Source of the DNA: Piedraia hortae CBS 480.64
Taxonomy: Eukaryota
Assembly (NCBI GenBank): GCA_010093745.1
Contig: MU005986.1
Span: forward strand, 1-64,000
DNA: 64,000 nt
Direction: 5' to 3'
Positions 1 to 64,000 of this stretch are shown here, one piece after another. Below the pieces are notes generated by a model, which was not told where the DNA came from, made no database searches, and saw nothing but the letters and a program-made list of their open reading frames with translations. The position numbers were made by a program, and so were the translations under genes. The stretch's first letter is position 1; the number at the start of each line of letters is the position of its first letter.

Positions 1-1750
1 GTTACTAATAATGCGCGTAATATACCGCATATTCACAACAAATCTCTACACTAAATGGGCCAAATGCTGCAAAACATGCGACCGAAAGAGGGTTAAATGT
101 TGCGAGAAATGCGTCCAAAAACGCTGCGAGAGATGACATCCGAAGATCAACCAAGCAGTGGACCAGTGGAAAGTATATCGAAGCATGCCACTGGTATCTT
201 GGGCAGGACTTCACCGTTAGGACTTTGAGTCGTTACTGTGGTCGATCTTTGGATGACCCGCAGAACTGCAATCTGTGCGCGTGGTAAGACTCTTGTTTTC
301 CCTGAGCCAGAACTCCAGTGTGCTAGCGCGTGCTGTCTCAGTGGCAAGCCGCAAGTCTCCCTGGTTGACAAGGTCCATTTGTGGGTGCCATCTTGGACGG
401 CAGATCTTTTCGCCAAACGGGGGTCCAAGAGGGAAAAGATTGCCACCAAATCGGGACCGAAGACTAAGAAGAGCGGAAGATACGTCCGAGGATCAGCCAA
501 GCGCTGCTGCACCATGGGATGAAAAAGACGAAAGGCTGCCGGGACCTGTGAAGTTTACATCGGAGCCTATCATTTTTATCTAGAGAAGGACTACACCACT
601 TGGACTTTGCAGCGCTATAATGGCCGCGCTTTGCATGATCCACGCTTTCTAAAGTGATCTAACAATCTTTGCATTTGTGTAAGGGACAGGTGCTGTTGTC
701 TTGTATCTTGTTGCTTTTTACGTCTCTATGTGCCCCAATTGGGCACTGGGCGCTAGAGGGTAGGTACAGTTGTCGCACCAGGGGCAACGGCTTTTTGTCA
801 AAACTAAAATGCCTGCTACCACAACTGAAAGGCACCTCGTCTTTGTTACGGTGCTCAGAGGAAAAGGTTCAATAAGTCCCAATAACGAGGACAATCCAAA
901 CTGCTATCTACTGGGAAGCTAGGATACTATAAATCAATCCAGAAGCGCCGTCCCTTCGCTCGTGGTAGCGAGCGTAACTATGAATAACAAGCACGACGAG
1001 TCGGTGTATCAAATTCCCTGTGCGCTTAGGCGGCGCGGGTCGTCCAGCGCACACACAGCCTCGCCGTAACAGTCGTCACCATCCCTACCAAGGAAGATGT
1101 GCCAAGATCTGGGTCTGTTCATTAATTCATCTTCTCATTCGCCTCCTCGTCTCCCTGCTTCATCCCTTGAGCTCCCCAAAGAGTTCAATATGATAGATCC
1201 TGACGTCAGAAGTACATCATTTCAACAAGACCCATTGACATCCTGTATTTGACCTTGCACTCGCGTCCTCGGCTACACCTGCTAGAGTTTTTCGACGCAA
1301 ATCGACTAATGTAGGAAGAATGAGTCTAAAGACAGGATGTACAAACCACTCTGATAAACGGACTGCTATAACCATCGTTTCCCCTTCGCGTCGTCCAAGC
1401 TCGAGGCTACCCTACAAATACATTGAAACAATCTCTTCTGGCGAAAACTGGTGCGGAGTTATCCTCAAGCGTATAATGCCAGTTCATGAAGAATTAGATA
1501 ATGAACACGATCAGAATGTTGTTTCTACCGCAGAAAATGGGGATACCTTTAAACCTGTTATACCACCACTCCACCGTTCTGAACGTACAAGGATATCCTT
1601 CGTAACAGCGAACAGTTCGCCTTCAACGCTGCCAAGCCACAAATGCTCCACAAACCCTGCCATTCCGATCAGCTACGCTCTCACTATAAAATACAGATAG
1701 AAACACATTACAACATAGGGCTTAGTGTACAATTCACAACGCATTATTAT

Positions 1751-4700
1751 CTACACCTCCCCACCCTGTCCCTCCTCCCCAACCCCTTGGGTTTGCTCAT
1801 TCTCCTTTCCTCTCCAGGTTTCCGTAACTTCCTTCTCAAAACAACAATACCACCACTCCGTCGAGTTATACGCCACCTTCCTACCTTCAGCATGTGTATA
1901 CTCCTCCGGATCCGCAACTCCCGTTTCAACCATCCAGTCAAGCACCATCTGCGCCTCCCACTCCCACAGCTTCCCATCATGAGCCTTCTCGACCGCTGAC
2001 GCGGTCATGAACTGTCTCCACACGACGAGATGCAGGACGGACCTCAGCACAGCCTCCCATAGTTCAACGTCTAGGGAACCATTGACGTCGACCCAGAGGG
2101 GGATGCGTTGCTGGCCTTGCTCCTCCGGAATTGAAGTTGCGGGGGCAAGGGGTACGGGGACGGCTCTCAAGCCATGATTAGGATTGAACCCCTCTTTGCG
2201 GCAGAAAACGGTGGGAAACTGCAGTCGTGCCTGCGCTTTCTGTGAATTGTAGAGGTTCTTGGTTTCGTCTACGCCCCAGATGCCGAAGCGGGGGTATGGG
2301 GCATGTGGGTCGTCGTTGCGAGGCGGTAGCTGTGCTTTTACTTCGACCATTTCCTGTGATGAAAGGTTCGTGAGGACGATGATGTCTGCTGATGTCATGT
2401 GTTCGTGGTAGTGGAGCTCGGTGTGGGTTGAGAAGTGGGCATTGATTCTTGCTCGCGCGGCGGAGATGTTTGCAAAGTAGGGTCCTTCGGACTTGGGCCA
2501 GCGGTCTAGATTTGTTTTGACGGATTTGTGGAGTGAATAGTTTCGTCCGGGCTGGTGTCGGCCTTTTTTATCGTGATGGAGGATCTGCTTTTCTTGCAGG
2601 TAGCTGAGAGCGGCGGCGACTTTGGGGGACTCAAACATTGCCAGTTTTGACATGGCTACGTTTTCGTCCCATGCTTCCGTTTTGGTCACGCAAATTGCGC
2701 GACAGTAGGATAGGAGCAGCGGAGAGTGTTCATCTGGTTGGGGTCGCTTAGGCATGGGGACGCTATGTAGCAGAGTAAGTGCGGTCTGAGCACGACGCAT
2801 GTCCACGGCTTTCGAGTGAAAGACTTCATGGTCTGCTCTAATGGCGGATGCATGAGGACTGGTTGAAAAGCGCGAGTGGAATTCTTCAGTTGTTGCAGGC
2901 AGTTTGGCGTAGATTCGATCCTTAGGGGCTGTGGTCTCCATCTTTGCCCGAGTTTCTTCTGCAAGAAGCACTGTGTGCTTAGTCCATTGCAACAACAGCG
3001 GCCAGTCCGTATCCTGAGGGCTGTCAAAATTTACAAAGGGCACCTCTCTCTTGCGAGAAGCCTCCAACATTTGTTTCATCAGGGTAGTAACAGCTGCCTC
3101 AAACTCGGGGATGATAACACCGCGAACTGCAAGCCACCTTAGCTTCAACGAGTCTTTCGAGTGCTGGTCCCCGAGAGTCTGCCGGATAAGGTCCCAATCA
3201 TAGTGGTTTTGGTTGTGTCCACCAAACAACAGCCGTACGATTGCAACAGCACAGAACAAATCTTCGTGATCAGGACCGGAAAGCTGCTCTAAAGTGGCAG
3301 ATACTCCTTCTCGCGGAACTGCTGATGTTGCAGCCAGTGAAGGTGGAAATACTGCTTGAGGAGGTGCCTGAAGATTGTCTTCCCGTTCAATCAACCTATA
3401 CCGCCCATGTCCAACGTGCTTGAAATTGCATTCGGGATGCGCTCGGACATGGTCTTTGTCAAAGGTAGGGCCCAAATTACTGGTAGGTGGCAAACCACGG
3501 TGGAGCCGTCGCTGCCTGTAGCCTTCGGGTGCTTTGCCGCGTCGATACCGGCCGCCTCCAACATGGTAAAACTCTTCGGTTGGATGTGCCATGGTATAAT
3601 CTTTGCCATAGAGGGTGCTTTTATCATTCTCGGCCAGCGTCTCGGGAGCTGCATCAAGAACCGGTACTTGAGCTGGGGGAGTGACATGTGAAGAAGCATC
3701 CGGAGGCATGGCTTCTTCTAGGTTGTCTGGGGCTTCCAGAGCAGGATCAATCAACAGGCCTGGGTTACCCGGACCAAGCTCGCGCAATCCCTCATCGTTT
3801 AGGACCTCCAGCGGGGGATGCGCCTCTTCCCCATTCCTAAAGAAAGGGTGATATTCACCCTGACTGAGGTCGGGAAAAAGTGCATCGTCGGCTGGGCGAA
3901 TAGGACTGTAATCAGGGTTGTTTGAGGGTTCGTTGTAGTGATACAATTGCCGATCGACGACAAGGCTGCGTGGTTCATTGTAAGGAAGTATCACTTCGCC
4001 TTCATCATCATTTTGAACCACATCTTTCTCATCATTGTCTTGAGCTGCCTTGTTCTTTCGGGGTCTGCCTCGCCGTTTACGCTTAGGTCTCGAGCTCTCG
4101 TCATCAGCAATCTGTTCCCCCGGCGGCTTAGGCTTGCGGGGAAGGATCCTGGTGGCGGTGCCAGCCAACTGCTGTGCTTCGGCAGTTCGCTGCACTGTAA
4201 GATTTGCGAGCACAGGGAAATCTTGCTTGTATGACCCTATGCGGCGGGGCTCTACAGGAGCCTCAAACGGCTGTTCTTCGGTTGTGGTTAAGTTGGGTGG
4301 GAGATATGGCTCCGGAAAGCTTTCCTTGATCGCATTCTGGAGTTGAAGTACCTCCGGGGAATCTGCCGCAATATCGGGCAATGCAAACATGGTGTGAAGC
4401 TCATTAGTTCCCATCGGTCCCTGGAACGCAAAGGTGATGCTCTTAAGTTTGTCAGCTTCAAGCAAGTTCTTGAGGGCGTCCCCAAAGGTCCGACGATCCG
4501 GAGTCTGGCCATGAGCCTTCTTCCAGGCTGTACAGAAAGGACGGAACAGTTCTTGCTTTCCTGAGAATACGCCATTGCACTGTGTAATGATATCAAGAAT
4601 GACGCTGTAGCGTTGTTTGAGCCAATACTCGCGCACTCTTCGTCCTCTCTCAGCTCGACTTAGGCCAGGTCGGTGAGGTGTTTCCTCAGTACTCCGGATT

Positions 4701-6689
4701 GTAGCATCCTCTGTAGTCTGGGGCGTAGCATCTGTAGCCTGCGTTGTGACATCGCCTGCAGTCTGGACAGTGGCATGTTCTGCAGTTCGCATTGTAACGT
4801 CCTCTGCAGTCTGAATTGTAGCATACTCTTCAGTCCGGGCTGTGGCACCGTCTGCGGCATGGGGTGGAGCATCCTCTGTCTTGGCCGGTGCACCCTCTGC
4901 ATTGACCGAAGCATCTCCTGTAGCCTTGGATGTATCATCTTCTATAGTCTGAATGCCGATATCCTCAGGAATGTGAGGTGTAGCATATGGCAGTACCACA
5001 TCCGGCGTTTCGGCAATAACTGTCTCGGTTCGAGTTGGTGCATAGTCGTCCACCGAGCCAGTTTCTGACGCGCTAGGCACTAATTCCTGGTAGTTTATAG
5101 GCTGGGCGATCCGCCGCCGTCTCCTAGGACGAGACGATTCATCTTGATCATCTTGACCATCTTGACCATCTTGACCATCTGGGTTCTCCTGCCGATTGTC
5201 ATCATCGTGATTTACTCTTTTCCTCTTCTTTTTCGACTGTGGCTCGCTAGGCTCGGGGGGCGGAACATATACCTCCTGCAAATATTCCTTCAGAGTGTCT
5301 GATTTGAATACAGCGATAAGTGCAAGACGAGGTCGGCCTCTGCCGCGGGCAGCGGACCAGTAGTGAGCTTCGCGTGCGCCTGGAGGGTTAATGTAAATGC
5401 CGGGACGAGATTTGGACAATAACTCTTCCTCAACTTGGGCGACTCGGTCGGCAACAGCATCCTCGCCTAGTTCATCTTCATTCTGCTGACACTCATCCTC
5501 CACGATTTGTTGGGCAGTTCTCTTAGCCCAGGCACTAAAATTTTTCCTGTCTTGCTTTGCAGTGGCAAGTTCACGGGGCGGCTTCGGGGGCGGAGGTGTT
5601 TTCTCGACCTGCTCACCATCGGGCACAGGCGGGGCCTCTTTCTTTTTGTGGCTTTTGATTGGTTTACGAGCCTTTCTGGATGGACTTTTCTTGCGTTTCC
5701 GCGGCGTTATCGGCCAGTATTCATCACCTTCAGTAAGTTCTGGGTCAGTAAAATCGCCCAATGCCTGTTCAAGAGTAGTCTTGGGCGCAGACGCTCTTGG
5801 GGGTCGCGGCTTAGATTTCCACAACATCTTGTCCTCCTCTGAAGGCTCTTTCAAGAGCTGAATACAACGGATAAGCTGGCCGTCGCCATCGGTGGCGGTT
5901 ACGCGGCATTTTCTGAGCACGCCGGCATTGCACAGACGACGGATGCAACGCATGAGAGCGCGCGTCTCATATCTGTTGAGATGGAGGTTCAGCCCGACAC
6001 GCAGATCGAGCATAGCAATGATCCAATCGGGCTGCGCTTTCAACAGACGCATAGACTCATCGAACCACGCATCGTAGTTTACAAATGGAGTTTCCTGAGC
6101 ATCGTCTGTGCTGGCAAATTTTGCCAAGGTAAGCAGGCTGGTCTTGCTCTTGTCTGCCAGGACAGTCTTCTTGGTGATGTAGCCACGTTCAGCGAGTTGG
6201 TCTGTCCTCCTAGGAACGGATTGCTTCTGCTGACCGGAGGCTCTGACTAGTTTGGGCTGGATGATGCCCTCACGTCCCTTGGAACCGATGATTCCAAGAA
6301 GGTGATAGCAGAGCGGAGCGACGAGTTTATGGTTCTTGTCGTGGCCGCACAGCGAGTTCCATGCGAGCTTCTCGCTTGCAAAAAAACGCTGGTCGCCATA
6401 TTTTCCCTCACTAACATCCTCTTCCTTTGCAGGTTTCAGTTCGACGTCGGCATGAAAGGCTACTTTGTCGAGAACAGAGTCGATATAGATAGAGTCGAAG
6501 ACGTCTGAGTGGCCCCGCAGAATTGCATCAACCGATGCTCTTAGCTCAGTCGTTGCGCGACCTGTAACAAATTAGATCCGACATGTTTCATGAGAGTTCG
6601 AACTTGCCCCAGGAGCCTGTGACTGCGATTTCTTCGATTAAATGGTCAACCAACGCAGCGGGTATATTTTCAAGGTCAGGCTGTTCCAT
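1751..6689 (-). CDS. TFC3: RNA polymerase III transcription factor TFIIIC B-block binding subunit (Tfc3/Sfc3-like); exon 1 6689-6608, GC-AG intron 6607-6562, exon 2 6561-1751
   Basis: The reading frame stays open upstream of the 1458-aa track ORF and gives the B-block domain motif GIIQPKLVRASGQQKQSVPRRTDQLAERGYITKK. The C-terminus has QRIPLWVDVNGSLDVELWEAVLRSVL and ends STEWWY, typical of fungal Sfc3. N-terminus MEQPDLENIPAALVDHLIEEIAVTG. Confidence 0.8.
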
Positions 6690-6844
6690 GGTCGCTTGGT
6701 CACCAGCTGAATTATGCAAAATCGAATCTTGGGCTTTTGCGGGCTGGGGCGGGGCTGTTATCACATGTGACGCAACAAGGGCGTCAGTGACGCAATACAT
6801 TTGCCCCACCACGCAACCATTAGTCCAGTAATACTTCTTAAGAT

Positions 6845-7705
6845 CTAGCTACGCTGGATCATAGCCCTATATGTTTCAATCGTCTCCCTTCTCGCTCTAC
6901 TTAGCTCCTCCCGTCTCTTTAGACTCCCTGCCGCGGCCGGCACACTGTCCACCCTAACCTTTGCATTGCCCTTCATTTTAAGCTTCTCTTTAGGCAGAGC
7001 CGTAAAAGAGGGCGGGGCATCAACGACATCATGCATGCTCTTTGGGCCAGGCCGTTTCTCTTTCAGCATCTTCCACGGGTCATCTTCATCCCCATCAGTC
7101 CCTCTCTTCCTCTTCCCTTTTCGCGCCGGCAGCGAAGCGACGATACCCTCCCCGTATTTTGCCCGCTGTTCATCTTCCGCCTCCTCCTCCAACTCCTTCC
7201 TCTCCTCCTCCTTCTCTTTCAACCTAGCTTCCTCCTCCCGCCAAGTATCATATAATTTATGCAATCTCCTCTCCGTGCGCGTTTGTCGTTCCTTGACTCC
7301 CTCGATCTGCGGTCCCTTTCCCTTGCGCACGAGTCCCGCAACAGGCAAAGCCTTGTCCACCCGGGCTGAGTAATCACCCATATGCTCACCCGGCAAAGGT
7401 TTAGGGACCTCCACATTGGGTGCAGCATCTATCTTCATCTTCTTTTCCAACATCGCACCATCATCGAGTCCCGAAGGCCTTTTTCCGCTCTGGCTGTACT
7501 CCATAAGCCGGATAAAAGCCTTTGGTGTATCATCCCCATAGCCACCACCACTCTTCCTCTTCCTCTTCCCCGCCTTCCCCAGCCTACTACCTTTCATGAC
7601 AGGTTTACCCTGTTTCCCAAACGTAGACAGTGGCCTCGCCTTAACCGAAGGCTGAAGGTCAAAATCCGCATCATTACGGTGGCGACGCGTGTGCTTATGC
7701 GGCAT
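6845..7705 (-). CDS. Conserved basic/coiled-coil fungal protein of unknown function (probably nucleolar)
   Basis: Likely start MPHKHTRRHRNDADFDLQPS. Motifs DDTPKAFIRLM, PLPGEHMGDYSARVD and DVVDAPP, with a K/R/E-rich coiled coil; single exon. Confidence 0.7.
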   Translation of the reverse strand: MPHKHTRRHRNDADFDLQPSVKARPLSTFGKQGKPVMKGSRLGKAGKRKRKSGGGYGDDTPKAFIRLMEYSQSGKRPSGLDDGAMLEKKMKIDAAPNVEVPKPLPGEHMGDYSARVDKALPVAGLVRKGKGPQIEGVKERQTRTERRLHKLYDTWREEEARLKEKEEERKELEEEAEDEQRAKYGEGIVASLPARKGKRKRGTDGDEDDPWKMLKEKRPGPKSMHDVVDAPPSFTALPKEKLKMKGNAKVRVDSVPAAAGSLKRREELSRARRETIETYRAMIQRS

Positions 7706-7863
7706 TTCTTCTGCTGGTTTCCTGCAGGTTGTTCGGAGTTTGAGAATTTTTAGGAAGGTGCGTCCGGCTGTGGACACGTTTCTTAGCGTCGGGGTTAACC
7801 GAACCAATCACGCTGTTCCGCGATGCAGTACTTCAACGCCATACCAGACACATTTATTGGGCA

Positions 7864-9057
7864 ATGGCGACGAGAAGGATGGCGACGGCTCCGAGGCGGA
7901 TGACGAAGCAGATTGAGAGGAATACGCGATATAGACCCGGAAAAGCGCTCGCAGAGGATGAGGTTACTGATGATGAGGAAGAGGAGGAGGAGGAGGAGGT
8001 AAAGGAGCCGACGCCGCTGCCGCCACCGAAAGTGACGTCGTTTCCTGCTGTGACGAAGGGGGTGGTGGTTAAGCCCGCAGTTGAGGAGAATGACCTCGAT
8101 GGATTTGTGACCGCTTCTTCGTCTGAGGAGGAGGAGGAAGAGGAGGAAAGAGAGGGTTCTTCTGAAGAAGAAGAGGAGGAGGGGGAGGAGGGGGAGGAGG
8201 GGGAGGAGTCTTCAGATGAAGATGAAGAGGAGGAGGAGCAGAAAAAGTTCTTCAAGCCAGTGTTTATGAGTAAAGCGCAGCGAGCAGCTTTGCAGAAGCC
8301 TACTGTATCTTCTGTTGAAAAGGAAGAAGAGCCGCCTAAGGCGGAAAAGATTGATCATATGTTGCAAGAGACCTTGAATCGAGAAGCAGCAGCGCGTGCT
8401 GCACGACGGAAGGAATGGGACGATGTCGACGTTGCCGAAGACGACGTTGATGACCGAGACGGAATCGATCCCGAGGCTGAGTGCGCTGCATGGGAGCTGC
8501 GAGAGCTTAAGAGGGTGCGTAGGGAAAGGCTCGCTATTGAGGAAAAGGAGAAGCTGCGTGAGGAGGTTGAGAGGCGGAAAAATATGACTGCGGAGGAAAG
8601 AGAAGAAGAAGATAGGGCTTTCCTAAAGGCACAGCAGATGGAGAAGGATATAAAGGGCAGGATGGCGTTTCTGCAAAAGTACCATCACAAGGGCGCTTTT
8701 TACCATGATGTCGAGGATGAGGAGGTCAAAGAGGTGCTTAACAGAGACTTTGCGGGTGCGAAGTTCGAGGATGAGGTCGCGGATAAGTCAATCTTGCCAG
8801 AGTATATGAAGATACGGGATATGGCGAAGCTGGGGAGGAAGAGTAGGTCAAAATATAAGGACATGCGGAGTGAAGATACGGGAAAATGGGGCGCTGACGT
8901 GGTGAGGAAGAGGAGGGATGCTGATGATGCGGACTTGGATGATAGGTTCAGGCCGGATGCTGTAAGGGAACAGACGGGTGCTAATGCACTGCCCATAGGT
9001 GAGAAGAGGAGGGGCGCTGACGATGCGAGGAGTGTGAAGAAGATGAGGGTTGATTGA
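7864..9057 (+). CDS. MFAP1: Microfibrillar-associated protein 1 (MFAP1/Spp381-like) spliceosomal B-complex protein
   Basis: Motifs RYRPGKA, KPVFMSK, AWELRELKRVRRER, FLQKYHHKGAFY, DKSILPEYM and GRKSRSKYKDM; acidic tracts. Confidence 0.9.
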   Translation: MATRRMATAPRRMTKQIERNTRYRPGKALAEDEVTDDEEEEEEEEVKEPTPLPPPKVTSFPAVTKGVVVKPAVEENDLDGFVTASSSEEEEEEEEREGSSEEEEEEGEEGEEGEESSDEDEEEEEQKKFFKPVFMSKAQRAALQKPTVSSVEKEEEPPKAEKIDHMLQETLNREAAARAARRKEWDDVDVAEDDVDDRDGIDPEAECAAWELRELKRVRRERLAIEEKEKLREEVERRKNMTAEEREEEDRAFLKAQQMEKDIKGRMAFLQKYHHKGAFYHDVEDEEVKEVLNRDFAGAKFEDEVADKSILPEYMKIRDMAKLGRKSRSKYKDMRSEDTGKWGADVVRKRRDADDADLDDRFRPDAVREQTGANALPIGEKRRGADDARSVKKMRVD

Positions 9058-9121
9058 GCCTTTTGGAATGGACATGACCGCCATGAATTCTTTCGAAAAA
9101 TACGGTGGCATTACTGACGAT

Positions 9122-10805
9122 CTACCAGGAATCAAAATTCCCAAACCCACCGCCCGTCTGTTTCTTCTTCTTCACCGGTTGCTCCGACGCCATCGTTTCA
9201 TCCACCTCCCTCTTTCGATTCAAATACTTTCCAACCTCTACCTCCTCTTCCACAGCCACATCATCCCCACCCACCCTCTTTCCCGTCCACGTATACATAT
9301 CATCCTCCTCCTTCGCCTTTGCCCCTTCCTCCTTCTCTTCTTTTAACCTCAAAAACTCCTCAAACGGATCCTTCAAAACACGAACCTCAACCATGGCACA
9401 GCGTTCCAACGGCTTACTCTTCGCATCAACCTCCAACCTCTCCAGCCGCGCCAGCGTCCCTCCTTCCTCATCCACAACCTTCCCAAAAACAGTATGTTTC
9501 CGATTCAGATGCGGTGCAGGCGCATACGTGATGAAGAACTGGCTCGAATTGGTATTCTTTCCCTTGTTCGCCATACACACCATTCCCCTCGCATTATGCT
9601 TTAGCGGTCCACCCAATTCATCCGCAAACGTCCCGCCCCAGCACGACTCCCCTCCGCGGCCCGTGCCTGTTGGATCCCCGCCCTGGATCATGAACCCTGG
9701 TACGTTCCTGTGGAAGGCGACGCCGTCGTAGTAGCGCCGCTTCGCGAGGGTGAGGAAGTTCCATACTGCCCTCGGCGCGTGTTCGGGCTGTAACTCCAGT
9801 GTTAGTTCGCCGTGGGTGGTTTGGAGGAGGACGTAGGCTGGTGCTTTCACCAGTCGGGGAGTGTTGAGGAGGTATTCCTCACTGGTAAGCTCGACGCGCG
9901 CGTTGGTTGTCGAAGGGGTGAGGCCTGTGGATGTAAACGATGCGGCCGTCTGGCCTGTTGTGTAGTTTGCACGAGGCACGGCTGGGGGTTTGGTAGAGGA
10001 AGAAGAAGAAAGAGGAGGAAGGGCCTTCTTGGTGCATATCCCCTTCTCCCGTTCGGCCTTTCGTCGTGCAGCGGCTTCCTTTGCATGGAGAATCTTCGCA
10101 GCGGAGCCGAGCGAGGCTTCGTTGATCCCCGGCGATGTCTCAGGGACGATGTTATTGCCTTCCTGGACGTGTTTGAATTTGCTGAGGTCTTTGCCCTCGA
10201 CATTCAGCGGGTCTTGCAGCGTAATCAGATCGGACCGCTTGAACTCCTTCTCGCTGACGAGATCGACCCAGTTCTTGGGCTTGACGTTCAGCCTCTCGAC
10301 CGTGTCGTATGCAAACACGTTCCCCGTGGGCCGTATGGCCACAATGTGCGTGTTCTCCGTGAGGACCTTGTTGGTCACGGGGTCAATGTACTGTCCTGCG
10401 GCATTTTTGGCAAAGTGGAGTTTGATGAGGTCGCTGCTTCGCAAGGGCTGTCCGTCCACGGGGTTTGTGCCGTGTTTCTTCACCCATGTTAAGATGTTGG
10501 AGAGATCGAAAATGGTTCCATCTAATGTGCAGACTGGGTGGGTGAACGGCTGTAGAGATGCTGCGCAGTAATTGAAGGGCAGCTTGCGGAAGTTGGAGCC
10601 GATGACCTCGGTTTTGTGCGCATTCGACCCTGCCGATGCGCCGTATGCGTCTTCGCTGGACCATTCGGAGTGGGTTATCTGGATGCTAGTGTTAGTATTG
10701 TAATTTTAGTATTGAGTGAATGGATCGACGTACATACAGCTTATCTGTGCCTGGGAATCGTTAGTAGTTTCTCTGTATTGGTGGGGACTGCTCACCTTTG
10801 CCCAT
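9122..10805 (-). CDS. PPIL2: U-box cyclophilin, peptidyl-prolyl cis-trans isomerase-like 2 (PPIL2/Cyp60 type); exons 10805-10796, 10750-10734, 10678-9122
   Basis: Spliced N-terminus MGKGTDKLYITHSEW is characteristic of the family. Cyclophilin core FHRNVPGFMIQGGDPTGTGRGGES...MANKGKNTNSSQFFITY...HTVFGKV. Confidence 0.9.
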
Positions 10806-10974
10806 GGTTGCCTGTCGCAAAAGGAAGGTTTTGAAAAATGCGCACCAATGAGAACACGGGCTATGTGCACAGACTCTGGGGAAGCTTTATACAGGCAGTT
10901 CTGGAAAGGGCAAATGTGTGACAGCCGAATACAATTGGAAATTGAACGTGTGTACAAATAATACAGCAACCGTC

Positions 10975-11715
10975 ATGGCATCTGCAGACGACGCACCGGA
11001 ACCTGTAAAACGTATGTCTTAAAACCTAGCCCATATTTTTCGAACTAAACGTGGACCCACAGACTCGGCAGAACACAAAGTCGGAGGGCAGGAAATCGAT
11101 GTGCGAACAGCACAGACCCGTCGCGCGGGACGATACGGGCTGCAAGACTACATTACCCACCCAGAAGACTTTCCATCCAGTCGGGTGGTATATTACAACA
11201 CACACTTCACCGTCATACGGGACTTGTTCCCCAAAGCGAGCATACACTGGCTGATTCTGCCGCGCGATCCATTGAAATCCATCACGCGTCCGCAAGAAGC
11301 GTTTGACGACGTAGCCTTTTTGCAGGAATGCCAGGCCGAAGAGCGCAAAGTCCATGCAATGGTCGTGGATGAGCTTGCAAAGATGTTTCCCGGGAGGAGG
11401 GAATGGACAGAGGAAGACGTCAAGTCGGGAATACATGCAAACCCGAGCATGGCCCATCTGCACATCCACGTGTTGAGCGAGGACATGGTGAGCGATTGCA
11501 TGAAGAAGTCGAACCATTACCTCAGTTTTACGACGGACTTTCTGGTTGGCCTTGATCAGTTTCCACTCGAGAAAGATGATTACAGGCGTCATTATGGGCA
11601 ATGGACGACAAATGATATGAAGTGTTGGAGATGTGGGACGAATTTTGGGAATAGCATGGCGAAACTCAAGAGACACCTGCTGATGGAGAAAGAGGAATGG
11701 ATTAAAGAGGGGTGA
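10975..11715 (+). CDS. HNT3: Aprataxin-like HIT hydrolase with C2HE zinc finger; intron 11012-11062
   Basis: Motifs RDLFPKASIHWLILPR, HANPSMAHLHIHVLS (HIT motif), HYLSFTTDF and KCWRCG...LKRHL; the intron restores frame from ATG 10975. Confidence 0.88.
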
Positions 11716-11929
11716 TGGCAGATTCTGTGATTGATTGAGCCGTGGGACTGTTTGTGTACCTCTATATATGTCCATGTCGTGTCCACGAGTTGAGAAACAG
11801 TTGTCCGTGGGAAGATGAGCCCCAAAGCGGAACTCTTCTCGAACATCAACGTGCCGATCATTGTGGGGTAGGCGATGGACCCTGCATCCATACCCTGTCA
11901 CCCAACGTCGCGACATTGACAATCGCGCC

Positions 11930-13099
11930 ATGTCCAAGCGCAAGCGCCAGACCCGTCTACCCTTTACTCCTCTACCATCCAAGCCGTCCACATCCTCATC
12001 AACGAACAACCCCATCGAAGCAATCGAACTCTCCGACTCGCAAAGCGAGCAAAGCGAGCGCAGCGAGCGAAACAACCCCCCTTCCCACGACAAAGAAGAC
12101 GAAAGCGAAGAAGACATAATCCGCAGCGACCGCAAGCGCCTCCGCCGCTTTGCACCCTCCTCCCTTCATCAATCCACCGACCCAACAAGCGAGCGAAGCG
12201 AGTCTCTCCCCGACCCAAAAGACATATTGACCCACCAACCCTCTTCCTCCCCCCCTTCCTCCTTAAGTGACGAACTCTCCAACCTCGCCACTTCCTTACC
12301 CAGCAACATTCCAACCTCAACCCAAAATGCCCGAAACGCGCACAAAGCAGCCCTCGAAACACTCAAACGGCGCCGCGCAGGCGAACCATCTCCCTCCCCT
12401 CCAAGTACCTACGAATCGCCAGTCCTCCCGCTAGACACTTTATCACTCTCCCTCTCCGACCCTGACGGCTTCTCCTCCTCCTCCGGCGACGAGTCCTTCA
12501 TCTCAGACTCCTCAACCCTTGGCATCCCCTCAACCCTCATACCCCTCCAATTCACACGCACCGCGACGCTTCCCCCACGAGATCTCTTCACCAATATAAC
12601 CAGATCAATGGTCTACGAATCCCTCTCCGCACCCCTTGACGAGGGGGAGGAGGGGGTTGTAAAGCTTAGCTTGGATAAATTAGATGGGATTGTGGCTGGT
12701 TTGGCGGGGCGGTTTATTTCTTCGGCGTGGAGGGCGGGGTTTGTGGATGCGTTGAAGGCGGGGAGGGGGATGGGGGTTGAGAGTACGCCCCGAGGAGAGG
12801 GGTGTGAGGCTTGTGGGAGGGCGCATAATGCGAGGTGGAAAGTTAGTTTCGAAGGGGGAGATGAGGTCACGACATTTAGGGTGGGGAAGACGTGTTTGAG
12901 CAATGCGAGGGTGGCGCACGGGTTGGTGCATTGGAGGGGGAGATTGAGAGATAGAGTTGGGGGGTATGTTGGGAAGGTGCACGGGGGCGGGGCAGATGCG
13001 GAAGTGGTTTTTGAGGAGATGGTGGGGAATGGCATGGTGGAGAGGTTATGGCGTGGGTTCAAGAGGGGGTTGGATGAGGCGAGGGGGACGGTTGACTAG
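11930..13099 (+). CDS. DUF4211-like conserved fungal protein
   Basis: Starts MSKRKRQTRLPFTPL; low-complexity N-half. The C-half has SSAWRAGFVDALKA, CEACGR, VGKTCLSNARVAHGLVHWR. Confidence 0.65.
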   Translation: MSKRKRQTRLPFTPLPSKPSTSSSTNNPIEAIELSDSQSEQSERSERNNPPSHDKEDESEEDIIRSDRKRLRRFAPSSLHQSTDPTSERSESLPDPKDILTHQPSSSPPSSLSDELSNLATSLPSNIPTSTQNARNAHKAALETLKRRRAGEPSPSPPSTYESPVLPLDTLSLSLSDPDGFSSSSGDESFISDSSTLGIPSTLIPLQFTRTATLPPRDLFTNITRSMVYESLSAPLDEGEEGVVKLSLDKLDGIVAGLAGRFISSAWRAGFVDALKAGRGMGVESTPRGEGCEACGRAHNARWKVSFEGGDEVTTFRVGKTCLSNARVAHGLVHWRGRLRDRVGGYVGKVHGGGADAEVVFEEMVGNGMVERLWRGFKRGLDEARGTVD

Positions 13100-13144
13100 T
13101 TACTGGATAGGTACTGCATTTTGGACATGTTCATACATCTTTTG

Positions 13145-14065
13145 TTATAGAGCTTTCTCCTTTTGGAAAATATAATCCTCAAGCTTCCTCATGGCTCTGT
13201 TCGTCTGCTCTGCAAATGATAAAGTCAGGATTGTGTGTGGTAAGATGCGCGCGAGATGGGCAAAGAAGCCCTTATACACAGCCAATACGCCTTCTGTCTT
13301 GACCGTTCGCGCGAGACAGTTGAACGCTCCAGAGTATAGATCGCCAGTCTGGTTATACATCCGTGACATTACGGTATCTGGCGGGTGCATGAATATACAA
13401 ACGACGACGCCCGATGCGGCCGATGAAAGCAAATGCAGACGCGGCCCGTCAGACATGTCGAAGTGTTTCTGTAATTGTCGCTTCGCGAGGAAGTAAGTAG
13501 GTAATTGCACCGAAGACCCGAACCCCGTGCGAACCATGGCCGGGCCGACGCCACGGTAGAGTCCTTTGAAGCCCTCTGCAGAGTAGATTTTGCGGAGACC
13601 GTCCCAGGCAGAGGTGTATTGATGCTGGGTTCCAACGGGCCTAAAGGGTGAATATGACTGGAGACGGGTCTTGACGAGGAAGAAAGGCGAGCCGGCCATG
13701 GCGCCCATGATGCCTGACGATGCTCCAGCGAAGATGTTCACCGGGACGCTTTGGTATTTGGAGTCTTTGCCTAGGACTGCGTTGAGGGATTTGCGAAAGG
13801 GTTCGTAGAAGCCGAGACGGCAGCCGTTGAGCACCATCTGGTAGCAATAGGCGCAGCCGAGACCGCGCAAGAGACCGCGCATGCCTTCATTGGCATAGAT
13901 GACGGCGACGCCGTGAAAAACTCCTCGGTACAGCCGCGGCGCATTCGCCTGCAGCTCGCCCTGCAACTGCAGTCGGATCTTGACCGTTTCGAACGAGTGC
14001 GTCACGGTCACCGCCCCGCAGGCAGCCAGACCGCCCGCGACAAAGGATCCCAGTGTGGTTGACAT
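13145..14065 (-). CDS. OAC1: Mitochondrial oxaloacetate/sulfate carrier
   Basis: Three mitochondrial-carrier repeats (HSFETVKIRLQLQGE, SPFFLVKTRLQ, HPPDTVMSRMYNQ) and the OAC1-like motif YQMVLNGCRLGFYEP. Confidence 0.88.
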   Translation of the reverse strand: MSTTLGSFVAGGLAACGAVTVTHSFETVKIRLQLQGELQANAPRLYRGVFHGVAVIYANEGMRGLLRGLGCAYCYQMVLNGCRLGFYEPFRKSLNAVLGKDSKYQSVPVNIFAGASSGIMGAMAGSPFFLVKTRLQSYSPFRPVGTQHQYTSAWDGLRKIYSAEGFKGLYRGVGPAMVRTGFGSSVQLPTYFLAKRQLQKHFDMSDGPRLHLLSSAASGVVVCIFMHPPDTVMSRMYNQTGDLYSGAFNCLARTVKTEGVLAVYKGFFAHLARILPHTILTLSFAEQTNRAMRKLEDYIFQKEKAL

Positions 14066-14272
14066 GGCATGTTCTTTTGCTTTGGACGATCTACCCGGAT
14101 GTGATTGCTATTTCCCGACTTGTCATCTGCATCTGGTTGGTGTGAGGTGGACCTGTCATACCCGATAAAGCCTAGCGTAAAAGCCAGATGATCTAGCGCT
14201 TCCCCACCATGACCAAAAGTTCAACTGCATGCACCCCCCAAGACGTTAATGTAGACTGTAAAGTATCCTGCA

Positions 14273-15319
14273 ATGCCGCCAACATGCAAAATCAGCGACA
14301 TCGTTGCAACGTTCCGTCCGGCCAAAGCCTTCAGTCCCCCAAGTCCCTCCAACACCCACATATCCATGGACTTTGACGACACGGGCGAGTTCCTCTTGCT
14401 CTCCCGCACCGACGATACGCTACAGCTCTACAACACAGCGGCGGGGGCACACGCAAAGGAGCTTAAATCCCACAAATATGGATGCGCACTGGCACGGTTC
14501 ACACACCATGCGCCGAGCATCATCTACGCGAGCACAAAGGTAGACGATGGCATCCGTTACCTCAGCATGCACGACAACAGCTTCATTCGCTACTTTCGCG
14601 GCCACGAAGACAGGGTCACGTGTTTGGCTGTGAACCCGAGTAAGGATCAGTTCCTCAGCGCCGCGCGGGATAATACGGTGCGCATCTGGGATGCCCGCTC
14701 CACGACTGCCATTGGTCTCATGGCATTTGACGGTCTGCGTCTCTGCGCATACGATCCTAGTGCGTGCGTTATTGCCGTCGCCGCCCCCGCCGCTCAGCTA
14801 GTTGTGCTGTACGACTTGAAGAACTTTGATAAGCCGCCGTTTGCGACGTTTGACTTGAGAGAGATTGAGAAGAAGTGCGGAAACGGAAACGGAGGGGCAT
14901 GGACTGGCATGGAGTTTGCCAATAACGGTCAGACAATTCTCGTCACGACAAATGGGGCAGGGCACTATCTGATTGATGCCTTTAATGGAGATTTGCGAAG
15001 GTATCTGCGCCGACCCTCGGGCCCAAACGGCCTGGCTGCACCCGTAGATCCCTTGCCCAAGGAACTGCCGTCGTATTGCCAGGCCGATGCTGCCCTGGCA
15101 CCGGATGGAAGGTTCGTTATCGGTGGAAACGGGAAGAAGCCGGGTCTCCTAGTCTGGGATACAAACGCTCCTGCCCAAGATGCCGTCGGCGGCCTACTTC
15201 CCACCAGTGAGCTGCCATGTACAACCACGGCAAAAGTCGCAGTGTACAATCCCCGATATAACCTCCTCGCAAGCGCCGATAGGGACGTGATGCTGTGGCA
15301 GCCAGATGCAGATGTGTAG
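14273..15319 (+). CDS. SWD2: WD40 protein, COMPASS/CPF component Swd2 (WDR82)
   Basis: Motifs LKSHKYGCALARFTH, IRYLSMHDNSFIRYFRGH and YDLKNFDKPPFATF. Confidence 0.9.
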   Translation: MPPTCKISDIVATFRPAKAFSPPSPSNTHISMDFDDTGEFLLLSRTDDTLQLYNTAAGAHAKELKSHKYGCALARFTHHAPSIIYASTKVDDGIRYLSMHDNSFIRYFRGHEDRVTCLAVNPSKDQFLSAARDNTVRIWDARSTTAIGLMAFDGLRLCAYDPSACVIAVAAPAAQLVVLYDLKNFDKPPFATFDLREIEKKCGNGNGGAWTGMEFANNGQTILVTTNGAGHYLIDAFNGDLRRYLRRPSGPNGLAAPVDPLPKELPSYCQADAALAPDGRFVIGGNGKKPGLLVWDTNAPAQDAVGGLLPTSELPCTTTAKVAVYNPRYNLLASADRDVMLWQPDADV

Positions 15320-15360
15320 TGGGTAATGTATAATGTCATGTTAAAAAAAAAAAAAAATCA

Positions 15361-17309
15361 TCATAAGGCGCCATATGCCCTGCTAATCTCCATACTCCGA
15401 TTGACCCTTCCTCCAGGCGTCAGCGGGACATTAACCCGGCCGCCTGGTGATGTGGCGTATTGTGCATAACCCTCATCGTCCGATTCATTATTGTACACTG
15501 CTCTCATGCGGCCAAAGTAATCTTCCAGACCGTGCGTCGGACTGGCTATATCTGCATAATTTGGCGGAGGTGTCATCAGCATTGGTGGTGGAGCCTCGGC
15601 GTCAAACGCCGGTGGTTGATACGAAGGAGCTCGAAGCAGATGCACCGGTCGTGTTCGTTCCTCTATGCCCGGAATGTGCGCAGCCGAAGGAAGTGCAAGC
15701 ACAGAACCTTCTGGAGGGGCCTCTGGCGATCTACGTGCATCGGGACAACCGCAACCATACAGTGGTGCACTGCTGCCGCTCGAAGAGGGACTGCTATATG
15801 CTGGCAGAAACATGTTTGCCTGCGTTGCTCGACACGACAAAATCTGTAACGGCGAGTCAATGGCAATTTCAAAATGCCTCCGCTTGCCGGGCACCTGTTC
15901 GTCTGCCCTTGATAGCCGCAGCAGAATCTATTACGTCAGTTACATGTTTCTTTGCTCAATGGATACCATACCTTTATCCAGTGCCGTACCACAATGTTCT
16001 CATACGTCGTGTCCGGATGCAGTCGCTGTCTGGGGTCCCTTTTCATGGACTTGCAACTGGGCAATTGCACGTTAAATTCCATTTCGGTTGGCCCAACGTT
16101 TTCGTTGCCTTCCAGGTCTCCAAAGATGTTCGTTGCTGAGGTCATGACACTTTCGCCTCTTGCTGCCCGTGCACGCATATTATGTGGCACGCCCCCACCC
16201 GCCGTGATACGCAGCGTACTGCCAGGGACAGCACTGGTCGGCAGTGAATCCGCCCGTTTCTCGAAGAGTTGGATTTTTCGAGGTGATTCGTTCCGGTGCC
16301 GGTGCACTCGATCTTTGGCACTATAGTATTCAACGCTTTCCGTTAGCAACACCCGAATGCGGTGGCATTGCACTTTTGCAAGAGGTGTTAGTTTGAAAGC
16401 CACGGGCACCTGCGACCCTAGGGGAAAGCTCTTCCCGGATATAATAATATCGTAGTGCAGCTGGTCCTCCCACATACGGCTGATTGCAATAGGCTCAACA
16501 GTTTCGAGCGAGCCTTCTGCAGGCACACGAATCACGGGAACCTCCAAATTCCTGAGAACATTCGTCTTGAAAGCACCCGCTCGAGCCACTTCTGCCACGA
16601 GCTCATACTTGACCGAGCCTGATTCGACATTTATTGACTCGGGCAAGTGGTTGTCTAGAGGATGCTCGAAGCTATAAATGTAGTATCCGGGCAGGAACAC
16701 TCGGTATCCTTTGGCTGGCGCCTGACTTTCGTCTTTTGTAGGGCTGCGGTATTGTCCGACCGTCAGGGAGAGCCTCTTGGCCTCCCTTAGACTGAGATTA
16801 GAGAGCGAAACAGTGGACGTTGAACGCTCGACCGGATCAGCAATGGGCGTGACCGTCGTCCTTGCGTCATCTTCGCCATCGAGCAGTCGTACTTGATCAG
16901 CATTCGTCCCACGTTTCTCATTGTGAAGCACCGGGTCGAACAGTGGCCAGGTATGCGTCCAAAATTCATGATTCTCGTCTAAGCTGGTTTTCCGTGAAGA
17001 GATACTTTCAGACCACTGAATTACAGCCTTCCCCGTGAATTTCAAGGAAATTGCTTTGATTTTGCAGCGTTTCGTAACTTTTACATGCAAAGCACCCCGC
17101 AGCATCGAGGTTGAGGCTTGTGGTTCAGAGCCTTGTAAGAATATAGCAGGCTCGGTTAGATCAATAGTAACTGTGACTTCATTGCTAATAGCGCCCGGCT
17201 TCTCCGCCATCCAGTCGGGGGCAAATGGGAAATGAGCGTTCTGCATCTTCAGCCCAGCCGGTGCCAATCGCGGCCGCATGCCAGGCCTGCTGCCGTCACT
17301 CGTTCTCAT
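15361..17309 (-). CDS. Alpha-arrestin (Aly1/Aly2-like Rsp5 adaptor); intron 15971-15928
   Basis: Arrestin-N and arrestin-C motifs (LTEPAIFLQG, LPESINVESGSVKYEL, WEDQLHYDIII, PLAKVQCHRI). The 44-nt intron joins HWIK to ILLRLS...RRHFEIAIDSP. PY-type motifs LPAY and PPNY in the tail. Start codon uncertain. Confidence 0.82.
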
Positions 17310-18147
17310 GACATAGAAGGGGAAGGAAAGTGATGGAGAGGTTTTGGTGGGGGATCATTGCATCACCGTGACCAGGAACCCTGCCTGCCTGTCTGCCTGC
17401 CTGCATCTTCTTCGGCTCCACTATCGTGCATGGCGCCATGCCGACGGCTGTTCCTCGGGAATCCTCTTTACTCTGTGAACGTGATAATTCAACTGGGAAA
17501 GTGGCAATGGCGAGAAAGCCTGTCTTCAGAAAGGCTTCCTTTACAGTTTGAATACCTTTTGTCTTTGCCTTTGGCCCCTTGGCTGGCCTCGGCTTGTCCC
17601 GACTAGATCTATGTATTAATCTATTGTCGCCATCACATGGCCATCATTTTTGCAGGGAACATGTGTATTCCAAGGACCTGGTCGACGTCATGTCAGCCAA
17701 TCGCTAGTCGTTAGCGCGGAAAAATCTGTAGCTAGTAAATCCGTACAGGGGCGAGCATCGGATCAGATGCATGTACGCTGAAACGGGTTGCGCTCTGCAT
17801 TGCTGACACGTACCCGGTAGATAGAGCTTCATGTTCGAACCTTCACATCACTGCGATTTAAACCCTATCATACCACCTTGGAGTGGAAGGATGGTCCTGA
17901 CGGAAGAAGTTGTCTACTAGAAAGAAAGTTGCAACGTGCCAGTCAAATTTGAGCGAGAAGCAGCCATAATATTACAGCCCGGTATCAGCATGTCAGCCGC
18001 AGTGGGTTGTGCAATAAGTTATTCGCAAGCACAGCCGAGGCCACAATCACAACAAGGGTTATGAATCGACGTACCCTAGCAGTGCGGGGGCGGGGTGTCC
18101 ATGTCCCAAAATAGACAAGTCACAGTTATTTCAGGGTATTGACATTT

Positions 18148-18170
18148 GACGCGACGCGCGACGCGCGACG
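18148..18170. promoter_or_regulatory. Tandem GACGCG(CG) MCB-like elements upstream of the Dpb11/Rad4-like gene
   Basis: gacgcgacgcgcgacgcgcgacg about 20 nt before ATG 18190; CGCG cores are the MBF (Mbp1) binding core in replication-gene promoters. Confidence 0.45.
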
Positions 18171-18189
18171 AATTTACCGCCTAATCGCA

Positions 18190-20584
18190 ATGTCCGACCG
18201 GAACGATGGTAGGTTGCAGGCATGATAAGTGACTTGTCTAACACGGCGTCAGATGACCAGCTTCCGCCGCTCAAAGGCGTCATCATCTGTTTCACGGGGA
18301 TTGGACGGGAAGTGCGCGTAAGTGAATCGCGTTGCTGTCACCGTCAGATCAACTGACAACGATCCAGGAAAAACTGTCCGATGTGACATCCCAACTGGGC
18401 GCCATCAACTGTCTGGATTTAACCAACGATGTCACCCACCTCATCGCCGCGGACTTGACAACGCCCAAATACCGCTTCGTTGCAAAGGCGCGCCCGGATG
18501 TTAAAGTTGTGCACCAAGAGTGGGTCAAGGCTGTACGGCAGGCATGGATTGATGGCGGGGACGTTGATCTAGAAGCGCTGACGACGCGACACCGCCTGGG
18601 AGCACTGCACGGGCTGAAGATATGCACTACGGGCTTCGATCATGTTGAAGAACGTAAAGCCATTGCGGAGATTGTGCAGCAGCATGGAGCAACGTATGCG
18701 GCCTCGTTGAACGTGTCGGTCACCCATCTCATCGCGCGCATTCCATCCGGCGCCAAATATTCGTGCGGCAAGCAATGGGGTACGACCATAGTCTCGCCCA
18801 AGTGGCTCGAGCAGAGCATCCAGCGCGGGATGGCGCTGGACGAGAACCTTTTCGACCCGGTCATGCCGGAAGAAAAGCAGGGCGTAGGCGCTTTTGTGTC
18901 GGAAAGGGAATTTCGAGCCAGACTGGGCAAACGGATGCGTGAGAATGTGGCTGAGGAGGGAACCAGGAAGCTACGACGAACTGCCAGTGCACGACTCAGC
19001 ACCCAGAGTCAAAGTTTATGGCAGGATATTGCTTCTAAAGAGCCGGAAAACCCCATAGTTGACCGCAAGCCGCGCTCGTCCATACAAGTCAGGCGATCGG
19101 AGATCTTTCAACCGCCTACCAAGTCACAAATGCAAGAGAAACTGTTCACCGGGATTTATGTCTTGATTCGGGGTTTTCCGGATGATAAAGCCGGCAGACT
19201 AAAGGCTTTCCTGAAGCCCAACGGCGCTACTCTTGTGGAGTCCGCCAGCGAGCTGGAACTGGCATCTGAACGGCAATTTTTCCAGAAGAGATATCTCATG
19301 GTTCCGCACACCAACAATGAGGAGGCCGAGGACATGCCGGCTGATACTCAGCAAGTGACGCAATGGTGGTTGGAGCGGTGCATCCATTACAATTGCCAAT
19401 ACGATCCGCTGCAGGATGTGTTGAGTCGGCCGCTTGGCGGTGCAAAAAATGCCACCTTTTCCGGGCTCAAGGTGACAATGACAGGCTTTAGCGGTGTTGA
19501 CCTCCGACAAGCAGCAGGAGCAGTCAATCTGGTTGGGGCTGAATATGTAGACGTTCTGACGCCGTCCAGCTCCGTCCTTGTGTGCGGCTCAAGCACCGTC
19601 AAGGAGGAGAAGGCCTATTACGCCGCAAAGCACAAGATACCTCTCGTTTCGGCAGAGTGGCTGTGGGAGTGTTTAAAAGAGAAGAAGAAGCTTCCGTTTG
19701 AGCGGTTCAAGATGTCGTTGAGTGTCAATCCCAGCGGGCAAAAGTCGGTGCAGAGTTCACGGCAGCCTATGCAGGGCTCTAGACAGCCTGTGCAAAGTTC
19801 CAGGCAGTCTATGCCTAGTGCCAGGCAAGCCTCGCAAAGCTTCAACCTCAGCCGGCCACCGTCGCAGAGCGGGTTGAGATGTGAAGCCAGTGCCGAGCCG
19901 AAACGGGTGTCGAAGCTGCGACAGCAAAGCAAGCCACCCTCTCTTCCTGTTGAAACAAAAACCTCAACCAAACCCGTAATACCCCAAGAGAACGTCACCC
20001 GCCAGGGCCCCTTCTTACTCGACGATGACGATGATGACATTCCACCCTGCGATGCTCCTCCTGAACCCACTATGGAGCCGATGCAGCCACTCCAAGAAAT
20101 CTCCTCCAACCATTCTAGGCGGGAGCAAAAGGAAGAGGAAGAAGAGAGCTGTGAGAGCGAGTCCCGACCTAGAGAAATCCTCACTGCGAATCTTTTCTCT
20201 TTGCTACAAAATCAACCTAGTGAAGCATCTCTACCCAGCAAGCGCAAGCAAAGACCATTAGGCCGCGCACTGAGCGGAATAAGCAACCGCTCAGCGCCAG
20301 CGTCCCTGCCGCCTGCTGAAGGCGAAAATGCAGCGCAACCTGCAACAATTGGAGAAGAGAGTAGCACCACGCCAGTGGAAATCCCACTTCCAGCTGGCAC
20401 GCAGCTGGGATATGAAAACGTCGGTGCGGCAGAACATCGACAATTTCTCGAGCAGCGAATGAAGATCAAGTTGGACGGAGGTTCGAGTGGGCAGGTTGAA
20501 AGGTTGGGTATGGTTAAAGATTGTGGTGCTATAGAGGGAACAGGAGTAGCTGGTAGGGTACGTGGACGGAGGGCTAAAGCTTGA
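18190..20584 (+). CDS. DPB11: Multi-BRCT replication-initiation/checkpoint protein (Dpb11/Rad4-Cut5/TOPBP1 family); two short 5' introns
   Basis: Four BRCT-like repeats (LKGVIICFTG, VTHLIAADLTTPKYR..WV, GLKICTTGF..VTHLIA..KWLEQS, GLKVTMTGFSG..AEWLWEC). Introns gtaggt..cag and gtaagt..cag restore the frame. Confidence 0.82.
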
Positions 20585-20652
20585 TATACACGTTGATATG
20601 AAGAAACGATTACTGTGCACTCGGACGAAGAGGTATATACACCTACCGATCA

Positions 20653-23600
20653 TTAATCCTCAATCTCATCCCCCTCCACCTCCAACCTCTCCTCCTCCGG
20701 TACGGGAATAGCATTGTCCCTCCTTCCCCTCCCTCTCTTACCCCCATTAACAACCCTCTTCTTGACTCCATCCTCCAAGAACGCAAGCACAGCTTTATAA
20801 TTCGCCCCCAACCGCGCCTTATTCCTCGTGACCCTCTCCCTCACCTTAGTGGCCTTCTCTTGCGAAAACACCCCCGCGAGGAGGGCAAACACAATCTTTC
20901 CCGTCAGAGCGCAAAGCCTTTGTTCCGCCAACAGCGGTTTCAGCACCTCATCCTCTTCTTCCTCCTCCTCCTCCTCCTCCTCCTGCTCCTCCCCCTCCCC
21001 CTCCTGCTGATCCTCCTCCCCCTCCTCCTCCTCCTCCCCAACCTCAAGCCCCTTCCCCGCCAACTCCGCAAACCTCTTCTCCACCGCGCCAAAACACTTC
21101 ATCACCAACCCGGCCGTCTGATCATCCATCTCCCCCGCCAAAACGATATAATCATCCATTAACCCCGGAAGGGGCTCGATCGCCGTGAGCGTCGCCGCGG
21201 AGATGAACATCTCCACCATCGTCCCCGTCAACTCCGTTGCTCTTACCCCACCCACGGATCCCAGCGTCGTCTTCAACGTCTCCACAAGTGCATCCCTCCT
21301 AACCGCGAGTTTTTCGAGTTTCGAATCTTCGATTCCCGCACTCCCGGGTGTAGTCATCGCTTCAGTAATGGCTTTAAACTGCCATTGGAAGTACAGCAGT
21401 GCGGCCGTCGCGGCGCGGGAGGAGATATTATCCTCCGCGAGGGAGTCTTCAGCGTCGAGGGTGGTGGAGGAGGCGTGCTTCGCGCGTGAGATGAGTTGTG
21501 TGAGGGTGTCGATTATGCACCCCTTTTCGCCTTGGGTGTCGCCTTCGGCTCCGGCTGCAGTTTCCAGCTCAAACGGCCCTGAGCAGTCCGCCACGTTCGC
21601 GAGCCGGACGATGCGGAGGAGAGTATTGTTCAGTGCGACGAGTTCTTCGGATGTAGACACCCCGCGAACGCTTACCGTCTTCGGGTCGGTCAACAGCTCG
21701 TTCAGATCGCCGATGATTTCCTCCCAGAGGGAGGATACCTTCTCGCTCGTGAGGTCGTGGAGTTCGTTCTGAGACTGGGCATGCAGAAGGGCGTTACTGG
21801 CGGGTAAGAGGACGCTATCGCTTCCGTGAGACATGAACTGTTTCCGCACGTCGTCGAGGAGGGAGGCATATGTTCCCGCGTCGTGGGGAAGGGATTGTAA
21901 GCCTGGGAGGGAGAAGATTGTCTCGATGCGGAGAATGGATGATGCTGTTGCGGGCACGTCGCCGTACTTTTTCAATAGTTTGGGGATTATGGCGGTTAGG
22001 TGCCGGACGGAGGACTCTTGGTCTTCTCCCAGTCGTTCTTTTTTGCGCTTCGCGCGCCCGGTGCTGGTTAGTCGCTCCGCGGTTTCGGTGAATGAGCGCC
22101 GGATGCTGGTGTATAGGACTTGGAGGAGGATGGATTCCTCGTTCTCGGTTAGGACGCTGGCGCGTATGAGCTGAAGTAAGGCCCCGTCCGCGTCGGACTG
22201 CTTGCGGGTTGAGTGGTCGAAGAGGAGGTAGCCCGCGAGATGGCGCCATTCTTGCACTTCTTCGAGGTGTGGGTATAGGGCATCTGCTGCGAGGGAGAAG
22301 CGTGATTCGCCGCCGCTGATGTGCAGGATTAGGCTCTTGTCCCGGTTGCGTTCGACGCCGTTGGGGAGTTCCTCGCCTTGGTCGTATGCGTGGAGGAGTT
22401 CGGTGAGGAATTTGTATTTCAGCCAGGCTGTGCGCGGGGAGGAGAAGTCGTCTTCGTCGACCTCTGGGAGTTCTTCTTCCAGAAGGCTGACGCCCCCGAG
22501 AGAGTCAATGGCCCCGTTGTAGGCGTCTTCTACATTGGCTACAAAGAATGCGGCCACGGCCTTGCGAATGCGGGCTTCTGTGTCGTAGATTAATTTGCCT
22601 ACGACATCGATGTCGTCGGGTTCAAGCAGACCATCTTCCCTGAGGACGTTTAATAGGTCAATTGCAGACACACGTACGTTGATCTCAGCGTCTGCTGTTG
22701 CAATCTCGACCATGCGACTGCGGAATTTTTCGGTAAAGGACTTCAACCCGCCCAGCTTATCTTTATCGGTATAGAGTCTGTGCAGCTGCCGCAGGACTTC
22801 GCCTCGAGTAGCTGCCGACGGATCGCTGAGGAGCCAGCCCAGGTAACGGAGATGGCCACCATCGAAGAAAACGTCGGGCAGGGTGACGATCCAGTCGCCC
22901 AAAGCCTCAACACAGTCGCGGCGGATTGCAGGATCAACATCGCGATAACGGTGGATGAAAATAACCTCAAACCAGTCCTCCAGCTGCGGCTCCAGAAACT
23001 CTTGCGCTTCTCCCGCCTTCTTTGCCTTTCGCTGCAACTCCTTGACGCGCGCTGTGTTGTGCTTCTTCTTCTTCTTTTCCGTCTCGGCGTGGCGCTGGTA
23101 ATTCGAGATGCTCCGCGCATTTTCCTTCGCTACCTGACATAGGGCAGTGATAATGCCCAGTGCCGCGACGGTCCCCGTGTGCCTAAACGAGCGGTTCGGA
23201 ACTGAAGACATGGCAGATATCCAGATTTGGATGTTCTCCAAGAGCACCGATTCGTTGTAGAGGATTTCACTGACCGATAGCGCTCTGATCAGCGTTGCAA
23301 ACATATCTGTCAGGGCCTCCCTGGTTGTTGCCGCGATCTTGGACTTTGCAATGAGCGGGTATTGCGTCGGCTGCGTGGCCTGGTAAGCTTCCCGGATATC
23401 GTCCAGCCTGTTTGGGGCGCCGTCTGGGTCTTCAATGTCGTGGTCAGTCACTCTCTCAGCGCATCCGGCGCACTGCAGGGTAAAATTGACCACTTCGGCC
23501 AGCGCAGACGACTCGTGGTCGCGGAAACGGCCGAGCCATGCGCCGATGATATCGTCCAAAGAGCTGCCACCGCTGAATGTCTCAGTATACAATCTACCGG

Positions 23601-23922
23601 CGTCTGCGGCGTCGGCTTCATCAATCGTCTGCTTGGTCTTCTTCCGCGGTCGTCCCTTGGGCTTTGTAGATCGAAACGGAAGAGTCGCAACCGTTTTTGC
23701 CTTTTTCGACGCCGATTTTTTTGGAGTAGGTTTCTTCCTTTCCCAGTCATCGTCTTCCGTTGCTTCCTCTTCCTCTTCAGAGGCATTGTTTTCTTCTTCC
23801 AAAGACTCTTCCTCGGCCGCTTCTTCCTGATTGCGCTTGCGCTTGGTCCCGCTGGCAACCGGGCTGGACGCATAGCTCTGCACCGGCTTGGATACGCGTC
23901 TGGACGATCGTCTTGTACTCAT
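20653..23922 (-). CDS. IRR1: Cohesin HEAT subunit Scc3/Psc3 (STAG domain)
   Basis: Motifs RSFRHTGT, IFIHRYRDVDPAIRRDC, YLGWLLSDP and FTEKFRSRMVEIA; single exon, 1089 aa. Confidence 0.92.
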   Translation of the reverse strand: MSTRRSSRRVSKPVQSYASSPVASGTKRKRNQEEAAEEESLEEENNASEEEEEATEDDDWERKKPTPKKSASKKAKTVATLPFRSTKPKGRPRKKTKQTIDEADAADAGRLYTETFSGGSSLDDIIGAWLGRFRDHESSALAEVVNFTLQCAGCAERVTDHDIEDPDGAPNRLDDIREAYQATQPTQYPLIAKSKIAATTREALTDMFATLIRALSVSEILYNESVLLENIQIWISAMSSVPNRSFRHTGTVAALGIITALCQVAKENARSISNYQRHAETEKKKKKHNTARVKELQRKAKKAGEAQEFLEPQLEDWFEVIFIHRYRDVDPAIRRDCVEALGDWIVTLPDVFFDGGHLRYLGWLLSDPSAATRGEVLRQLHRLYTDKDKLGGLKSFTEKFRSRMVEIATADAEINVRVSAIDLLNVLREDGLLEPDDIDVVGKLIYDTEARIRKAVAAFFVANVEDAYNGAIDSLGGVSLLEEELPEVDEDDFSSPRTAWLKYKFLTELLHAYDQGEELPNGVERNRDKSLILHISGGESRFSLAADALYPHLEEVQEWRHLAGYLLFDHSTRKQSDADGALLQLIRASVLTENEESILLQVLYTSIRRSFTETAERLTSTGRAKRKKERLGEDQESSVRHLTAIIPKLLKKYGDVPATASSILRIETIFSLPGLQSLPHDAGTYASLLDDVRKQFMSHGSDSVLLPASNALLHAQSQNELHDLTSEKVSSLWEEIIGDLNELLTDPKTVSVRGVSTSEELVALNNTLLRIVRLANVADCSGPFELETAAGAEGDTQGEKGCIIDTLTQLISRAKHASSTTLDAEDSLAEDNISSRAATAALLYFQWQFKAITEAMTTPGSAGIEDSKLEKLAVRRDALVETLKTTLGSVGGVRATELTGTMVEMFISAATLTAIEPLPGLMDDYIVLAGEMDDQTAGLVMKCFGAVEKRFAELAGKGLEVGEEEEEGEEDQQEGEGEEQEEEEEEEEEEDEVLKPLLAEQRLCALTGKIVFALLAGVFSQEKATKVRERVTRNKARLGANYKAVLAFLEDGVKKRVVNGGKRGRGRRDNAIPVPEEERLEVEGDEIED

Positions 23923-24098
23923 CGTTGCGGTGGTCTTGGTGTATAGGTGAAGGTTTATGGCGCGTCGTGGACGCGTTGCGGTCTAAACCCGAAGAGGCAG
24001 TTTGCGCCCGCGGAGAATTGGTTGATAGAGTTTGCGGCTGTTAAAGACTTTTTGATCGACAGGGGCTACCAGGTTTGATTGACATTTGATTGACAGCT

Positions 24099-24876
24099 TC
24101 ATTTAGTCATCAACTGTGACACTGCCCTCGCCGCCATCTTCTTCCTCTCCGCCTCTGGAAGTCCTGCCGCCTGTTCCCTGACGGCCAGGAGACTGTCTCT
24201 CATGCGTTCGATGTCGTCCACCTGTGCAGACTGCTCATCCGGCGATTCTCCCTCTAGAAAGTCAAAGTCAAAATCTGGCTCATCCGCAGCTTCATCTGCC
24301 GTCCATTCGGTCGTTTCAAGAGCTTCTCTCAACCGCTCAGCGCCAATCTTTTCCCCAAACTCGTTCTTGCCCGTAGAATCATGTGCAATGTATTCGAACC
24401 CATGCTCTAGACAAATGTCCTCCCACTTCTCTGTATCCCCGTCCCCCGGCACTTGTACCGCCAGCAGGATCTGATCTGCAACAGAGTGATGCTTTACAAC
24501 CTCTGCTATAGCAGCCATGGTCCGCTCTGCCTCTTTATCCCTCTGGCCGAAGCAGTAGACCCATGCACTGAGAGCTTCCACGACTTCCTTTGCCTCTGAC
24601 TTCAGGAACTCAGCCTTCCACTCGTCTACATTGGCAATCTCGTCAACCCAGACCGGCACTGTAGCTTTGTAGTAAGCTGTCTCTACTCGCCATTCGTGCA
24701 AAAGACCAGCCGTTGTGCCCTCATCGTTCAAAGCCGGTCTCTTACCCGTCAGCCCTGTATATCCTCAATACACAATGCCCTAAAGCTGCTCGATAGAACA
24801 AACCTTGAATAACGTCAAGCACACGACTCCCCGGCGCAGCAACACACAGCAAACGGCGACAATTTTGTATATCCAT
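24099..24876 (-). CDS. IRC6: Alpha/gamma-adaptin-binding protein p34 (Irc6-like); intron 24803-24755
   Basis: Motifs WRVETAYYKATVPVWVDEI, WEDICLEHGFEYI, NEFGEKIGAERLREALET and LPEAERKKMAARAV. Confidence 0.8.
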
Positions 24877-24967
24877 GTTTACAAAGAAAAGAAGTCAAAA
24901 ACGTGACAGAAAAAAAAAGCTATCCGAACGCCGCGCTAATGGGGTGTGTTTCTGTCTCATGCGAACA

Positions 24968-25367
24968 TCAACGTGCACCGCGCCCGAGGCCTGAACCACG
25001 TGCGCGATTGACTGTGGCCCTTCCCCGTGCAAGACCGACACCGCGTCCGCGTCCGCTTCGGATGTTGAACATGGGCGCGTTGCGCAGCATATCTGGGACG
25101 ATGAAGAGCCGCACGTGGCTGCCGCGGATGTAGACGCGGTCGAGATGAGTAACACGTCCGTCGCGTTGGGTTACATTGATGTTTTCAAGCTGTACATTCA
25201 TGTTGTCCTCGGCCTCGATCAGCTTGCCGCGATATGTCTGACCCGAGTCGATCTCGACTGTAACCTGGTGTCCCTAGAGAAATCAGCATCCATACCGACC
25301 CTATCTATGTCTCTCCTACCAATGCCTCATTAAGCAGTTTGATCGGAATCCCAATCTGCGAAGTCAT
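24968..25367 (-). CDS. SMD3: Small nuclear ribonucleoprotein Sm D3; intron 25319-25274
   Basis: Spliced [23 protein letters not shown]...[16 protein letters not shown]...[17 protein letters not shown] with an RG-rich tail. Confidence 0.95.
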
Positions 25368-25483
25368 TTTGATGCGAAATCTGTGGATTTTGTTTGACGA
25401 TTCTGTGCGTTGGACAAGCGGAATAGTTTCAAATCACGTGACTACCATTCCACCTCAATACCGCAACCCAAAAAAGCACCCCA

Positions 25484-26145
25484 ATGAACCTCTCCGGATC
25501 CGCTCACTTCTTCCGCCTCTTCACCAACCCCTCCCTCTGTCTACCGCACTACACGATCCACACCTTTGACCAACTCCCCGTGCCCCTTTTTCCAGAGAAA
25601 GACATTCGCGCCATCATCCTCGACAAAGACAATTGCTTCGCCCAAAAGAAAACGAATACAATACACCCGCCCTACCGCCAAAAATTCGAACAACTCCGCG
25701 CCGCGTATCCAGGTAACAAACTCATCATCGTCTCAAACACAGCAGGAAGCGGTGATGACCCCTCCCTTACGGACGCTGCGAGGGTAGAGAAAGCCACGGG
25801 CGTGGCCGTCCTACCGCACTCTACGAAAAAACCCGGTTGTGGGGTGGAAGTGCTCAAGTTCCTCCGTGAAGCGGACGATGTGGGGATTACTTCCCCGAGT
25901 CAGGTCGCGGTTGTGGGGGATAGGTTGTTCACGGACGTCATGATGGCGAATACGATGGGGGCGCATGCGGTCTGGGTTAGGGATGGGGTCGTTGAAGATA
26001 GAGGACTGGTAGGTTTGGGGGTTATCATCTCCTGAGATTGGTTCACTGATGAGGGTTCTAGCTTACAAGGGTGGAGAAGGGTCTTGAGAGGTTCTTGACG
26101 CGAAGGGGGTACGTCCCTCCGGATCCGAGGAGTCAGTTTGAGTGA
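25484..26145 (+). CDS. GEP4: Mitochondrial phosphatidylglycerophosphatase (HAD subfamily IIIA); intron 26009-26061
   Basis: Motifs ILDKDNCFA, IIVSNTAGS, KKPGC and VVGDRLFTDVMMAN; exon 2 LTRVEKGLERFL...FE*. Confidence 0.87.
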
Positions 26146-26300
26146 GTGGTATAACGGAGAGGTTGTAATTTATCTCGGAGGCTGTATTTCTAGTTTTTGT
26201 TCCTTGAACGAACAGGATGAGGTGAAGTCACCGTGCACGGGCCCTCCGCCAACCTCTCCCACTCCTCCTCTTTCAGGCCTCTTCATTCTCATTGCCGACC

Positions 26301-27121
26301 ATGTCCCTACGTGTGCGCATCCTACAGAGTATCCCCTCCGGTCCCTCGCTGCGGCCGCGCATCGCCTTCCCCGCGCGCCGCGGCCCCACTTCGCTCGTCA
26401 GGCGGAGATTTGCCAGTAGTGGAGGCGGTCATGGCCATGACTCGGGCCCGTCGAGTGATATGCCTTGGTATGCTGTATTGTGTCCTTGCGAGGGAAGTTG
26501 AGTTGCTGATTGTCCCGTTGTAGGGCTGTGGGCGCCGTGGTAGCTACGATCCCGGCGTGCTGGTATCTCTGGCCGAGTTCGGACTTGATCAATGGTACGG
26601 CGAGTCACCATGATGATGGGCATGCGGCTGCTTCTGCCAAGGATAAGGGCGGGGACAAGGAAGATGAGGGTGCGGAGGATGAAAAGGAGGAGGGCGGAGA
26701 TGATGATGAAAAGGAGGATGATCAGAAAGAGGACAAGGATGGCAAGTCTGAGAAGCAGGATGATAAGAAGGACGCCAAGGAGGGTGATAAGCAGGACAAG
26801 AAAGACGATAAGGATGAGAAGAAGGAGGAAAAGTCTGACAAGAAAGACGACAAGCCTGAGAAGAAGGATGACAAGTCCGAAAAGAAGGACGGCAAGCCTG
26901 AAAAGAAGGATGACAAGTCCGATGCAAAAGACGACAAGGACGATAAAGATGACGTAAACGACGCCGAGCAAGACGAAAAGGAGGGCAAAGACCCCAAAAA
27001 CACAAAAAAGAACAATCCCACCAGCGAGACAGCTCAGCAGGCCATTGACACATCCAAGCCCGACAGCAAGGCCAAGTCATCCGGCCAGAAAACCGGAGCG
27101 AACCCGCAAAAGAAAGACTAA
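26301..27121 (+). CDS. Putative mitochondrial single-pass membrane protein with a D/K/E low-complexity tail; intron 26468-26523
   Basis: Arg-rich presequence-like N-terminus ending RRRFAS, then GGGHGH..SDMPW|AVGAVVATIPACWYLWP (transmembrane), then about 150 aa of KKDDK-type repeats. Confidence 0.7.
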
Positions 27122-27210
27122 AAAAGGTAAACGTGTATTGTCCATAAATCCCTGTATTCTTTCCCCTTGACCTGCACCGCTCTAAACGCCTCTATGATAC
27201 AAGTACACAA

Positions 27211-28111
27211 TCAGCGCCGGAAGAATCTCCTGATTGTAAAAGTGGCTCCAAAGACAATGGCAGCAAAGCTGCCTCCAACGACGGTGGCACGGAACAGAAC
27301 GTTGAGCATCTGCATGCGATTTCGACGCCTGCAGCGCTCTACGAAGCCGTCGGTATCGTTCGTGCGCGGAAACTTCTTGCCTTCTGGGACCGGAACCTCC
27401 AAGAAATCACAGAGAGGCTTCCATCCCTCGCCCATCTTGTACTCGAGCAGCTTTTCAGCCGGCACCAGTGACCGTATCTCGTTGTAGTACTCCTCAAACC
27501 GCCGTTTCCCATTCTTCTCAAAGTCTCCTTCCCAAAACTCGGTCCAGAATTCTGCATCGTTAGCGGAAAACTCCTTGTTTAGAATGACACATACTGGAAA
27601 GCATGGGCTGATACATTCCGGCGGCCCAGTCGAACTTCGAAACAAGTTTCAGTTCCGGCTCCGTAGCCCTCCAATGTACCGTCTTCATCGTGCTGGCATG
27701 CCAAGAGTTGACGTCGCGCGTCGTGAGGATGACCTTGGCCTCTGGGTACGCTTCAATAAGCTCTTTGGCAAAGGCCACGCAGGGCCAGTCGCAGATTGCC
27801 TGGCAATGACCGAACAGCTGGTCCCATTGCTCGCGGCCAAAGGTGCCCTGTTTGTCATACTTTGCCGCCAAGGCATCTGACCACATGAGGCAGTCGGGAG
27901 GGTTCTCGACCGACGCAGACATCATGTGGTAGCAGTCGTCAAATCCAAGCTCCTTGAGAGCTGTACGGAGCGACGCAGTTCCAGTGCGACCCAGACCAAG
28001 GGCCAGCACGCGCATTGGAACGATGCGGCGACATTCGCGCCGGTTGATGTCGGTGTCATCGGGCGTGAAGATGTCAGTGACAGGCTTTGGAGTGTACTGC
28101 TGGAACGCCAT
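27211..28111 (-). CDS. P-loop Sulfotransfer_4-family protein with C-terminal transmembrane helix; intron 27594-27552
   Basis: Motifs MRVLALGLGRTGTASL, CYHM, DWPC, YPEAKVILTTRD, GEGWKPLCDFLEVPVP and FPRTND. Confidence 0.85.
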
Positions 28112-28310
28112 GATGTGGAGACTTTTGCCAGTGACGGCGACGTTTTATAAAAGTCTGGAAGGGTTGGGAATGAAACTCAGGGGTCATGACACCTCTGATT
28201 CGTCAGCTGGTACAGGGGGGGTTTCGTCACATCATTGCTTTGTCCTCACTGCCACACATGAATATGTAGAGCATACGTGTACCTGACTACGCACGCCAAG
28301 TCGTGGGCGG

Positions 28311-28972
28311 TTACGTAGACTTCTTGGCAGCAGCCTGCTCTCCCTCCTGGCGTCTCAGTGCTGCTATCTCATCGTCCACTAGGGATATCTCGGCGTCGAG
28401 CTTGACTATCTTCTCTCGAAGCACGTCAGCGTATTCCTTGTCGCTCATCACCCGCACCGGGCTCCATTTGCTCTGAGCCACCCGCTTCCAAAAGCTCTCT
28501 TTGGCTTGTGGCTCCTCTACTGAATTGAAAAGTGCATCGTGTGTTATCTGACCAAGCCCCCCAATCAGCGACCACATAAAGGTTGCCGGCAGTACATTGC
28601 GTCTGCCTCGGGTGATTGAAGCCACCAAAGCTCCCGAAATCCCCCCTGCTAAGATGCTCGACGCAGTGTAGTCCCCGTGCTGCAAGTTCCCCCCATCTCG
28701 CATACGCAGGATGGTGCTACGGCATAACCAAAAGGTAGATCCCAGTGCAAATGTCTGTATGCCAGCAGCCGTGGCGAACAGTGCCGGTGTTGTTTCTTTC
28801 AAAATACCTGCTGTGCCCCCGAATAGAAAGCCCGCCGTTCCTGCCCTTGTTAGTGGGAGTCGAAATTTTTGCGAATGATAGACCCACCGCATGCAGCTCC
28901 TACCTTGGCTGCAGGCCCAATTAGAGCTGCAATCGAGTCATCTGTGCCCGGTACGGTCATGGGCAATGTCAT
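28311..28972 (-). CDS. Conserved fungal Gly-rich membrane protein (Tim17/22/23-like fold suspected); intron 28887-28841
   Basis: GxxxG-rich hydrophobic helices; motifs RGRRNVLPATFMWSLIG and SKWSPVRVMSDKEYADVLREK with a coiled-coil end. Start may be 28972 or 28960. Confidence 0.65.
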
Positions 28973-29223
28973 GAATCGAATCACAAAAATCACAAGGCCA
29001 CCCGGGCCAACCTCGGGCAAACGGGGCCGCACCAAACTTCCGCGCATTCAGCGACGCACCACGCTTGCGATCCCACAACATCACCTTTTGTCTAACGCAC
29101 TTCCCTACCCAGCGAATCGCTACAAGACAGACAACTTTTGCCATCATGCGTACGCCCATCGCTTTGTGCCCGACATGGAGCACTCGCTAACGCCTCGCAG
29201 CTCCGAAAAAGAAGGCAGAGAAG

Positions 29224-30751
29224 ATGGCGTTGGGCGCGTTCATGTCCAACCAGGCACTCGGCTCTTGGGCCGATGAGATGGAGAGCATGCCGATCCCTGC
29301 ACCGTCCACCCGAGAGCGAGAGGCGCCCGCAAACCGCTCTTTTACACAGCCGGCCTGGGGTCAGGCACGCAACGGTACCGCAGACTTGGGTACGGGCGGA
29401 CGAGATGCTAGCTATGGTAGGAGGCAATCTAACAACGTAGACAGCAGCTAACAATCTCTCAGATCGCCCGCAATTTTCTGACCGTGAGCAGCTGCCGATG
29501 CCCACTCGTCCTCCCTTTACCGCACATCTAGGCAACCTGACTTACGACGTCACATCAGTCGATATCGAGGAGTTCTTCCAGGGGTGCCATGTCACCAGCG
29601 TTCGCATCGTCGAGGATAAGATTGACCGCAAGCCCAAGGGCTTTGGCTACGTCGAATTTGCCACATTGGACGACCTCAAGTCCGCACTAGACCGCTCCGA
29701 GTCCAATTTCATGGGCCGTAACATCAAAATCTCGGTTGCCGAGCCTCGTAAGTGCTTTTCCCAACCCAATAGCTACATGCTGACAGTTGCAGCTCGCGAC
29801 CGCGCCGAAGGAACTCGCGATATCTCGGACTGGACACGCAAGGGCCCTCTCCCTGCGCTCCCGATGAGCTCTCGTCAGTCATCTCACCGGGGATTTAGCA
29901 GAAACCTGGACAACACGTCTGATGCTGGAAGCGATCGGGGTGGACGCAAGGGATTCTTTGACGACGGCAAAGTCCGCGACCTCCAAAATTGGGAACGCAA
30001 AGGCCCTTTGTCACCTGTGCCTGGCACGGGGCCGCCGGTGCGGGATGGCGGCAGACTGCGTGAGGGAGAGCGCAAGGAAGGAGCATCTTGGGGCGAGGGC
30101 AGATCTGAGAGTTCACGACCGAGGCCGGCGGCGGAACGAGTTCCCACGGCAGCCGAATTGGACAATCAATGGCGCAGCAAGATGCGTCCTGATCCATCTC
30201 CAGTAGCCACTCCCGATGCTTCAGCACCCGCTTCTCCCGCTTCCCGCGAGGCTCCCAAGGAGCGTCCTCGACTGAAGCTTGCCAAGCGTACGATCTCTAC
30301 CACAAACGGCGCCAGCCCTGCCGCCTCTCCTGCCGAATCCAAGGCATCACCCTTTGGCGCCGCTCGTCCTATAGACACGGCCGCCCGCGAACGCGAGATT
30401 GAGGAGAAGCGACTGCAGGCTCTGAAACAAAAGCAGGAGGCCGATCAAAAAGTCAAGGAGCAGAAGAGCGAGAGCAAACCGACCACGGCAAGCTGGGGAC
30501 CCAGCAGCCGTTCACGTAACCAGCACCAAAACCAGAACGGACTGAAACCACAGACGCCAAAGGAAAACGACGAGAAGCAACCCGTTGCAACTGCCAACAG
30601 AGAGGAAGTGGCGACCACTACTGAAGGCACCAAGAATGAGACTAGTGAAGCATCCAACGAGCAGAGCGTTTCGGGCGCCAACTCGCCGCAGACGGAAGAA
30701 GGTTGGTCGACGGTAGCAAGCAAAGGCAAAGGGAACCGTCGTGGACATTGA
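29224..30751 (+). CDS. TIF3: Translation initiation factor eIF4B; introns 29417-29462 and 29748-29792
   Basis: GSWADEM N-terminus, RRM PPFTAHLGNL..KPKGFGYVEF, repeated W(T/E)RKGPL, ERPRLKLAKRT and PFGAARPIDT. Confidence 0.88.
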
Positions 30752-30853
30752 GACCGCTCTCATAAACCATGTACTTCACTGCAGGGGAACAATGCAAAAT
30801 AAAAACCGTTCACCCCATGTCATTCTCACCGTAAGGTGTGGAAGTTTTTACTG

Positions 30854-32161
30854 TCAATCATCAACAGAAACCCCCCTCCATCTATCCGGAACGTAACCCC
30901 TCCCCCTGCCCACTGTCATCTTCTCCCTTGTAGACTCCATCCTAGGCGGCAGCCAAAGAACCGCATGTCCCTGTTCCAATTTCCCCGCCCTCCTCATATT
31001 CATCTCCAACACAACTACCCTTAAAAAGTCCCCATTCTCCCTAACCTCCCTCTGCCGCGAAGCGGACCTTTCCCCGCCCGGCTTCCGCCGCGAAACGTTG
31101 TACGTCTGCATCTGCACGGGCGGCAGGACGGGTGTCGTGGAGGGCTGTTCATGGAGATAGGGTGCATGAAGGGCACGTTGGAATGGGATTTCCTGTTCCT
31201 CAAAAGTAAGCTGACGAGGGGGTGGGAGGGTTGGTGGAGTTTTCGGACGGACTTCAGACGGGCTTCGTGGGAATAACCATGGGTGAGACCAGAGCATTTC
31301 GTCCGAGAAGTTTGAGCCTAGAGTTGACTGTTGCGCGGGGGTTGTTGCGTTGCGGAGGGTGAAGGATGAGGTGAGGGATGTGAGCGTTGCTTTCTTCAAG
31401 GCGCGGAGCGAGAATGTGAGGTTGGATTTGAGGGATTTGTTTGTTACCTGCTTGTGGACGGATTTAGGTTCGTATTGGATTAAAGTGGTGTTGGGGGTGT
31501 CGTCGAAGGGATCTGCTTTGTCCGCCAGCGGATGGTCGTGGGTTGAGTCTTCGCGTAGCGCTTGAGCGATCTCGCGCATGTAGTTGGTTGATTTGTGGCT
31601 ACGAGGGGACTCCGGGGAGCGAATGTTGTCGAGAGAGAACACCGACGCGTCATCGGGGTCCAACGATGGGACGCTTTCGTTGGACGGTGACGGCGACGCG
31701 GTACACGAAGCGTCAGTGTCATCGTCCAGCAAGACACTGAATCCCGGACTACCACTGTAGTTGGATCGCAATGTCGTGTCATTCTTCCAGCTCGTGAGGA
31801 GCTCGTCGACTGACATTCCCCGCGACTCGCGCTTCTTCGGCCGCAACTGGTGCGGCTTTGGTGGCGGAATCGCCGTCATGGCAAGCAAGACTGCGACCGA
31901 CGGCGGCACCGCACGCGGTGAAAGTGATCGCGGACATGACGGGGCCGAGAGAGACTGTGGTTCAGGAGAGCGACGGCGTCGATAGGTCGTTGGCACAGCT
32001 ACAGGTCGACTGCTCGCCGTTCGATGCTGCTGCGGCCCAGCCGCGCCGTTGCCATCTTCACTCATACCTGCGCCGTGTTTGTCGCTGACGAGACGTGTCA
32101 AATTTCCAGAAGGCTTGGGCCCGTCTCGCACCGGGCGCTGCTCAGATGTTGCTCGGACCAT
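30854..32161 (-). CDS. Conserved fungal hypothetical protein (Ser/Pro-rich)
   Basis: Long ORF with ascomycete-like blocks AVLLAMTAIPPP, DHPL, KSNLTFSLRALK and RQREVRENGDFLRVVVLEMNMRRAGKL. The start at MVRATSEQ is a guess. Confidence 0.65.
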   Translation of the reverse strand: MVRATSEQRPVRDGPKPSGNLTRLVSDKHGAGMSEDGNGAAGPQQHRTASSRPVAVPTTYRRRRSPEPQSLSAPSCPRSLSPRAVPPSVAVLLAMTAIPPPKPHQLRPKKRESRGMSVDELLTSWKNDTTLRSNYSGSPGFSVLLDDDTDASCTASPSPSNESVPSLDPDDASVFSLDNIRSPESPRSHKSTNYMREIAQALREDSTHDHPLADKADPFDDTPNTTLIQYEPKSVHKQVTNKSLKSNLTFSLRALKKATLTSLTSSFTLRNATTPAQQSTLGSNFSDEMLWSHPWLFPRSPSEVRPKTPPTLPPPRQLTFEEQEIPFQRALHAPYLHEQPSTTPVLPPVQMQTYNVSRRKPGGERSASRQREVRENGDFLRVVVLEMNMRRAGKLEQGHAVLWLPPRMESTREKMTVGRGRGYVPDRWRGVSVDD

Positions 32162-32368
32162 TGTTGGGCGCGGTGACGTGGTTGGGCAGGGAGATAACGC
32201 CGGGAGTTTGGGTGACGGAACGTGCCGCCCCCACATTGCCGAACATTGCCTGCACATGACGTATAGTCCCTGATCAGGTACGTCATATGCATACGTCAGA
32301 TGCAATGAAGCTGCACAAATCGTGGTTTAGTTGCATGTAGACCGCTTCATTACGTACATAGACCGAAT

Positions 32369-33548
32369 TCAGTTGCTAAGGTAGATCTGCACCATGCTGT
32401 TCTTGGTAGACAACTTGGCATTGCATCCCTCGACAACACAGCTCTTCAGCGCCGACGGCTGATCGTTCATTGGCGCCTTGCCTTTGCCTTTGCCCTTCTT
32501 CGCCGATTGGCTACGGCTTTGGGCGCACTCACCGCAATATGCCTGCCAAACCGCGTTAGCTCATCCGTCATTTGTACCTATCAATACTCACATGTCCACA
32601 CTGTTTTGCCACCCACAACTGTTGCTTCACGTCTCCGCTGCTCACAAGTAGTTCGTCTCCGCAGTTTGGACACACCACTTCTTCGTCCTCTTCGGGGTTG
32701 CGGGTAAAGCCCTCGCCGGGTGACGGGGGTGGAACATACGCCGGACTGGGATGACGCTGCCTGCTTAAAAAGCCAGAGCTTCCTATCTCGAATGCAGGCA
32801 ACGCGTAGTCCATCAGCCCGGGGAGATCGGTCAACGTCAGTGTCTGCGCAGGAAATGTACTGCTTACAGGGTACCTCCTGATTGAATGGTCCACCCTCGT
32901 CGTCAGGTGCGTGTGCGCCTCACCGATACCACGAATTCGGTTTGTTTGGCGGACGATGACGCTCCTGAAGTCCGGGTCGGAATATGTAGGGAGGTTTGAT
33001 GTGTTGCTCTCTCTAGGCCTTCGTCTTCTTTCGTCGACGATGATCACGTCGTCGTCCGTAAGGTCTATTGGTTGGTCTGCTACGTTTACCGGCCGCAGCT
33101 CGCCATGTGTTCGTCGAGGCATCGACTGGTACCGTGTGCTTGGCTCTTCGGAAAAAGACGTCCTCGTTTGCTGAGCGGACCTCCGTCTTTCTGACCCTTG
33201 TGGTATCCATCCCGATAGGCTCTCATCATCATCTGACATTACTTCAATCACATTATTTCCGACCCGGGATAGCTCCTGCGTTGCTGAGACCGGGCGAGCC
33301 GGCGGGGCTACATCGTCATCTTCCCCTGTCAGGTCCACGATGTTGTTAGTCATGCTTATCACTGGCCGCCTTAAGTCTATGCCATCGCCGAAGTATCTCT
33401 GAGCCGAGTTGGCATCGGCCGAATGGTTGGACATGCTGCTGAGTGGGATTGCGGCCTCTTCAGTGCCTGGGCGGAAGCGGTGCTGTGGGCTATAAGTCGT
33501 GCCGATGGCTGCTTCCGACGAGTCGCTATCGCTGTCGCTATCTGCCAT
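32369..33548 (-). CDS. SIM-containing RING protein, putative SUMO-targeted ubiquitin ligase subunit (Slx8/Rfp-like); intron 32591-32543
   Basis: SIM-like motifs IVDLT, VIEV, PIDLT and VIIVDE. Spliced C-terminal RING: CPNC...CGH|AYCGEC...CVVEGC, ending MVQIYLSN*. Confidence 0.72.
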
Positions 33549-36500
33549 TTGACTGAACAGCCGCTGTCATTTGGTCAGTCGCAGTTCAAATTTAGCCTAG
33601 CTTCACCCACTTTGGTGTTAATTCGGGCTGTCAGCGATCTGGCTGCACCGGGCATTTTACCGGCACCGCATAGACCGATTGCAAGTGGATAAGGAATGAC
33701 ACAACGAAGGTGCGGGCAAAGAGATTGAAACTCGTGGCGCGTGCGGCGGTGAGGAACCGATGTTCTTGCTTACGTAATATCGTTTTTGGCACCGCCGCTC
33801 CAACTATGATACCACACCCGTTTCTTGGTCTTGCAGCACTATAAAGACATTTATACTGTAGCTGCTACAATGCCGGTTCTCTTGGCAGACCACTTCATGA
33901 ATCGTTCAATTATGAGCCACTTCTGGCTTCCGGGTTGCTTGTGAACCTTTGGTGGCCCACAGCTGGTGTCAAATAGAGTTTGGCGTCGGTCCACTGAGTC
34001 TTCCCAATCAGTCAATCAGTCTGGCTTTAAACTTGTGGTAAGATAAGGCAACCCCATCTGTGTGCCATGTTGTCTACATGGTCTCAGACTTGGGGGCGCG
34101 ATATGTCTGGATCTCTACCTAATTCTACAACAGCAACATTCAATTGATCGTAATAGGCGAGTTAAACGAAACTTTAGCTGAGAGCATTCCCCTGGGCAGA
34201 AACCAGTGCACTTTGTCAAAGCCAAAGAATAAGAGCGAGAATCACATTTCAATTTAACATGTCCCCGATATCAATTAGACCTGAGAGGCGATATTGGAGG
34301 ACTCGCAGACGGTGCTGAATTGAGAAGCTACATGCAAACCTTTCAGGGAACTATCTGCCACACTTGATCCTGTGTAACTACAGGGATATTTATGGGTATT
34401 CCTGGGGCTGAACTCCAGGGACAGTACAAGCTGGATGCAAAGATGATTCGAGGTCCTGCTATCAGTCACATCGAAAAACTGTGTAGTGTCCTGGCGGTAG
34501 TTTCGGCAATGGGCAACAGACGCTGGAGATTAATCCCAACGGCGAGTGAACTCTTGTGTTGGTTACTGAGCCCGTAACGCTTAGTTCCTTGTATTTTGGG
34601 CAGACGGTGGTGATAGGGCATGTAGACAAGTCAACGGACACGAAAAATGTATACCAGAATTCCCGACACTATACTTTGAGCGACGACTTGTGGGCGGTGT
34701 TTGTGAAGCTCCTAACAATTCTCAAGACATTCTGGACCGCAATCGCACCATGGCTGTTTCGCGTGGGCAGCAACTTCATCTGCAGTATCTTTCGGCTTCT
34801 GTCATGAAGGAGCGCTTCCTCGAGGGCCAGGAGAACCTCCTCCGGCTTGGAAAAGATGTGAACATTCTTATAAAAGAAAACTGGAAAGCGCAAGCAAGAG
34901 CTGAGATTTCATCTCGCTCCAATCCTCGTCATCGGGGAGCGCAAAATAAGACGCGAGTGAATCCGGAAGATGCAGAGACACTTCGAGTTATGGAAGGGAT
35001 CATGCCGGCTACCCCTCCCTATGAACAGTTTTGTAATCGTGGCTTTGAATTCAATTGCATAAAATTGATTTGAAAATTGGACCAATCTCGGAATATTTGC
35101 CTCTGAGAGATTAACAGGCAATCGAACCTTCTCACATGATGGCTATACTTCCAGCGGTTCAGATAATTTAGAAAAGACCCCTCACTACCTAAGGATCTTC
35201 ATCACAACAAGTATGGATTTGAATCGCATCAGTCCCACTCTCCTGGGCTTGATGTACGGATCAGCAATGGACAGTCATGCTTTTGCAAGGGTGAGACAAC
35301 GGAGCTCAATTCTCATCATGGCACCAATCTTGCAATTGACCTGATACATATGTGCTCATCTGTACGCATGGGTTCAGAGAATGGAAGCATGAACAATGAA
35401 ACACAGTGTCAAGAACTACGAACTTAAAGTGTACTCATTGCAAACGGATGCCCACTGAGGGGGTCTGCCTTCGCTTGGAGCTTAATCCAGTCGCCCATTT
35501 GTGCGAGGACTGTGACTGTACCCGATTTATGCTGGCAATGTTATTTCACATCGCCTGCGCCATTCCAGGCCTTGGGCCACGGCTGTACCTACTGCGTGGT
35601 TGGATGTAGGCGTGTCAAAACGTTAACGTCCGGGTTGTACTGGACTCAACCCAAATCATGTGGATCGTCACTCGACCCTATTCAAAAGATAGGCCGAACA
35701 GTAAATTTTCCCCATCCACCTCTCGCTCAGTTATGAAACCGATGAAAACGACAAAGACTGGTTTTTGATTTATCTGCAGTTGAAGGATGTGTCACGTGAC
35801 GACTATGAACAACGTCCCCTCATTTCGACCCTGTTCAACCATACATACGTCTACGTCTTAGTGTACTCACACTATCAGTTCGTCCCCTTTAACTTCTGCT
35901 CACAGTATTAAATTATCCTCAATCGATTCCGTCAGAATCTTTCTTCCACCATTGCCAGGCCCCACGAAGAAAATTTGAGATCTCTGAAGTGCCAAGCCCC
36001 CGCGGACTGGACCGGGCCGTGCCAAGCCAAGTCCCACTTTGACTTCTTGCGCTGTAAAGTGAACTCTCTTTCGTATATGTTTTGTAGTAGAGATCTCACC
36101 CTGATTGCCTATTGTTTTGGAGTCAATTCACGGTTCTCTGCATAAATTGACCCGTCCGAAGTGCCAGAGATATTACATCCTGAAAAGTGGCTCGTCTCGT
36201 GTCCACGAACGCGTTCGTTGAAGAAGATTCAGGGCAATGAATATTGCTGTGGTTGCATGCGGTATACGTTTACAAATTTTGGTTCCCCCATGGGTGTGGT
36301 TCGCCAGGATCTCAGGCACTGTGTTCTTGCGCTGTGCTCGCTTGAGGATGCTTTGGGAGGATAAAGTGAGAAGTGCCAATTTTATGGTGCACGGTAAATT
36401 TTACCGTTGCCTAAAACGCGCCTTGGTTCAGTTTGCGCAGGCATAAAACCTATTCGGGCAAGCAGAGTCAACCAAAAGTAGCCCAGTGGGCCCTCTCCCG

Positions 36501-37323
36501 CCAAATCACCCAGGACGCTGGGCTTAACTAGGTTTAGACGTATTGACCTTGTGTGCAAGTCTCTACAGTAGCCGACTTGTTAAGTCGTGGCCGCAAACAC
36601 GCGTCTTAAGCAGTCAGCGCGAACGAAAGGAGACGTGTTTGGCACCGCCATGGAGCTTAATTCATATGTAAACAGTGTGCAAACTGGCTCCATACGTGAA
36701 GGTTTTGAGGTAGACTGGCTGCACTCACAAAGCATGCCTAGCGCGCATAATCATACCGTCACCGTGCCATAACAGTCATCCCTAGTGGATAGTTCCCCAA
36801 CGCAGAAACAGTACGCACCAGGCGGACATTGTTCATGACAAATTTCCCGCAATACTTCCATCACAGAGGAGAACGTTTGTGACTAGAAAATACCAGTTGT
36901 TCTTCACGCAATAACTGAGTTGCATAAGTGCCCGTGATGGGTTATGATCTTGTTCAATTGCCGACACGCCAAGCCTGGTCTAACTCGGGTCGAGCTGTGC
37001 CAAAAACTTATGTCATAAGCTCAGAAAATTTTCCAAGACATAGGAGAAGCAAGGCACGCGAGAACAACTTGGGAATTACAAGGGAGTAATGCAGGAGTAA
37101 CGCGGGCCGCTAGCGCCGCGCACGCCGCTATAGGAAAATTTTTAAACGACGAGACACCCTACCTTACCGCCACGCAGTTAGCTCTGCTGCACGCAGTAAG
37201 CTCTGGCGTGACTTGAATTGTACTTCTCCCACATCTGTCGCATCACGCTGTCGTTGTTTCGGTGCGTCGTAGTGCACGCCGCACTAGATAATTCTCTAGG
37301 GCCTACGAGCAACGCCAGTCGCA

Positions 37324-38393
37324 ATGTACAATTTGTTCATGGCCCAACCTGCCAATGTGCAGCGCGGGGACTATGGCCAGCTCCTGAACTCTCAAGCACA
37401 TAGTGGTGCGATGGAAAATCCTACTGCCACATCTGGGATTCCGCCAACGCAGACGGCTACTTACAACATACAGCAGCCCAATGGCTTTTCCAACGCTGTC
37501 ACGCCCGCCACTTGGGCTAGACTTTCTGCTACATACAATGGCCGGATTCCCGATGGCGTTACCAACACTGTCACACCCGTCGCTGAGAGACTCCCTGCTA
37601 CATACAATGGACGGATGCTTAACAGCGTTGCCAAAGCTGGTACATCGGCCACTTACACCATGCAGATGCGCAACAGCATTGCTAACGCTGCCATGCCGTT
37701 CAAATACCCTGTACAATGGCGTAGTAACTTTGTCAACGCTGTTGCGCCGGCCAGACCGGCTACAACTCCCGCGACGGTGCCGGACCCACGCTACCTGATT
37801 CCGACGGTACAGTGAGTGTCTTTCCATTTCATCATTGACCACCGTTTGCTGACCTCTGAAGGAACGTTATATCGGTTGTCACTTTCGACTGTCAGCTTGA
37901 CCTGGAAACCATTGCGAGCAAAGCTCCCAACTGTAAGTACGATCCCGATCGTTTTCCCGCCGTGGTTATGCGCACTCGCGATCCCAGTACCGCGGCCACG
38001 ATCTTCGAATCAGGTAAGGTCGTCGTTACAGGCGCAAGGTCTGAACGCGACAGCAGGGTTGCTGCGCGCAAGTACATGGGTATCATCCAGGAGGTCGGAT
38101 TCCGCGCCAAGTTCAAGAACATCGGGATTCATGATATTGTCCTCTTGTACAACGTCGGGTTTCCGGTTTACCTGGAAGGTATTGCAAGCACCCACCACAT
38201 GTTCAGCTCGTATGAGCCAGAGCTTTTCCCTGGATTGGTCTACAACTTGCTGCTGCTAAAGGTTAGGCTCATCATTTTTGCGACAGGCAGGATTATGATT
38301 ACAGGCGCCAGGACGCGTGGGGCTGCCTACGAGGCTTTCAATCTCTTCTACCCAGTCTTGTTGGAGTTTCGCAGGGCTCGGGGACGTGGTTAG
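37324..38393 (+). CDS. Divergent TATA-binding protein paralog (TBP-related factor) with repeat-rich N-terminal extension; intron 37812-37861
   Basis: Splicing CA|gtgagt...ctgac..gaag|G gives IPTVQNVISVVTFDCQLDLETIASKAPNCKYDPDRFPAVVMRTRDPSTAATIFESGKVVVTGARSE...SYEPELFPGLVY...IIFATGRIMITGA...YPVLLEFR, a complete two-repeat TBP core with no stops or frameshifts. Confidence 0.88.
37457..37700 (+). repeat. Degenerate coding tandem repeat, about 4 units of roughly 50-72 nt
   Basis: Units begin gc(t/c)ac(t/a)taca and encode ATYNIQQPNGFSNAVTP / ATYNGRIPDGVTNTVTP / ATYNGRMLNSVAKA / ATYTMQMRNSIANA. Confidence 0.75.
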
Positions 38394-40617
38394 AGGTGAA
38401 ATACTAATGTTCGAAGCGGGGTGGTTCACGCACGACGAGGCGTTTGGGAACCTAGCGTAGGGTAATGTCATGAGGCAGACTACACTTTGTTGTGCTTGTG
38501 TTCATGTTTGTTTGTACGGGAGTCGTGACACCAGGGCAACTGTTCTGCTTGTTTTGGCCCTGAGAAACTCGTTGAATGCTCGAATATACACTATTTATTG
38601 ACCTTGAAAGAAGCCTTCTAATTAGTGGCTCTGTTGCCACGTCAGTAAATTCAAATCAGTGGGAGAAAACTTGTGATAATATGTGCCCGCTCTCCGTATA
38701 CCTCTTTTCTTTCTACAAACATGTCTGCTAACCGGCCATACCCGTCTCGAAAAAAGTAGCGAGGTCAGACGTCGAGGTTGGAGAGGCTAAGTTTTGGGGA
38801 ATATTCACATTCATCATTGCTTGAGATGCTTCCCAGGAGGGAAGGCTTGCATTATATCTCCCTATCGTGTCTGAATGATTAGATTAATGTGAAGGGAAGC
38901 ACTGAGGATGTGCACGGACCCAGGTTCGAGCAAGATATTGTCTCGTATGGAAGCTCATGAGCTCCTGCACAGAAGTGCCTTATCTGTATAGCGCGCGCGT
39001 AACGCGTACGCGTGCGCCTGGTGAAACACACCCACGGAATAGCGATCGGATGAAAGGGTTAGCCCGTAACAATCATAATACCATCGTTGGCTCCCAAATA
39101 TTTTAACTTAACACTTTGTCGCAGTATGGTCCCACTCTCTTTACCATGTCGAGTAAGTCTGCCAAATGGAACAAGACAGATGATACGCGTTCGTTGCTTT
39201 GCAGTTTCCATTGCGTGATCAGAAGACGATATCGTAGTGGACCCAGCTTTCACGTGATATGTTACCCCACTTGTGGTGGAGCATAAAACTTTCTGTAAAG
39301 AATATATTCTGGAGTGCTAGTACACAAATATTTTTGCAGATTACATAACATTTGAATCAGTGTACACAAAAACGTTTACAAAATGCTCAAAATTTTCAGC
39401 TTAATTACAAGTTTTAGGACGAGATATGACTTTAAGATTTGATTACGTTATATAGGACCAATTCGTCAGAACCTAGGTGAAGGGCATCTTGCTCTGACCC
39501 GAACTTGAACCTTATTTCATCGATTCGATGTATGCGCCACAGAAGTGCACTGACTTGGTGGTGACATCTCCGCTTAACGCGAGCACATGGGCCCACGTAT
39601 CCGTACGAGAGTGAGGGAAGTGAAGATGGAACCACCAACATGCACGGGGACCGTAACAGCGTGGATCACTCATGGAATCTCAACCCAACAATCGGTTCAC
39701 GTGCCTGCAGAGGAAACCCCACGCTCTAGTAAGTCCTGTCACACCCATAGACTGCGCACAGCGTGGTCCGTTTTTCTCGCCATGCTGGACCAGTAGAATA
39801 GAGACGTGTCAGTAAAGAGGAAGACAAAAGGAGGTCAGCCAGTGATCCCCTTAATTCCCCACTCATCTTGCTCAAACACACACCATCTGTACCTATTCAT
39901 CCAGTATGCATTAGCTGTTCCTGTTTCTTGTTGGATTCATAAATCGCCGCTAGCGCGTATGCGGGGCGCTTGCATAGCAAGTCAGCGATACCTCCCACAC
40001 TACCAACTGCACCCTAGGTTTTCCCCTCGCAGAGGTTTTCCCTTAGGGCCATGACATATGTGACATAGCGAGTGCGCCCTGCTAGCGTATGACGTGATGT
40101 CACCGGTTCACCGGTACAGAACATTTATTCTGACGTGCCCTCGTAGGGATACATAGTCATTTACACTGTCACATCGACACTGGTATTGACTCCTACCCAT
40201 CTGCGTCTTTCCTATCCCTGTCGTTGATCTCCGTCTATCGCTACGTCCTCCTAGTCCGGGCCGCTGCACACTCCCATCCACGAGAATACTATTGCTACAT
40301 TTGTCACATTCACAGTGAGCATAGAAAAAAAAGCGTAACTTTTTCTTTTCCCATTAAAGTTCCTCTTAGACTTTAACGGGCAGTGGGATATCGCCTCAGT
40401 TTGGAAAGGGCCATCTCTATGCAGTCAACGCACACGGGGTTATGGTGACATAATCTTCTTTTTGATCAACAGAGGTTCGCACACTAACTCTTTCTCGACT
40501 GGGGACAATTCAGACTGGGTTTCTCGAATCAAAATCTTCAAGCCGCTAGCCAGGACATGAGAAGGAAAGAGAATGTTGAGGAAGATATTGATACAGAGGT
40601 TGCTTTGCACTGTTCTC

Positions 40618-42204
40618 CTACCCAAACACGTTAACAATGCCTTCAGTAGAAAGTGCTATTAGGCTCTCAGCTTTACTCCCCCACTTTGCATCGACGGATA
40701 AAAAGTCGTTGCGGAGCGGTTCAGACCACTTTTTTAAGCTTTTATTGTACTGGATAACGACGATTCCTGCTGGGCCAGAGACAAGAAGAAACTGGCCTGT
40801 GTAGTCCCAAGAGATGGTATTGATTTCGAAACCGGCATCGAGGGATTTGAGTGTAGAGAGTTTCCGCAGGTCCCATATGGTGATAAGCGCTTGTCCCGAA
40901 ACGGCTGACGCGAGCCACGTGCCGTTTTCTGAAAAGGAAAGGGAGGCAATAGGCGCCGGCGTGGAGGCGGGGAAGGTGTGCGCGAGCTGGGCAGTCTTGA
41001 CGTCGTATAATTTGATCGAACCGCTCGCGGTCCCGACAGCGATGAGGTGGCCATCCGGGTGAAATGCCACAGTGGTGAGAATCTCCCCGCAAAAGGTTTG
41101 CGTGAGTGTTTTCGAGTCGTGGATATTGTATAGGACGTAGGACTGGTCAGCACCGATTGATGCGACGATTTCTCCCCCAGGATGCGTGGCAACTGCAACT
41201 GCTGGGCCCGCATGTTGATGGAGCTTGGCCTGAACAGCTCCATCCTGCGTGACGACGATGGCTCCGCTCTCGGTTGCCACCACTGCCTTATTGTGGGCCC
41301 AGGTACCGTCAAGAACGGCGCCTGAACCGAGACTACAGCGCGTGGTAAAAGTCTGGGCAGGTAAGTCATAGACTCCTATGGTACCATCTGAGTCTCCGCA
41401 CAGGAACTTTCGAAAAATTAGCCTAGCACAGTATTGGTTGTAGATGCACATACAAAGTCACCAGTGTGGTGGGCCGCCAGAAATTTGGCGCCAGTAAACT
41501 GTGAGTCTGCCGTGGACTTGACTTGATAATGTTGAATCTTATTGCCGGTTGCCCAATCATTTGGAACCGGTCGTTTGCGCCTGGTTGATGAAAGTTTCTG
41601 CTGAACCTCATCGATGTGGGAGAGAACAGCTGGTGCAAGTCCTTGGCCGTCCAATTGCATCGGCTCCCCATCGGCCTCTGCTCCAACAGCGGCGGGAGTA
41701 AGCGAGACCCTAGCCAGTGCATCTCGAGCCTCGTCCCTTTCCTTTTGCAAACGCGCAATTACCCTTTGAGCTGCATCATTATAATACAACGCCGTCGACA
41801 GCTCTTGCCTGGCCTGAGCCAACTGTTGCTTCAATTGAAAGGCTTCAAGTGTTGCAGCATCCCACTCGTTTTGGAAGGTCGAAAGTAATGCGGGAATGGA
41901 GGTCAATTGCGGAGGTCGTGGGTGCACCAGACGTGATTGTTTCAGATCAAGCAAGTCGTTGACGCTCAATTCTTCTCCGTTAACCGGGTCAGTCCCGTTC
42001 TCGGCGATGTAAGCCTCTATCAATCGGCGCTCAAAGACATTGCCTACACCTACCGTAAGTCCGGGATTGGGTACGTATAGAAGATTACGACTAACCGCTT
42101 TTGCGACTCGCAACTGGATGTTCGGGTGTTTCGCCGGATACTGCAGCGCCGGTTAGCGATCTCCATTTTGTTCTGAGCCCAGCACACGTACTTGCGCACA
42201 GCAT
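40618..42204 (-). CDS. PRP19: Pre-mRNA processing factor 19 (U-box, coiled coil, WD40); introns 42191-42141, 42095-42044, 41453-41407
   Basis: Spliced [71 protein letters not shown] and WD repeats (FHPDGHL, FSENGTWLAS, WDYTGQFL). Confidence 0.93.
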
Positions 42205-42482
42205 TATTTTGGCAAGATTGGGTTGCGACTTTGACGTGTAGTTGACGCGCCGAACGTATGTATGCCTCAGGCAATAGAGTGTGGCAACCTCAGGCAGAAC
42301 ATACAAGACCTCAGGTTGCCTTAGGCACTCACAAGCTTCACATGTGGCCGGGCAAGATCGGGAGAGTGCCCCTCCACCGGAATAGGGTGGGGACCGAGTA
42401 GGAGGAGGGGTGTGGCAGCCGACAGGAGAAAACCTTTTTACGAACACTCCACCTTTCAAGTACCATCTGAACATTCCTGACC

Positions 42483-43721
42483 ATGGCACCGTAAGTTCCT
42501 GTTCGATTCGAATAAGACGTTAATCCTGATCACAACGCAGTAATCTCAAAGTCAAGGCTGGCGTCATCTATGGGTAAGTTCAACAGAATGACGAGAAGAC
42601 GGCGAGAAGACAAAGTTGACTATGATCAGCGATGACGTTCTTTCACTGTTCAAATACGCTCACGAGAATCAATTCGCCATTCCGGCCATCAATGTAACCA
42701 GCTCGTCCACGGTCGTTGCCGCCCTGGAGGCGGCCCAAAAGGCCAATGCCCCGTTGATTCTGCAGGTTTCTCAGGGCGGGGCAGCCTACTTTTGCGGCAA
42801 GGGCATCGACAACAAGAACCAGGAAGCATCGATTGCTGGTGCCGTAGCTGCGGCCCACTACATCCGTGCCGTGGCACCTTCGTACGGCATCCCCGTGGTG
42901 CTCCACACGGATCACTGCGCCAAGAAGCTGCTGCCCTGGTTGGACGGCATGCTGGACGCCGACGAGAAGTGGTTCAAGGAGAAGGGCGAGCCCCTTTTCT
43001 CGTCGCACATGATTGACCTGTCGGAGGAGGAGGTCAAGTACAATATTGAGACGACGGCGAAGTACCTCAAGCGAGCGGCTCCGATGAAGCAGTGGCTTGA
43101 GATGGAAATCGGCATCACGGGTGGCGAGGAGGACGGAGTGAACAACGAATCCGTCGACAACAACAGCCTCTACACCCAGCCAGAGGATATATATGAAATT
43201 TACAAGACGCTGAGCCCAATCAGCCCTTACTTCTCCATCGCTGCCGGCTTTGGCAACGTGCACGGCGTCTACAAGCCCGGCAACGTCCGCCTCCACCCGG
43301 AGCTGCTGAGCAAGCACCAGGCCTACGTAAAGGACAAGGCTGGCCTTAAGGAGGACAAGCCTGTTTTCCTCGTCTTCCACGGTGGCTCCGGCTCCACCAA
43401 GAAGGAGTACCAAGACGCAATTTCATACGGCGTTGTCAAGGTTAATCTTGACACCGATCTCCAATACGCCTACACTGAGGGCATCCGTGACTACATGCTC
43501 AACAAGCGTGAATACGTCAACAGCCAGGTCGGAAACCCGGAGGGCGCCGATAAGCCCAACAAGAAGTGCGTCAAGTTTTCTCTTCCTCAAAGAAGTATGC
43601 TGACTCATGATTTTACAGATACTACGATCCTCGTGTGTGGGTGCGTGAGGGTGAAAAGACCATGACAAAACGCGTTGAGGAGGCCCTCAAAGACTTCAAC
43701 GCTGCCGGCAAGCTGTCGTAA
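42483..43721 (+). CDS. FBA1: Class II fructose-bisphosphate aldolase; introns 42491-42540, 42574-42629, 43566-43618
   Basis: Motifs FAIPAINVTSSS, VLHTDHCAKKLLPWLDG, EIGITGGEEDGV, FGNVHGVYKPG, VFHGGSGS and KVNLDTD; last exon YYDPRVWVREGEKTM. Confidence 0.97.
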
Positions 43722-43942
43722 GTAATCTGGCACATGGCCTACCATCTGTACATATGAGGATGCATCATCCTCTCAGTACATAGCAGAATCAAGTGGACAA
43801 AGCAAACGAGGCCGCGTAAACAATCGATTCACAATTATTAAGGCCACTTGGCCAACGTAGGGGTGGTATAATGCAAAACAAACACACGACCCAGACCTCT
43901 TCTCCAACTGCTCCAGCTAGGGTATCATTCACAACTTATCCT

Positions 43943-46900
43943 TTAGACCTTGCCTTGAAGCACCGGGTTGTTCACCCCCAGTACTGTACCCTGGTTTGCG
44001 CTGCCAGTCGCAGTCTCGGCAGTCTGCGCTGCGTTGGTGGCGGTACCCGCAGTGTTTGAACCGCCGAGTCCAATGGCGTTGGCTACTGTGCTGGCAAAAC
44101 CACGGCTGCCAGACTCGGCAGGAACGGCGGTGTTAGCACCAGTTCCCATAGCGGCTGTGTTTCCAGTGTTGGAGCCTCCAAGGCCAACGGCATTGGCCAC
44201 GGTAGAGGCAATTCCGCCCTGCTGGCCTGTGGCCCCGGGAGCCCGACCCGTAGTAGCCTGTGTTCCGTCGTAGCCAGTAGCACCAGATGATTGAGGCTGG
44301 GCGTATCCAGTACCAGTAGTCGGGGTGTTTTTATATGCCTCGTTTGTAGGAGCCTGGGCATTAGAGTATCCAGCGCTTGGGGTGCTGCCATAGTTGGAGG
44401 CACCGTATCCGGCACCAGACCCCATGGCGCCCGCACCCGTCAAACCAAGATCCTGCGACTTGTCGCTCTGGAAGGCGGTGCCAACCTGATTCGAGAATGC
44501 ATTTGGGTCGCCGTAAGAGTGTCCACCCACGGCACCAGCTGCCGCACCAGCTGCCGCACCTCCAGCCAAAGCACCACCACCAAGTCGCTTGCGAGTTGGC
44601 TGACCGATAGCGGGCAAATTCGTCGTCTCCTGAGCAGAGCCAATGCTGAAAACGGGCGATTCCCAGCGATCACCCTTGTGGGCCAATTCCTGGAACTCAG
44701 TAGCCTTGGTAGAGATGCCTCCGGGTAGCAGAATGTGCTTGAACATGGAGTCGTTCTGCGTCATGGCAACCTTGACCTGCTTGTCAGCAGTAGCCTCGGT
44801 CTTCTTCTTCTCGCCTTTTTGCACCTGCTTCTGGAACGCGGTCAAGTAGCGCTGATACATGCTCTGGGCCTTCTCCGGGTCAGGGTTGGCCTTGAACTCC
44901 TGCTGGGCACGGTCCGCCTCCTGCTTGATACTCCAGGCCATGGCATCAAGCTTGTTCACGTAATCGCGAATCTGCTTCTCAGCTACCTTTTGCAGAATAG
45001 GACGCATAACCTTGAGCAACAGAGGCTTAACCAGGGCAAAGAGTAGCTTGTGGTTCGACTGCTTGAGCTTGATATTCATGTGGCGAACGTCGACCGTCAC
45101 GTTGTTGATCTTGAAAAAGTGCTGACGGTCGAGCTTGTCAGCCGTCTCCATGGCCACCTTGAAGCTCAGACCGGTGCCGCCAAGGAAGATATCCATGACG
45201 CCTTTATCCGTGATGCCAGGGAAGCCTTCTTTCCTCTTGATGTAGTAGGCAATGTCACGCATGTCCATCTGGATGCCCGACACCGACAGCATGACCTTGT
45301 TCTTGTTGTGATTCTGGTTGCCGCGGCGGCCCCAACGCCAAAAGTTGTCGCTGCCGAACTCGGCCACATTGGGAGCCAAGTTGTCGCCTTCAAGTACCAG
45401 GTTCTCCACCACAGCGTCAAACTGGCGGTCGCTGTATTCAATACGGGGGAGGGGCACGTAGCGAACTTGCTCAAAGAAGGCCGGAAGGAGGACTTCCGTG
45501 AGATCCTTGACCAAGTGGGACTTGAACGCCGGTTTACCGTTCTCATCCTTGCCAAGGTCATTGAAGAGCTTGTTCAGCGACTGAGCAAAAGCCTTATTCT
45601 GCGGGTCCTCGTCAAACTGACCGGCCATGAATTTCATCTCATCGACGACACGATCAGTGTGGGCCTTGTAGCGCTGACGAAGCAAAACGTTGCCGCGGTC
45701 GTAAAGACGGTTCCACTGCTCAGTTGAGTCGTCATTCAGAATATAGCCCTGTTCTTTGAGGCACTTGCGGATGAAGACATCCAAGTCGCGGAACCAGCCC
45801 TTAAGGTCAGGGTCACGGTCAGCAGCGCGATACACCTCATTGATACTCTCAATCAAATCGTCTGATGACGTATTGTTGGCAAAACGCTCCAACAGAGTCT
45901 GCATTCCAATTAGCAAGCCAATCTATATTGGCACACTTGGGCCACCAACCTTGAGATCAGCCTCAGCAGTCTTCAGCGTGTCCTGGCTATGTGCACCCTT
46001 AATGGCATTCTGACTCTGACTGGCCACGTTCCTGGCGTGTCCATGATAGTCCTTAGCCAGGCGCAAAATCGCGTCAACGGCTTGCAAATCTGGAACAGTC
46101 AGTCGATACTTCACCATGAACAGCATCAATTCAACTCACAATCCTCATGTCCCTGGATTTCCACAATCATCTTCTTTAAGCGAAATATTACCTGATCACG
46201 GCGCTCCTTGGGCATTTTGCCCTTGAAGTAGTTATCCGCACGCGCCCTGTACTCGCGCAGACGTTGCTTCCTCTCCTCAGACGTGTTGGATGAGGCCTTT
46301 GACTTCAAGTCTTCCGCACCGGCACGTAGACCGCCAACGGCGTCAACACCGCTGTAGGTGCCTTGCTGACGGTCCTGAGCAGCTTGCTCGGCCACGAGAG
46401 CAGGGTCACGATTGCCGGATGGGTCAGCAACCTGCGCCGCATTTCCGATTGAGTCCTGTACATCCTTCTTGCCAATAGGCAGGGTCGACTGAACACGATT
46501 GCGGAGAGTGTCGCGGGAAAGATCGGGCTTTTCGTGCCACGTATTGGATTCAGCGGGGGCATCAACCTGAGCAAGCTGTTCCTGCGTCGGGTTCACGCGA
46601 TTGGCCGCATTTGAGGCGGCATCTCCGGCCATTTCGCGCAACAGGATGACCGAATCGCTCACTGACTTCGTTAGCATCAAACGACAAGCTAGGCTATATC
46701 AACATACTCAGCTTGCGAAACTGGCCGTTGGTGATGAGAAGATTGCCTAGTACACGGAGTCCCTGGAGGGCCTGTTGGCCGTCTTGTTTGGCAGAATCTT
46801 TGCTAAGGGGGTTCTGGGGTCGCTGCGCATCGCCCTTGCCGATTCCCTGCGTTTGATAAATGAAATCTTGCAGAAGGTTGCCGCTGTTCTTGGTCAACAT

Positions 46901-47207
46901 GAGCATCTTGGCCTGCTCAATGACATTGCGCAAGTCCGCAACAAGAGCGTGGCCCTCTGGGGAGAGCTTCTGGGAAGGGTTGCGCATGTATTTCCAGTCG
47001 AGGGCCGAGTTCATGGCGACATCGATCTGTTTGTTCTACCGTACGTCAGTAAAGCGCTCCGCGTCATGATATGATATTGGCCAAACTTACCGATGGAACT
47101 TTGCCCAGCGAAAAGGCCTCAAAGATGCCATAGAGCTGGAGTTTAGAGTTGATGTCCTTCTCCTTAATGGCCTGGTTGACAGGAACGTTGACCGAAGCAG
47201 TTGCCAT
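43943..47207 (-). CDS. DUF4449/BPI-like fold conserved fungal protein (multi-exon) with Gly/Ala/Thr-rich tail
   Basis: Exon chain MATASVNVPVNQAIKEKDINSKLQLYGIFEAF / LSPEGHALVADLR / LLITNGQFRKL / RLKKMIVEIQGH / LLERFANNTS...VPLPRIEYSD; about five introns with GT..CTAAC/CTGAC..AG. Confidence 0.78.
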
Positions 47208-48152
47208 TATGCCGTATGAAAGGCTTATCGACTGACAAGAAACGGCTCGAAAGGCCGCGGGAACAAGGCGGGCGCAAAAATTGAAGAGACGGAGATATAG
47301 GAAGTGCGAAAGTCAAAGCCGGCGGGAGGATTAATAGCGGCTAATGTTGCGCGGGTAACGCGATGTGAGGGATGTGGGTTGTGGATCGTTGGGTGTGAGG
47401 AGAGGAAATGTGGCAAAGGAGAAGTGAGAAATTGAGAGTTTGGGGCCTTTTCTGTGGGGATGGGAAGGGGAGGCAGGGAAGGTGCGGGTTTGCTGCAAAA
47501 GTCGCGAGTGCCAACTTGGCCACGCGACCGCAAGCACGGACCATTACATCAGTCTCCATGACGACACGCCCCGTCTTGCGCGAGGCAATCACGGTGTCAA
47601 TCAGTCAGTCGCTTGACAGCTCCATCTGTGTGGCCTGTCACTCATCCGTCTCTAGCCTTCTCCAACGGTCATCCCTTGACTAAATCGCCAACGTCTGGAG
47701 CAGAGACTAGACGCCAGTTGACGTCACACGAGCCACATATTCCTCTCCATCCACGTCATTTGGCTTAACCCGGGGAAGTCTGGGCTCTCTGCTCTGACGA
47801 TCTGGTCAATTTTTTTTTCCCGTCAATTGCGAAAAGACTGTTTGCCCGCTGCTGATCATCCCCTTGATTTATGTTACAACGCCCCACAACCCTCTATCCC
47901 CTTAGCAGTTAGGCCATGTTCGACTCGGAATAAATGTTGGGACAGGACGATGCAAGAGCGGGACACTGCAGCCCACTAGGCGGCACACTTTTGGTTCGCA
48001 TTTCGGCTTGCCGGAAGCCGTTAACAAATTACGGGTGGTGATTAATTAGGCCTTGTTTCATCTTACTCTTACGTTTCTTCGCTCTCCACGGAATCTAGGT
48101 TAGTGGCTGTCTCGCAGCGTGAACTTTCGCCCTTCAAAAGGCCCCACAAAAA

Positions 48153-49298
48153 CCCATAGGGTCCCTCTCAGAATTCCATAAGATACCTAACCTCCTTGAG
48201 ATTAGCGCGCGTCGTCACCTCGTCTGCTCTGAATACTTCCTGTGTTCAAGCGAAGCGCGTTTAATCGACGCGTCGACGCGCCGTACTTTCCGTGTCTGTG
48301 ATCTGAGCTCAATAGTGTACATAGTACTCACTGTCTTAATCACCTTGCTATTGACATCCAATTCCCCGTACCCAACTTGCTATGTTTTCACCAAGTAGAA
48401 CGAACAACAATGTCCCAAGTCTCTGACTCTCGCTACACCATGGCTGAGGTTGCGAATGCTGCTCGCCGCTTTGACCCCAAGATGCTCCCGCAAGGGTACG
48501 GGGTGTACCATGCCAGCGACCTATCAATTGAAGGGGTGTATGCTACATCAGAGGGAGCATTGATTGCCCTCGAGAACTCGGAAATGTTGGGATACTATGT
48601 TCTGTCAGAGGCTGCATATAGCGGAGAGAGAGGCCCCAACAGGACTAACAATCCCGAGGGCGCAACTATTTATTATGATTATAAATGCCATATGTCAAGG
48701 CAACCCTTCTGGCACTGGATGCTGGACAACTACACAGAGATGTCTTTGCAAGCACCATGCGAAGATTGTGAACAGCAAGCGAGTGGGAGGATGGTTGCTG
48801 TCGTATGTGTGTAACTTGCATAATCATCCACGCTCCACCAATTTGCAAGATATTCCGGCATATAGGCAATGGTGGAGGAGATGTCACCCCAGTGTGGCTG
48901 GAAGCCAGGTTGAACGGTTGTCCATGTCGGGTCTTCCATGTCGGGTCTTCTGTCGTCTGGACAGATTGCTGCTTTTCTGCAGGGAAATCTTGATGTGGAC
49001 ATCGAAGAGGATGAGCCTACGGCCGTACGCTGTCCCTCAAGGGCTATGGCAGGCGTATCCTTGGAAGGTGTACTTACAACCCCACCCGCAAGCTCTTGCG
49101 CAAGTTGGTGCTCCGACGGTGGGACAAATCCATAAAGACTAATCGCAAGGGGAATCAAAAGAACTGTGCAAGAGGAACAGTAAAAAATGGTAGAAATTCA
49201 ATGCCATTCCGTGCTTTCAATAGAGTGCGGTTGTGCGACGAAGCGCGCTAATCCCAAAGAGGTTAGGTACCCTATGGAATTTTGAGTGACCCTGTGGG
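48153..49298. mobile_element. Degenerate non-autonomous Mutator-like (MULE) DNA transposon relic
   Basis: About 65-bp terminal inverted repeats (48153-48217 vs reverse complement of ~49235-49298) enclose a frameshifted FAR1/MULE-type C..C..HNH ORF. Confidence 0.7.
48410..49135 (+). pseudogene. Frameshifted FAR1-like/MULE transposase N-terminal zinc-finger fragment
   Basis: Joining three frames gives ...YYDYKCHMSRQP/SGTGCWTTTQRCLCKHHAKIV...GWLLSYVCNLHNHPRSTNLQDIPAYRQ...VERLSMSGL/SSGQIAAFLQ. No DDE domain follows. Confidence 0.62.
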
Positions 49299-49373
49299 CG
49301 ACAGACAACAACAGAACAAGCCCAGGATTACGTAGCAGTGTATCCAGCATATATACGCGAGACATGACTATAG

Positions 49374-51818
49374 TCACAACATGCTTCGCACTCCCTCTAG
49401 TCTCCACCTTATGTCCTTAAGTGCCTTGCTGGTAGGCCGCCATTCTTCAAACTCGTTCACCAATTGCGCCACCTCCTCTTGCATCTTGGGTTCGCGTTTA
49501 ACAATGTCTTCTTCCAGCATACCTCTTACGGCCCAGGGCAGGTAAAACGGATTGCTGGCCCCTCTATCCGTGGGAATCATGACCGAGGCGATGCCCGGCA
49601 CCTGTGCCGCAGCCGACGCCGATCCACGGCGAATGCGGTTTGCCGTTGCCATGTTGGTAGGGAGCCCTGACAATCCGGCTCGACGCTGGGCCGCTACCCT
49701 GCGTGATCGCTCGGCATCCGTAGCTAGCAGTCGATCGGCGGCAGAGGGCTGCACCGCCGTGGTGACCGTGTTGTTCACATCACTGGTCTCCAATGCAAAC
49801 TCAATGGCGTGCTTGTAGACATTCGGGTCATCGTACAGGCGACTATGGCCTTCGCCACCCATGAGACTGCCTGCAAGAGGAGCAGATACCTCGCGTAGCA
49901 AGCCATGATCGCTGATGCCCCGGTTGCGTAGCTTCAACGCAAAGGCAACCAGGTGGGCCAGGAAATCTGGGCCTCTGAGTCGCCTGTCCACAAAGACTGC
50001 GCGTGCTGCGTACGGGTGATGAAGGGGGGCGAATAGACTGCTCTCCAGCGACACCAGCTGGTCATCAAGGCTGCCAACAAACATTGCACGTACGCCATGG
50101 CGCAAGCATGTATCAACGGCCTGTGCATACTCACGACTGACGACGCTGGACGCGTTTCCAAAATCAAATAGCTCGAGTGCGCTGCCGCCGAACCAACGGC
50201 TTCGATACTCTGGGAAAGGCCCGAGATTGATACCAGCCATGGCGCAGATGCCGATGCGCGTGCGGGGGCTGATGGCATTCATCCTGATGAGCTTAGCCAC
50301 AAGCATAAATGCCACTGGTACTCCCTGGGAATGACAGGCCACCAGGATGAAGTTGGCCTGACGTAGGTGGTCCAGCCAGTTGAGCAGCAGCTTCCACAAC
50401 GTTGCAACTCGGTCGGCAATGACGCCCTCGCCTTCCAGCGCCACCTTTTCGATTTCGACGTCAGAGATCGTCGGCTGATGTTCCTGACACCAGCTTTGGA
50501 TCGCATCTGCCGCATGGTTGGCGAAGCGGATTGATGTCCCTGTCGGTGGACCCAACACCCTCTGGATGAGCGGGGCCGGGACATATCCGTGTACACCGAT
50601 AGCGACCGCTTTCTTGACCAGCAGTGGCGATGATACAATGTAGGGATGGCTTGGGGGTGGCTCGCTGTCTTGCAAGCGCAGTTTCTGGGCCAGTGACGTT
50701 GATAGTCGTTCCAGATATCCTGGTTGAACCTGGAGTGGGTACGTGTCCCGAAGCGAGGGGAGGATATGATTTCGACGCCGCAGCTTGGTGCTCGTATCCG
50801 AAGTGTCTGTATGGATGTTGGTATCCTGTACCTCGTCTTCTGCCTCTGCCTTTTCATCAGTAGGTTGGGTCTGGTGTTCTTCAAACTGAGCAGCTTCGGG
50901 GTGGCTTTGGCTCGGTGTATCAGCCACAGCCAGTTCTCCAACCTCCTTGTGCGGACCATCAGTACTGTTCGCCCGAGATTTCCTATTGCCTGCCCAAAAG
51001 GCCCAACCTGTCGATTTCCGCGGTTTCGAGTCTGATTTGGCCTTGCCAGCTACATCGGCAGCTGAATCAAGGAATTCGGCCTCTGGCGCCTCAGGTTGCA
51101 GGTCCATCTGCGCCTCTGCCACTGCATGTTCATTTTGTTCCTTTGACCAGCGGCTGAACCACATGCGTGACGAACGAAAGCTTTGGTAGAGGTCAGGACG
51201 CTGGTTATCTTGCCGTTCGGCCATTGATTCCGACCCTTGTACGGTTGGAGATGCAGAGGAATCTGGTGCAGTCTCTTTTACCCCATTTGCAGCACTTTCA
51301 TCTTCCACTTTTCTCCGCTTGGAATCACTCTTATCCTCATCGCTACCGTATCCATCAGGTCTAGACCACCAGCCAAACCAGGTGCCTGCCTGTTGTGCCA
51401 GCTTATAAGTATTGTCTTTGATAGCTGAAGAATCCTTGGGGTCCAATGACGCACGTCTGAAGGCTTCTGGACCAAATCCGAGGGGTTGTTCCCCGCCCGT
51501 CTTTGCGATGATGGCATGGACGCGGGTTTCCTCGGCCACCAGCGGGCCGCTCTTCCGCGAACCACGCAGGCCTTTGCTGACAGACTGGTTGGGTCGCTGA
51601 GCAGTTTCGCTTGCTTCAGACGTGGCACCGCCCGTTACCGAGACGCTCTCGTTGGCAATCTGAGTGATTGCGCCGGCTTTTGTACGCCATGAGCCCCCAT
51701 TATACCAGCTGCGCGCGCGGGGCGGCTTTTTATCCGCGTCGGTCGTTGAGGGATCAGGCTTGTTATCTTTGTTCTCATCGGCAGCGGTCTTGCTGCCCTT
51801 TTGACGGCCAGAAGCCAT
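49374..51818 (-). CDS. YML020W-like conserved fungal protein (alpha/beta-hydrolase-like C-terminal half)
   Basis: Motifs KKAVAIGVHG, GPPTGTSIRFA, IEKVALEGEG, ACHSQGVPV, AMAGINLGPF, DQLVSLESS, GEGHSRLY and NPFYLPWAVRG. Confidence 0.78.
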   Translation of the reverse strand: MASGRQKGSKTAADENKDNKPDPSTTDADKKPPRARSWYNGGSWRTKAGAITQIANESVSVTGGATSEASETAQRPNQSVSKGLRGSRKSGPLVAEETRVHAIIAKTGGEQPLGFGPEAFRRASLDPKDSSAIKDNTYKLAQQAGTWFGWWSRPDGYGSDEDKSDSKRRKVEDESAANGVKETAPDSSASPTVQGSESMAERQDNQRPDLYQSFRSSRMWFSRWSKEQNEHAVAEAQMDLQPEAPEAEFLDSAADVAGKAKSDSKPRKSTGWAFWAGNRKSRANSTDGPHKEVGELAVADTPSQSHPEAAQFEEHQTQPTDEKAEAEDEVQDTNIHTDTSDTSTKLRRRNHILPSLRDTYPLQVQPGYLERLSTSLAQKLRLQDSEPPPSHPYIVSSPLLVKKAVAIGVHGYVPAPLIQRVLGPPTGTSIRFANHAADAIQSWCQEHQPTISDVEIEKVALEGEGVIADRVATLWKLLLNWLDHLRQANFILVACHSQGVPVAFMLVAKLIRMNAISPRTRIGICAMAGINLGPFPEYRSRWFGGSALELFDFGNASSVVSREYAQAVDTCLRHGVRAMFVGSLDDQLVSLESSLFAPLHHPYAARAVFVDRRLRGPDFLAHLVAFALKLRNRGISDHGLLREVSAPLAGSLMGGEGHSRLYDDPNVYKHAIEFALETSDVNNTVTTAVQPSAADRLLATDAERSRRVAAQRRAGLSGLPTNMATANRIRRGSASAAAQVPGIASVMIPTDRGASNPFYLPWAVRGMLEEDIVKREPKMQEEVAQLVNEFEEWRPTSKALKDIRWRLEGVRSML

Positions 51819-52176
51819 GTGACGTGTTGCTGTAGAGTCGGGGGATTTCCCCGCATCAGGAAGGCGGGGTGGCGGGGTTCGGAAAGACTCTTCAGCAGTC
51901 TCTTAGGTATGCAATCACATGTATATCTTGTTCTCACCGCATGAGGAGCTAATCTTGGGAAGAGAGCCTCGCATCGGAGATCTTCTGCCAAAAGGAAATT
52001 AACTCGCATAGAAATAGATGGCATTCCCCCTGACCTGTCAAGAAACTGTCAATGTCATATGATATCATCATCTGAAAAGCGGACAGAGCTCGGTCCGGTC
52101 CGAGCCTAGTGTGCTCGGAAATACCCGTGTGCCCACCGCAACTTGCCAAAAAATATTCAGCGGTACGAGATAGGCA

Positions 52177-54558
52177 ATGGAAACTCCTTACACGCTTACG
52201 GTTCTCGCGCGACCGCTAGATCCTGACAAGGGAAAAGTACGCTCCGCAGCTGTGTACGGGTTTGGCGGGAGTAGAAAGCGGAAACGGAATGAACTTGTGG
52301 TCGGTGTAGACGGGGACAGCATCAGCATCCAAGACATTCGCAGCCAGTCAGTAGTCAGCACATGTGTCCTGCCGCCGCAGTCATATCTCTGCTGCGCACC
52401 TACATCAGCCTGCTGCAAACGATGGAGGCCGAATCGCCTAACTTTTGCCGTCCTGCGGGAGCTTCCAAGGGGTAAGAGGGCCATTTTTTCCTTTTGCGAA
52501 AGCGTCGAGTCGTTGCAGGATGCTGCGGTACAGACCAAGAGCCATGTAACCCGGAGGCTTCCCCTGCAGGACGGCGATATCGTGTCCCTGGACACCTTTG
52601 GCTCGGACGAGAGACTCCGAGTCCTGGTGTCGTATCGCAACGGCCTCGTTAACTGCGTCAAGGGTGATGTTTCAAAAATCGAATGGAGGCAATGGACATT
52701 GACGGCCGAGGAACGCAGCAGCGAACAGCTGAGTGTAGACGATGCTGGAGTGACTGATGTCGCCATCGCTCGGAGTGGCCTTCTAGCCGGGCGGGAGGAT
52801 CTTCTAGTGCAGCTGGACGAGAAAGCAACGCTTTACTACCAAGTAATTAAACGTCTCGGTCGACGATGGCTACGGTTTCACTCCATCAACGACGAAAACG
52901 GCGTAAATCTGATTGCAAGCTGCAAACTTCCCATGGCGAAAGGCTCAGACACACAACAGTACCAGATGCACATCAGCTCCGCTCAGCTGTTCGAACTCCG
53001 CAACGGTGTCTTGAGCATATATGACCTAAGCCTGCTCGCACCACGGATAGTGGCCACATTTGGCCCTAATGTCAAGAGCTTTGCACGTCTTGGACCGTCA
53101 ACCGTCCTCGTCGCCCACCCGGACTGCCTGGCCATCTACGAGACTCGTTTCAACACTCTCCAAGCCTCCCTCCCGCTGAAAACGTCCAAGCTGCAAACCA
53201 TGACGTATTACTCGGACATTGGCTTGGTGGCCATGCTATGGGATGACGAGATCAAATGCATGCAGCTCTCGGAACAAATACAGTCTCAGAGCCGACGGGG
53301 CGTGGTGCTGGCAGACATTGTTAGCAAAGGCAACGGAGTCAACGCCAAGACTTCATCTAAATTCGAGCAATGGAAGAAGGAGGTAGACGAGGCCGAGAGC
53401 GCCAGGCTCGAAGGCTACCTCTGCAACGCACTCGGATTCAAATCACCCGAAGGGGGAGAAGAAATTCTGACTTCTGAAGTGTTCAAACCCGCCCTCATGG
53501 ACTCAAAACAAGTCTACTACATTCTAACCAAATTGTTCCACATGGCCGAAGGCCAACCCCTGCAAGCCACATCAGACAACACAAAACTATACGTCTGGCT
53601 GGCGTTAGCAGGCTTCCTCACCGCCCAAAGCCTACAAACAGCATTGGCACTCTACAATCCCTCCTCCCCCACCATCAAACTCGGAGAAATCATGTCCTCT
53701 ATAGCGGTGGGAACCGGCCTCCAAACTGTGCATGACCTCCTCGCACTGGACATCTACTGGGACATTGAAGAAGTTATGTCCGCACTGCAGGCGCTCATTC
53801 GCTCGTTCAAAACTCCCGATCAGGAAGAAGGCCCCCTCAAGGCCTTACCTTCCGCCCACGGTGAGGAGGATGAAGCTGTTGCCGCAGCAGAACAAGAGCT
53901 AAATATGGCCATCCTCGCCTTGTCGTCGGGTCTACAAGTCCGGAGCGAGGCTCTGCGTCACGCACTGCGCAGGCTAGAGAAGTTCTCCACGGACGCAGTG
54001 CGGGACACCATGAGAGCGCAAGTGTCCGCTGAGGAGATACTATTCCTGATGAAAATCCTCCGAATTGAGCTCAAGGATGGCGGGTGGACGAGACGGTATA
54101 TCGATTTGGAAGATGAAGTTGATATCACCGATGGTGACGAGGAGGAGGATGAGGAGAGGGAGACGGACGATTCGGCGGGTGGGAGTATTGGCAAATTGCT
54201 CGGATGCGCGGTCGATGCTATTGGGATTAGTGGGTGGTTGGTGGGCCAGAGGGGTGAGCAGCTTGGCGCAGAAGAACTTCTCGAGGGGTTGAGGATGGAG
54301 GTTGGTTTCGCTGCGGAAGGGCTTGCGGAGATGAAGCAGTTGTGGTATATGCTCCAGGAGGTTGTTGGGTATGGACACTGGATTGAAAAAGAGGGAAAGA
54401 AGGAGAAGGAGAGGAGGAAGGAGAATAAGAAGAGGAAAAGGCAGGAGGAGGAGGAGGAGGAGGAGGATAAAGTCAAAGTCGAAGAGTGGCTTCCTTTGGA
54501 GCGCAAGAAGGTCCGGCAAAGAGACAGGGAATACACATTTGAGCGGATACAAGTGTGA
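52177..54558 (+). CDS. Utp8-like nucleolar protein (beta-propeller plus helical C-terminus)
   Basis: Motifs SRKRKRNELVVGVDGDSISI, LPPQSYLCCAP, IYETRFNTLQA, LKILRIEL, VDAIGISGW and terminal YTFERI; single exon, 793 aa. Confidence 0.62.
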   Translation: METPYTLTVLARPLDPDKGKVRSAAVYGFGGSRKRKRNELVVGVDGDSISIQDIRSQSVVSTCVLPPQSYLCCAPTSACCKRWRPNRLTFAVLRELPRGKRAIFSFCESVESLQDAAVQTKSHVTRRLPLQDGDIVSLDTFGSDERLRVLVSYRNGLVNCVKGDVSKIEWRQWTLTAEERSSEQLSVDDAGVTDVAIARSGLLAGREDLLVQLDEKATLYYQVIKRLGRRWLRFHSINDENGVNLIASCKLPMAKGSDTQQYQMHISSAQLFELRNGVLSIYDLSLLAPRIVATFGPNVKSFARLGPSTVLVAHPDCLAIYETRFNTLQASLPLKTSKLQTMTYYSDIGLVAMLWDDEIKCMQLSEQIQSQSRRGVVLADIVSKGNGVNAKTSSKFEQWKKEVDEAESARLEGYLCNALGFKSPEGGEEILTSEVFKPALMDSKQVYYILTKLFHMAEGQPLQATSDNTKLYVWLALAGFLTAQSLQTALALYNPSSPTIKLGEIMSSIAVGTGLQTVHDLLALDIYWDIEEVMSALQALIRSFKTPDQEEGPLKALPSAHGEEDEAVAAAEQELNMAILALSSGLQVRSEALRHALRRLEKFSTDAVRDTMRAQVSAEEILFLMKILRIELKDGGWTRRYIDLEDEVDITDGDEEEDEERETDDSAGGSIGKLLGCAVDAIGISGWLVGQRGEQLGAEELLEGLRMEVGFAAEGLAEMKQLWYMLQEVVGYGHWIEKEGKKEKERRKENKKRKRQEEEEEEEDKVKVEEWLPLERKKVRQRDREYTFERIQV

Positions 54559-54647
54559 TATAGATCAGCAAGACCGTGGGTAATGTGGCAACGTTATCAC
54601 ATTGGATGTTCTATCCTACACATTAACAAGCCAGCGGCTGAGAATTT

Positions 54648-56108
54648 TTACAAGTCTAAGCCGACCTTCTCCTGAAAGGCCTTCAAGGGCCGCAAATCCT
54701 TTGTAGCGATATACCAGTGACGGACGTGGGATCCGTGGCTCCAGCTGACCATGTCACTGTAATAGTCGAATTTTTGCTGCACAAACATGTTTGCCGAATG
54801 GTGCATATTACGGAGGCTGATACGCTGACACTCTGGGACAAAGGGCTTGAGGCTCACGACACGCGCGCCTTCTTTGAGATCGAGAAACATGTCACGCAGC
54901 TTCTCATTCAGGGCGGGAGTGAAGACCTGGTTGTTCACCAAGACGACATCTGCGCGCTGCAGCAGGGCCGGTATATCCGGATGTAAAGTCATATCACCAT
55001 CCATGAGATTGACGGTGCCAGGCTGAAGACCCCAGAAACCCCTTACGCGGGCGAGGAACTCTTTGGACTGCAGCCTCGCCAGCTCACAGGGGTTCTTCAT
55101 CATCTCGATGCCGTGAGCCTCACAGCCGGTTTCCAGCGCGGCCTGCAGCACGACGTTGGCGACGCCGGAGCCGAGATCGATGAAGACGTCGTTCTGCGAG
55201 AGTCCTGTCCGGCGGAAGATTTCAGTCGAGAACCGCGGCAGCAGCTCTCCGTACACGTTGTCCGACCCGGATTTGTACGCCCTCAGCTTAGCCACGTTGG
55301 GACTGACGGTGCGGGAGAATGTCTGGTCCAGAATCTTCTGTATCCACTTGAGGTCCGACGACTGGCTGGCGACGTGGGCTGCCATGGCTCCAGATGCGAT
55401 CAGTTCCGACATGGCTGCGTTGAAATCGGCCACGGCGCTTTTCCAAGCAGACAAGTCTTTGGTTCTAAAGGCGCGGCGCAGACGTCGCTCAATGCCGTTG
55501 TTGACGTCCTGAAGCTCAGCGCGCTTCGCCGGCGGTACGTAGTAGTCTATGATGGTCTCTATCGTGGACCGCATGTCCTCTAGCGGGTTGTAATAGTCAT
55601 CGTTCCTGGGCCATTTGAGCTCGAATCGTTCCCGGCCGCCTGCAGTGGGATATTGCAGCTCGATCGTCAGTTCAGAGGAGCCTTCGCTTTCCCAGTGGTT
55701 ATATAACTTGTCTGCCTTGTGTCCAGATGTGAGACTCGCGCCATGAATCAAATCCTTGACAACGTCTGCAGTGTAGGACGACGAGGCAAACGCTGCTGTG
55801 CGGACTACTTTGCGAGGCGGTCCGGTCACTTCTTCCTCTTCTAGCATGCGCGGCCGTTTGCGAGGCTCTGGTGTCGCGTCCTCCTGCTCTGAATCGCTAC
55901 TGCTGCTGAATGCGACGTCTGGTGTCGCGCTCTTACGTTTGAGACATCGTGTGCGCGGCGTCGACAGCTGGTACCGCTTCGCGGCAGCCTTCTCTACCAC
56001 TGGCGTCACGTTTTCTTTGGTAGGCTTCGCCGGAGGTTTCTTGGCCGTCGCCGGCACGCGATGGCGTACTACCACCGGCTTCGGCTGCGGATTTTTGAAG
56101 AAATTCAT
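54648..56108 (-). CDS. DOT1: Histone H3K79 methyltransferase
   Basis: Motifs NVYGELLPRF, VFIDLGSGVANVVLQAALETGC, GIEMM, ADVVLVNNQVF, RVVSLKPFVP and VSWS. Confidence 0.94.
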   Translation of the reverse strand: MNFFKNPQPKPVVVRHRVPATAKKPPAKPTKENVTPVVEKAAAKRYQLSTPRTRCLKRKSATPDVAFSSSSDSEQEDATPEPRKRPRMLEEEEVTGPPRKVVRTAAFASSSYTADVVKDLIHGASLTSGHKADKLYNHWESEGSSELTIELQYPTAGGRERFELKWPRNDDYYNPLEDMRSTIETIIDYYVPPAKRAELQDVNNGIERRLRRAFRTKDLSAWKSAVADFNAAMSELIASGAMAAHVASQSSDLKWIQKILDQTFSRTVSPNVAKLRAYKSGSDNVYGELLPRFSTEIFRRTGLSQNDVFIDLGSGVANVVLQAALETGCEAHGIEMMKNPCELARLQSKEFLARVRGFWGLQPGTVNLMDGDMTLHPDIPALLQRADVVLVNNQVFTPALNEKLRDMFLDLKEGARVVSLKPFVPECQRISLRNMHHSANMFVQQKFDYYSDMVSWSHGSHVRHWYIATKDLRPLKAFQEKVGLDL

Positions 56109-56414
56109 GCTGGTTGTGGTAGGAATTACAGCGTTTTGACGCGTGGTACGAAAAAAAAAAGTCGTGACTCAGAAGTGGCTGACGACCAGCCTTGGCCGCA
56201 TCAGGCAACCGGCTCAACTACATTCATCCTAGCTCCATCATCACCAATTGACTCATCCGGCGGGCTAAAGGCCGTTAAAACGTTGCCTAGAGCTTGCTAA
56301 AATTTCCAGTTTCTCAACTCAGCCAAAATAACTCGGCACGTGACAGCAGCGGTAGACCCGCAGCTCTTAAGGGCACAGAATCACGTACAAATGCTAACTC
56401 CTTCGCAAGCCATG

Positions 56415-56980
56415 TCATATCGAGGTACACTGTGAACTAAACACCGGTAATCCCGGTCGGGGAACCTCTTCCAAGACGCGCGGGATCTGCAACAGTCCCT
56501 CTTGCACATCTTTCTCCGACGGATGAGGGAGGTCGCGGGAGAGAATGTACAAGTCCTTCGGTCTCCCTGACAGCATTCGACGGATGTAGACCCACCACGG
56601 TATTCGAATGCCGGCCAGATTAACATTGTAATTGGGTTTTGTCACATATGCAATTCTCTCGTCTGGAAGCCATAGGTCGTACTGGTATACAGTCACGAAG
56701 AATGCGCCACGCGGGATTGGCTTTCTCAAGCATCGTAGCTGTTCGTCTGAACGAGCGGGTCAACACAAGCTGTCTTTTTCCTGGGGAGATGGGATTGGAA
56801 GGTACCTTTTGCCAGAAGCTTCGACAGCGCGGCTTCTGAAGTCTTCAATACGTCATCATCGCGGAAGTTGTAGGCGTAGATTGGGGACTTGTCGCAAGTA
56901 TTGAGCGTAGACCTATCATCTTCCACAGCTGTAGTGGCAGTGGAGGAGACTGAGTAATCACTCTGGCTGCTATTATCCAT
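56415..56980 (-). CDS. Hypothetical orphan protein of about 168 aa; intron 56805-56747
   Basis: Two track ORFs join in frame through G|gtacct...gttgac..ttcag|AC, giving ...SKLLAKDEQLRCLRKPIPRG...; no family recognised. Confidence 0.5.
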
Positions 56981-57973
56981 AGGGATTGTCGTTGTTTTAG
57001 GGCGAGGCTGTGTGATGCATTCGTATCATCTAACGCCAGTGGCGTGCCGTCCCGAAGGATTGACCGCAGCTTCCCGCAGGGCGTGAACATGTTACATTAG
57101 GGCGCGGCAAAGCATTGAAAGTACAGCTAAAAGATAAAGAACTACAAATAGTAGTACAGGCTTACCCTTGTGGCGAGGGAGAAGATGCTGGAAGATAATA
57201 TGAACGACAGCAAGAAGACGAGCATGCGCGGGAGGATCACAGTGACAGATTGGCAAAGCTATCAAAGGCTGCTCGAGTGAGAATCGGTCAATGTATTTAG
57301 TGCCATTGGTCTAAGATCATCAAACATATCATTAGAATGACTGACAACACCGTGTGGTTTTGATTCATCATCATGTCGAGGTGACATAATTCCCACCCAA
57401 CATCACACCATGATCGTCACAAGCGACCACACCCTTCTCGGGCCCAGTGGGTTCGTCACCAGTCCTAGAAGCTCCAATAGCTTCGTAGCAACCTTATATC
57501 TTACATCATCACGCATACCCACCAAAAAACGAGGCACTCTTTCATTCTATCCAGCTGTTTCCAGAGATGGACACAAGTAGAGCATATTGTCGTACTGTAG
57601 CCCCCACGACAAATGCACCAATATAACCCAATCAACCCAAGCAGCAGGCATGCAAAAGAATCCAGATCTCTTGACCGATCTCAGCTGCACCTTACCGATC
57701 GGGGGTATACAGCCGTTAGCCGTTTTTCCGGGGTAAGGAGACCTTTCCACCTAAACAGGCAGGAGGAATCAAGACCTCACCTGAAAAAAAATTCCTAATT
57801 CCAGGGTCTATTGCCTCGATGACGCAGACCCTGCTGATGTCATGTTCTATCGTGCATAAAAACCCACATCCGTGAATACATCCCTCCTCATCCCTTCCTC
57901 TCACACACACTCTCTCTCCTCGATCAAAGATCCAAAACCCACATACACCCCCAACCCTGAAATAAAACCCACC

Positions 57974-58597
57974 ATGTCCCAAGAAAGCTCCTCCAAGCAA
58001 ATCTTCGCCCCACCCCAACGTCTTTGCGCGCATCTCAACGCCTTCCACACATACGCTTCTGAGCCCGGTGTCCGCAGCGTCGAAGCGAACCATTACTGTG
58101 CGCACCTGAACGATGACGTGCGGCAATGCATCCTCTACGATTCTGACAAGCCCAACGCGCGCCTCATTGGAGTCGAATACATGATCAAACCCCACCTCTT
58201 TGAAAAGCTCGACGACGAGGAGAAGAAACTCTGGCACTCGCATGTCTTTGAGGTTAAATCTGGGATGTTGTTTCTGCCGAAACCGGAGGGGGTGTCGAAG
58301 GAGGAGTGGGAAAAGGAGGAGTTGAAAGAGATGGAGCAGGTTGTGACGCTTTATGGCAAAGTTTATCACCTCTGGCAGGTGGATAGGGGGGATGAGTTGC
58401 CTTTGGGTCCTGCGATGCTCATGACGTCGTTTACGGAGCCGGGGCAGTTCAAGGATTGGGATGGGGCTGTGGGGGGGAGGGATCGGAGGTTTGGGATTGA
58501 TAGTGCGAAGAAGGCGGAGTTGAGGAAGGGGATCAAGGAGCCGGAGATTGTAAAGGGTGCGGATTGGGCTTGGGAGAAAAATAAGCAGACGGAGTGA
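57974..58597 (+). CDS. DUF1264 / oil-body-associated protein family
   Basis: Motifs HLNAFH, VEANHYCAHL, RQCILYDS, ARLIGVEYMI, WHSHVFEVKSG, YGKVYHLWQVDRGDELPLG. Confidence 0.88.
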   Translation: MSQESSSKQIFAPPQRLCAHLNAFHTYASEPGVRSVEANHYCAHLNDDVRQCILYDSDKPNARLIGVEYMIKPHLFEKLDDEEKKLWHSHVFEVKSGMLFLPKPEGVSKEEWEKEELKEMEQVVTLYGKVYHLWQVDRGDELPLGPAMLMTSFTEPGQFKDWDGAVGGRDRRFGIDSAKKAELRKGIKEPEIVKGADWAWEKNKQTE

Positions 58598-58783
58598 TAT
58601 CTGTCTTTATGGTGAGATGTTGCTGTATATAGAAGAATCAACTCTGCTCATGCCGATGAATATAATGTACTCAGACCTATACAATATTTGTGGAAGTTTT
58701 CTTGGCGTTCACACGTTGTGTTTTCATACAAACAACTCTTATCTTCTCTTAAAAGAAGAAGTATCTACATCTCCGATTAACAA

Positions 58784-61699
58784 TTAAGATCTTACATCTT
58801 TCCCCCACTTCAACGTCGTACGATCACTCCGCTCAGTCGGTCTCGGCTGGTCGGCGAAGCGAATGGCTTGTTTCTGTCTCGGCTGATCATCTTCTTCACT
58901 ATCACTATTCTCATCCTGTCTTAGTCCCAACGCTCCTTCACGACGTCGACGTTCAGCCGCCGTCTCAGTTGCATCTCCCTCTCCCGCCGTCTCCGGCGCC
59001 CGGTCGTTTCCGACCTGTCGCTGAGCTGCCTGTCGTCGTCTCCGTTCCGCAGCGGTTTCGGATCCAGAGTTGTTCTGCGCTTTGCGGACGTTGGCGCCGA
59101 GGTCGTAGGTGGGAACTGCGTCCTCATACCCAACGGTTTCGGCTTCACCAGAGGGGCGGGCAGCTGAACTGCTGGCTTGCTTGTCGGCTGGACGCGAGAC
59201 TTGCGTGATGCTGGATTTTCGCCTGGTTATGGCTGCGGCATATTCACGGGCGTGTGCGCGAGCTTGGCGTTTGACGGATTCGGGGGCGTTGCTGCGTTCC
59301 ACCGTGTTGGCTCGGGTCTTGGGGTCCATGTGTCGAATGTGTTCGACGAATTCATCTTTACGCATGTGCTTGCCATCGCTGCCGATGGTGAATCTCATGT
59401 TCTGGTCGTTTTCCTCTTCAAGCTTCGCTTTTTGATTTTTCCTGTTCGACGATGGTCTTGATCCTTCGCCAACTCCAAGCATCTTGCTCAGCTGGGCCAT
59501 GCCCCATGCCTGATGGCCTGGGGCTGCCTCCTTTCCGGAATTTGGTGAGGTGATATCGAATTTTCTGATGACTTCGCCATTTTCGTCTTCCAGGATCACC
59601 GTGTTGCCGTACCGGTATGCCTGAGCGGGACCCCGGCCTAGGTCTTTGGGTTCCTTGGGTTCTTCGTGTTTCATGATGTTGCCCATTGAGCCAAACTTCT
59701 GGAATCCACCACGCCAATTCCTCCCTGGTCTAGCTTTCGGAGCTTGCGCATCTTTCGCACCCGTCGTGTCTTTCGCCTTGCCGCCTGTAGCTTCATGATC
59801 TGCGTCCTTCTCGGCAGACGCAAGTCGCTGCGCTTCGACCATCTCAGTTTCTTCACGTTTAGCAGCGCCCCCCGGGAATTCACCCGACCGAGTATCCTCA
59901 ACTGCCAGTACTTCGCCCTCCTTGTCCTCGTAAACCGTCTTATGTCCTTCTTCGTAAATTTCGGCCGGTGTTACATTTCCCTCGCCAGCTTCAACAGCAG
60001 CAGCTTCACCACCCGGAGAATCTGGGCCGCTGCCTCCCGCTTGCTCCTCATTATCCAAGCGTGGAGCTGGTCCAATTGCAGACGGAGTGATGGGTCCGCC
60101 TGGCCCCTCGCCAGACTCCCATTTTCTACTGCGTCGAGATCGATGTCGGCTGGCAGCTGGCAACGGACTCTCCCCTTCTCTTTGTCGGCGAAGAAAGGCC
60201 CCTGGAATTCCAATAGGTGGGAGCGTGGACGGTCCATTGGTGTTCTGGTCTTTTTCGTCGTACTCCGAGTCGGATCGATTCATCGACATTGTCTTGGAGC
60301 GGGACTGAATACGGGGCAGGCGGTCTGTCCAGGTAGGCGCCACCTCATTGCCCTGCGTGTACGTCATGGTCAGGGTCAGGGTGTTGATGTGTTTGCCCAG
60401 CGTGAACACGGCGACCGAAGAGCCGTGGACGACAATAGAGCAGATGACGAGAAAAGTAGTGATTGGCCAGATGAGCTCAATAATGTTTAGATGAGGGAAT
60501 GGTGGCTCCGGCATCACAGCGAGAGGAGTGGTTTCCTCATGCTCCAGCTCTCCCCTAGCCAGGATGGCTACGAAGATGGCTCCGACTCCAATCGGACCAA
60601 AATGGCCCGCAAACAAAGCCTCGCGCCACGTCTTGATGTCGGGTATCACTGGCTTGAGCATCATCATGATGGGAATTCTGCGGAACAAAAGGACCAATAT
60701 GGCAAGCACAACAAGCCGCCAGACTTCCAAACCAAGGAAGCCGGCGTTGAACTGTGCCCACGGTATGATAGTCCCAAAGTAGACAAAAAACGCCAAGTTG
60801 ATCAGCAAGTCAATAACGTTGGAAACATGAGACTCTTCGGTCTTCTCCGTAAACCAACCATCGTTGCTGAAGCCCACACCACAAGCAAAGCCGACCAGGA
60901 GATCATCCAGGCCCAAAATCGATCCCGAACCTGCACAGAACAGGGCGAGAACAAAGTAAAACACAAGAAACGACTCGCGGTCCATCCAATCCTTCTCATG
61001 GGCATAGCGAAAGGCTCGACGCGCGATGTAGCCAACTGCGACTCCATAGATGGCACCAAATAAGCATTCGTAAAGGATTGTCATGCAAACCCAGGTGCCA
61101 ATAGCTTTGCCAGCTTTGTAACGTATGAGATAGAGAGCCAAGTAGATGAAGGGAAACGCCATGCCATCGTTGCAGCCCGACTCAGCAGAGAGCAGGTCTC
61201 GCAAGTGGCGAGGCACACGCTTCGCAAACTTGCCTTTTCCCACCACCGACGAGGCCAGCACAGGGTCAGTGGCGGTGACGCATGCCGCAATAACCAGGCA
61301 GTCTATGTAAGCAAGCGAAGCGTGAAACAAGCCCCATATAAACAGACTTGTTATAAGCCAGCCCCAAATCATGACTGGAATGAGGAGAAACGTAACGGAT
61401 CTGACGTGCTTCTCCATATATGCGCGCGGCAGTTCGACACCGACGGCAAAACATTGCACCACCAATACAATGCGAGAGAGCTCGAGGGTGACTTGATCCG
61501 TGTTGCCCCACGTGCCCGGGTTTACCAGATTGGCCGCATGGGGACCGAAGATAATGCCACATATAGTGGCTACCGTGGCTTCACCAATATACAGTCGCTC
61601 CTTGATGACCGATGAGCATAACATGAACAGGCTGGTGAAGCCGCCCAGGATGATGTAAACCAGATGGGGTCTGTTAATTTCCAGATGCTCCCAGGCCAT
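58784..61699 (-). CDS. NHA1: Plasma-membrane Na+(K+)/H+ antiporter
   Basis: MAWEHLE start, IKERLYIGEA, TATDPVLASSVVG, AESGCNDGMAFPF, ALFAGHFGPIGVGA and a long hydrophilic tail. Confidence 0.95.
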   Translation of the reverse strand: MAWEHLEINRPHLVYIILGGFTSLFMLCSSVIKERLYIGEATVATICGIIFGPHAANLVNPGTWGNTDQVTLELSRIVLVVQCFAVGVELPRAYMEKHVRSVTFLLIPVMIWGWLITSLFIWGLFHASLAYIDCLVIAACVTATDPVLASSVVGKGKFAKRVPRHLRDLLSAESGCNDGMAFPFIYLALYLIRYKAGKAIGTWVCMTILYECLFGAIYGVAVGYIARRAFRYAHEKDWMDRESFLVFYFVLALFCAGSGSILGLDDLLVGFACGVGFSNDGWFTEKTEESHVSNVIDLLINLAFFVYFGTIIPWAQFNAGFLGLEVWRLVVLAILVLLFRRIPIMMMLKPVIPDIKTWREALFAGHFGPIGVGAIFVAILARGELEHEETTPLAVMPEPPFPHLNIIELIWPITTFLVICSIVVHGSSVAVFTLGKHINTLTLTMTYTQGNEVAPTWTDRLPRIQSRSKTMSMNRSDSEYDEKDQNTNGPSTLPPIGIPGAFLRRQREGESPLPAASRHRSRRSRKWESGEGPGGPITPSAIGPAPRLDNEEQAGGSGPDSPGGEAAAVEAGEGNVTPAEIYEEGHKTVYEDKEGEVLAVEDTRSGEFPGGAAKREETEMVEAQRLASAEKDADHEATGGKAKDTTGAKDAQAPKARPGRNWRGGFQKFGSMGNIMKHEEPKEPKDLGRGPAQAYRYGNTVILEDENGEVIRKFDITSPNSGKEAAPGHQAWGMAQLSKMLGVGEGSRPSSNRKNQKAKLEEENDQNMRFTIGSDGKHMRKDEFVEHIRHMDPKTRANTVERSNAPESVKRQARAHAREYAAAITRRKSSITQVSRPADKQASSSAARPSGEAETVGYEDAVPTYDLGANVRKAQNNSGSETAAERRRRQAAQRQVGNDRAPETAGEGDATETAAERRRREGALGLRQDENSDSEEDDQPRQKQAIRFADQPRPTERSDRTTLKWGKDVRS

Positions 61700-62175
61700 G
61701 GTGAAGGTTACACTGCGCCGCAGTTGGGGGGGGGGGGGTGCTACAAATGACGGTGTTCGATGGGTGTTCCAGCAGCCACCCGCGGGGGGGAAGGGGAGGG
61801 GATATTGAGACGTGAAATGTTTGTCGACGATCTGGAGACTGGAGAAAAATTGGTTGAGGAAACCGGTGGGGGATGGGGGAAGTGATAAGACGGGGGTAAG
61901 ATGAACTTATTGCAGAGATTAGCAGTGCATTTCCGCTGGATCTTGCATCGGCAGTGCAGCGTCAATGCCAAACACTTTTTATCCTGTGTTAAATGGCAGG
62001 CCGCTTATCATATGTAGGGATGGAGGGCCTTTTCTTATCAGCAGTGTTCTGTTTACCCCGCTCTTGGCTCGTGTAATTGTTCCGCACCGAATGAAATTGG
62101 ACGTTGAACGTCTCACCAAGGTCTACCGACTGTCTATTTGCTTTTCATTCAACGGTTCTCGCACGTTTTGCTAAA

Positions 62176-63189
62176 ATGAACTGTCGACGCTGCCAGGCAG
62201 AGTCGGTGTTGATTCTCAGGTCGCAAGCACTGTGTGTAGCTTGCTTCTCACGCTATGTCTCAACGAAGGTGATAAAGCGCATGGAAAGTTTTCGCGTGCG
62301 CAATGCCGATCCTCTGCATAATCGCAAATTAATGCTCGCCCTGTCATTCGGACCGGGATCTACGGCGTTGTTGCACTTACTCAGCCAGCACCTCAAAGGT
62401 CAGTTTGCTAAGACGGGCAGGACGGGCTACAAACTTCATGTGCTCCATGTACGCATGTCTGGAGATGATGAAGGTACAGAGAGTCTTGAACGGGTCAAGA
62501 CTCGCTACCCCGATCACGAATATTGTACTGCATCATTAGCTGAGGCGCTGGACTGCGACGGTATCCGCAGCATATTGCCCGAAATTCCACAGTCTGAAGA
62601 TCACGACAACTTGATGACCATTTTGCGCCGTCTCGGTTCTACAACGGCGCAAGCCGACGTCATGCAGCTACTCCTGTGTAGGCTTGTGGCGGCAACAGCA
62701 TCACGAACAGGATGCGAAGGAATCCTCTGGGGCAACAGCACAACTCGTCTGGCAGAGAGAACACTAGCTAATGCGGCCAATGGCCGAGGAGCGTCCTTGC
62801 CGTTTGTTACTGCTGACGGCATGTCTCTCTACAAGGTGCCTTTCTTCAATCCCATGCGTGACCTCTTATCAAAGGAGATTGCATCATTCATAAGCATCGT
62901 TGAGCCTTCACTAGACGAACTTGTCGTCCAGCACGAGCAGAAACCGATGACGAGCACAAAGTACACGACCATTGACGACCTCATGAGGCAGTACTTTGAA
63001 CATGTCGAGCAGAATTATCCGTCCATCGTAGCGAACGTTGTCAGAACAAGCGATAAGCTTCAGGCCCCGTCCCTAACAGATGTAGAGACGCAGTGCGAGC
63101 TTTGCTGCACTCCGCTGGGCGCAAACTCCCCGGAAAAAAGCAGACTGTGCCACGCTTGTATCGTTGCCTTGTCCGTTCCTGACCCGTAG
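62176..63189 (+). CDS. NCS2: Cytoplasmic tRNA 2-thiolation protein 2
   Basis: N-terminal CRRC..LCVACF, ALSFGPGSTALL, STTRLAERTLANAANGRG, PMRDLLSKEI, YPSIVANVVRTSDKL, and C-terminal CELC..LCHAC. Confidence 0.87.
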   Translation: MNCRRCQAESVLILRSQALCVACFSRYVSTKVIKRMESFRVRNADPLHNRKLMLALSFGPGSTALLHLLSQHLKGQFAKTGRTGYKLHVLHVRMSGDDEGTESLERVKTRYPDHEYCTASLAEALDCDGIRSILPEIPQSEDHDNLMTILRRLGSTTAQADVMQLLLCRLVAATASRTGCEGILWGNSTTRLAERTLANAANGRGASLPFVTADGMSLYKVPFFNPMRDLLSKEIASFISIVEPSLDELVVQHEQKPMTSTKYTTIDDLMRQYFEHVEQNYPSIVANVVRTSDKLQAPSLTDVETQCELCCTPLGANSPEKSRLCHACIVALSVPDP

Positions 63190-63256
63190 GGATCACTAAA
63201 GGAAAGGAATATGGAAATCAACACTAGAGGACAACGATCGACTATGCTATAAACGT

Positions 63257-64000
63257 TTAGACCATCATCATTGTATCGTCACCGTCATCTTTGTTCGCAC
63301 CAACCAAAGCGGCTTTGTCCCGGCCTTCAATCAGCTCACGACGCACCTCGGGACCGACCTTGTAGTGGCCTAACTGCAGCAGCAGATCTAAGAGAGCTTC
63401 CCGCTGATCCTCGCTGATGACATACTTGTATCTCTGCGCAAACGCAAGGAGGCTACGATGCCACAGTACGGGGAGCTTCATGGAGGTCTGGTTGTCTGCT
63501 CCAGCCATGGACACATTATCTGAATCGAGCAGACGGAAGCGCAAGAAATACGCAACCAACTCGTCGATGACAGTAGTTGGCAGTGCGTACTTTTTCTCCA
63601 ACAGAATGCGGATGAGCGTGTTGCACGCGCCGGCAGACTCGACGCTCTGCCTCATCTGCTCTTCGGAGAGTTTGCATAGTTTATAGAGAGCCATGGCCGA
63701 TTTCATGACCGGAATGCTCACACGAGAGATGACGGAGCCTACAATTGTGGCCTCCCGCAAAGTGCAGGTTCCTGACGCTACGAGGGGAAGAACAAGACCA
63801 TCAAAGAAGGCGGCTGGCTTGTACAGCGCTTTCTTGAGGGCCTTGTAGAGGTGTGGGTTTAGTTTCTTCGTCTCCGCAATGTCCCCTCTCACCCGTGGAA
63901 GGAGGACAGTGGACATGAATGCACGGGCTATGGCAGGCTCAGAAGAGACGAAAATCTTGGTCGCCTCATACACGGCATTGGGCGACCAGCGGTCGGGCTG
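63257..64000 (-). CDS. ENP1: Bystin (5'-truncated by the window edge)
   Basis: Motifs WSPNAVYEATKIFVS, LYKALKKALYKPAAFF, LLEKKYALP, LPVLWHRSLLAFAQRYK and PEVRREL. Confidence 0.93.
   Translation of the reverse strand, partial: QPDRWSPNAVYEATKIFVSSEPAIARAFMSTVLLPRVRGDIAETKKLNPHLYKALKKALYKPAAFFDGLVLPLVASGTCTLREATIVGSVISRVSIPVMKSAMALYKLCKLSEEQMRQSVESAGACNTLIRILLEKKYALPTTVIDELVAYFLRFRLLDSDNVSMAGADNQTSMKLPVLWHRSLLAFAQRYKYVISEDQREALLDLLLQLGHYKVGPEVRRELIEGRDKAALVGANKDDGDDTMMMV

What the first reader, a model, noticed from the sequence alone, without database searches (positions are those of the whole stretch)
37324..38393. Intact but highly divergent second TATA-binding protein with an altered DNA-contact surface
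Seen: a spliced, uninterrupted two-repeat TBP core. My by-eye alignment to the S. cerevisiae TBP core (from memory) gives only about half identity. Established: canonical ascomycete TBP cores are very highly conserved, so this is probably not the housekeeping copy. Yeast numbering: the four intercalating Phe (99, 116, 190, 207), N69, T124, T215 and the TFIIB stirrup YEPELF are retained. Changed: QNIVGS(158-163) to HDIVLL (N159D), A100P, K110S, L114T, R196N, V203R, L205I, plus charge reversals E93K, K97D and K145E on cofactor-binding surfaces. Positions 194/203/205 are those of the classic altered-specificity yeast TBP. Inference: a fungal TBP-related factor that still engages TFIIB but may read a non-TATA core promoter, like metazoan TRFs, or act as a dominant competitor.
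Basis: partly seen in the sequence, partly recalled or inferred. Interest (0 to 1): 0.82.

Follow-up and report, generated by a model that had tools for sequence, protein, structure and literature searches.

The report
Divergent second TBP gene in Piedraia
A hair-colonising black fungus carries, beside its normal TATA-binding protein, a second, expressed and strongly diverged copy whose DNA-reading surface is rebuilt while its TFIIB-docking loop is untouched, so it may start transcription at a different kind of promoter.

Summary
Window 37324-38393 (+) is a two-exon gene (intron 37812-37861) for a 339-aa protein. Its 172-residue core is a gapless two-repeat TBP domain (Pfam E 2.5e-48; AlphaFold core pLDDT 96-98). 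Its product is 100% identical to a database protein named as from Piedraia hortae CBS 480.64. That strain also has a canonical TBP on another contig, 96 of 172 core residues identical (55.8%).

No protein in two very large libraries is closer than 59%, so the copy is an orphan paralogue. The N-terminal domain is colinear with, and best matches, Piedraia's own TBP. The intron has the site and phase of a canonical TBP gene. This points to a DNA-level duplication in this lineage.

One sequencing-run contig carries the spliced junction. Replacements are far more conservative than simulated drift, so the gene is not decaying. The four kinking Phe and a 15-residue block holding the TFIIB stirrup are kept. 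Fifteen of 28 DNA-face positions are changed, five to states seen in 0 of 239 TBP-family proteins (L114T, N159D, S163L, V203R, V213M).

The function, a TRF-like factor with altered promoter reading, is inferred and not shown.

The parts
37324..37811 (+). Exon 1: N-terminal domain (162 codons plus the first two bases of the Gln codon). It is colinear with the N-terminal domain of the canonical Piedraia TBP and carries an internal expansion of about 77 aa.
   Evidence: The frame is open from 37300 and the first in-frame ATG is at 37324. BLASTP of P0002 against P0005 aligns residues 5-60 with 5-64 (E 3e-5) and residues 138-162 with 61-85 (E 0.002). A run contig covers 37502-37811, upstream of the database model's ATG at 37693.
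37447..37653 (+). Three tandem copies of a 66-72 nt unit inside exon 1 (peptide theme ..ATYNGR..V.N.V.P..). They account for much of the N-terminal expansion.
   Evidence: the repeat finder family D1 has 3 copies, spacing 72 and 69, 67-73% identical to the reference copy. TRF reports 37477-37616, period 72, 2.0 copies, 80% matches.
37812..37861 (+). Intron of 50 nt, GT..AG, phase 2 in the Gln codon just before the core (yeast Q68|N69).
   Evidence: Read from the sequence. A contig of run X1 joins 37811 to 37862, skipping 50 nt with GT..AG ends. A canonical TBP gene on genomic metagenome locus L075 has an intron at the same site and phase, and the rest of its core is intronless.
37862..38393 (+). 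Exon 2: the whole two-repeat TBP core plus a 4-5 residue basic tail (…RRARGRG) and stop TAG at 38391-38393.
   Evidence: Translation. Pfam TBP E 2.5e-48. Gapless to yeast TBP 69-239. AF2 core pLDDT 96-98. Foldseek TM 0.93-0.96 and rmsd 1.0-1.5 A to solved TBPs.
37863..38123 (+). TBP repeat 1 (yeast 69-155). It keeps F99, F116, N69 and T124. DNA-face changes are V71I, T73V, A100P, I103V, T112A and L114T. The N-terminal stirrup is altered (R90P, A92C, E93K, N95D, K97D).
   Evidence: There are 37 differences in 87 columns.
38124..38378 (+). TBP repeat 2 (yeast 156-240). It keeps F190, F207, P191 and T215. DNA-face changes are N159D (codon 38133-38135), S163L, I194V, R196N, V203R (codon 38265-38267), L205I, S209T, K211R and V213M.
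   Evidence: There are 39 differences in 85 columns. Strand S1' (yeast 152-165) is only 4 of 14 identical.
38193..38237 (+). C-terminal stirrup block HHMFSSYEPELFPGL (yeast 179-193), 15 of 15 identical to the canonical copy. It holds E186, E188 and L189, known as TFIIB contacts (recalled).
   Evidence: This is the longest identical run. It is reached in 47 of 5000 permutations of the match vector at window 15.

Best explanation
SHOWN. This is a real, spliced gene for a second member of the TBP family. By 100% protein identity the genome is Piedraia hortae CBS 480.64, which also encodes a canonical TBP.

The copy arose by DNA-level duplication of a Piedraia/Capnodiales-type TBP gene, N-terminal domain and intron included. 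Its normally almost invariant core then diverged to 56% identity while the saddle fold was kept under purifying selection.

INFERRED mechanism.
- The protein still sits on the DNA minor groove and kinks it with its four phenylalanines.
- It still presents an unchanged C-terminal stirrup to TFIIB or a TFIIB-like factor such as Brf1.
- Its second repeat, which reads the upstream half of the TATA box, is remodelled: N159D, V203R, R196N, S163L, V213M, I194V, L205I. These include all three positions that give yeast TBPm3 its TGTA tolerance. L114T lies in the first repeat.
- Its TFIIA-side stirrup carries charge reversals (E93K, K97D).

It therefore most likely acts as a TRF-like alternative core-promoter factor. 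It would nucleate initiation complexes on a subset of promoters whose -30 element departs from TATA, possibly tolerating G:C pairs in the upstream half, with altered dependence on TFIIA and TBP regulators.

My confidence is about 0.9 for the shown part and about 0.45 for the mechanism.
For: Family and fold:
- Pfam TBP E 2.5e-48; gapless alignment to yeast TBP 69-239.
- AF2 mean pLDDT 90.0, core blocks 96-98.
- Foldseek top hits are all TBP, TM 0.93-0.96 normalised to the target.

Paralogue status:
- P0003 (100% identical) and P0005 (canonical type) both carry the strain name and sit on different contigs.
- P0005 is 83.1-97.7% identical to the 110 other canonical cores. The paralogue is 52.9-57.0% identical to all 111.

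Orphan:
- Among the 120 listed of 425 hits of 96-308 aa, the best non-self identity is 57%.
- Among 36 longer proteins it is 57%.
- Among the 150 best of 5906 hits in 1.84 billion representatives it is 59%, and only over partial stretches.

Origin:
- The N-terminal domain is colinear with P0005 from residue 5 (E 3e-5).
- P0005 is the best match for it among 303 TBP-family proteins, at 33.5 bits against 25.4 for the next.
- The intron has the same site and phase as canonical locus L075.
- GC3 of 0.56-0.64 lies within the window's genes, 0.57-0.73.

Expression: a run contig of 424 nt (depth 7.7) joins 37811 to 37862 across the intron.

Selection:
- NG86 dN 0.32-0.36 and dS 1.09-1.70 in 11 of 12 comparisons, with 1 undefined.
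- Mean BLOSUM62 of replacements is 0.22, against -0.57 (sd 0.19) in stop-free neutral simulations; 0 of 2000 reach it.
- Hydrophobic positions kept: 0.90 against 0.78 (1 and 4 of 2000 reach it).
- Gly/Pro kept: 13 of 15.

Surfaces:
- 15 of 28 DNA-face positions are changed, 6 of 14 in repeat 1 and 9 of 14 in repeat 2.
- L114T, N159D, S163L, V203R and V213M are each seen in 0 of 239 TBP-family cores.
- The block at yeast 179-193 is 15 of 15 identical; 47 of 5000 permutations reach this.

Literature:
- TBPm3 positions lie at the second TATA base pair (PMC1636458 passages).
- The C-terminal part of TBP faces the 5' end of the box (PMC3142196 passages).
Against: - No binding, promoter or phenotype data exist.
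- The pairwise omega of about 0.2-0.3 is much higher than the canonical 0.003-0.02. That fits plain relaxation as well as neofunctionalisation, and dS is saturated. The comparison also used canonical CDS of other fungi, because the Piedraia canonical CDS was not available.
- The intact reading frame alone is weak evidence. 220 of 3000 and 147 of 3000 neutral simulations reach the same divergence with no stop.
- N159D puts an acidic side chain against the minor groove, and R196N removes a likely phosphate contact. Together they could simply weaken DNA binding rather than retarget it.
- The protein tree cannot place the copy. Its end branch sits at the program's ceiling of 10 and it nests without support among basidiomycetes. 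At lineage-informative sites it matches basidiomycetes at 9, Dothideomycetes at 8.
- The paralogue's N-terminal domain is less like P0005 (36%, 33.5 bits) than P0005 is like orthologues of other families (45-56%, 66-78 bits). The age of the duplication is therefore open.
- Run X1 is only guessed to be RNA and is served as contigs. It shows presence of the spliced form but not its level, ends or strand. The stretches 37976-38309 and upstream of 37502 have no cover.
- The list of 28 DNA-face positions and the TFIIA/TFIIB contact residues are recalled from the structural literature and were not computed here.
Confidence: 0.45

Rival explanations
1. Competitor or decoy. The copy keeps the TFIIB/Brf1-docking stirrup but binds promoters poorly, or not productively. 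It would titrate TFIIB-type factors, TFIIA or TBP regulators away from the canonical TBP and tune global initiation. TLF was reported to do this to TFIIA in animals.
For: The stirrup block is perfectly kept (15 of 15). The centre of the DNA face is hit by changes unseen elsewhere, N159D and V203R, each 0 of 239. TLF 'negatively modulates transcription by sequestering TFIIA' (PMC3142196 passages).
Against: All four kinking Phe, N69, T124, T215, R98, R105, K120 and P191 are retained. A pure protein-binding decoy would have no need for them. The TFIIA-side stirrup is itself altered (E93K, K97D, R90P), which argues against TFIIA titration.
Confidence: 0.2
2. Relaxed, largely redundant duplicate. 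It would be a still-folded TBP copy with weakened TATA binding and no distinct job, drifting under reduced constraint and eventually to be lost.
For: dN is 20-100 times that of canonical TBPs over a similar dS. The copy changes 35 of 99 columns that are invariant in 111 fungal TBPs. It is known from one strain only. An intact frame is not improbable under neutrality, at 5-7% of simulations.
Against: Replacements are strongly conservative; 0 of 2000 simulations reach the observed mean BLOSUM62. Hydrophobic and Gly/Pro positions are kept. There is no indel across 172 columns. Conservation is non-uniform, with one functional loop untouched. The spliced form is present in a run. The host has the smallest genome and the fewest genes of 101 Dothideomycetes (PMC7082219 passages), which does not suggest tolerance of useless genes.
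Confidence: 0.2
3. Polymerase-specific TBP. Like insect TRF1 with Brf1, the copy would take over initiation by one polymerase (Pol III or Pol I), or a subset of its genes, using the conserved stirrup for a TFIIB-like factor.
For: TRF1 is 63% identical to the TBP core and is mostly bound to Brf1 (PMC3142196 passages), a comparable degree of divergence. The retained stirrup is the common docking site of TFIIB-family factors (recalled).
Against: Nothing in the sequence distinguishes Brf1 from TFIIB use. Helix H2 residues that Brf1 also uses are partly changed (R141G, K145E, K156G). The canonical TBP is present and unremarkable.
Confidence: 0.1
4. Fast-evolving sole orthologue, or an assembly or contamination artefact.
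For: None found.
Against: A canonical TBP from the same named strain exists. The paralogue's N-terminal domain best matches that very protein. The gene lies among ordinary housekeeping genes (Prp19, class II aldolase, HAM1-like, SCC3, BRCT protein) with matching GC3.
Confidence: 0.01

Closest known systems
Canonical fungal TBP (S. cerevisiae Spt15, PDB 1YTB/1RM1/7O4I; Chaetomium thermophilum TBP 7Z7N; Piedraia hortae canonical copy P0005)
   Same: Same Pfam family, with a gapless two-repeat core and the same predicted saddle fold. The four Phe, N69, T124, T215 and the C-terminal stirrup are kept. The exon-intron layout matches a canonical gene, and the N-terminal domain is homologous.
   Different: Identity is 55.8% where fungal orthologues share 80-100%. 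The copy changes 35 of 99 invariant columns, among them N159D, L114T and V203R. It has a longer N-terminal domain with tandem repeats and a basic C-terminal tail.
Insect TRF1 (TBP-related factor 1)
   Same: A lineage-restricted TBP duplicate of similar divergence (63% core identity) that still uses the TBP fold and TFIIB-family partners (PMC3142196 passages).
   Different: It is not orthologous, because the Piedraia copy derives from a Piedraia-type TBP. TRF1 binds TATA and Brf1 experimentally; nothing is known here.
Metazoan TLF/TRF2/TBPL1
   Same: A divergent TBP paralogue that keeps TFIIA/TFIIB interaction while its promoter recognition is changed (PMC3142196 passages).
   Different: TLF is about 40% identical and has lost an intercalating Phe and TATA binding (PMC10005294 and PMC3142196 passages). 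The Piedraia protein keeps all four Phe.
Vertebrate TBP2/TRF3/TBPL2
   Same: A second TBP with a different N-terminal domain.
   Different: TBP2 is 95% identical in the core, with all DNA contacts unchanged (PMC3142196 passages). TBPL2 proteins are only 47-52% identical to this protein.
Yeast altered-specificity mutant TBPm3 (I194F, V203T, L205V)
   Same: [quoted passage not shown]
   Different: The residues are different, and they are accompanied by N159D, S163L, R196N and V213M. TBPm3 is a laboratory mutant shown to bind TGTA. The specificity of the natural protein is unknown.

Membership tests
TBP family (Pfam PF00352, TATA-binding protein fold) | Two tandem TBP repeats detected by the family profile | tested here: met
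   PF00352 at E 2.5e-48, 162.3 bits against a cut-off of 22.9, two stretches.
TBP family (Pfam PF00352, TATA-binding protein fold) | Saddle fold (two alpha/beta repeats, ten-stranded sheet, four helices) | tested here: met
   AF2 core pLDDT is 96-98, with the expected order of strands and helices. Foldseek to solved TBPs gives TM 0.93-0.96 and rmsd 1.0-1.5 A. This is a prediction, not a solved structure.
TBP family (Pfam PF00352, TATA-binding protein fold) | Two pairs of DNA-kinking phenylalanines (yeast F99/F116, F190/F207) | tested here: met
   All four are present in the gapless alignment.
Canonical (housekeeping) fungal TBP orthologue | Core at least about 80% identical to other fungal TBPs | tested here: not met
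   52.9-57.0% to 111 canonical cores, which share 80.2-100% among themselves.
Canonical (housekeeping) fungal TBP orthologue | Central Asn pair (N69/N159) and the hydrophobic DNA face (L114, V203, V213, L205) unchanged | tested here: not met
   N159D, L114T, V203R and V213M are each seen in 0 of 239 TBP-family cores; L205I in 3 of 239.
Canonical (housekeeping) fungal TBP orthologue | Being the only TBP gene of the genome | tested here: not met
   A canonical copy, P0005, from the same named strain lies on another contig. The whole genome itself could not be searched.
TFIIB-competent TBP-type factor | Acidic C-terminal stirrup (yeast E186, E188, L189) intact | tested here: met
   Yeast 179-193 is 15 of 15 identical to the canonical copy. 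The role of these residues is recalled from the literature. Binding itself was not tested.
TFIIA-competent TBP-type factor | N-terminal stirrup and helix H2 contacts unchanged | tested here: inconclusive
   A86, N91, R107, R137, K138 and Y139 are kept and K133R is conservative. R90P, A92C, E93K, N95D and K97D are changed. The contact list is recalled.
Metazoan TRF families (TRF1, TLF/TRF2, TBP2/TRF3) | Orthology to one of these clades | tested here: not met
   The N-terminal domain and the intron tie it to a Piedraia-type TBP gene. TBPL2 proteins are more distant (47-52%) than fungal TBPs. No TRF1 or TLF sequence was compared directly.
Functional TBP-related factor (works like a TRF) | Distinct promoter set or partner set shown experimentally | not testable with these tools
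   Needs DNA-binding, interaction and genetic experiments.

The most novel reading that the evidence does not exclude
This would be a naturally evolved altered-specificity TBP, and the first TBP-related factor described in a fungus.

After a lineage-specific duplication, the second repeat was reshaped: an Asp in place of the universally conserved central Asn159, an Arg at 203, and Thr at 114. The protein would then accept non-TATA elements, perhaps containing G:C, in the upstream half of the box, while still recruiting TFIIB through an untouched stirrup.

That would define a separate core-promoter class in the most gene-poor Dothideomycete.
Probability: 0.3. Interest if true: 0.75.

Novelty: new variant of a known kind. 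Interest (0 to 1): 0.58.

Why it matters
TBP is among the most conserved eukaryotic proteins. Diverged, non-redundant paralogues are described for animals and for archaea. The reviews and analyses I read treat yeast and fungi as single-TBP organisms (PMC7221094 section 14; bioRxiv 10.1101/2025.10.03.680374 passages; PMC3142196 passages).

My four literature searches returned no paper on a diverged fungal TBP paralogue. They cover only the held open-access library.

If the Piedraia copy is a working initiation factor, three things follow:
- It would show that core-promoter diversification by TBP duplication also happens in fungi.
- It would give a natural counterpart to the engineered TBPm3.
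- It would offer a simple system, with a small genome and two TBPs, to ask which TBP surfaces can change without losing the fold or TFIIB docking.

If it is only a relaxed duplicate, it is still a rare natural record of which TBP positions tolerate change.

Tried and rejected
- Whole-genome search for further TBP genes: not possible, because no genome is held for this window. A third, more distant copy in the strain is therefore not excluded. Only the best 120 of 425 hits were listed.
- tblastn of the core against the window: no second copy in these 64 kb. The next hit has E 0.46.
- Protein phylogeny of 45 cores: uninformative for the paralogue. Its end branch is at the ceiling of 10 and its placement among basidiomycetes has no support. 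AU tests reject neither paralogue plus Piedraia TBP (p 0.189) nor paralogue plus Dothideomycetes (p 0.27). Lineage-informative sites are split: basidiomycetes 9, Dothideomycetes 8, early-diverging fungi 7, Sordariomycetes 6, Pleosporales 5.
- My first idea was that three core introns had been lost, pointing to a retrocopy. It came from retained-intron artefacts in P0094, P0111 and P0121. I dropped it because a canonical gene (L075) has exactly the paralogue's layout.
- All 80 metagenome loci gave single tblastn segments, so they say little about introns elsewhere.
- YN00 dN/dS failed with a math error in 11 of 12 pairs because of saturation.
- RNA evidence: no listed holder is on record as RNA. 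The single run X1 is only guessed to be RNA and is served as contigs. There is no cover of 37976-38309 or of anything upstream of 37502.
- Bacterial promoter/terminator scan: not applicable to a eukaryote and ignored.
- Repeat search of 33500-41000: no flanking repeats or transposon remains that would explain the duplication. The flanks are not AT-rich.
- Exon 1 has no Pfam family.
- One Pfam call on flank frames failed because my coordinates included stops. I did not repeat it.
- Earlier scan notes: nothing on this genome, this sequence or fungal TBPs.
Full report
1. WHAT IS THERE

On the + strand an ATG at 37324 opens a frame that runs to 37811. A 50-nt GTGAGT..AG intron (37812-37861) splits a CA|G glutamine codon. 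A second exon runs from 37862 to the TAG at 38391-38393. The product is 162 + 1 + 176 = 339 residues.

The exon-2 product (P0001) matches Pfam TBP (PF00352) at E 2.5e-48 with two matched stretches. It aligns to yeast TBP residues 69-239 without a single gap (1rm1_A). Its best solved relative is Chaetomium thermophilum TBP (7z7n_D, E 3.2e-60).

The window holds no second copy.

An AlphaFold2 model of the stored database product P0003, built with a 44-row alignment, has mean pLDDT 90.0 and 96-98 across the core. Only the N-terminal 30 residues are uncertain. Foldseek returns solved TBPs with target-normalised TM 0.93-0.96 at about 1.2 A.

2. WHOSE GENE, AND IS IT THE ONLY TBP?

No whole genome is held for the window. 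A search of 5.8 billion clustered proteins found P0003, 100% identical over the core, 216 aa, named 'TBP-domain-containing protein [Piedraia hortae CBS 480.64]'.

The same search found a second protein from that strain, P0005 (258 aa, different contig), at 56%. P0005 is a normal TBP. Its core is 83.1-97.7% identical to 110 other fungal TBP cores and differs from their consensus at four positions.

For that comparison I used 111 canonical cores (65 distinct). I dropped the two rows of the paralogue itself and eight mis-modelled or partial rows (P0044, P0089, P0094, P0095, P0111, P0118, P0120, P0121).
- The canonical cores are 80.2-100% identical to one another (median 89%).
- The paralogue is 52.9-57.0% identical to them, and 96 of 172 to P0005.
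- Of 99 columns invariant in all 111, the paralogue changes 35.

3. IT IS AN ORPHAN
- Apart from itself, the best identity among the 120 listed of 425 hits (96-308 aa) is 57%.
- Among 36 longer proteins (309-2000 aa) it is 57%.
- In an exhaustive phmmer scan of 1.84 billion cluster representatives (5906 hits at E <= 0.001, best 150 listed) nothing exceeds 59%, and that only over partial stretches.

No orthologue of the diverged copy is therefore visible in any other sequenced organism in these libraries.

4. WHERE IT CAME FROM

The core tree is useless for placing the copy. Its end branch sits at the ceiling of 10 and its position among basidiomycetes has no support. AU tests do not reject a sister relation to Piedraia's TBP (p 0.189) or to Dothideomycetes (p 0.27). 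Lineage-informative core sites are split, although H180-M181 is a Dothideomycete state.

Two other lines are clearer.

(a) The N-terminal domain, which evolves fast and is lineage-specific, is colinear with P0005.
- Residues 5-60 align with 5-64 (E 3e-5), and residues 138-162 align with 61-85 (E 0.002).
- Between the two homologous ends lies an insertion of about 77 residues, which includes three tandem 66-72-nt units.

(b) The intron sits at the same site and phase as in a canonical TBP gene on genomic metagenome locus L075: CTG CA|gtaagt...tttag|A AAC ATC. There too the rest of the core is intronless.

Together these indicate a DNA-level duplication of a Piedraia/Capnodiales-type TBP gene, and neither a retrocopy, an ancient fungal paralogue nor a foreign gene. 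GC3 (0.56 and 0.64) is in the range of neighbouring genes, 0.57-0.73.

The colinear N-terminus also shows that ATG 37324 is the true start, and that the 216-aa database model starting at 37693 is truncated.

A caveat on age: P0005's N-terminal domain is closer to orthologues in other families (45-56% identity, 66-78 bits) than the paralogue's is to P0005 (36%). Either the duplication is old or the copy's N-terminus also sped up.

5. IS IT ALIVE?

One public run (X1; its RNA status is a guess, and it is served as contigs) holds a 424-nt contig at depth 7.7. The contig covers 37502-37811 joined directly to 37862-37975, skipping exactly the 50-nt GT..AG intron. Two further contigs cover 38310-38871. 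The spliced form therefore exists, and it extends at least 190 nt upstream of the database model's start.

Against 12 canonical-type coding sequences, NG86 gives dN 0.32-0.36 and dS 1.09-1.70 (one dS undefined). Canonical pairs give dN 0.0025-0.017 at dS 0.5-1.2. The pairwise omega of about 0.2-0.3 is below 1 but 10-100 times the canonical value, and dS is saturated.

The intact frame alone proves little. Unconstrained simulated drift to 76 of 172 replacements leaves no stop in 220 of 3000 and 147 of 3000 runs. The kind of replacement is decisive:
- Mean BLOSUM62 of replacements is 0.22, against -0.57 +/- 0.19 in stop-free simulations; 0 of 2000 reach it.
- Hydrophobic positions stay hydrophobic at 0.90 against 0.78; 1 and 4 of 2000 reach it.
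- 13 of 15 Gly/Pro are kept; 21 and 30 of 2000 reach it.

There is also no indel across 172 columns. The fold has been under purifying selection. This is not a decaying pseudogene.

6. WHICH SURFACES CHANGED

Conservation is uneven.
- The longest identical run against P0005 is 15 residues, yeast 179-193 (HHMFSSYEPELFPGL). A run that long arises in 47 of 5000 permutations. It is the C-terminal stirrup with E186, E188 and L189, known as TFIIB contacts (recalled).
- The least conserved element is strand S1' (yeast 152-165), 4 of 14 identical. It carries Q158H, N159D, G162L and S163L.
- In the N-terminal stirrup, the TFIIA side (recalled), R90P, A92C, E93K, N95D and K97D are changed, while A86, N91 and R107 are kept.
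- In helix H2, R137, K138 and Y139 are kept and K133R is conservative, but R141G, K145E and K156G are changed.

I compiled a list of 28 concave-face positions. The list comes from my recollection of the TBP-TATA co-crystal literature and the repeat symmetry; it was not computed from coordinates. I scored the positions in 239 TBP-family cores that were near-complete among 304 session proteins. That set consists of the best hits to this protein, so it is mostly canonical TBPs and TBPL2.
- The paralogue is changed at 15 of 28 positions, 6 of 14 in repeat 1 and 9 of 14 in repeat 2.
- L114T, N159D, S163L, V203R and V213M each occur in 0 of 239.
- T73V, T112A and S209T each occur in 1, R196N in 2, V71I and L205I in 3, and K211R in 4.
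- Kept are F99, F116, F190, F207, N69, R105, S118, K120, V122, T124, V161, P191 and T215.

Positions 194, 203 and 205 are all changed here. [quoted passage not shown] The C-terminal part of TBP faces the 5' end of the box (PMC3142196 passages).

7. MECHANISM

Shown: a folded, selected, spliced, lineage-specific second TBP.

Inferred:
- It still kinks DNA, because it keeps the Phe pairs.
- It still docks a TFIIB-family factor, because the stirrup is intact.
- It reads the upstream half of its site differently.
- It probably deals differently with TFIIA and with regulators that use helix H2.

An Asp at 159 cannot donate the hydrogen bonds that the conserved Asn gives to minor-groove acceptors, but it could accept one from a guanine amino group. 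Arg203 and Thr114 add polar groups where TBP is normally hydrophobic. This is why I favour tolerance of non-TATA, possibly G:C-containing, elements. It is chemical reasoning, not a result.

The rivals are a decoy/competitor, a relaxed redundant duplicate, and a polymerase-specific TBP like TRF1. They are set out with their tests in the Rival explanations section.

8. COMPARISON AND NOVELTY

In divergence the protein lies between insect TRF1 (63% core identity, binds TATA, partners Brf1) and TLF/TRF2 (about 40%, no TATA binding, binds TFIIA and TFIIB). It is far from TBP2/TRF3 (95%) (PMC3142196 passages). It is orthologous to none of them.

The sources I read place diverged TBP paralogues in animals and describe yeast as lacking them:
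- PMC7221094 section 14.
- bioRxiv 10.1101/2025.10.03.680374 passages.
- PMC3597702 passages.
- PMC6672047 passages.

Four searches of the held library returned no paper on a diverged fungal TBP paralogue, and a fifth, on the species name alone, listed none that treats one; none of its 15 listed papers concerns transcription factors, and I read passages of only one of them. Subscription literature and supplements were not seen.

The gene product is already in public databases under a generic name, with a truncated model. P. hortae has the smallest genome (16.95 Mb) and the fewest genes (7,572) of 101 Dothideomycetes (PMC7082219 passages). That makes retention of a useless duplicate less likely.

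9. VERDICT
- Observation: confirmed.
- Interpretation: partly supported. Paralogue status, intactness, the retained stirrup and the altered DNA face are supported; function is untested.
- Kind: a new variant of a known kind, a fungal, lineage-specific TBP-related factor with a DNA face not seen in 239 other family members.
- Interest: moderate to high for transcription specialists, limited by its being a single-strain orphan without functional data.

Noticed in passing
window 37324-37692: The public protein model for this gene (P0003, 216 aa) starts at the ATG at 37693. Homology of the upstream frame to the canonical TBP N-terminus, and a run contig reaching 37502, indicate that the true start is 37324 (339 aa).
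   Followed up: yes
window 37447-37653: Three tandem 66-72 nt units lie inside the N-terminal coding region, 67-73% identical to the reference copy. They give a repeated ..ATYNGR..V.N.V.P.. peptide theme, and two imperfect inverted repeats lie nearby (37621-37747). The purpose of the expansion is unknown.
   Followed up: partly
protein P0123 (representative library): A 376-aa protein matched the core in two stretches with 392.8 bits in total at 55% identity, as if it held two complete TBP cores in tandem. Its origin is unknown and I did not examine it.
   Followed up: no
proteins P0094, P0111, P0121: These are canonical Dothideomycete-type TBP models with in-frame insertions of 31, 18 and 18 residues that begin with Val (GT.) and end with Gln or Lys (.AG). 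They look like unspliced introns after yeast V161, K97 and S209. Some relatives therefore have core introns that L075 and the paralogue lack.
   Followed up: partly
window 35074-37299 and 38394-40617: The paralogue sits alone in about 5.5 kb with no other frame of 130 aa or more on either side. These are wide gaps for a genome reported as very compact. I found no flanking repeats, transposon remains or AT-rich stretches.
   Followed up: partly
window 38579-38871: A contig of run X1 covers the region downstream of the gene and ends at 38871 with 29 loose letters that lie on nothing in the stretch. It could be a long 3' UTR, a neighbouring transcript or a splice to elsewhere.
   Followed up: no
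window 30854-32326 (-), 32568-33566 (-), 34585-35073 (+), 49374-51902 (-): Long open frames of 490, 332, 162 and 842 aa have no Pfam family at E <= 0.001.
   Followed up: no
window 38011-38039 and 38284-38312: The two TBP repeats are still recognisable at the DNA level: a 29-nt direct repeat, 72% identical, at 273-nt spacing, covering the SGK.V.TGA motif of each repeat.
   Followed up: no
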